IMG/VR virus record: IMGVR_UViG_3300012665_001197
Location: 1-27,433 of that record
DNA from: a virus
Lineage: Duplodnaviria; Caudoviricetes
Reading direction: 5' to 3' (one strand)
DNA length: 27,433 bases
Shown: piece by piece, positions 1 through 27,433 of the stretch
How the letters are laid out: every line of letters begins with the position of its first letter
Position numbering within the stretch: position 1 is the first letter of the stretch
Program-made: the position numbers and the translations under genes
The notes under the pieces: generated by a model
The model's database searches: none
What the model saw: the letters and a program-made list of their open reading frames with translations, nothing else
What the model was told of the DNA's origin: nothing

Positions 1-26
1 ATATAATATTATTTAGGCGCCGTCAA
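1..26 (-). promoter_or_regulatory. probable dual promoter for the next gene beyond the window edge (-35 TTGACG plus late-type CTAAATA)
   Basis: TTGACG at 26-21, 17-nt spacer, TAT.. truncated at the edge; CTAAATA at 16-10 inside the spacer. Confidence 0.45.
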
Positions 27-507
27 GTATAAACTTCAACTGTACCAAGGTGTCAGGGACATTCTTGTGTAAGATTGCCACACCACCTGCAGCACGCCAA
101 TCGTTGATAACACTCTCGGTATCGTCAATGATTAACGTATCTGTTCTTGCGTATTTTTTCTTCAGGTGTTTACCTGGAACAAAGTTGCGTTGGAAATCAA
201 TATCATGTGTTTGCAACCATTTAATTTTTTGTTCAGAGATTGCTGCGTGTCGTTTCTCATTTGCTGTGGATGACAGAATCTGAGTTGGTGGTAATGCGTT
301 ACGTAATGCACGAACCAAGTCCATTGCATCAGGCATCAATTCCAGTGTTTCGAAGTGTTTATCAGCAACAAACGTATTGAAGAATGTGTTGAATTCTTTA
401 TAGTCTCTGGTTGAACTAGGTTCAATATTGAACAATTCAACATATCTCTTTACAAAGTTGGCAATAACACCATCCATGTCCAAATAGATGCAGTTAATTT
501 TATGCAT
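13..507 (-). CDS. HAD-family 5'(3')-deoxyribonucleotidase-like protein
   Basis: YLDMDGV (HAD motif I), ILSS, K..W, LIIDD motif; typical of T4-like phages. Confidence 0.8.
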   Translation of the reverse strand: MHKINCIYLDMDGVIANFVKRYVELFNIEPSSTRDYKEFNTFFNTFVADKHFETLELMPDAMDLVRALRNALPPTQILSSTANEKRHAAISEQKIKWLQTHDIDFQRNFVPGKHLKKKYARTDTLIIDDTESVINDWRAAGGVAILHKNVPDTLVQLKFILDGA

Positions 508-1108
508 AGTCTCTCAAACTTTCTTTTAAAATTTCTTTAAACTTATTTTTATCATAAACAATGAACGGTGTGTACTTTTCAATTTTTCTTTTGTATGTTG
601 GCCAAATAACATCGTCAGATATTTTTTTGTCCCACATTGGTAAGAAATTCATAATGTCGTTCAATATACACACCGTTTCAATGCTTATGTTGCCATAAGT
701 CATTTCTTTCAACAACAATGGATATTGTCCATCTGTTATCACTAGCATTTCGTTTGGTGATTGTGTTGCGTTAAGTAGACCTATTATATCTTGTTCGAAG
801 CGGTATGTCAAGCTCTGGTTTCTTTTTTGCCACTTTTTGTAGTTTTCTTCACCTTCAATACCAGATATATCACCTACCCAATTAACATTGGTTTCGAGAA
901 AATTGGCAATATAAAATGATTTCAATTCTTCTATACTATACTTCCGTGATAACTTGTAAAAGGAATACTTGGCTTTGTTCCTTGCGAAGTTATCTTTTGA
1001 TACGTTGGTCTTTCCGTTATAGCGAAAAAAATCGTAAGAATCAGAAGTAAAATGAAGTTTAATGCTTTGGTAGAGGGCATACGCTTCAAATCCTGTCGTT
1101 TCGGTCAT
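500..1108 (-). CDS. 59: T4-like gp59 helicase loader
   Basis: GFEAY..Y..IKLHF...YDFF.YNGK N-terminus, ISIET..IL, KY.PF; adjacent to gp33. Confidence 0.85.
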   Translation of the reverse strand: MTETTGFEAYALYQSIKLHFTSDSYDFFRYNGKTNVSKDNFARNKAKYSFYKLSRKYSIEELKSFYIANFLETNVNWVGDISGIEGEENYKKWQKRNQSLTYRFEQDIIGLLNATQSPNEMLVITDGQYPLLLKEMTYGNISIETVCILNDIMNFLPMWDKKISDDVIWPTYKRKIEKYTPFIVYDKNKFKEILKESLRDYA

Positions 1109-1326
1109 ATTGGCAATTTAGAACTTTTCTTCAATAGGTTCAAGTCTTGTGCTTCTTCTCTAATCTTTGCTTTCAATGCACTGGAGATTAAGGAAGAAGC
1201 CACATCGACTTCCATGCCTGTTTGTTCACAATGATGTATGATTGCGTCCATATGGGTACCACCCACTTCACTGACGTTTTTACTAATCATTTCACTAAAT
1301 TCATTAATTTCGGTTTTTGTTGGCAC
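1105..1326 (-). CDS. 33: T4-like gp33 late transcription coactivator
   Basis: F...I......MDAII..C......E......LIS..LK.KI..EA..LNLL pattern; GTG start at 1326 just after the upstream stop. Confidence 0.85.
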   Translation of the reverse strand: MPTKTEINEFSEMISKNVSEVGGTHMDAIIHHCEQTGMEVDVASSLISSALKAKIREEAQDLNLLKKSSKLPI

Positions 1327-1327
1327 T

Positions 1328-1816
1328 TTAAGCTTTCGTATAGAACAAATGGTTTCCAATTTTTGCAACGTACTTTAATTTCCACGCCGGATTTACCGAG
1401 GTGTTGTGATAGTACATTGATTTTGTTTTGTATATTGTATCATGCAGGCGTTTTTCTGTCAAGGCTTTTTTCGCAACAATTAGGCATTCTTCCCATGCAT
1501 ACTTGCTTTTGATTGGTCCAACATTTTCACCAACCCAACTGAATTGGTATGTACTGCCTGTTTTTTGATAAACAACATCACATACATTAGATGGAAATTT
1601 TTTACTATTTACACGGTTCATTGTAACCTGTGCCACTGCCAATTTACCTTCAAAAGGTTCACTTGCGGCTTCATAGTAGATATTTTTTGCCATGCATAGT
1701 ACTTGTTTTCCTATGTCTTGTGATACGGCATTTTCGTATTTGAATGTTTGTTGTTGTGATGTTAACGGTAAAAAAACTAAAGTTGAAAGTATTATTGATG
1801 ACAATAACTTGTTCAT
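1328..1816 (-). CDS. SleB/CwlJ-type cell wall hydrolase (Hydrolase_2)
   Basis: CMAKNIYYEA..EP.EGK.AVAQV..NRV, VVYQ, QFSW, IGNHLFY; hydrophobic N-terminal signal. Confidence 0.9.
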   Translation of the reverse strand: MNKLLSSIILSTLVFLPLTSQQQTFKYENAVSQDIGKQVLCMAKNIYYEAASEPFEGKLAVAQVTMNRVNSKKFPSNVCDVVYQKTGSTYQFSWVGENVGPIKSKYAWEECLIVAKKALTEKRLHDTIYKTKSMYYHNTSVNPAWKLKYVAKIGNHLFYTKA

Positions 1817-1837
1817 CTGTTCTCCTTGTGTGTGTTA

Positions 1838-1855
1838 AAGGGGGAGAACCCCCTT
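1838..1855 (-). terminator. GC-rich hairpin (weak terminator or stabilising stem)
   Basis: AAGGGGG-TTCT-CCCCCTT; only a short U tail follows. Confidence 0.45.
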
Positions 1856-1860
1856 AACCC

Positions 1861-2139
1861 TCAGGTAGTTTTTCTGGTGACCTTGATTTCAGGTGCCGTA
1901 GAAATATTAGACACGAAACCGTTTAAGGTTTGAGCCTTGTTGATGATATCTGTTTCTGAGGGGATTGTTGGCAGTGCCGGATGTTCAGGTGGTGTCTCAC
2001 CTTTGGCCTTTGCCGTATCGCATTTGATGTGCCAGTCTTGTGATAGACGGTCTCGTTCTGCGTTGTAAGAATCATATAACATGTCTCTAGCCATTTTTAA
2101 TAGTTCAAGACGGATTTCAAAAGGTGTCATGTTTGACAT
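1861..2139 (-). CDS. hypothetical protein (PFEIRLELLKMA-type small phage protein)
   Basis: 92 aa; SD AGGAG; downstream of a TATAAATA late promoter. Confidence 0.75.
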   Translation of the reverse strand: MSNMTPFEIRLELLKMARDMLYDSYNAERDRLSQDWHIKCDTAKAKGETPPEHPALPTIPSETDIINKAQTLNGFVSNISTAPEIKVTRKTT

Positions 2140-2167
2140 AGTTTTCTCCTGTGATGTGTAAGTGTGG

Positions 2168-2201
2168 CGGTGGTTTTTTGAATGGGTTCCACCGAACCCA
2201 T
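2168..2201 (-). promoter_or_regulatory. predicted H-type RNA pseudoknot in 5' leader
   Basis: AUGGGUU/AACCCAU stem; loop CGGUGG complementary to downstream CCACCG; A-rich linker UCAAAAAA. Confidence 0.65.
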
Positions 2202-2206
2202 ATACT

Positions 2207-2214
2207 TATTTATA
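2207..2214 (-). promoter_or_regulatory. T4-type late promoter
   Basis: exact TATAAATA in intergenic position. Confidence 0.8.
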
Positions 2215-2218
2215 CGTA

Positions 2219-2761
2219 TTAGAAACTACGTGTGTATTGTAGACGCCATGCATCTTTTTCTTCATCGCCATATGAACGACTCCAACGAACTGCAACTTTG
2301 TCTTGTTTGGTCAAATCGTAACCAACTGCTGCATGAACACGTGTTGTTTGATATTCGTTTGCAGTATCAAATGCATTGCGATAACGACCACCAACATCAC
2401 CAGTGAAACCAGCAACCAATGGGAACTTAACGCCAGCATCAACTGCATAGTGGCTGAAGTGTGATGAACTTGAAACTTTTTCACCCAAACGACCACCAAC
2501 ATAGAAAGCACCGATAGATTGTTTTACACGAACTTCCAAACCTTGTGAAAGTGAACCACTACCAAATGCAGTTTGGCTGTTTTCCATTTTAAGGCTGTAG
2601 TCAGTAGAACCAACTTTAGTACCAACAACAATTGCTTCTTTAATGTTAGATGCTTTTGTTGAACGGTTAGTTTCATCAGAATATTCCAATGATGTATAAC
2701 CTTGTGCCATTGCTGAAACGCTCATGACCAAAGAGGCCAAAACTAAACTGATTTTCTTCAA
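2219..2761 (-). CDS. small outer-membrane beta-barrel (porin-like) protein
   Basis: Sec signal MKKISLVLASLVMSVSAMA|Q, alternating amphipathic strands, C-terminal beta-signal WRLQYTRSF. Confidence 0.75.
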   Translation of the reverse strand: MKKISLVLASLVMSVSAMAQGYTSLEYSDETNRSTKASNIKEAIVVGTKVGSTDYSLKMENSQTAFGSGSLSQGLEVRVKQSIGAFYVGGRLGEKVSSSSHFSHYAVDAGVKFPLVAGFTGDVGGRYRNAFDTANEYQTTRVHAAVGYDLTKQDKVAVRWSRSYGDEEKDAWRLQYTRSF

Positions 2762-2770
2762 AATTAACTC

Positions 2771-3349
2771 CTAGTTGTTAAACAATAGTGACTTAGATAT
2801 ATCTATGATATAAATTAGCCTTCTTTTATCAGTCTTATTATATGCACCATGCAATTCAGCATTATCAAATGCAAATAAGTCGGACCAATCCTGCTTTACA
2901 CCATCAACTTCCAGTGCAACATCACCTTCTGGTATGATTAATGGTATATGAATTCTTACTGTCTTGCGGGAACGATTCTCAATGTCCGCATGACTCTTAA
3001 TAACTCCTCCGGCATCCAATACACTATACCCACTACAACCCACATGACTAATATATTTTTGTGTTAGTGATGCAGCTGTTGGAAATATCATTCTCACTCT
3101 TGGTTGCAGAAAGAAATTGTGTTCTATGTTTTTTTCTGGTAATGAATATCGTAGGCCTTCTACTTTCCATACATCCTTTTCATGTTCATCCAAAATTGCT
3201 TCTGGATTGGATGCAGCATACGAAATACCACCACTAAAGGTTGTATCAAAATCTTTGTGGTATTCTAAAAATTCTTGTGTTAATTTAGGTGCCAATTCCA
3301 TTAACTCATCTGCTATGGAAATCTCACCTCTAGACCAAATTTTTTGCAT
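2771..3349 (-). CDS. aspartyl/asparaginyl beta-hydroxylase family Fe(II)/2OG oxygenase
   Basis: IKSHAD, RIHIPLIIP, FAFDN..LHGAYN...RRL; SD GGAG before ATG 3349. Confidence 0.8.
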   Translation of the reverse strand: MQKIWSRGEISIADELMELAPKLTQEFLEYHKDFDTTFSGGISYAASNPEAILDEHEKDVWKVEGLRYSLPEKNIEHNFFLQPRVRMIFPTAASLTQKYISHVGCSGYSVLDAGGVIKSHADIENRSRKTVRIHIPLIIPEGDVALEVDGVKQDWSDLFAFDNAELHGAYNKTDKRRLIYIIDISKSLLFNN

Positions 3350-3364
3350 TACTACTCCATTCAA

Positions 3365-3655
3365 TGGTTGGTTATTCTGTTACGAGGAAACCAACCGAAA
3401 CCCTAGTCAGCGTTTAGGCTGCCAATGCGAACTTTTCATCGTTTGCGTTTACTTGATTTAGTTTTAACATCTTCTCTGATGAGCTGTCCACTTCTGTACT
3501 ATTTACCCTGTCGAAACCAAGTACACCCCCATCAGAAGTGGTCTGCCTTTAACAGACTGTGGCACTTTATCGACTGCCAGCACTTTTGGTGGAGGTGGGG
3601 AGATTCGAACTCCCGTCCAGAATACATTTCTAGTCGCTTCATACAACCATAACAT
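3365..3655 (-). ncRNA. ssrA: circularly permuted (two-piece) tmRNA
   Basis: Acceptor piece ends GAC-GGGAG-TTCGAAT-CTCCC-CACCTCC-A-CCA (3617-3587). After a 56-nt spacer the coding piece starts GGGGGTG-TACTTGGTTTCGAC (3530). G3:U pair present; tag ORF 3446-3414 = ANDEKFALAA*. Outer ends approximate. Confidence 0.93.
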
Positions 3656-3692
3656 TATTTATTATTGTAACACAACCGCAATATCATGTCAA
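3656..3692 (-). promoter_or_regulatory. sigma70-type promoter for tmRNA with overlapping late-type motif
   Basis: TTGACA (3692-3687)-17 nt-TACAAT (3669-3664) with extended -10 TG; AATAAATA at 3663-3656. Confidence 0.8.
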
Positions 3693-4348
3693 CTGTTTTT
3701 GTGGTAATAATCAATTGCTTTAACTAGACCTTCAATGTGGTCTTGTGTTTTCTCTTTAAAAATCATTGGTTGTTCGTTGTCCACGGCCATAATAATTACC
3801 AAATCATCAATAGGCGTACCAACCAATTCTTCATACATCAATGCATATGCAGTACATTGCCAGAAATAATCCAAAATATCTTGACGTTTTTTAATCTTCT
3901 TTGATGTTTTAAAATCAATGACTGATAACTTACCTTCATACTCACCAATACAGTCAACACGGCCTGCCAATCCTAGTTGTGCAGACCACAATCCAACCTC
4001 TTGGTAGTGTATATTGTTGATTTTGTTTAGATATGGTTTGATTGATATGAACATCTCTTTGGCATCAGGCATAACATTACCTGGTGGTTTTGGTTCATTG
4101 TTCAAGTAATACTCACACATTGTGTGCATATTGGTACCACGTGATGTAGCTTGTCTGGAGATTTTGTTTGCAGTTTCTTCTCCAACTCTACGGCGCCATT
4201 CTAGGATGGACTGCTTTTTCTGAGCTCCCACCACTGTGGTCACTGATGGTAATTTTTTGCCATCTGGTGTGACATAATATCTTTTCCCATCAGGAAAAGT
4301 TTGAGATTCAATTTTTGGAATCTCTTTTGGTGGGCAATAAACGAACAT
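3689..4348 (-). CDS. PD-(D/E)XK exonuclease of T4-like phages
   Basis: LPSVTTV, RGT.MH, E......GRVDC, IDFKTS, Q..AYA motifs. Confidence 0.85.
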   Translation of the reverse strand: MFVYCPPKEIPKIESQTFPDGKRYYVTPDGKKLPSVTTVVGAQKKQSILEWRRRVGEETANKISRQATSRGTNMHTMCEYYLNNEPKPPGNVMPDAKEMFISIKPYLNKINNIHYQEVGLWSAQLGLAGRVDCIGEYEGKLSVIDFKTSKKIKKRQDILDYFWQCTAYALMYEELVGTPIDDLVIIMAVDNEQPMIFKEKTQDHIEGLVKAIDYYHKNS

Positions 4349-5865
4349 TATAATCCTAACTTTAAGTTTTTATATTCAAGGATAGTTTGATCCGCTTCTT
4401 CGATTTTTCTATTTAAAAAAGTTTTATCAAATGTTCCATCAATGATATCTTTCACATCAACTCCCATACCAACCAATTCAAATACATCATGGTTGATACT
4501 GACGCCTTTGTTTGCATTTCCATAAATTGATTTGCCTTTAGCAATACGCAATTCTTCTGTTTCTAAATTTAGTAATGTTGTGAGTTTTCTTGCAGTAAGA
4601 TAATTCATATACTTACTTTTCCACATCATCATATTACTATCATCATTATTGTATCTAGGATCATCATCGTTTGCCGATAAAACATACTCACCCTTAGTCA
4701 TTTCTGTATAACCCCATTTGTCATATTCTTTTTCGAATTCACTCAAACGACTTACAGAATTTTTTCTGATAACCAAAGGCCACCAATCCCAATTATCAAA
4801 GACTTCAAAATTTTGTTCCAACAAAATCTTCTGACTATTATAAACACTAGACAATGGTTCACCTGGTAATCCACAAATCATGCCTGTATATGTATAGACC
4901 GGTTTATATCTTTTCAACTCTCTAATGGCTGCAAATTGTCTTTCATTATCTAGTCCTTTACCAATTGCTTTCTTTGCTTCTGGATGAAAAGTTTCCAAAC
5001 CAAATGTGGCTGCAACCAAACCAGTATCAGCCAACATAGGTATCGTTTCTGGAAAGGCCTCAATCAAGTCTGCACGTAGAAAGGCTGTGTATGTAATTTT
5101 AACACCACTCTTTGCAATTGCTTCTGCAACATAATCCAATTTTACCACATTATCATTGAATGTATCATCATTAAACCAATAGTTATTGACACCAAACATT
5201 TCGTAGTTTCTACGCAATTCATCCGCTAGGTTATCAACATGACGAATGTAATCATTCTTCTTTTTACCCAATAATGGGAACGCACAGAAACGGCATCTGA
5301 AAATACAACCTCTACTAATTTCAATAGGCAAGAAATTGTTTTTGATTAAGTCGCTTTCCAACCATTTGATAGACAAGTCACTATCATCATTTTTATACGC
5401 CATTTCAGCATTAATAGAAAGTGTACCTTTGTATGGTACCCACTTCAAATCATCCAAACGTTTCTTGGTTAAGAATTTTAGATAGTGTAAGACTGCTTCT
5501 TCGGCATAACCCCAAAATACTCTATCGACCTGAGTTAAATCGACACCATCAATTGGTGTTTCATTCCCACCAATAAGTGTCTTTACATGGGGATATTTCT
5601 CTTTAATGTGTTTGAATAAATGATTTAATTTGTCAAATGCATAGATGAACGTAATACTGATACCAACAAACAAAGTTTTTGGGCCAATAAACCTAGCACA
5701 GATTGTTTCAATTTCTTCTTCTGTAAAATTACCAAAGTAATCAACAACCTCAAGGTTATAACCATGTGGTTCTAAAAATGTTCTCAATCTTGCTGCACCA
5801 GCTGGTCGACTAATTGTTCTAGTTCGTTCCATGCCGGTAAAAACAATACCATGTGTATCTGTCAT
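4348..5865 (-). CDS. radical SAM protein with N-terminal cobalamin-binding-like domain (class B type)
   Basis: EISRGCIFRCRFC, DDTF, GLETF, GLPGE; N-terminal P.G..RL..FL...G..LEVVD / VGIS / K...P.VK..IGG pattern. Confidence 0.85.
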   Translation of the reverse strand: MTDTHGIVFTGMERTRTISRPAGAARLRTFLEPHGYNLEVVDYFGNFTEEEIETICARFIGPKTLFVGISITFIYAFDKLNHLFKHIKEKYPHVKTLIGGNETPIDGVDLTQVDRVFWGYAEEAVLHYLKFLTKKRLDDLKWVPYKGTLSINAEMAYKNDDSDLSIKWLESDLIKNNFLPIEISRGCIFRCRFCAFPLLGKKKNDYIRHVDNLADELRRNYEMFGVNNYWFNDDTFNDNVVKLDYVAEAIAKSGVKITYTAFLRADLIEAFPETIPMLADTGLVAATFGLETFHPEAKKAIGKGLDNERQFAAIRELKRYKPVYTYTGMICGLPGEPLSSVYNSQKILLEQNFEVFDNWDWWPLVIRKNSVSRLSEFEKEYDKWGYTEMTKGEYVLSANDDDPRYNNDDSNMMMWKSKYMNYLTARKLTTLLNLETEELRIAKGKSIYGNANKGVSINHDVFELVGMGVDVKDIIDGTFDKTFLNRKIEEADQTILEYKNLKLGL

Positions 5866-5868
5866 AAT

Positions 5869-6663
5869 TTAATAGAGTTCAAAATCTCTGATTTTTTTAG
5901 TTACGTATTTTGCTCTGATGGCTTCGAAAAAATCAATATCTTCTTCCGTTAATTCGGGTTCATCAATTTTTTCTCTCATGCCTCTAACATAATTTAACAT
6001 CTGTTCAAAATCACCTTCATATTTAAAAAATTTGGTTACTTTCTTTGTATCATATGCATCCATGATAAGGTGATATCTATCCTCATCGGAATCATTTCTA
6101 ATTTGATGCCATTGATTGACCCAAAGAATCCAAACACCACCGTCAGCAGGCATATGTAAATTCATACCTTGACAAATATGTACACATTTTTCGTTTGTGA
6201 AAAGTGGTATGTGAATACGTGCCATATATTCTTCTTCTGTTGCATCTCTATGCACTAAACTTTTTGAGTGTGCCTTTAAACAGGTAATTCTAGCCCTTGT
6301 TGGATAAAATCCCATTTCACGTATGTCATCCATAACCTTTTTGATTTCACCAACATAAGCTTCAGTTGGTTTGTCGTGTTCTAATCCATGTGAAATGTTA
6401 AAGTGCTTGTAGGCTTTACAAATCAATTCTTCAGTTGGTAAAAATGATTCTAATGATTGTCCTTTTTCCAACTGAATTGCTTCCCATCCACCAGTCCATG
6501 TTGCTTCTTTGCATAGTATACTCCAACCACCAAAACCATTGTATTTTGGTGTTTCATATTCTTCACCTTGAATAACTTGGTCACCTAAAGTAAAAACACT
6601 ATCTCTCACTTCTTGTTTTAATTTTTCAATGTCCACTGTATAGTCTAATTTTTCGAAAAACAT
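5869..6663 (-). CDS. aspartyl/asparaginyl beta-hydroxylase family oxygenase
   Basis: RAR...L......VHRD, RIHIPL.TN, H.PADG, H...N....RYHL. Confidence 0.8.
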   Translation of the reverse strand: MFFEKLDYTVDIEKLKQEVRDSVFTLGDQVIQGEEYETPKYNGFGGWSILCKEATWTGGWEAIQLEKGQSLESFLPTEELICKAYKHFNISHGLEHDKPTEAYVGEIKKVMDDIREMGFYPTRARITCLKAHSKSLVHRDATEEEYMARIHIPLFTNEKCVHICQGMNLHMPADGGVWILWVNQWHQIRNDSDEDRYHLIMDAYDTKKVTKFFKYEGDFEQMLNYVRGMREKIDEPELTEEDIDFFEAIRAKYVTKKIRDFELY

Positions 6664-6673
6664 TTCTTATCCT

Positions 6674-7345
6674 TTATAAGTTTCCAGTTTCTTTTAGCAT
6701 ATCATACACTTGACCATAATCATAATATCTGGTTCTAAGTGCAAATGCCTTTCTGAGTTTTGCTTCGCCACCTAATGGTTCCACATTGTGTGGTACTCTT
6801 ACGTCCAACATATATGCTTCCATAGGTTGTGCAACAAAAGATCCAATTTCATGAACATCATCAAAAGAATATACCGCATCAACATATGTTATTTCTTCAC
6901 AGGTTGGCATATTCTGTTTTTCAGCCACAAACTCTTTAACCCTAGTTTTCAATTCTTCAACATTAACATTTTGGTCTACAATCGTTCCATCATCAACACC
7001 AAGGTGTCGGTCTTCTTCTGTTTTCCATGAGTTTGCTTGAGGTTTTGCCTTAAAGAAAACTGTTCTATAGTTTTGTGGGTCATAATAAAAATTGATTGTT
7101 GTTATAAAATCATTATCAACGTGTGGTAACAACAAACTATTAATTGACATTCTCGTCACCTGAAAATCTTTCCAGTATCTTTCGGGAATAACTTTATACA
7201 GTTTTTCTAATTCTGGTTCAGGTGTCCAAATAGTATTGTGTCTAACTCCCAATCCATATTTGCCTGCAAATGAATCTGCAATTCCTTGAGGAATTATGGT
7301 ATGCATCATATACTCATAATTGTGTTTTAGTTTAACGAACGACAT
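6674..7345 (-). CDS. putative Fe(II)/2OG (cupin-fold) oxygenase
   Basis: LLPHVD...INFY ... LDV.VPHNV ... R (HxD...H facial triad). Confidence 0.65.
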   Translation of the reverse strand: MSFVKLKHNYEYMMHTIIPQGIADSFAGKYGLGVRHNTIWTPEPELEKLYKVIPERYWKDFQVTRMSINSLLLPHVDNDFITTINFYYDPQNYRTVFFKAKPQANSWKTEEDRHLGVDDGTIVDQNVNVEELKTRVKEFVAEKQNMPTCEEITYVDAVYSFDDVHEIGSFVAQPMEAYMLDVRVPHNVEPLGGEAKLRKAFALRTRYYDYGQVYDMLKETGNL

Positions 7346-7862
7346 TATTGGTTTCCTTTAACATTTCAATTACGTCCTCATACTTATGAACAAAGGTTCC
7401 CAAAGTTATTGCTTTACGCAAATTAAATTCACCCTTAACGCCATGTATTTGACTTACATCAAGTAACCAAACTTCATAGTCTTTTGCCACAAAACTACCA
7501 ACTTCAATTAAATCATCTTCAAAGTATATATGACCATCGGTTTGATTCTCAACCTGTACAGTATTTGGTTTATCAACTTTTGGTTTGTAAAAGGTTGTTG
7601 TGCAACCTTCTGTTTGAAAGTAAAAATTTATTGATGAAATAATCTCGGTATCTGTATGTGGTGGGATTATACAATCAATTGTCATTACTGTCAAGTGGAA
7701 ATCCTGCCAATACCTTTTTGGCAAAACACCATAAATTTTTTCAGCCTCTGGTGACCATATCTTCTTATAGTCAATACCTTTACCATCAACTTTAAAAGTT
7801 TTTAATTGGTCGGTAATTGCATATAGTGGTTTTTCGAAAGATTTTTCAAGTTTGGTAAACAT
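7332..7862 (-). CDS. putative Fe(II)/2OG (cupin-fold) oxygenase, paralog of neighbour
   Basis: IPPHTD...INFY ... LDV.QIHGV ... RKA; TAATG overlap with upstream gene. Confidence 0.65.
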   Translation of the reverse strand: MFTKLEKSFEKPLYAITDQLKTFKVDGKGIDYKKIWSPEAEKIYGVLPKRYWQDFHLTVMTIDCIIPPHTDTEIISSINFYFQTEGCTTTFYKPKVDKPNTVQVENQTDGHIYFEDDLIEVGSFVAKDYEVWLLDVSQIHGVKGEFNLRKAITLGTFVHKYEDVIEMLKETNNVVR

Positions 7863-8566
7863 TATTTCCATTCTTTAATCTTTGACATACGACCTGCCCA
7901 AGATTTCAAAATTACCGTATTCTGTGCATTTTTATCTACCACTTTTCTCAGGTCTGTAGACAATGAAATGCGTAGGTCATCAGATTTGTTTTCATCAACA
8001 CCGTGTAAGACATAATTAGGGAAAAAAATCAAACGACCCTCAACTGGTTTGAATCTTCGTTCACGTAAATTTGGTGTGCTACTCAAAGTGTTATTTAACC
8101 AATCAATAGCATGTGCAGAATCAAACGCCACAAGGTCACCACAACCTTCTTTGGCCTTAATATAGTATGTTGCTGCAATTGCAGATTCAGTGTGACCATG
8201 CACCTCTAGGCGTTCTCCAGGTTCACGCACATTGACCCAACCCATAAAGTGTTCGCAACCACGAATGTTCAACATCCTCAACTGTGGAATATTCTGAACA
8301 ATTTTCTTGGTTACTATGTCTATAATTTCTTGTTTGAGTATATCTAGATTTGGACGGCTGTAGTCCCATATACTGTTGCTTGGGTCCTTATCTTTACCCA
8401 ATGCGATATCTTTACCAATACCATAAATTTCATCCAATAGAGTTTCATTGAATTGCTCATCAAATTTGGTTTGCACTTCCCAGATTGGACTTTGCCAAAA
8501 CATATTCTGTGCATTTTGATACCAATGATAGCGGTCCCTATCTTCTTTTGTCATAATATTTTGCAT
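7862..8566 (-). CDS. 2OG-Fe(II) oxygenase (TIGR02466-like)
   Basis: WVNV..PG....VHGH, YY, P.EG.LIFFP.Y..HGV..N.....RIS.S. Confidence 0.8.
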   Translation of the reverse strand: MQNIMTKEDRDRYHWYQNAQNMFWQSPIWEVQTKFDEQFNETLLDEIYGIGKDIALGKDKDPSNSIWDYSRPNLDILKQEIIDIVTKKIVQNIPQLRMLNIRGCEHFMGWVNVREPGERLEVHGHTESAIAATYYIKAKEGCGDLVAFDSAHAIDWLNNTLSSTPNLRERRFKPVEGRLIFFPNYVLHGVDENKSDDLRISLSTDLRKVVDKNAQNTVILKSWAGRMSKIKEWK

Positions 8567-8575
8567 AATAAAAAA

Positions 8576-8953
8576 TCAATAGTTTTGTTTTTCAAACCAT
8601 TCTTTAAATTCTCTTAGGTGATTCAGTTTCAACTCATATTCTTCATCAGTATAATCTTCATCTCTTGGTAAAGATATGAAATATTCATATTCTTCTTTCG
8701 GATTTCTCACTCTTTCTTCATTCCAACCTGGATCAGCAAAATTTATAATATGTTGATCCATCAGTTTATCTATAGTTTCTCTAAAATGATATGACATATA
8801 GAAAAACCTTTCTTTTTGTTCTTCCGTAAGACGGTTAATCCTTTCGATATGATTTTTTTTCATATAATTTGTTAGAACAAAAAAATCATATAAAATATTA
8901 TCACCTTCAAAATTTTTTATGGTTTGTTGGTATGTATAGCTATATTCTTTCAT
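8576..8953 (-). CDS. hypothetical protein in modification cluster
   Basis: ATGA overlap with upstream stop; helical, charged and aromatic-rich. Confidence 0.65.
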   Translation of the reverse strand: MKEYSYTYQQTIKNFEGDNILYDFFVLTNYMKKNHIERINRLTEEQKERFFYMSYHFRETIDKLMDQHIINFADPGWNEERVRNPKEEYEYFISLPRDEDYTDEEYELKLNHLREFKEWFEKQNY

Positions 8954-9243
8954 CTTTTGTCCAACCATATTTTATAATTTCGTACAAGTTCGTTGTCAAC
9001 ACCATCTCTTAATAATTTTGGTAAAAAGATAGATGATTTTAACAAACCATCACCGTCAAGGACCGCATGAACATCTTCAAAATCTGTTAGCAATTCATAG
9101 ACACGCTCTTTTTCTTCCTGCGTCATGTTATTAAATACAGTTAAACTAACAGTATTGTAAAAATTAGCTAAATGTTCATCAACCAAATCCCCAACAGGAT
9201 TCATTAAAACTTTAACCGGTCTTTTAGTGGAATACGTTGGCAT
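8950..9243 (-). CDS. hypothetical protein in modification cluster
   Basis: TGATG overlap with the Cys-rich gene stop. Confidence 0.65.
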   Translation of the reverse strand: MPTYSTKRPVKVLMNPVGDLVDEHLANFYNTVSLTVFNNMTQEEKERVYELLTDFEDVHAVLDGDGLLKSSIFLPKLLRDGVDNELVRNYKIWLDKR

Positions 9244-10265
9244 CAAACTACCTTTTTATTTGGTATAAATTTCTCAATAAAACGGCCTAGTTCGGCAATA
9301 AGTTTAAACATAACGAAAATTACAACAAGGCCCGCACCTTTTAGGAAACCAGGTTCTTTCTTACTTGGTCCAAACCAACGTTGCCATACACCAATAACTT
9401 TACAGATTGGTATACCAAATGCAAACATCATCTTACCTGTAAGACTACCCGTTTCTTTTTCGCCCATGATGTATGCCATTTCTTCAGCCCAAGGTGTTGC
9501 AATATCATGTGCCCATGTAATAGACCACTTCTTAGCAGCTTCACTGAATTCTTCATCTGACATCCAAGGCATCATCTTAGGACCTTTGCCGTCCATCCAA
9601 TCAACAACAATCTCAGCCCATGCACGATAACCATTGTAGATATCTGGATTGGTTTGTATCAATCTTTCACCAAATGCTTGGTCTGCCTCAAATATGTTTT
9701 TCTTCATTAAACCAAGGTCAAACAACTTGGTACAAATAATCTTAGAACAATTACAATTAATATTGAAACAGTTTTGGTTAGCATTACAGTTATATACTGG
9801 TGCTGTGGCCAATTGACAATTACCGGCTTGCAACCATTTGTTTCTATCACAATTTACACAATTTGCCAAAGCAGAACAATTTGCTGTTGCTGAACAATTA
9901 ACTGGAGTTGAACCAGTTTTAGTGTTTGTTGCAGTAGAACATTGTCCGGTTGATTGGGCATTACAATTTAGTGTTGCGCCGTTGTTGGAGTTGTTACAGT
10001 TGCCGGCATCATTTTTCTGATAGTATTTTAAACCACCACGGAATACATCTAAATTTGGTTGTGATGGTCTCAGTGGATTTGGTGGTGTCACAGCATTAGT
10101 ACCAGCTGGTACAACAGGCACAAGACCACTACAGTTGAGTGTAGTGGTACCGTCAGGTTTAAGATACGTGTTTATGAAATTGAAATCAACTGAGGTGTTG
10201 GTTGCTCCAACTTCTGCATTTATGTTTGAAACTCCAATCGCACTATTTTTATCTGGTGTTGCCAT
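9243..10265 (-). CDS. Asn-Cys-repeat protein with C-terminal KIICT domain; candidate substrate/precursor of neighbouring enzymes
   Basis: 13 Cys before residue 175, 12 of them as N-C dipeptides; C-terminal helical domain ending in hydrophobic segments. Confidence 0.75.
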   Translation of the reverse strand: MATPDKNSAIGVSNINAEVGATNTSVDFNFINTYLKPDGTTTLNCSGLVPVVPAGTNAVTPPNPLRPSQPNLDVFRGGLKYYQKNDAGNCNNSNNGATLNCNAQSTGQCSTATNTKTGSTPVNCSATANCSALANCVNCDRNKWLQAGNCQLATAPVYNCNANQNCFNINCNCSKIICTKLFDLGLMKKNIFEADQAFGERLIQTNPDIYNGYRAWAEIVVDWMDGKGPKMMPWMSDEEFSEAAKKWSITWAHDIATPWAEEMAYIMGEKETGSLTGKMMFAFGIPICKVIGVWQRWFGPSKKEPGFLKGAGLVVIFVMFKLIAELGRFIEKFIPNKKVV

Positions 10266-10294
10266 TTTTCTCTATCTTTAAAAGTTGTTATTGT

Positions 10295-10301
10295 TATTTA
10301 G
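10295..10301 (-). promoter_or_regulatory. late-promoter variant CTAAATA
   Basis: overlaps the rSAM stop codon, 30 nt upstream of ATG 10265. Confidence 0.5.
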
Positions 10302-11749
10302 GTTTCTAAACGAGATTTACCATACACCGCAACATCATCAACTGTACCAACAATTTCTTTAACCACCTTGATTGGTATGATTTTTTTCTGTTTTTCTTCT
10401 TCGTGTTTGAAAACGGTACCAAAAACATCTTGTCTATCAAGTGGCAACGTATCACTTTTAATGATTGATGGTGTGTAACCATTTGTTATCATAGTGAATG
10501 CTGCAGCAAACAAAGCCACATTATCTGAATATGCATTGGCACACGAAATGTCCCAAAATTTTTCGTCCAAGAACATACATGCACCTTTACACATATGCAA
10601 TACTGGACATTCTGGACATTCTTTACGATTAGACCAATGTGTGACAGATTTCAACTCAACATTTGAGTAGTCATCTAACGTGCCGCCATGATGTGATTCA
10701 CCGTTCTTTGATATTTCCAAAGAACTTACGTTTTGACAAGTCATTACGTTACCACGTAGGTCAACCGAAATGGTATGTTCGTCATCCATACCACATTTTT
10801 GGCCCAAATATTTAGATTCTATATGATTCAAAACACGATTTGAAAAATCTTGTATTTTACCCAATTGGCCTATAAAACCTATTTTAGTACCGTTGGCATA
10901 TAATTCACCAAAAGCACGTTGTCTAAAATCAAAATGTTCTTGTTTTGTAATTAGTGAGTTTGAAATACCTTCTTCATCATAGGCATCAACCAATGATCCT
11001 TCACCAAGTACAACATTTTCATCGCCAGTAAGATTTACAAACCAATCATAAATTTCTTTTCTACTTTGGTTTTTAGAATTCAACATAGCGTTAAAACTAA
11101 ATGGTTTACCTAGTCTTGTTTGCATACGATAGAAACCGATAATACGTTCTTTTTGTTCAGGATCATCAAATGGATCAGGACCACGAACAAATTGACCAGG
11201 ACCGTCATGTGAAATTGACACACCAAAATCCATCATCATTAACCAATCAATGATTTCATCTGTTAATATGGAACCGTTGGTGATAATACTAAACCTTGGT
11301 TTGGTTTTCCAATCCTTGAATTTCTCTGCAATGGCCTCTGCCAAAGGTTTCATGGTTTTCCAATAAACCAGTGGTTCACCACCCCAAAATTCAATTCTCA
11401 AACCAACATCTTCATCAAAATGCAAAACTTCCAACTTTTCCATAAAAGCATCGATATCTTTTTTGGATGTTTCCGGTTGACGCTCGACAAACTTTTGTGA
11501 ACAATAATCACACGAATAATTACAACTCAAACCCATTTGAATTTTTAAATGGCTGATTAATTTAGATTTTTTGAGTGGTCGATTTTTATCGAAAGCCTTA
11601 TAAGGCTTTTCCAAAACGTCCCATCTTTGTTCTTCTGGATATTCAAAAATGTCACCATTAGAATTTTTCAACACATTGGCCATGTTGTCATAGAAAAAAA
11701 CTTGTTTATCACCATCAGCAATTCTTGTGGCATGAATTTCAAAAATCAT
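10298..11749 (-). CDS. radical SAM/SPASM domain protein (peptide/protein maturase type)
   Basis: CNYSCDYC, FWGGEP, ITNG, SISHDG; SPASM motifs KCG...VDLRGNVMTC and CPECPVLHMCKGAC...C. Confidence 0.9.
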   Translation of the reverse strand: MIFEIHATRIADGDKQVFFYDNMANVLKNSNGDIFEYPEEQRWDVLEKPYKAFDKNRPLKKSKLISHLKIQMGLSCNYSCDYCSQKFVERQPETSKKDIDAFMEKLEVLHFDEDVGLRIEFWGGEPLVYWKTMKPLAEAIAEKFKDWKTKPRFSIITNGSILTDEIIDWLMMMDFGVSISHDGPGQFVRGPDPFDDPEQKERIIGFYRMQTRLGKPFSFNAMLNSKNQSRKEIYDWFVNLTGDENVVLGEGSLVDAYDEEGISNSLITKQEHFDFRQRAFGELYANGTKIGFIGQLGKIQDFSNRVLNHIESKYLGQKCGMDDEHTISVDLRGNVMTCQNVSSLEISKNGESHHGGTLDDYSNVELKSVTHWSNRKECPECPVLHMCKGACMFLDEKFWDISCANAYSDNVALFAAAFTMITNGYTPSIIKSDTLPLDRQDVFGTVFKHEEEKQKKIIPIKVVKEIVGTVDDVAVYGKSRLET

Positions 11750-11776
11750 TGTATTTCCTCTTAAATATTGAGTAAT

Positions 11777-11783
11777 TATTTAT
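11777..11783 (-). promoter_or_regulatory. late promoter ATAAATA
   Basis: intergenic between phoH stop and rSAM SD (GAGG). Confidence 0.6.
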
Positions 11784-11784
11784 C

Positions 11785-12549
11785 CTAATAACCAAGTTCT
11801 TCACAGGCCACGATCCATTGTTTTACTAGACTGGAACGAACGATATCGTCTGGAGTAAAGTAAATTTCTTGAAAAGATGGCATTTTACGTGCCACTTCCA
11901 GAAAACTATGGAATGCTGTTTGGTCTTTGTTACTTTTAATTAAATCTGTTTGTTTAAAATCACCTGAAAATATAATTTTAGACCTGTGTCCGACACGGGT
12001 AATAATTGTATTCACCTCTGACCAGTTTAAATTCTGGTTCTCATCTACAATAATGATAGCATCATCAATAGAAATACCACGTATAGCAGTAGTTGATATG
12101 AATCGAACATGACCTTGTTCCTTTAATCTGTCCCACGCATCAGAACGGCCAAACAAAGTGGTCGCAATCTCTTTATAAGGCAGTTCATAAATTTCTTGTT
12201 TCTCATCCAGATTACCTGGTAGATAACCAACATCACGTAATTGAACAAGAGAACGCACAACTACCACTTGTTTGAATGAATTGGATTTATCCAATACTTC
12301 TTCTAGTGCCTTGTATAGTGCCAAAAAAGTTTTGCCTACTCCAGGACTACCAAATAGTCCCATAAAGTAGGCACCGCCTTTATACATTTCAAAAAATAAT
12401 CTTTGATTCTCCGTTAATGGTTCAAAGGTTTTTAGATGGTCCGGTTTAATCTTCAATGAATTACTTACTGCTGGTTGATGCCTAGTCTTTTGTTCATCAT
12501 CCTGTAATTGTTCCGCTGCGTATCTGGCTGTTGTTTTTTTTGTAACCAT
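11785..12549 (-). CDS. phoH: PhoH-family protein
   Basis: GSPGVGKTFLA Walker A, VRS, GYLPG, RG.SIDDA.IIVDE.QN, TRVG..SKIIF.GD..Q.DL, DIVRS.LVK. Confidence 0.93.
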   Translation of the reverse strand: MVTKKTTARYAAEQLQDDEQKTRHQPAVSNSLKIKPDHLKTFEPLTENQRLFFEMYKGGAYFMGLFGSPGVGKTFLALYKALEEVLDKSNSFKQVVVVRSLVQLRDVGYLPGNLDEKQEIYELPYKEIATTLFGRSDAWDRLKEQGHVRFISTTAIRGISIDDAIIIVDENQNLNWSEVNTIITRVGHRSKIIFSGDFKQTDLIKSNKDQTAFHSFLEVARKMPSFQEIYFTPDDIVRSSLVKQWIVACEELGY

Positions 12550-12688
12550 CAATTCCCCTTTGAAATAATGCTGAAACTTTTTTGTCAGAATCGGGTTTCT
12601 TTTTCTTCCGATTCTTGTTTGAATTCTTTACTTGAGGTTTCTCCTCAATTTTCTTTTTCGGTAGAAATAAGGCAGGTATTTGAGCCAT
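12497..12688 (-). CDS. small Lys-rich hypothetical protein
   Basis: TAATG-coupled to upstream gene; overlaps phoH start by ~50 nt. Confidence 0.45.
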   Translation of the reverse strand: MAQIPALFLPKKKIEEKPQVKNSNKNRKKKKPDSDKKVSALFQRGIDGYKKNNSQIRSGTITG

Positions 12689-12966
12689 TACCACTCTCTC
12701 TGCATCTTGGTCTTATGACCACTCTTAATCGTATTTCCAGGTACGGTTTCTTTCATACGATTGATGACATACTTTTCGAATGTGGAATCTGCCTTACCAG
12801 TTCCTGGTGTGTCCATACGCATACCATCACCAAGGCCTGGAATGCCATCGGCTGTGAAATATCGTTCTAAGTGGGGATTGTTTTTTTTAAACTCATCATA
12901 CTCTGCAAGGCGCATCGTATGTTCTTCAATTTCACCTGTATTCTTATTCAAAAATGTATAAATCAT
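12688..12966 (-). CDS. conserved T4-like hypothetical protein
   Basis: Y.F.N..TGE..E..M...E...F...NP pattern seen upstream of phoH in T4-like phages. Confidence 0.7.
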   Translation of the reverse strand: MIYTFLNKNTGEIEEHTMRLAEYDEFKKNNPHLERYFTADGIPGLGDGMRMDTPGTGKADSTFEKYVINRMKETVPGNTIKSGHKTKMQREW

Positions 12967-13523
12967 GCGGTTTGATACCAGCTTGGTACTGGTCGTGAGT
13001 TAAATTTTCCTTGCCAAGAAGCAAGGTGCGTCTTATTATTTATATAGTAATTACGATATGACGCAATAGAGTCACCTGCCACTTTTACATCGTCAGGCAT
13101 GGCAGGTGTTGGTTCGGTGAACGGTGCATGAGCAGGAATATTCATTGGTGGATACATCAATTCTTCTTCAAGACCATTACGTTCAACTTTGTGAACTTTA
13201 CCATAACGATAGGTATATTCTTTGCATAATTCTGTCAACAATTTAGACAACCAAACATAATTTGCATAAGACTGCCTGCACCATATTGCTGAAGGATGGT
13301 TGATATGAGTAGCAGAATAAAGCACAGATTCACGGTTGTCAGGAAGAACATATCGAGTTTGTTTTCGACCAGTTTTAGACAAGCCAACAGATTCAGTACC
13401 ATCAAGCACACGATGAGCAGTAGAAAGTAGTTGAGCATATTCGAGAATCATTTTAATGCAATGTTTATCATTGTGCATTTCTGCACACACTTTGGGGTCA
13501 TTATGTAGATAAAAAATGTTCAT
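12963..13523 (-). CDS. pyrimidine dimer DNA glycosylase-like protein
   Basis: MNIFYL..DP..CA..H.DKH..KMILE.AQLLSTAH, THINHPS..W, EY..RYGK.H. Confidence 0.75.
   Translation of the reverse strand: MNIFYLHNDPKVCAEMHNDKHCIKMILEYAQLLSTAHRVLDGTESVGLSKTGRKQTRYVLPDNRESVLYSATHINHPSAIWCRQSYANYVWLSKLLTELCKEYTYRYGKVHKVERNGLEEELMYPPMNIPAHAPFTEPTPAMPDDVKVAGDSIASYRNYYINNKTHLASWQGKFNSRPVPSWYQTA
13037..13044 (-). promoter_or_regulatory. intragenic late promoter TATAAATA
   Basis: exact match ~70 nt upstream of ATG 12966. Confidence 0.5.
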
Positions 13524-13527
13524 GTTG

Positions 13528-13677
13528 TCACCAGTGACGGATTACTCCGGCAATAATAAAAAGGTTGGTTATGATGTATGATAACACAATAACAGTCCGG
13601 ATGCAAGCGATTTTGTTTGCCTCGCTGTCATTATTGCCACTTTTCTCACCTAACGCTTTACACCACAGGCGCCACAT
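13528..13677 (-). CDS. 49-aa small membrane protein (absent from ORF track)
   Basis: MWRLWCKALGEKSGNNDSEANKIACIRTVIVLSYIITNLFIIAGVIRHW*; fills the intergenic gap. Confidence 0.75.
   Translation of the reverse strand: MWRLWCKALGEKSGNNDSEANKIACIRTVIVLSYIITNLFIIAGVIRHW
13578..13606 (-). promoter_or_regulatory. sigma70-type promoter inside small ORF
   Basis: TTGCAT-17-TATCAT with extended TG. Confidence 0.45.
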
Positions 13678-13689
13678 ACGATATTATAC

Positions 13690-13977
13690 TCATGTTAACA
13701 TCCTAATCAATCCAATAGTGTCAATAGTTGTCAACAAGATGTAATTGGCCAACATACCGAAAGATTTCCGAGTATAAGCAGCCCAAGCATACATGGCACA
13801 ACCAGCAATCCACACAGGATACAAAGCCAAAAGAGGAGGATTTGGTACGGTGACTGCCATGGTAATTGAGCAGCCAATACTAACAGCCCAAGCCAACAAC
13901 TCAACAATAAACCGTAAGCGATTAGAACGCCAGTCATCTTTAATCCAGCGTATTGTCGGTGCCAGTATTTGTTCCAT
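13690..13977 (-). CDS. small multi-pass membrane protein
   Basis: three hydrophobic segments; SD GAGG. Confidence 0.7.
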   Translation of the reverse strand: MEQILAPTIRWIKDDWRSNRLRFIVELLAWAVSIGCSITMAVTVPNPPLLALYPVWIAGCAMYAWAAYTRKSFGMLANYILLTTIDTIGLIRMLT

Positions 13978-14170
13978 AAAATTCCTCATCTGGCACTACA
14001 TCCAATGTACCGTTAATTTGAAAACCACAACCTTCTAAGAACATTTGAAATTCTTCCAAAATATCATTCAAAGTCACAGCATTGGTTGTATGTGTGACTG
14101 TGCGAGTAGTTTCGTAAGTTTGTTTCAGTTTGAATTCAAGTTCCATAGAATGATCCAAAATAAATTTCAT
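13940..14170 (-). CDS. hypothetical protein
   Basis: L..ILE.F..FL.GCGF...G.L pattern; tightly packed. Confidence 0.7.
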   Translation of the reverse strand: MKFILDHSMELEFKLKQTYETTRTVTHTTNAVTLNDILEEFQMFLEGCGFQINGTLDVVPDEEFYGTNTGTDNTLD

Positions 14171-14482
14171 TTATTCACCAAATTTAGGGATTTCAATATC
14201 TTCTGATTTTTTGGTTTTCTTAGCTGGTGCTTCTGCTGGTGCTGAAACTTTAGGGAAACGGCGTGCAATATCTTCAGCAGTAACAGTTTGCATAGCAAAT
14301 TGTTTAAACTGGTCATAACTATCTGTGACACGCATTGCATTTTTAGAATTCATACCTGCACCATCAATAGTAAACAATGCACAACCACCCGAGGCCAATG
14401 GTGCAATTTCAATGATGTGGTCCAAATTAACAATAACTGGACAACCTTTTTCAACAGAATTAACTTCAACAAATAAACTCAT
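14171..14482 (-). CDS. hypothetical protein
   Basis: SD AAGGAG; 103 aa. Confidence 0.7.
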   Translation of the reverse strand: MSLFVEVNSVEKGCPVIVNLDHIIEIAPLASGGCALFTIDGAGMNSKNAMRVTDSYDQFKQFAMQTVTAEDIARRFPKVSAPAEAPAKKTKKSEDIEIPKFGE

Positions 14483-14491
14483 AGTGACTCC

Positions 14492-14737
14492 TTATTTTCT
14501 ATCACAATCTTCCACACGAATCAAATATACTGTTTTCTCTGCGTGTGGCCTCACAAAGAAACATTCACCTTTAATTGACCAAACCAAATGGTTTTGAATA
14601 CCATCTTTAAACTCTTTCAACTCTTGTGCTTCTTGCTTTGCATAGAATGCCATAACAAGAAAGAAACATACCATGAAGGCAATGTAACTAACGATGTACC
14701 AAAAATTGGTTTTTAACCAAGTCAAAACGTTTTTCAT
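14492..14737 (-). CDS. hypothetical membrane-anchored protein
   Basis: N-terminal TM segment; ATGA overlap. Confidence 0.65.
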   Translation of the reverse strand: MKNVLTWLKTNFWYIVSYIAFMVCFFLVMAFYAKQEAQELKEFKDGIQNHLVWSIKGECFFVRPHAEKTVYLIRVEDCDRK

Positions 14738-14973
14738 ATTTTTCCCATTGATAAAAGTAGATTATACACTGCGGTGCCAATAAAGGCAACTGCACATATA
14801 AAAAATGCCAGTTTGATAGATTCTTCCTGATAGTATTCAACCTCATTTTTAATCATGTCCCGTTGCGCCAGGATCATCGGTGGTGCTTCACGTTCACCAC
14901 CAAGCATATAGACAGTCTTTTCGGATTCCTTCAACCTACGCAAGGCTGACACATAATGTATAAAACTTATCAT
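14734..14973 (-). CDS. hypothetical protein with C-terminal TM
   Basis: TGATG overlap. Confidence 0.6.
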   Translation of the reverse strand: MISFIHYVSALRRLKESEKTVYMLGGEREAPPMILAQRDMIKNEVEYYQEESIKLAFFICAVAFIGTAVYNLLLSMGKI

Positions 14974-15155
14974 CAACAAGTCACCTTATATGGTGGTCCA
15001 TAGGGGTCTGGTTGATACGGTGCAGGTCGTGATGCAAGATGATTTACCAATTCTCGCAAGTATTCATTTTCTTTTTTAAGTTCTTCGAACTCAGCAAGAC
15101 GGAGTTTAATCTCAGCCATTTCTTTTTCCATTTTTTCTAACATAGTAACAATCAT
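14973..15155 (-). CDS. small coiled-coil hypothetical protein
   Basis: heptad-like stretch; start uncertain. Confidence 0.55.
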   Translation of the reverse strand: MIVTMLEKMEKEMAEIKLRLAEFEELKKENEYLRELVNHLASRPAPYQPDPYGPPYKVTC

Positions 15156-15156
15156 A

Positions 15157-15819
15157 TTAGTCCCACAATGCTTGATAATATCTACCGAACAAACGCAAAC
15201 CATTGTTGATGCGTTCTTGGTGTTTGGTGCGGTTTTCCCAATCTATCTCATATGTATGATTAGGTCCATGACGCATTTCAGTGTACTTGTGGACACCTTT
15301 AGGTACTTCATTGCCTTCCACATCAACAGGCACAAATTCATAATCGGCAACACCAGAAGTGTATTGTTCTTCCCAATCATAAGTTGGTTGTAGTTGTTCA
15401 AAGGTCCAAATCATTTCATCCATGACCCAATCCCAACGCTTAAAGTGATTGGCGTCAGTATCATACTCATTTACTTTTGGTGGTGCTGATGTAGATTTCA
15501 ATTCTTCGGGTACATCAGAATCATCAACATTTGGTGCACCGTGTTTAGTGGCTTGCAACTGTTTCAACAAAGGCAAAATGATTGGCGACAATGTGCCATC
15601 CATATTCCATGAATCCCATTTGTCAATCTTCACATAACGAATTTGTGGATGAATAAAGTCCAGAAACTTCATCCATGATGTTGACAGTGGCATCAAACGG
15701 TTAGACCACTTTTCAATCAATGGTTCATCATAGTCAATCTCACGCCAAAAGATAATTTTCTCCAAAATTGTATATGGAGAAATCCAGTGGTTACGATAAT
15801 TAGAAAAATAAATCTTCAT
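15157..15819 (-). CDS. conserved phage hypothetical protein
   Basis: 220 aa, Trp-rich, ends G.RLFG.YY..LWD. Confidence 0.75.
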   Translation of the reverse strand: MKIYFSNYRNHWISPYTILEKIIFWREIDYDEPLIEKWSNRLMPLSTSWMKFLDFIHPQIRYVKIDKWDSWNMDGTLSPIILPLLKQLQATKHGAPNVDDSDVPEELKSTSAPPKVNEYDTDANHFKRWDWVMDEMIWTFEQLQPTYDWEEQYTSGVADYEFVPVDVEGNEVPKGVHKYTEMRHGPNHTYEIDWENRTKHQERINNGLRLFGRYYQALWD

Positions 15820-16640
15820 ACTTTTAACATTTGTTCCAGTGTATATGTTTTTTGCATATAAGGTGATACATCATGCAAAACAGAATGTGCTAAGTCACCT
15901 TCTCTGCGTGGCATCACGTTTACTTTAAAATCACAAGCATTTACCTTTTTGAATGTGTTTACAATTTGTTGTACTGTATAACCTTCGCCTGTGCCTAGAT
16001 TTTCTAGTAAAAGATTTGAAGGTCGTTCGATAGCGAATCTAATGGCTTTGCATACTTCAAGTACGTGTATATAATCACGCACGGCGGTACCATCAAGTGT
16101 ATCGTAGTCATTACCATATAAATTAAACTCACCTGTCTCCCTCGCTTTCATTAGATTATACATCAGACTATCTTGGTTTGTTGGTTCATAACCAGCAGAA
16201 CCAATAACATTGTAGAACCTGAAAATTGTGTGGCCTTTACCATTCAAAGTACAATAGTTTCTTACCAATGATTCAGTTGTCTTTTTTGATATTGCATAAG
16301 GACTCACAGCACCGCCTGCTGCTGCACCAGTAGATGCAAAGATGAAATTATCATAACTCACACGTTCCATGACATTCAATGTACCACCAACGTTTGTTTG
16401 ATAGTAACACATTGGCCACTTCATAGAATCACCAACATTCACCAATGCAGCCAAATGAACCACAGTATCATAGTGTCCATCTAAACAAACCATGTTGTTA
16501 ATGTCTTGTTCAATAAATGATGTACCAAGTTGAGGAACATATTTTATATCCAATCCAGTCACCTCATATTCGTCACCCAGTATATGAACCAAGTGCCGAC
16601 CAATGTAACCGGAACTACCGGTGATTAGAACCTTCTTCAT
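15816..16640 (-). CDS. NAD-dependent epimerase (UDP-glucose 4-epimerase-like)
   Basis: TGSSGYIG, VHLAA...VG.S, YAISK (YxxxK), RFYNV.G, DGT.VRDYIHV, RR.GD. Confidence 0.88.
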   Translation of the reverse strand: MKKVLITGSSGYIGRHLVHILGDEYEVTGLDIKYVPQLGTSFIEQDINNMVCLDGHYDTVVHLAALVNVGDSMKWPMCYYQTNVGGTLNVMERVSYDNFIFASTGAAAGGAVSPYAISKKTTESLVRNYCTLNGKGHTIFRFYNVIGSAGYEPTNQDSLMYNLMKARETGEFNLYGNDYDTLDGTAVRDYIHVLEVCKAIRFAIERPSNLLLENLGTGEGYTVQQIVNTFKKVNACDFKVNVMPRREGDLAHSVLHDVSPYMQKTYTLEQMLKV

Positions 16641-16921
16641 TCTTTGTAATCTATAGAGTTAATGAAACGCATTTTTTCTTTAATGTCCCATGACTTCAAA
16701 TAGTCATTGTCTTTGTCAAACAATTCCAAATAGTCTTTGGCTGACAATTCACGTGTTGAAACAATCACTTCATCCATGTGGTGTTGTGAAAATTCATGGA
16801 AATCTTCTTTGCCAATTTCCATAACAAATTCGTCCTCTGCATGAGAAGCTTCACGAGCCTCAATCACATAACGCATACGAAACATTGATACAGTTTCAAC
16901 CAGATACAGTTTCTTTTCCAT
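16637..16921 (-). CDS. hypothetical protein
   Basis: YLVETVS.FRMRYV.EA; packed between neighbours. Confidence 0.7.
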   Translation of the reverse strand: MEKKLYLVETVSMFRMRYVIEAREASHAEDEFVMEIGKEDFHEFSQHHMDEVIVSTRELSAKDYLELFDKDNDYLKSWDIKEKMRFINSIDYKE

Positions 16922-17138
16922 CTTCTTGCACTCCAAAAGTTTTATCAATTTCATACAAACACACATTGGCCAACTCAGAAGCTGGCCATTTGTGTTGACT
17001 GGCATATTTTCTATTCTGAACGATGATATTCATACATTCTTCAGCAACCAATTTGGTCAACTTTTCTGCATCACCAACAGCAATCCATTTACCACTCACA
17101 TCAGTGGGTATTGCTGCAAGTATCGTTTGTTCATTCAT
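16896..17138 (-). CDS. hypothetical protein
   Basis: SD GGAGG; TGATG overlap. Confidence 0.6.
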   Translation of the reverse strand: MNEQTILAAIPTDVSGKWIAVGDAEKLTKLVAEECMNIIVQNRKYASQHKWPASELANVCLYEIDKTFGVQEDGKETVSG

Positions 17139-17992
17139 CACACCTCCACAAATTTCAATTTGAATCTATCTGCACGGTCTTCGTATGCATCATAACCACG
17201 TGGATTGCAAACGATTCGTGTTGAACCAATCATGTAGTCAAAATCTTCATGTGTATGACCATGAGTCCACAATTTGATTTGTGGATGATCCATGATGAAT
17301 TCATCTAATGCAGTACTGTAACCACCATTCATAATTACTTCATCGGCATAACGAGGATGTGTTGATGATTTACTTGGTGCATGGTGACCCACAACAACAA
17401 ACTTTTCATCAAACTTACCTTCAATCATCAGGCGAATATACTCCATCATTTTCCTGTGGTCTTCAACGGCATCTTCCGGGGAGAAACGACTTTCACGTTT
17501 ATGAAATTTACCATCATCATCTTTGAATATTGTTACCCGATTACTATTTTGAACACAACGAAAATCATTCATCATACCTTTCATGTGCAGCAGTGTGATT
17601 GGATCCTCATTGTTCATATCAGTCCACAAAGTACCACCAATGAATGTTATATCATCAACAACAAATGTTTCTTTATCTAAGATATGAAGATTATCCAAAT
17701 AAGAAAGCCTATCACGGAGAATTGTAAGAGTGTTAGCATAATCACCGTGATAATGTTCATGGTTCCCCATAATATAAACAACATGAGGAAATCTGTCACA
17801 ACATTCTTGAAAGAATTGATGCCATGTCGCAGAGCGGCCAAAGCGGTCCATAATCTCATAATCATCCTTCACATTCAAATCTTTGGCAACACAAATGTCA
17901 CCACCAAGAATCAACACATCAGCACCTTCTGTATTGTCGAGGCTGATAGTACCAAATTCTAGGTGAATATCCGAACAAACTGCAATTTTCAT
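17138..17992 (-). CDS. calcineurin-like metallophosphoesterase
   Basis: SDIH, GGDI, GNHE, HH.P, HGHTH, NPRGY motifs. Confidence 0.9.
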   Translation of the reverse strand: MKIAVCSDIHLEFGTISLDNTEGADVLILGGDICVAKDLNVKDDYEIMDRFGRSATWHQFFQECCDRFPHVVYIMGNHEHYHGDYANTLTILRDRLSYLDNLHILDKETFVVDDITFIGGTLWTDMNNEDPITLLHMKGMMNDFRCVQNSNRVTIFKDDDGKFHKRESRFSPEDAVEDHRKMMEYIRLMIEGKFDEKFVVVGHHAPSKSSTHPRYADEVIMNGGYSTALDEFIMDHPQIKLWTHGHTHEDFDYMIGSTRIVCNPRGYDAYEDRADRFKLKFVEV

Positions 17993-18013
17993 AGTAATTT
18001 CCTTAATGATGAT

Positions 18014-18064
18014 ATTATATCACAGGATTGTATATAGGTCAAGTGGTGTTGTTGAAATGCGACA
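18014..18064 (-). promoter_or_regulatory. early sigma70-type promoter with upstream TGTTG-N8-CAACA-like box
   Basis: TTGACC-17-TATAAT (18042-18014); box at 18047-18064. Confidence 0.8.
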
Positions 18065-18070
18065 CACGTG

Positions 18071-18622
18071 TTATGGCCATGTGTAACCTCTTTGCTCAAA
18101 CTTAGATTGTCTCCATGTTGTCAGTGATTTCATGTTATTGATTTTCAATTTTTTATTGAAACACAAATCATATTGTTCTCTTGAAATAAACAACTGGTCG
18201 TGGCCAAAATGATAATATGGTTTACAATGCACAAAATCAAATGTTTCTCTTATTTGTTCTGGTGTACCAGTATGTTTGGTGATAAACTGTATATCATTCT
18301 TCAATGTGATTGCATTTTCGGTGATGCATAGATTATCACTTGATGTGACCTGCCTGTACTTTTCATCAATTACAGCAATTTCATCTGGATGTATGTCAAT
18401 AAAGATTTTTTTAACAACATCTTGTGACAAAACATTTTGGAAATATACATCCCAATCTTTCGGTGTGCCGCCTTGGATTAAGGACGCAATTGCACCACCA
18501 GTCAAAAACATATCATCATAATGTGTGGCAGGAATTAATTTCTTCAAATAAGATATCTTCGAACGAATAGAGGCTTTTGCTGAAAATATTATAGACGTTT
18601 CATGGTCAGTGAATTCTGCCAT
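18071..18622 (-). CDS. nucleotidyltransferase-like protein (CCA/poly(A) polymerase head-like)
   Basis: FLTGGAIASL..G..PKDWDVY (GG...DxD) and FDF motif. Confidence 0.6.
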   Translation of the reverse strand: MAEFTDHETSIIFSAKASIRSKISYLKKLIPATHYDDMFLTGGAIASLIQGGTPKDWDVYFQNVLSQDVVKKIFIDIHPDEIAVIDEKYRQVTSSDNLCITENAITLKNDIQFITKHTGTPEQIRETFDFVHCKPYYHFGHDQLFISREQYDLCFNKKLKINNMKSLTTWRQSKFEQRGYTWP

Positions 18623-18824
18623 CTGTTGCACCTTTTAATGTATTTTCCATGTGTGGAAGTAAAAGCAATAAAACATCTTCACATTCCGAAATTTTTGCCA
18701 ATGTTACCATTCTAGCCATAATCACGCCGGCCAAGGCTGCATAATTCACATCATAGTTCATTACAATCTTATAAAGAAAATCATCAAAATCTTCATTAAG
18801 TGTGACAATATCTTGTTCAGTCAT
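18606..18824 (-). CDS. hypothetical protein
   Basis: TGATG overlap. Confidence 0.6.
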   Translation of the reverse strand: MTEQDIVTLNEDFDDFLYKIVMNYDVNYAALAGVIMARMVTLAKISECEDVLLLLLPHMENTLKGATDGRIH

Positions 18825-19204
18825 CAGTCAACCTTTTCAATGTCCATTTCACAATCAATAATCATTTCACAATCAGTTGGTGTCCAACCATGTTCCTCAA
18901 GGTCGAATACTGAATTTTCTTCCAAGAATTCTTCGAGCCATGCTTTGGTTGCATCATCACATTCATCCATGTCATGTTCTTCCCAACAACCATCATTCGT
19001 TTCAATCATTTCACAATCATAACCACAGGCGAACATATCAACACCTGCTTCTAATACGGGTGGCGTGTCATCATCGGTGTATACCTCAAACTCACCCCAT
19101 CGCCAACCGGTTTCAACAATCATTCGTTGGTTGTTTGGTCCCATCCATTCTTGTCGTTCAATAATGGACTTTTTCCATTGTGGTGTAACTTTCCATGTCG
19201 CCAT
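18824..19204 (-). CDS. acidic hypothetical protein
   Basis: TAATG overlap; D/E- and W-rich. Confidence 0.7.
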   Translation of the reverse strand: MATWKVTPQWKKSIIERQEWMGPNNQRMIVETGWRWGEFEVYTDDDTPPVLEAGVDMFACGYDCEMIETNDGCWEEHDMDECDDATKAWLEEFLEENSVFDLEEHGWTPTDCEMIIDCEMDIEKVD

Positions 19205-19551
19205 TATTTTTTCTCCTGCGGTTGTTCCATCTTCGGTTCCTCATATGAGATTGGTTGTTCAAATCTCGGCATCGCACCAGTAAATGCACCACTAATTGCT
19301 TTACGCAAAGCATACAATGGAAAAAACACAACAGCCAAGCCAAGTGTAATACCGATACCAATCGCAACAAATGCCTTCACATAGAAAATGTAAGTCACTT
19401 CGAGCATCAGATTCCAAAATCCTGCTGTGCCAAAATTTTCAGTAGGGTCACCTTCATTAAAGGTGCGAATGTGTTTGACAAACTGTTTATTCAACACTTC
19501 TGTTTGTGTGATAAGAATGTCAACAATACCACGATATAAACTAATCATCAT
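19204..19551 (-). CDS. hypothetical membrane protein
   Basis: long hydrophobic segment; overlaps neighbours. Confidence 0.65.
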   Translation of the reverse strand: MMISLYRGIVDILITQTEVLNKQFVKHIRTFNEGDPTENFGTAGFWNLMLEVTYIFYVKAFVAIGIGITLGLAVVFFPLYALRKAISGAFTGAMPRFEQPISYEEPKMEQPQEKK

Positions 19552-19826
19552 ACTTGTACCTCATAAGTTACATCATAACCACCTTTGCGGTCGGTCCACC
19601 AATCATCTTCATCCATCCAATCCCAATCAAGGTCAACACCTTCTTCCCATGCTTTTTCAATCACTTCTTCGATAGAGATTTCACCTGCTTCAAAATTGAG
19701 ATACATCAAATCAATTTCAGCTTCATCTTCAATGTCACAATAAATTTCACCAAACAAATCACGGTCAATTTCGATTTCATATCGTTTCTCAACCGAATGC
19801 CATTCCGATTTAACAATGCTAACCAT
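19548..19826 (-). CDS. acidic hypothetical protein
   Basis: SD AAGGAG; D/E-rich. Confidence 0.7.
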   Translation of the reverse strand: MVSIVKSEWHSVEKRYEIEIDRDLFGEIYCDIEDEAEIDLMYLNFEAGEISIEEVIEKAWEEGVDLDWDWMDEDDWWTDRKGGYDVTYEVQV

Positions 19827-19835
19827 AATTACTCC

Positions 19836-20363
19836 TTATCTTAATGTATAGTGTGCAACGACAGCATTAGGTTTCTTTAATGCTTCAGCACGGCGTTGTT
19901 TATATTTCACATTCTCAACATCCAACAGTTTGACTTCACTGTTTTCACGTTTATTCCAAATTGCTTCACATTCAGCTTTGGTGTAATCTGTGAGTTGTAG
20001 ACAATCTTCCATAAAGAATTTGCTGTCATCTTCAGGTTTAGTCATCAATTCTTCTTTGTTTTTTGGTTGTGTATCTACGCCTTCTTGAACCTTGTTTTCA
20101 TTCAGGTCAATATGCACAGGATTCTCAGGAACAACCACCTTCTCAATGATAATTTGTTCTTGTTCAACCTTAGGCACAGCTGGTTTGGTTGGTCTGTGGT
20201 TTGCTAATACAACAAGAGCAACCAGAGCCAAAGAACCAATCATAATTTGTTTCCACCAAAGGTAGAAAACAAGGCCGAGAACAAATACACCAATGCCGCC
20301 CAACACCACCATTTCTAGTGTGTGTTGGGAAAGACCAGAATCATTGACGATTTCGGAATACAT
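19836..20363 (-). CDS. membrane-anchored hypothetical protein
   Basis: two N-terminal TM segments, soluble C-terminus with two Cys. Confidence 0.65.
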   Translation of the reverse strand: MYSEIVNDSGLSQHTLEMVVLGGIGVFVLGLVFYLWWKQIMIGSLALVALVVLANHRPTKPAVPKVEQEQIIIEKVVVPENPVHIDLNENKVQEGVDTQPKNKEELMTKPEDDSKFFMEDCLQLTDYTKAECEAIWNKRENSEVKLLDVENVKYKQRRAEALKKPNAVVAHYTLR

Positions 20364-20373
20364 TTAAATCACC

Positions 20374-20622
20374 TTATTGACGATAAGCCACTTCACAAGA
20401 AACAGAAACTGGATACATGATTGTGCCATGCTCCGTTTTCTGCGGCAGTGTTTGAATCACTGGACGCATTTTTGCGTTAATACAATCTTTGGACGCCTGA
20501 ATTACCTCAGAGCGTTCAATCACTTTTGCTTTTTCGAAACCATCCAACTTGGGAGTTGAACACGCAGCAATTACCAAGAAAAGAATAGTAAACATACCAT
20601 ATCTCAAAGTTCTGTTAAACAT
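20374..20622 (-). CDS. putative lipoprotein
   Basis: lipobox-like LVIAA|C after hydrophobic stretch. Confidence 0.6.
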   Translation of the reverse strand: MFNRTLRYGMFTILFLVIAACSTPKLDGFEKAKVIERSEVIQASKDCINAKMRPVIQTLPQKTEHGTIMYPVSVSCEVAYRQ

Positions 20623-20836
20623 TTTTAATCCTATCAATTAGTTGTGATGCTTCACTAAAATTGGAGATTTCATCGGTGAATTCCATTTCTTGAACCATCA
20701 GTTCAGCTTTTGCCATACGGATTAATTCTAATGCATAGGCAATATCATCGTTGTCGGCTTGATCCAGCCATTCGTCAAAACTTTCATTTGTGGTGTTCAT
20801 AATAAACTCCAGGTTGTCTCGGTCCCACTCATTCAT
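20615..20836 (-). CDS. acidic hypothetical protein
   Basis: 73 aa; ATGA overlap. Confidence 0.65.
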   Translation of the reverse strand: MNEWDRDNLEFIMNTTNESFDEWLDQADNDDIAYALELIRMAKAELMVQEMEFTDEISNFSEASQLIDRIKNV

Positions 20837-21039
20837 TTGAAGTTCGCCTTGATGCCATCATTTTTGAATAAGATTCCACATAGACCAGTTATACCCATCG
20901 CTGTAATGAAACCAATTTCATTGATGCCGTTAATTGCTGGCATCAGGAACATATTCCAGCACAACATGACAGCCAATGAATTCAAACAAAGAATGAATAT
21001 AACAATCAACACTTGCGACCAAAATTTAGACCAGTCCAT
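20833..21039 (-). CDS. small membrane protein
   Basis: two TM segments; SD GGAG before ATG 21039 (alternative start 21069). Confidence 0.6.
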   Translation of the reverse strand: MDWSKFWSQVLIVIFILCLNSLAVMLCWNMFLMPAINGINEIGFITAMGITGLCGILFKNDGIKANFK

Positions 21040-21068
21040 AGATTCTCCGTTTATAGTGGGACGAAACA

Positions 21069-21395
21069 TTAGGCTTCAGTAGTTTCGGTTGCTGGTTGTG
21101 CAACAGGTGCTGGTGCTGCAGCTTTGGTGCCGACATAACGGCCGTTTGCATCAAACTCGGTGTGATTCACCAACTGATATGCTTTAACAGCACGACCTTC
21201 TTTGTGAACCTTGATGATGCCGCCATCTTTGCGGATGTTGTAGATATTGGTGGATAAGCGATAGAGTACCGCTTCTTGGTCTGTACCTTTGAAACAGGCC
21301 TTAATCTCATCGGGAGATACAGGTTTACCTGACAGCAAAGTAACAGTGATTTTTTCGTGGCGATTTTGTTTGCCGGTGCGAATGGTGTTTGACAT
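21069..21395 (-). CDS. hypothetical protein, possible winged-helix DNA-binding
   Basis: SD GAAAGGA; helix-helix then RK.G..I.V......AY.L wing-like pattern. Confidence 0.6.
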   Translation of the reverse strand: MSNTIRTGKQNRHEKITVTLLSGKPVSPDEIKACFKGTDQEAVLYRLSTNIYNIRKDGGIIKVHKEGRAVKAYQLVNHTEFDANGRYVGTKAAAPAPVAQPATETTEA

Positions 21396-21438
21396 TTTAA
21401 GTCCTTTCAAAATACATGATAAAATTACCAACAATTTG

Positions 21439-21493
21439 ATTATAACACATGGATGGCCTGTTGGCAACCATCCAGTGTTGTTTTCTTACATCA
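21439..21493 (-). promoter_or_regulatory. early sigma70-type promoter with upstream box
   Basis: TTGCCA-17-TATAAT (21467-21439); TGATG-N8-CAACA at 21476-21493. Confidence 0.8.
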
Positions 21494-22633
21494 GAATGGG
21501 ATTTCTTCCGCATCATGTGGTGTAGGTTTAACCTGTGCAGGTGCATCCACTTTAGCGTCCACTTTGGAATACAAATCCAGGAATGCCATCTTAGTGTCGG
21601 TGTCGAATCGTGACACACACAGCTCAATTGATTTCATACGGTCACCAAAGATTTTAAATGCCTTGGCAATGTGTACCAAACGGCGTGTGGAGATAATTTC
21701 ATCAACAGCACCTTGGTCAAATGATTGTCGAACAATATCAGCCCATTGTGTCAACTTCTCAACAAAATCCTGGTCATTAATCAATGGTGCAAGGATTTTC
21801 TTCTCAGTCTTAACATCAGGATATTCCTGTTCAACTGTAATAGGGAAACGTTCTAGGAATGCATCATCTAGAATCTGTGAAAGATAACGGCCTTCTTCAC
21901 TGCCACGACCTTTGGTGTTTGCAGTAGCAATCACATTGAAGCCATCGGCAGGATAAACCATTTCACCGTTCTTCTTATTGTAATATGGTTTGCCTTCTAA
22001 GATACCTTGCAAACACATTAACTTATTAGAACCACGGTCAACTTCGTCAATCAGTAGAACGGCACCACGTTTCATTGCCGTGATAACTGGACCATCACGA
22101 TTAACCACATTACCATTGACAAGGGTAGGACCACCGAGAAGGTCACTCTCATCCGTTTCAATCGAGATATTAACTCGGATACACTCACGCCCGAGCGTAG
22201 CGCATACCTGTTCAACCATAAGGGTTTTACCGTTACCAGATAGGCCAGTAATGAATACAGGATAAAAAGAACTAGACTTGATAATATTAACAAGGTCTTT
22301 ATAAAATCCAAAGGGAACATAATCAGGGTGCTTTACAGGAATTGATACATCAGAATCGTCAACCAGTTTAGGTTGTTTGAATTCTAGCACTTGTGCTAAT
22401 GATACTTCAAGTTCTGGTTCAGGTTGTTTCATTTGTTTTTTGGTGCCAATATCAGGCAATTTATAACGACCACGGTCAACACGATATTCCGATTTAGTTA
22501 CAAACCAATGCGGAAACGAAAGGTCATTTTCTTCAACGACTTGTTGAATGCCGTCACGGGTCAAAATAGAACCAGTGCCATACAATTCTTCGGCTGCTTT
22601 AACGAAAGCAGTTTGGTTGCGGTTTAAACTCAT
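21491..22633 (-). CDS. cobS: CobS-like MoxR AAA+ ATPase
   Basis: GLSGNGKT, RVNI..ETDE.DL.GG, GPV..AM.RG..LLIDEVD, TANTKG.G, AFLERF, ISTRRL. Confidence 0.85.
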   Translation of the reverse strand: MSLNRNQTAFVKAAEELYGTGSILTRDGIQQVVEENDLSFPHWFVTKSEYRVDRGRYKLPDIGTKKQMKQPEPELEVSLAQVLEFKQPKLVDDSDVSIPVKHPDYVPFGFYKDLVNIIKSSSFYPVFITGLSGNGKTLMVEQVCATLGRECIRVNISIETDESDLLGGPTLVNGNVVNRDGPVITAMKRGAVLLIDEVDRGSNKLMCLQGILEGKPYYNKKNGEMVYPADGFNVIATANTKGRGSEEGRYLSQILDDAFLERFPITVEQEYPDVKTEKKILAPLINDQDFVEKLTQWADIVRQSFDQGAVDEIISTRRLVHIAKAFKIFGDRMKSIELCVSRFDTDTKMAFLDLYSKVDAKVDAPAQVKPTPHDAEEIPF

Positions 22634-22665
22634 TTTTTCTCCAGTTATGATGCCCACATATTGGT

Positions 22666-22708
22666 ATTATACAGGATAACAATCTCAATGGCAAGTACTA
22701 CTAAAGTA
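22666..22708 (-). promoter_or_regulatory. early sigma70-type promoter with adjacent TACTACTAAAGTA box
   Basis: TTGCCA-17-TATAAT (22694-22666); box at 22696-22708. Confidence 0.8.
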
Positions 22709-22709
22709 A

Positions 22710-22964
22710 TCATTCTCCGTCCCATTTCTCGGTTTGTTGAAAGGATTTTTCTTGGATTGTGCGGCTATTCTTAAATATATGCCTAGGATTACCACACAAT
22801 GCACAATCGGGATTACCACAGTCCATGGCATGGTGTTTGGCAAACTTGTGTGGTTCTTTAACATCCAATCCATGTGACTTAGCAATCTTCATTTGTTTTT
22901 TGATAGCGTTTTCATCTTTCAGTAAACGCTTGGAGTGTTTGATTTTATCTTCTTCTGTACTCAT
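22710..22964 (-). CDS. small basic protein with Cys/His cluster
   Basis: HHAMDCGNPDCALCGNPR putative Zn site. Confidence 0.7.
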   Translation of the reverse strand: MSTEEDKIKHSKRLLKDENAIKKQMKIAKSHGLDVKEPHKFAKHHAMDCGNPDCALCGNPRHIFKNSRTIQEKSFQQTEKWDGE

Positions 22965-22973
22965 TTTAAATCC

Positions 22974-24095
22974 TTAAAAGGCATCAAAGTTGAAATACTT
23001 GGTTGTTTCTTTCATCAAAATCACAGTAGTACCTTCTCTTTCAAAGATAAACTGGCCAGTCTTGTTGTTGAATTTCACCAAGTCATCATTGCTGAACTCA
23101 CGTTCATTCCAACCTGAATCTTCAACGTTGTCATCTTCATCAGAATCAACAATAACAGGCGAAAGTTGATTTTTAGGTTGTGGTTCTGCCTTCTTCAAAG
23201 ACTTGAACCAGTAACTGACACTAATATCTTTCGTTGACAACGGCGCACCAGACCAACTTGTTGGACTCACACGGTCTGCCTTACGGTCACCACGATAAAC
23301 TTCAATAGAATATGTGGCACCAGAATCAAACTCAGCCTTCACGTTAAGAATACGCATTGCATCTTGTGGTGATTCATTGTAACGATTCATTTCTTCAATC
23401 ATTGCCTTCAACATATCAAAGTTAAATGCAGCAAATACAGAAGCAATGTTTACAATTTTATCTGTGTGTGATTTATCATTCAAGTTATCAGCACAGTATT
23501 CACGGATAAAATCTTCATCCAAACCTTTGAAGTTAACCATGTAGAAAATACGGCCTGGTCGGTTACGCATATGTGAATCAACACGCCATTTATCATTACT
23601 GGTTAAAATAAACAATTTCTTGGTTGAATAGATGCCATCAAGCAATGTCAACAATGCTTCTTGTTCTTCTTGGTTGTACACCTTTTCAAACTCATCGAAC
23701 ATCACAATACATGGTTGTTGGATGGACTGAATCAATGTATTAAATTTATCACCATGCCATGCAGCATTGATAACAATGGTAGGCACACCTTGCTTGGCCA
23801 TTTCAATACAAATGTTTTTGCTCAGCAAGGTCTTACCTGAACCTTTTTCACCAACGAGCATTACACCTGTGGACTTCTCACGACTCCAAAAACTGTTAAT
23901 GATACGATTAGTGTTGTTAATCGTATCACCGTACATCTTGGCAGGCACATCGAAATTCTCAATCTGTTCGATAAAGAAATTTTCGAATGGGTCCTGCTTG
24001 ACAACATAGTTGCCAGCAGGCAGTACCTCATGGAGGTCCATTGATTCCCTAGTGGCAATACGGAATGTATTGCCTGACTTCATGTAATAACTCAT
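22974..24095 (-). CDS. AAA-family ATPase
   Basis: GEKGSGKT Walker A, MFDEFEK Walker B, LLDG, TSN, RPGR. Confidence 0.88.
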   Translation of the reverse strand: MSYYMKSGNTFRIATRESMDLHEVLPAGNYVVKQDPFENFFIEQIENFDVPAKMYGDTINNTNRIINSFWSREKSTGVMLVGEKGSGKTLLSKNICIEMAKQGVPTIVINAAWHGDKFNTLIQSIQQPCIVMFDEFEKVYNQEEQEALLTLLDGIYSTKKLFILTSNDKWRVDSHMRNRPGRIFYMVNFKGLDEDFIREYCADNLNDKSHTDKIVNIASVFAAFNFDMLKAMIEEMNRYNESPQDAMRILNVKAEFDSGATYSIEVYRGDRKADRVSPTSWSGAPLSTKDISVSYWFKSLKKAEPQPKNQLSPVIVDSDEDDNVEDSGWNEREFSNDDLVKFNNKTGQFIFEREGTTVILMKETTKYFNFDAF

Positions 24096-24109
24096 TACAA
24101 AACTTTCAA

Positions 24110-24859
24110 TTAAATTGCAGAATTAGCATTCTCTTGCACTGGTGCAGTAAATTCTTTTTCATCGTCTGGCATAACACCAACTTCACCAATCACTTCATAA
24201 CGGCAGGCACGGCCTTTCGCATTGTTGTAATCGGATGGGATGGATACAACGTCACGTGGATTGATTTTAACAATCACAGTACGTTCACCACCAAAGTGTG
24301 ACAAATAGGACTCAGAACAGAAATGCAAACCAGCAGAGCAAGTTTGGTTCTTGTCATCGTTAACTTGGTTGCGTTCCATCTCCACAATCTTGCCAACAGA
24401 ATTGTCCATTGTACCTGTGTGGCAGTCGGTGTAATTTTCACGGATTTTCTTGTAAGCCAAGAAATGACCATCGCCTGTAATTGGCAAACGATTCTTTTCC
24501 AAGAAACCATATAACTCATTCACAGCACGATATGAAGGGTTTTGCATCATGTTTTCCATGAAGTTAACCAATGGTTCAACAGGGAAACCTGTTTGCAACA
24601 TTTCAATCATACGATTAACAATGGCACCATGCATCTCTGTGCCTTTCCAAAACAATTTCTCGCCTTGGACTTCAATATTGCCTGAACCATAATTCAACAC
24701 AACCTTTTTAGGATTGATTGTATCACGCACAGCTTCCCAATCATTGGCCTTGATGGCATCAACTACCTTTTGATAGGTGATATGGGTTTTAGAAATTGTA
24801 TGTGGTGTGTTATCAATAACAACCACGACATTGGAACCTTGAATCAAATACGGAAACAT
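24110..24859 (-). CDS. rIIB: rIIB-like protein
   Basis: ELYGFL....LPIT.DGHFLAYK, TCSAGLH, VKINPRDVVSIP.DY...K.R.CRYEV; follows rIIA. Confidence 0.88.
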   Translation of the reverse strand: MFPYLIQGSNVVVVIDNTPHTISKTHITYQKVVDAIKANDWEAVRDTINPKKVVLNYGSGNIEVQGEKLFWKGTEMHGAIVNRMIEMLQTGFPVEPLVNFMENMMQNPSYRAVNELYGFLEKNRLPITGDGHFLAYKKIRENYTDCHTGTMDNSVGKIVEMERNQVNDDKNQTCSAGLHFCSESYLSHFGGERTVIVKINPRDVVSIPSDYNNAKGRACRYEVIGEVGVMPDDEKEFTAPVQENANSAI

Positions 24860-24860
24860 T

Positions 24861-27026
24861 TTAGACACCTTTCACTGTATCAACTAAATTAATATACTCA
24901 CACACATCTTCCTCACTTGCATACGAACTCAATTTATCAAGCAGAGGATATCGCTTAGAAAAATCGGACAATTTTTGTTTGTATTCAACAAGCAAATCTT
25001 CAACATTCACGGTGCTCTCAACTTGCATTGCTCTCATCAATGATTGCAACCAATGGATGCCACTCATCTTCGGTAGACCAACAAAACCATCTAAGAATGC
25101 TTTTGCAGGACTATTTACACCAACACCACTAACAACCATCTGGTAATTATAGTTGAAAATGTCGTGTTTGTCAAGCCGTTCCATCACGGATGCCATACCA
25201 ATTTTGGTATTTAAACCATTAATAGTGGCAAAAATGTGTTGTTCAAGGTTAATCCAGTTTGGCAACTTTTTGATGGTTTCAATATCACCTTTACGGACAC
25301 CATACACATTAACCTTCAATGCATCAATATCGGTTCTGTTCAACAACTGTTTCAATTGGTCAACATTGTGGCGCAATTTGGTAAATTGAGGAACAAAACC
25401 TAACAATGGAACATAATAAAACTTTTCAGTCTTATCAAACTTATCTAATGTATCAGCAGCACGCCACACAAAATCTTGTGATGCTGAACGATTGGATGCA
25501 CCACCACGGCGTTCAAGTTGGACAATGGTTACATTCTTACCGAAACCATTACCGCCACCAGCCTTACGTGGTTTCTCGGTCAAACTTGATGCAGCCATAC
25601 GTTGTGCAGCAGGTGGATTGTGCAACATTGCATAGAAAGCAACCAAATTCATTGGTTTGGTTTTGTCTAGTTTGTCCAACACAAACACATTCTCACGGTA
25701 GGATAATTTCACCTCTTTAGTACGAAAATGGTGTTTAGCACGTTCAAATGAACCAGTCTTACAATCATTCTCAACAAACAATGTGGTGTTGTCAACCTCG
25801 ATATTGAAATACTCAATACGCTTTTGGTCTTTATCGTAAGATACGGAATGACTACGATTCTTGCAACGGTTATTACCACGCTCAGATTCAAATTGTTTGA
25901 TATGAATATTCATAGCCTTCAAATCAAGCAAATCTGCCTTGATATCAAACGAATGATTCCAAGAGTTGCTTACATCAAACAAAGCAAAATCGGTGTTGGT
26001 TACATATTCAAGCACAGCACCTTGCCATAATTCTTGGCGTTTCTTGTTATACAAAAATTTGGAACGTTCCCATTCACCTTCAATCGCATCAGCCTCAGCA
26101 GTAAGAACCTTGGTCAATGCAGCATTAACTGCAACCAATTTTTTACGAATAGAATCAATGGTCAATGGAATGTAGGACAAACCTTCACGTGATGCTTGAA
26201 AGTCCAACTCACCGATGCCAAATTCAATTACAAGTCCACATTTCAATAATTGGTGTACACCTTCAAGTGCTTGTTCGGCTTGTGGTACTTCAATAGGATA
26301 TGCAATGTTACCCATCACAGCAATGGATGAGGTACGATTGTACCTATCAGATTTAACTGAATGAACACCAGGAATAATATTCTGTGTTTCATATTCAACA
26401 CGTTCAATGGTGATTGTGTTACCCGTGATTGTAGGCAATAGAGGGAACCAACGATACACTTTAACTGCTTCGTCAGAGAATTTGCTAAAGTCGTACCTGT
26501 CATTGACGGAAAATTTTACCTCAACGCCATTAGGTTCTGTTACCTGCTCTTCATTCATTAATGCAATAGAAGGCACACCAACGTCATTAATGAAGGCAGA
26601 ATAAATGCCTTTGCGGCCATTTTGAATGGCGGTGACGGTGAAGTTATCAGTATAAGAGAATGGAGATTTTGAACCAAGACCAAGAGCACCGATAAACTCA
26701 TTAGATTCGGTTTTGGTTGATTCAAAATATGTGGTGTAAATCTTGGTTACTTGGTCATGTGACAAACCAGTGCCAAAATCACGAATGGAAAACCACGGTT
26801 CTAGTGTGGTCGGCAGGTGCACCTCGAAAGGTTGTTTGGTGCCTGCTGCGGTGTGACTGTCGATGGCATTACATGACAGCTCACGAATTATCGCCTTAAT
26901 TTTATTGGCATACAAACCGCTGGAAAGAATGTTAAATGCTTTTGCTGAATTGCGGATGCGGAATTCACCGATTTCACCAACATTGGAAAGAATGGCCTCT
27001 GCTTGAGGTGCGTTATTGAGAATCAT
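24861..27026 (-). CDS. rIIA: rIIA-like protein with N-terminal GHKL ATPase domain
   Basis: LSSGLY.NK..AIIREL.CNA.DSH, IRDFGTGL, STK, GALGLGSKSPF, SRE.LSY. Confidence 0.88.
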   Translation of the reverse strand: MILNNAPQAEAILSNVGEIGEFRIRNSAKAFNILSSGLYANKIKAIIRELSCNAIDSHTAAGTKQPFEVHLPTTLEPWFSIRDFGTGLSHDQVTKIYTTYFESTKTESNEFIGALGLGSKSPFSYTDNFTVTAIQNGRKGIYSAFINDVGVPSIALMNEEQVTEPNGVEVKFSVNDRYDFSKFSDEAVKVYRWFPLLPTITGNTITIERVEYETQNIIPGVHSVKSDRYNRTSSIAVMGNIAYPIEVPQAEQALEGVHQLLKCGLVIEFGIGELDFQASREGLSYIPLTIDSIRKKLVAVNAALTKVLTAEADAIEGEWERSKFLYNKKRQELWQGAVLEYVTNTDFALFDVSNSWNHSFDIKADLLDLKAMNIHIKQFESERGNNRCKNRSHSVSYDKDQKRIEYFNIEVDNTTLFVENDCKTGSFERAKHHFRTKEVKLSYRENVFVLDKLDKTKPMNLVAFYAMLHNPPAAQRMAASSLTEKPRKAGGGNGFGKNVTIVQLERRGGASNRSASQDFVWRAADTLDKFDKTEKFYYVPLLGFVPQFTKLRHNVDQLKQLLNRTDIDALKVNVYGVRKGDIETIKKLPNWINLEQHIFATINGLNTKIGMASVMERLDKHDIFNYNYQMVVSGVGVNSPAKAFLDGFVGLPKMSGIHWLQSLMRAMQVESTVNVEDLLVEYKQKLSDFSKRYPLLDKLSSYASEEDVCEYINLVDTVKGV

Positions 27027-27058
27027 TACAAAACCTTTTTCAATCAATCAATACAAGT

Positions 27059-27136
27059 ATTCTATCACAGGTGCCAGCAAATGGCAACAAATATTGGCAT
27101 CGGTTGCACAAATACAACAGTAGTACTTTAGTAGTA
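27059..27136 (-). promoter_or_regulatory. early promoter of rII operon with both upstream boxes
   Basis: TTGCCA-17-TAGAAT (27087-27059); TGTTG-N8-CAACC at 27102-27119; TACTACTAAAGTA at 27136-27124. Confidence 0.8.
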
Positions 27137-27159
27137 ATATTGAAAATGTCCACCACTCA

Positions 27160-27396
27160 TTAAGAACCACCGCCACCAAAACAGTGTTCACCCAAATAAT
27201 TGTAAACACTCTGCCGACCTGCCTCACCAGAATTGAATACATCAATGGGATGCCTCAAACCAAAATAATGATTAGGCCCATCCCACCACTTATCAACCAA
27301 TTCCTGTCTACCAAGTAAACCCATCAACATGGCATTGCACTCAGTTTTTATTTCATTATATTTTATTTGATTGTCAATTTCTCTTTTACGCCACAT
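27160..27396 (-). CDS. Xre/MbcA/ParS antitoxin C-terminal-domain-like protein
   Basis: lG......W...PN..F....P.D......G...V..YL pattern; SD GGAG. Confidence 0.55.
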   Translation of the reverse strand: MWRKREIDNQIKYNEIKTECNAMLMGLLGRQELVDKWWDGPNHYFGLRHPIDVFNSGEAGRQSVYNYLGEHCFGGGGS

Positions 27397-27397
27397 A

Positions 27398-27433
27398 TTA
27401 ACTCCATGTACGGTGTTTCTCTGCTATCCACTC
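27398..27433 (-). CDS. 3' end of an upstream ORF (partial)
   Basis: ...EWIAEKHRTWS* ends 1 nt before the next ATG. Confidence 0.35.
   Translation of the reverse strand, partial: EWIAEKHRTWS

Follow-up and report, generated by a model that had tools for sequence, protein, structure and literature searches.

The radical SAM/SPASM enzyme encoded in this window (the whole 27,433-nt stretch of viral DNA that was analysed) likely makes Cys-to-Asn thioether cross-links in the adjoining Asn-Cys protein, probably a fibre-tip part or small adhesin of the virion. We hold this reading, which derives from sequence comparisons, with moderate confidence. Both genes belong to a nine-gene block, an island that is optional and lies between phoH and an exonuclease gene. 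The features of the island are as follows:

11776–11783, minus strand: late-promoter-like GATAAATA, just inside the left island end
10298–11749, minus strand: radical SAM/SPASM maturase, 483 aa (PF04055, E 4.5e-10; phrog_1802, E 9e-63)
10294–10301, minus strand: late-promoter-like CCTAAATA, overlapping the SPASM stop codon
10017–10265, minus strand: Asn-Cys protein, N-terminal cap, aa 1-83, whose first 20-27 residues are common with Gly-rich and propeller phage proteins
9744–10016, minus strand: Asn-Cys core, aa 84-174, predicted substrate (from composition and residue preference)
9243–9743, minus strand: all-helical C-terminal "KIIC" domain, aa 175-340, a module that is mobile among phage proteins
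8950–9243, minus strand: 97-aa ORF of a small family that follows KIIC-domain genes (profile E 2e-20)
8576–8953, minus strand: 125-aa ORF, a paralogue within that KIIC-following family (E 9e-7)
7862–8566, minus strand: 2OG-Fe(II) oxygenase, PF13759/TIGR02466 type (PF13759, E 1e-16, 61.7 against a cut-off of 27)
7332–7862, minus strand: probable 2OG-Fe(II) oxygenase, 176 aa, without a library match (invariant H69, D71, N79, H140, R149)
6674–7345, minus strand: 223-aa paralogue of the 176-aa ORF (40% identity), recognised by motif only
5869–6663, minus strand: Asp/Asn beta-hydroxylase-family oxygenase (PF05118, E 1e-9, 38.8 against a cut-off of 22.6)
4348–5865, minus strand: cobalamin-type radical SAM enzyme, accessory, with a radical SAM core found by profile

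The ORFs, junctions, and composition were rechecked, and the nine genes (4348–11749, all on the minus strand), their overlaps, and the Asn-Cys protein of the original prediction are all real. The start/stop overlaps TGATG at 9243, ATGA at 8953, and TAATG at 7862 are as stated there, the remaining intergenic spacings are 9, -14, 10, and 3 nt, and the gap between the SPASM gene and the Cys-rich gene is 32 nt. The packing and co-orientation are unremarkable, because a TAATG overlap also joins the B12 gene to the exonuclease gene and every phage gene scanned in the window lies on the minus strand. The block is an exact island from phoH to the exonuclease gene in an uncultured T4-like phage, and the boundaries first proposed for it are its natural ends. 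The phoH-exonuclease site is empty in 30 of 50 close relatives, carries fibre or adhesin-type genes in more distant ones, and gains or loses the nine genes as one unit.

The SPASM enzyme carries the radical SAM core motif CxxxCxxC, with conserved cysteines at positions 76, 80, and 83, and its PF04055 match is above the cut-off. Seven auxiliary cysteines (319, 338, 378, 381, 387, 391, and 403) are invariant across 158-162 aligned sequences, a set that matches the thioether-forming pattern of CteB; the CteB entries 5wgg and 5why are among the nearest solved sequences (E 7e-12). The Pfam SPASM model itself did not match the 483-aa enzyme. Alignments to PDB sequences begin at residue 47-57, leaving about 60 N-terminal residues, the place for a possible RRE, unmatched. 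The best 25 of the 45 NCBIfam matches all fell far under their cut-offs (top match PapB, NF047865, 80.6 bits against 340; TIGR04463, 47.5 against 525; TIGR03906, 69.7 against 453) and were spread over PapB, QhpD-type, anSME, and cyclophane models. This spread, with no curated family cut-off reached, favours a reading in which the enzyme acts on the same protein by other chemistry, such as alpha-thioether or thiomorpholinone rings, epimerisation, Cys oxidation, or metal or Fe-S loading, whereas the seven-Cys auxiliary set argues against it.

The composition of the predicted substrate bears on the same choice. The 91-residue core (residues 84-174 of ORF 9243–10265) contains 22 Asn and 12 Cys, arranged in 11 Asn-Cys pairs, a number reached by none of 20,000 shuffles of the core. 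Across this and the corresponding cores at other loci (ladders), the residue preceding Cys is Asn, Ala, Gln, or Asp in 847 of 858 cases, compared with 50% of the background, while Thr, Ser, or Gly takes that position in 2 of 858, compared with 28%. NxxcB, the auxiliary-cluster radical SAM enzyme of a streptococcal RaS-RiPP, joins Cys-S to the C-beta of Asn in its substrate NxxcA and is reported to tolerate Ala, Gln, and Asp as acceptors (PMC9389541). The acceptor set of NxxcB is thus the set of residues found before Cys in the phage ladders, and this strict preference is a second point against other chemistry. The spacing of the ladder cysteines varies (peaks at 2, 3, and 5), and a fixed CxxxD/E motif is absent, which speaks for other chemistry; overall, we consider that alternative unlikely. 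The bias at the preceding position could also be structural rather than catalytic. An EGF-type AspH consensus occurred in just 2 of 58 cores and was dropped. NxxcA differs in being a short peptide with an NxxC motif, whereas the phage protein has 11-12 adjacent Asn-Cys pairs, and the comparison implies no orthology.

The enzyme and the ladder travel together, as the original prediction implied. With at least 3.5 kb of upstream flank, a ladder was found near the SPASM gene in all 78 viral loci and in 53 of 55 prokaryote-genome loci, compared with 0.09 matches per 8 kb in a minus-strand control. These counts are not independent, because the loci are related and collapse to 26 clusters at 70% identity; at that level, 22 of 24 informative clusters have a ladder, and in the two exceptions it is shorter or lies farther away. 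The pairing is maintained in T4-like, siphovirus-like, and prophage contexts, and in phages RSP15, JWF, and RP12.

The original prediction considered the substrate a possible virion or receptor-binding component, and genomic context favours this. The ladder of cultured phages and prophages usually stands at the end of a tail-fibre-type protein. In many genome loci and in JWF, long fibre-type proteins whose N-termini are unrelated carry it at the C-terminus; in JWF, it terminates the tail fibre immediately before a Hint domain. A fibre gene with an S74 chaperone lies upstream in loci L027, L031, L044, L110, and L111, and in L031, L110, and L111 the ladder is a small separate protein encoded directly after that fibre. 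In this window, a fibre gene adjoining the Asn-Cys gene is absent. The window gene lies away from the structural genes, beside phoH, and small ladder forms of 131-151 aa exist (L027, L031, L110, L111, L395, and L420; the short L027 form had no tblastn match among annotated phages), so the product might instead be a released RiPP-like peptide, with the cap as leader and the core freed from the C-terminal domain, serving superinfection exclusion, metal binding, or competition. This seems quite improbable, given the ladders that end long fibre-type proteins, the alternation of the phoH-exonuclease site with fibre-type genes, and the lack of any protease or transporter in library profile searches of the island ORFs.

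The N-terminal 174 residues of the Asn-Cys protein gave a poor predicted model (pLDDT 50), with three short low-confidence helices in the cap. Searches with this model were uninformative and returned no PDB fold or meaningful sequence match; there was no notable PHROG match, and profile library searches with the whole protein found no family. The start of the cap is shared with 14 non-ladder matches among 3,829 sequences (E 4e-6 to 6e-3).

The helical C-terminal domain is not known to have been described before. It is represented by more than 1,500 sequence clusters, occurs on many phage proteins without a SPASM enzyme, and is dispensable in other cassettes. Comparison of its fold with the PDB gave nothing clear (best Foldseek E 0.45; best VIA Z 6.2, a helical bundle), and matches in BFVD were to uncharacterised phage proteins only. 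The Hint fold consists of beta-strands, and the all-helical predicted model, if right, would exclude a Hint identity. A CFI-box ORF behind one KIIC gene gave rise to the idea that the domain is a CFI-box-CTERM, which was not supported: there was no NF041770 match, and no link emerged from hhalign with a shallow CFI profile. A hydropathy of 1.6 or more was reached by 12 of 30 sequences, and a membrane anchor is not established. ORFs 8950–9243 and 8576–8953, originally placed in the modification pathway, go with the KIIC domain and not with the enzyme; a complex prediction for the domain and the 97-aa ORF scored 0.00, which counts neither for nor against. The domain and its two small partners may form an assembly or maturation module, probably absent from the mature tip, that would occupy the position where other fibres have the Hint domain.

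Of the four Fe/2OG oxygenases first proposed, ORFs 7862–8566 and 5869–6663 have library support, the latter also matching PDB 7v4f ("Beta-hydroxylase", E 8e-6), and ORFs 7332–7862 and 6674–7345 are recognised by motif only. The H-x-D...H...R motif of the latter two is invariant in 24 sequences of 17-51% identity; neither had a significant Pfam or PDB match, and the nearest named Atlas clusters (0.89 and 0.88) are under the bar. The B12 enzyme scored 30.7 bits against PF02310, below the Pfam cut-off of 32.1, and 94.5 against a cut-off of 600 with the best NCBIfam model; the RiPP C-methyltransferase model TIGR03975 gave 39 bits against 282. As a weaker inference, the oxygenases would hydroxylate, and the B12 enzyme methylate, the Asn-Cys protein, as optional tailoring that alters host binding or stability. 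The SPASM gene lies upstream in all 28 loci of close oxygenase homologues, and all 17 of close B12 homologues, that have enough flank; PF13759-type oxygenases accompany it in 23 of 80 genome loci, and B12 enzymes joined ladder cassettes twice, from separate clades. These last two observations, and the movement of the nine genes as one unit, argue against co-travelling accessory enzymes that act on other targets, such as host envelope lipids, sugars, or small molecules. That alternative, which is compatible with the cross-linking reading, is nonetheless a substantial possibility, somewhat short of even. B12 relatives at 29-53% identity lie within enzyme islands, with a ladder in 0 of 49 loci, a full-length SPASM homologue in 0 of 39 records searched whole, and a SPASM gene in 0 of 4 near-complete records. 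A scan of 45 out of 139 ORFs found these relatives beside desaturases, TauD and AspH-type oxygenases, SDRs, and an aminotransferase, and the entry of desaturase, sulfotransferase, and Trp-halogenase genes into ladder cassettes points the same way. The B12 enzyme itself occurs in 21 of 57 viral loci and 0 of 80 genome loci. Among the genome loci, 1 of 80 has the 176-aa and 264-aa oxygenase types, and relatives of both types are also found in ladder-free enzyme islands. For the B12 family at 29-53% identity, homologues therefore do exist independently of any Cys-rich ORF, the outcome named beforehand as refuting the original prediction. The single dedicated nine-gene pathway first envisaged is thus only partly supported: the SPASM-ladder pairing stands, and a place in it for the two small ORFs and for the B12 family is not supported.

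Taken together with the promoter-like sites, these data suggest how the system might work. The T4 late promoter consensus is TATAAATA. TAAATA lies upstream of the SPASM gene in 16 of 52 distinct loci, where 6.6 would be expected, and of the Asn-Cys gene in 34 of 54, where 7.6 would be; the latter count is partly confounded by the TAA stop. One freshwater RNA run matched 0.16 of words, in contigs only, and gave no evidence of transcription. Expression would be late, from the TAAATA sites; an auxiliary Fe-S cluster would bind the substrate Cys at its one open site, the SAM radical would take a hydrogen from Asn, probably at C-beta, and the resulting cross-links would stiffen an otherwise poorly ordered core. 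More tentatively, and with rather less than an even chance of being right as a whole, phages may use RiPP chemistry for interchangeable host-binding tips, in which the SPASM enzyme staples the ladder, the oxygenases and the B12 methylase decorate it, a self-removing helical C-terminal domain releases the mature part, and the kit swaps at one slot with Gly-rich adhesins.

If the cross-linking reading is true, phrog_1802, a common phage "radical SAM domain protein" family, would gain a function, and a single maturase would process about a dozen Asn-Cys sites in one protein. Part of the phage host-recognition apparatus would then be a post-translationally cross-linked polymer, unreadable from sequence and beyond structure predictors. 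The cultured carriers, Achromobacter phage JWF and Ralstonia phage RSP15, make it directly testable, and the empty and filled phoH-exonuclease sites provide a natural experiment on phages that carry or lack the kit.

Cys-Asn cross-link chemistry is known from bacterial peptides, with no viral description in the literature searched. No phage example of such cross-linking appeared in that literature, which comprised mostly non-subscription main texts, and the CrpC Cys-rich set could include viral cases. PMC12801897 names a radical SAM maturase only as one of several "antibiotic synthesis genes". CrpC/CrpA and QhpD/QhpC, in which SPASM enzymes cross-link whole proteins through ranthionine links (PMC13692751), resemble the present pair in that a SPASM enzyme adjoins a Cys-rich protein and the target is a protein rather than a peptide. 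They differ in being archaeal or bacterial, not viral, and in their acceptor residues, and the TIGR04463 and TIGR03906 scores are far under cut-off; the word "phage" has 0 occurrences in the main text of that paper. PapB and CteB/SCIFF are the best curated and near-best structural sequence matches of the SPASM enzyme, but the scores (80.6 against 340 and 54.1 against 425) reflect mostly the radical SAM core, and there is no CxxxD/E precursor here. The polytheonamide tailoring enzymes PoyB, PoyC, and PoyI combine B12 radical SAM and Fe/2OG hydroxylase activities beside an Asn-rich substrate, a combination like that of the island; however, no nitrile-hydratase-type leader was seen here, and TIGR03975 is far from its cut-off. 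The gp38-type adhesin of S16 (PDB 6F45) is described as having a three-helix attachment domain with three Trp and a polyglycine sandwich (PMC6851490). No sequence or fold match to gp38/6F45 was found in searches that were uninformative at a model pLDDT of 50. The likeness to the gp37-gp38 tip lies in the position of the small separate protein in L031, L110, and L111, directly behind a fibre gene with a chaperone, and in a cap shared with Gly-rich proteins, whereas the window cap (aa 1-83) lacks Trp and an Asn-Cys core stands in place of the polyglycine sandwich.

The nine ORFs of the original prediction, with their start/stop overlaps, were present as described, on the minus strand between phoH and an exonuclease gene (window 4348..11783):

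10298-11749 (-), radical SAM protein with a SPASM region (SPASM enzyme)
9243-10265 (-), Asn-Cys protein; its C-terminal KIIC domain spans 9243-9743
8950-9243 (-), small ORF
8576-8953 (-), small ORF
7862-8566 (-), 234-aa type oxygenase (PF13759)
7332-7862 (-), 176-aa type oxygenase
6674-7345 (-), paralogue of the 176-aa type
5869-6663 (-), 264-aa type oxygenase (PF05118)
4348-5865 (-), B12 enzyme

Relatives were collected by a PhoH search (best 80 of 127 loci). In the group at or above 83% identity (50 loci), phoH lay 4-19 nt from the exonuclease gene in 30 (empty site), a SPASM cassette was present in 19, and a capped FG-GAP propeller gene in 1; an RNA-library contig of a relative contained the identical empty join, window 4340 to 11836. 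Other inserts occupied the site in 19 of the 30 more distant relatives. Eleven were examined: five matched PHROG tail-fibre families (loci L432, L435, L437, L448, and L449, the last as a minor tail protein), one (L446) encoded a gp53-like fibre end and a tail-fibre chaperone, two carried lysozyme-type or PAAR genes, and three carried small unnamed proteins of similar look. The empty, filled, and alternatively filled sites thus establish the predicted coordinates as a natural unit of gain and loss, in a slot that often houses fibre or adhesin-type genes. The GC content of the island is 34%, versus 38% for the rest of the window. A second cassette type, with a short Asn-Cys protein, a SPASM gene, PF13759 oxygenases, a Trp-halogenase-like gene, and a B12 enzyme of a different clade, was found in L395:3277-10777, L420:9755-16645, and L027, and in L395 and L420 it is located at the identical phoH-exonuclease site.

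ORF 10298-11749 was confirmed as a radical SAM protein by matches to PF04055 and phrog_1802 (E 9e-63), and seven additional Cys residues are invariant across all 158-162 aligned sequences. Its predicted pairing with the Asn-Cys protein was borne out by co-occurrence. Within -3.5/+4.5 kb of the enzyme, an Asn-Cys repeat ladder was found in 78/78 IMG/VR loci and in 63/80 GTDB loci (best 80 of 207, 35-69% identity), rising to 53/55 for GTDB loci with at least 3.5 kb upstream, compared to 0.09 hits per 8 kb in the minus-strand control. In the two true GTDB misses, a Cys-rich tail is present but does not satisfy the ladder pattern, and the remaining 15 each have <2.4 kb upstream. Clustering of the enzymes at 70% identity gave 26 clusters, of which 24 were informative and 22 ladder-positive. 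The exceptions were two Ralstonia phages: RSP15, with a side tail fibre that terminates in NTNCQCGN, and RP12 (NC_041911; 26% identity), with a 65-aa unannotated ORF (L082:2960-3157) 4.9 kb upstream that ends in a NCNCNCAC ladder and is flanked by virion structural genes on one side and three radical SAM genes on the other. Enzyme and ladder are, in these loci, inseparable. Immediately preceding the SPASM gene in 50/80 GTDB loci is a ~280-aa unnamed protein without a Pfam or PHROG match (L181:2866-3708 family), a candidate maturase helper.

The Asn-Cys protein consists of a cap (aa 1-83), a core (aa 84-174), and the C-terminal domain starting KIIC. The core contains 22 Asn, 12 Cys, and 11 Asn-Cys pairs, a number reached in 0/20,000 shuffles. 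Since the N-termini of the putative substrates differ, the ladder itself is the common element. In Achromobacter phage JWF, the ladder forms the end of tail protein gp028, directly followed by a Hint domain. An S74-chaperone fibre gene lies upstream in L027, L031, L044, L110, and L111, and adjoins the small Asn-Cys gene in L031, L110, and L111. The resemblance of the putative substrate to a fibre-tip adhesin is one of context.

The KIIC domain was modeled with high confidence (pLDDT 90.6) as a six-helix fold, for which no clear solved relative was found. A profile search returned 1,517 clusters; 150 were listed, 14 were dropped, and in the 136 with an intact start the domain was always C-terminal, preceded by a Gly-rich linker (93), a ladder (12), or other sequence (31). 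No SPASM gene was present in 39 of the 50 KIIC loci examined (L213-L262). The small ORF family follows the domain both with and without a SPASM gene: window ORFs 8950-9243 (E 2e-20) and 8576-8953 (E 9e-7) are members, and the profile matched 11 small ORFs from SPASM-free loci (E <0.01). KIIC-free cassettes with short Asn-Cys proteins occur in L027, L031, L110, L111, L395, and L420. Together, the KIIC domain and both small ORFs form a module separate from the SPASM enzyme, and the single nine-gene pathway originally proposed is not supported, as these ORFs track the KIIC domain. Positionally equivalent to Hint domains, the KIIC domain may be a removable assembly module. Phage proteins bearing this undescribed domain (P0128-P0274) include baseplate-, fibre-, and gp5-like ones, and a small partner ORF often follows; a stand-alone CFI-box-CTERM ORF (NF041770, E 7.5e-12) and related ORFs lie directly behind KIIC genes at L223:1261-1587, L218:4507-4929, and L259:1051-1467.

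Pfam families were assigned to two of the four oxygenases. The remaining pair, paralogous to each other, gave no significant library or PDB match but share an H-x-D...N...H...R set that is invariant in 24 sequences (17-51% identity). In the B12 enzyme, a radical SAM core was recognized, along with a B12-binding match that falls just below cut-off. Of 57 viral loci whose downstream flank is 7 kb or longer, 56 had the 176-aa type by tblastn, 56 the 264-aa type, 51 the 234-aa type, and 21 the B12 enzyme. At the same 80 GTDB loci (best 80 of 207), profile searches detected the 234-aa type at 23, the other two types at 1, and the B12 enzyme at 0. Close homologues are linked to the cassette: a SPASM gene was present at all 17 (of 25) loci of the B12 enzyme that extend 6 kb or more upstream and at all 28 (of 40) loci of the 264-aa oxygenase that extend 4.7 kb or more, whereas B12 relatives of 29-53% identity had a ladder at 0/49 loci. 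Whole-record searches of 39 of the latter gave one weak partial SPASM match, and none in 4 near-complete records; their neighbours are desaturases, AspH-/TauD-type oxygenases, SDRs, and other radical SAM genes. In a tree of 62 sequences (FastTree, midpoint root), cassette-borne B12 enzymes fall into two separate well-supported clades, a pattern that fits their having been recruited repeatedly out of a large pool of phage enzymes. These tailoring enzymes are thus accessory, with the Asn-Cys protein as a candidate target. Large-phage enzyme islands with B12-type radical SAM and fatty-acid desaturase genes (L323, L330, L337, L341, L346, L360, and L361) also encode AspH/TauD/Rieske oxygenases, SDRs, an aminotransferase, and a methyltransferase; a peptide substrate is not evident in them. 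Outside the island, window 2771-3364 (-) encodes a fifth AspH-family oxygenase (PF05118, E 4e-13), a homologue of which lies between the B12 and exonuclease genes in L006, L011, L016, L018, and L019.

The window, a 27.4-kb fragment of ~15% completeness, derives from a T4-like phage and encodes a gp59 helicase loader, late-promoter regulator, PhoH, and exonuclease. A permuted two-piece tmRNA of betaproteobacterial type (window 3349-3706 (-); RF01850, 130 bits versus 84; RF04321, 118 bits) lies immediately downstream of the exonuclease gene, and genome-borne SPASM-enzyme homologues are mostly from Burkholderiales (e.g., Limnohabitans, Polynucleobacter, Burkholderia); together, these suggest that a betaproteobacterial host is likely. 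A 180-aa ORF (2219-2761 (-)), without a Pfam or PHROG match, starts like a signal peptide and ends in a porin-like C-terminal Phe, as judged by eye. TAAATA, a motif that often takes in the preceding stop codon, occurs upstream of the Asn-Cys gene in 34/54 loci (7.6 expected) and of the SPASM enzyme in 16/52 (6.6 expected), with no such enrichment ahead of the downstream cassette genes, a distribution that fits, and does not prove, late expression from these sites.

In 58 cores, the residue preceding Cys was Asn in 677 of 858 cases, Ala in 76, Gln in 66, and Asp in 28; Thr/Ser/Gly make up 28% of the background, yet precede Cys in 2/858, and the residue after Cys is unrestricted. NxxcB joins Cys-S to the Asn C-beta, with Ala, Gln, and Asp tolerated (PMC9389541), and CrpC and QhpD are examples of SPASM enzymes acting as cross-linkers of whole proteins (PMC13692751). 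Taken with these precedents, the pre-Cys residue set would make Cys-Asn thioethers the favoured product; the bias may also have a structural cause. Literature searches found no phage example of such a modification system. Curated maturase models all scored far under cut-off against the SPASM enzyme (best, PapB, 80.6 versus 340). The enzyme stands outside every curated family, while its manner of working appears like that of the ranthipeptide and protein-thioether maturases.

Follow-up and report, generated by a model that had tools for sequence, protein, structure and literature searches.

Several of the systems closest to the locus described here have a radical SAM enzyme that joins a Cys sulfur to another residue. 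The ranthisynthases PapB and CteB work on CX3D-type spacing, and CteB-like thioether-forming enzymes are thought to hold the substrate Cys at an open site of auxiliary cluster I. In enteropeptin the sulfur is linked to the C-alpha of the adjacent, Arg-derived residue of a tiny peptide, and polytheonamide-type (proteusin) systems use an epimerase and an Asn N-methyltransferase. To our knowledge, no enzymatic cross-linking has been described for the gp38 adhesins or for tail fibres processed by S74 or Hint domains. With the streptococcal RaS-RiPP pair NxxcB/NxxcA, in which NxxcB joins the Cys sulfur to the C-beta of Asn (PMC13361665), this locus shares a SPASM radical SAM enzyme and, as proposed below, Cys-to-Asn C-beta chemistry. 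There, the acceptor lies three residues upstream in a short precursor peptide from an Rgg/SHP-linked streptococcal cluster, whereas here the Asn is adjacent, the pair is repeated about 10-20 times, and the substrate is a phage protein of up to 650 aa (340 aa in the present T4-like phage). SPASM enzymes also put several thioethers into whole proteins encoded next door, as described for QhpD/QhpC and CrpC/CrpA (PMC13692751). Those substrates differ from ours in being a cellular enzyme subunit or an archaeal Cys-rich protein, QhpD uses Asp/Glu acceptors, and the words "phage" and "Asn" are absent from the main text of the CrpC paper (PMC13692751). A further precedent is the small thioether ring made by the radical SAM enzyme of the enteropeptin/KgrC system (PMC13361665). 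Phage radical-SAM genes are mentioned without a substrate in passages of two papers (PMC7029224, PMC12801897).

The stretch of DNA analysed, referred to as the window (27,433 nucleotides), is a fragment of a T4-like phage with Pfam and PHROG matches to the gp59 helicase loader, PhoH, rIIA and rIIB. A minus-strand cassette (4348-11749) lies between PhoH and an exonuclease, outside the tail module, and comprises the genes listed in Table 1. A contig from run X1 joins 4340 straight to 11836 at about 85% identity and represents a relative without the entire cassette; the cassette behaves as one unit. The 2OG oxygenase and the AspH-family gene are present in most T4-like cassette loci, both small ORFs occur within the cassette of close relatives, and the B12-type radical SAM gene is missing from many loci (for example L045, L054 and L066). 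Searches of Pfam and NCBIfam found neither a protease nor a transporter among the cassette genes, and no match to the arginase that is a trait of the enteropeptin system. No epimerase or Asn N-methyltransferase was named among the cassette matches; the B12 radical SAM enzyme is present and has no assigned family. Plasmids gave no match at E 1e-40. Species genomes gave a single match with a query that reaches close relatives only, a 3.7-kb contig of a MAG that is probably phage DNA. Contigs of one RNA run cover 9350-9614 with two differences, a region that leaves the tract outside and does not demonstrate expression. Outside the cassette, the ORFs at 2771-3364 and 2219-2761 include a second AspH-family gene and an ORF with a signal-peptide-like start, a porin-like look and no family match; both are conserved in close relatives.

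Table 1. Features of the Asn-Cys cassette, in window coordinates.
Feature	Position	Strand	Remarks
B12-type radical SAM enzyme	4348..5865	-	Radical_SAM and B12-binding matches; NCBIfam scores all below cut-off; optional cassette end
AspH-family (Asp/Asn beta-hydroxylase-like) oxygenase	5869..6663	-	PF05118, E 1.1e-9; accessory tailoring candidate
Paralogue of the 7332..7871 ORF	6674..7345	-	Same HxD...H...R motif; cross-matches at about 30% identity; no Pfam match
Probable oxygenase-fold protein	7332..7871	-	HxD...H...R motif read from the translation; no Pfam or PDB match; co-travels with the cassette
2OG-Fe(II) oxygenase	7862..8566	-	PF13759, E 9.7e-17; accessory tailoring candidate
Small ORF, 130 aa	8576..8968	-	Fast-evolving; 26-52% identity in close loci; no family match (Pfam, NCBIfam, PHROG)
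Small ORF, 98 aa	8950..9246	-	Fast-evolving; 31-53% identity in close loci; no family match (Pfam, NCBIfam, PHROG)
Asn-Cys protein, 340 aa	9243..10265	-	Three parts: N-terminal domain, Asn-Cys tract, C-terminal domain
C-terminal helical "KIIC" domain (our label), residues 175-340	9243..9743	-	Modular; confidently modelled
Asn-Cys tract, residues 81-174	9744..10025	-	11 NC and 1 QC; two segments with conserved headers; ends NCNCS
N-terminal helical domain, about 80 aa	10026..10265	-	Common to Gly-rich phage proteins; likely gp38-adhesin-type fibre-tip anchor
T4-like late-promoter motif TAAATA	10295..10300	-	35 nt before the Asn-Cys gene start; overlaps the enzyme stop codon
Radical SAM/SPASM enzyme, 483 aa	10298..11749	-	Predicted maturase of the Asn-Cys protein; Pfam Radical_SAM, E 4.5e-10; phrog_1802

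The initial annotation had described a strict Asn-Cys code in this protein, listing Cys at residues 45, 90, 101, 109, 124, 130, 136, 139, 150, 160, 166, 171 and 173. The translation of 9243-10265 (-) agrees with each of these positions: Asn precedes 12 of the 13, and Gln precedes C109. The protein has 15 Cys in all, the list having omitted C178 and C288, which are both Ile-Cys and both within the C-terminal domain. The region to which the code had been assigned, 9747..10001, corresponds to residues 89-173 and holds 12 Cys (11 NC and 1 QC), leaving C45 outside. This last Cys is part of an unconserved insertion, with Cys in 1 of 62 aligned rows, and the extra NC pair (residues 44-45, window 10131-10136) is peculiar to this genome. 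Shuffling residues 81-174 gave a mean of 2.8 NC pairs and a maximum of 9, and none of 200,000 shuffles reached the observed 11. Modelled as an unmodified monomer, the tract is mostly below pLDDT 50, which fits, without proving, a need for staples.

The Asn-Cys protein has 445 relatives at E 0.001 among 2,449 candidates (120 among the matches listed). Conservation was scored on 85 distinct family members from fetched loci, reduced to 64 at 85% similarity. The residue before Cys was Asn at 783 of 1,015 Cys, followed by Ala (107), Gln (67), Asp (40), Val (8), Ile (4), Cys (3), Thr (2), Gly (1) and Ser (0), against a background composition of Asn 28.5%, Thr 10.0%, Gly 8.8% and Ser 8.1%; since they derive from some 19 conserved columns in related proteins, these counts are not independent of one another, and the aligner favours NC-on-NC pairing. 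Most of the Gln and Ala before Cys come from three columns. At seven of nine variable columns Asn was lost together with Cys, one column kept Asn without Cys (18/23), and one was an Ala-Cys site. All four Asn/Cys codon pairs are used (275/225/163/84), so the constraint acts on the protein, and a DNA-repeat artefact as the source of the code was ruled out on the same ground. The alignment proposed as a check of the code gave the expected outcome: NC is kept, spacer lengths vary, and the headers and terminal NCNC are fixed. Indeed, the two similar segment headers are conserved as well as present (Y81 56/62, G88 62/62, C90 62/62, L145 61/62, Q146 62/62). The 6-residue periodicity is a local feature (C124/130/136 and C160/166) and no family rule, since Cys is found at +/-6 in 20-24% of cases, at +/-4 in 22-25% and at +/-2 in 32-34%. 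The suggested NX5N spacing of polytheonamide clamps did not hold up; position 123 is Gln in 47/62 and Asn in 11/62, and N129 is Asn in 36/61.

The association of the code with the upstream enzyme was examined from both sides. By enzyme similarity 160 loci were collected, which form 63 clusters at 90% identity; most of them encode enzymes 58-87% identical to that of the window, and one search was restricted to the best 80 of 543 matches. A same-strand ORF with at least four NC pairs was present in 154/160 loci and 59/63 clusters; of the four clusters missed, two are contig ends and two have fibres with fewer pairs, 3 NC in a JWF-like fibre and 2 NC and a QC in the RSP15 fibre. Conversely, a scan of viral DNA (24/64 parts) for sequence encoding NC(N/D)CNCNC yielded at least 121 loci, 80 of them with flanks. 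The motif lay at least 40 residues into an ORF in 52 of the 80, which were taken as gene-like carriers, and the other 28 were non-gene matches. A match to the enzyme profile was found within 5 kb of 50/52 gene-like carriers and of 0/28 non-gene matches. These matches scored 27-842 bits, the weak ones being distant subfamilies or a cut gene, and the two carriers without a match were a contig end and an unrelated giant-virus protein. A Pfam radical SAM gene was present in 22/22 scanned motif-first loci, and the motif was within 25 residues of the C-terminus in 49/52 gene-like carriers. No close relative of the enzyme was found at 11 loci that have the C-terminal domain only and no NC tract. At the level of predicted genes, a widespread pairing of enzyme and substrate on phage fibre-type proteins is real, and the enzyme very probably acts on the Asn-Cys tract. 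The initial proposal that N-C is the recognition motif of the neighbouring enzymes thus finds support for the radical-SAM/SPASM enzyme, to which the conserved code is tied by co-occurrence, and none for the oxygenases as a core component: a Pfam 2OG oxygenase is found in 6/22 loci with NC and radical SAM genes, and none is annotated beside the JWF enzyme.

The enzyme has exactly ten Cys, CxxxCxxC at 76/80/83 and the SPASM Cys 319, 338, 378, 381, 387, 391 and 403, all of which are invariant across an alignment of 17 sequences. Ahead of the radical SAM core, where the N-terminal RRE domain of ranthipeptide-type systems would lie, there are about 60 residues. The 7-Cys SPASM pattern is kept in 118/119 relatives, none of which has an eighth Cys within 15 residues upstream. 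A radical SAM core with a seven-Cys SPASM domain and a co-encoded Cys-rich substrate are traits of the ranthipeptide type (PapB, CteB, QhpD) that are present here. The best solved relative in the PDB is TigE (E 2e-16) and the second is CteB (E 6e-14); the seven SPASM Cys are common to TigE, CteB and SuiB (PMC10878394). The enzyme thus resembles the PapB/CteB ranthisynthases in its seven-Cys SPASM domain, its best NCBIfam score (PapB) and its second-best PDB match (CteB). It differs from them in scoring far below the NCBIfam cut-offs (PapB 80.6/340, QhpD-type 69.7/453, SCIFF maturase 54.1/425), in lacking their type of substrate spacing, and in its catalytic-proximity residues. At the six positions taken from PMC10288494 the enzyme has S84, W122, I156, S180, Q339 and N340 against F, F, T, S, H and Q in CteB, an identity of 1/6 that was measured against CteB only and mapped through the CteB alignment. 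The GYW motif, which ligates auxiliary cluster I in cyclopropyl synthases (PMC10878394), is absent from the enzyme sequence and from the alignment. Judged by its sequence, the enzyme would work like a RiPP maturase, and its scores place it in none of the named families.

The carriers of the code point to the tail. Besides the window family, 45 carriers in 17 clusters (by their last 130 residues) were found, and 6/19 proteins scanned had tail-fibre PHROG matches. In the cultured Achromobacter phage JWF, gp028 is a tail-module fibre with a Hint domain after its terminal NCNCDCNCNCS, and its gene lies two genes ahead of the enzyme gene; JWF carries a minimal version of the pairing. In RSP15, likewise cultured, gp048 is annotated as a side tail fibre within the tail module and has a short NC/QC tail at its end. 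The window protein matched no Pfam, NCBIfam or PHROG model, and two segments of it gave no tail-fibre PHROG match and no fibre family match (Pfam, PHROG). Its N-terminal domain was modelled at pLDDT 75-88 over residues 1-40 and 82-88 over 61-80 in the full protein, and poorly when modelled separately (pLDDT 52). No Pfam, PHROG or PDB match was found for this domain; a profile of it matched NC-free proteins, several of them Gly-rich, at E 4e-6 to 9e-3, and the nearest atlas model belongs to the GP38 cluster, at a TM of 0.35 that is under the bar. This weak structural lead likens the N-terminal module to that of the T-even gp38 adhesins, in which a polyglycine region takes the place of the Asn-Cys tract, and the domain is likely a fibre-tip anchor of that type. 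A cytochrome c match of the profile was rejected as a low-score repeat artefact.

The slot after the tract is occupied in the window family by the KIIC domain in 70/86 cases, by nothing in 14/86 and by Peptidase_S74 (chaperone of endosialidase in Pfam) in 2/86 (L310, L312). As in known processed tail fibres, S74 or Hint can stand behind the tract, Hint doing so in JWF gp028. S74 itself is a chaperone of trimeric fibres that cleaves itself off. The KIIC domain is also found on NC-free Gly-rich fibre-like proteins and on a gp5-like protein, and it forms the C-terminus of many unrelated structural-type phage proteins, where a Gly run or NCNCS precedes it (L020-L030, L111). Its fold had no PDB match at E 0.001, with a best Z of 6.4 to unrelated helical proteins. 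A role in folding or processing, after which it is removed, is likely, and it may represent a kind of processing domain not described before. A likeness to CFI-box-CTERM was considered and dropped, NCBIfam giving no support in 11 sequences. Family members without a C-terminal domain (L056, L060, L293, L296, L314) end in Ala-Cys runs or CxCW; in L056 and L060 the gene order is reversed, with the substrate before the enzyme.

Upstream of the gene, TAAATA, which we take to be the T4 late-promoter consensus, occurs within 60 nt in 41/62 homologues, against 3.4% of random 60-mers, and many family genes without it abut or overlap the end of the enzyme gene. Exact TATAAATA is at chance level in the window (2 against 1.78 expected), so only the position-specific count carries weight. 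Taken together, the carriers, the S74/KIIC context, TAAATA and the likeness of the N-terminal domain make it likely that the window protein is made late and is fibre-associated. It looks like a part of the virion rather than a free peptide precursor.

The reading that we favour, with moderate confidence, is that a late, adhesin-type fibre-tip protein has its Asn-Cys pairs cross-linked serially by the upstream enzyme. With the Cys of the substrate bound at the open coordination site of auxiliary cluster I, the enzyme would abstract a hydrogen atom from the residue preceding that Cys (usually Asn, at times Ala, Gln or Asp), most probably from its C-beta. A thioether would then form between the Cys sulfur and that residue, producing a small ring at each pair, iteratively. 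The C-terminal domain would aid folding and then be removed, as S74 and Hint domains in the same slot would be elsewhere, leaving the stapled (Asn-Cys)n end exposed. In the most tentative steps, the staples might make the tip stiff with no need of disulfides and influence how it binds its receptor, while the B12 enzyme and the oxygenases might contribute optional modifications, Asn hydroxylation for example; the biological role may be that of a rigid binding tip that resists reduction. That the product is a Cys thioether we consider probable, and a ring within the same dipeptide falls a little short of an even chance. The assignment to C-beta of the preceding residue rests on the strict -1 code, on the fact that this family accepts Ala, Gln, Asp and Val at that position but not Gly or Ser, and on the precedents of NxxcB, QhpD and CrpC; near-absence of Gly and Ser is what C-beta chemistry would require. 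Two findings run counter to it. The active-site profile is unlike that of CteB and the best solved relative, TigE, forms C-C bonds; and in unrelated carriers Gly precedes Cys in 7/156 cases, six of them in CQxC tracts of two loci that have two enzymes each.

The alternative that survives best, though we consider it unlikely, is that the enzyme acts on the tract and makes another product: distant or inter-chain links, a C-alpha (sactionine) ring, epimerisation, desaturation or C-C coupling. N-x-x-C registers, the spacing of the enzyme NxxcB that the initial annotation invoked, exist too, but only inside the (NC)n runs. Isolated Cys (n=274) argue otherwise, as they have Asn at -3 in 22% of cases (background 28.5%) and at -1 in 86%; at +4 the excess of Asn is modest (41%, with Asp at 7%). 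The thiomorpholine ring held by enteropeptins (PMC13361665) gives precedent for a different closure, and the catalytic-proximity profile, the cyclopropane synthase TigE as top PDB match and the failure of any NCBIfam maturase family to reach its cut-off all leave room for one. Gly and Ser, however, are virtually missing from -1 (1 and 0 of 1,015), and the enzyme lacks the TigE-type GYW motif.

A reading in which the fibre tip is a trimer whose Cys coordinate metal, or an Fe-S cluster, along its axis, and in which the enzyme has another or a supporting role, is improbable. The needle of the T4 long fibre does bind metal, through pairs of His, CxC spacing occurs at the very C-terminus of the fibres, and S74, which depends on a trimer, implies one in the two relatives that carry the fusion. 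Metal binding would leave unexplained both the co-occurrence with the SPASM radical enzyme (50/52 against 0/28) and the strict residue before each Cys, in proteins whose Cys number 11 to 23.

Slightly less probable again is a true RiPP precursor, from which the modified tract would be excised and, as a free peptide, target the host or competitors, as the term precursor in the initial annotation implied. Some carriers are indeed only 57-80 aa (L130, L142, L153, RP12), like ordinary peptide precursors. In the cultured jumbo phage RP12, an unannotated 64-aa ORF ending in an NC run (L110:1960-2154 (+), about NC_041911 82888-83082) lies directly before an accessory gene and three radical SAM genes, and resembles the small carriers L130, L138 and L153; where the RP12 paper names these enzymes, it does so by generic annotation only (PMC5468394). 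Several tailoring enzymes in a cassette that is here outside the tail module, and a C-terminal domain that ends in hydrophobic helices, would also suit such a precursor. Release of a peptide is nonetheless doubtful, since the long carriers mostly belong to the tail module and bear the tract at the fibre end, S74 fusions occur in the same family, and the cassette has no protease or transporter. Ordinary disulfides beside an incidental enzyme are scarcely credible: the protein is Cys-rich and probably extracellular in its working life, but the Cys number is odd in 29 and even in 33 of 62 homologues, making fixed disulfides unlikely, and the two-way link to the enzyme would be left aside.

Under the favoured reading of serial cross-linking, the oxygenases look accessory. 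Pfam 2OG oxygenases were found in the 6/22 distant loci above with 2-5 downstream genes scanned at each, and at least two more by profile or motif; profiles built from close homologues were too narrow for this purpose (4/50 distant loci matched), and Pfam was used instead. Being nearly constant in the T4-like clade and present in few distant loci, the oxygenases are best taken as optional tailoring.

No description of such an Asn-Cys/radical-SAM fibre system was found in the literature searched, which includes few of the subscription journals. The system probably represents a new form of RiPP-like cross-linking of proteins, and both its link and its class of substrate may prove to be new. More tentatively, and with the odds somewhat against it as a whole, several unrelated groups of tailed phages may have host-binding tips in which a radical SAM enzyme has turned adjacent Asn and Cys into a polymer of thioether rings. 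This would be a previously undescribed post-translational link, placed on a structural protein of the virion by a portable cassette that can serve any fibre end and is tuned by oxygenases. If so, phages would apply RiPP-type radical chemistry to their own particles, at the part that selects the host, and a substrate would be explained for a widespread phage radical-SAM family now annotated without one. For such fibre tips, the sequence by itself would not suffice for modelling or expression, and the known protein-stapling enzymes would be joined by one that works iteratively and recognises a two-letter code. Enzyme and substrate are two adjacent genes, which makes the question directly testable.

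Other Asn-Cys cassettes vary in their content. At four loci (L126, L148, L159, L182) small CQxC-repeat proteins followed by an NC tail have two radical SAM genes as flanking neighbours, and each enzyme may read a code of its own; L126 has an additional stand-alone Hint-like gene. A family of proteins of about 230-410 aa with no Pfam match follows the Asn-Cys fibre in 28/46 loci (L117, L118, L127, L140, L187 and others); it was not detected in the window cassette. In two loci (L092:9437-10866, L093:9446-10884) the enzyme gene and the Asn-Cys gene are separated by two inserted genes of about 240 aa, whose sequences show His-box motifs like those of acyl-CoA desaturases. A tryptophan-halogenase-like gene (L160:1297-2496) and a PLP enzyme with a dicarboxylate symporter (L158:5992-8161) lie within or beside two further cassettes.
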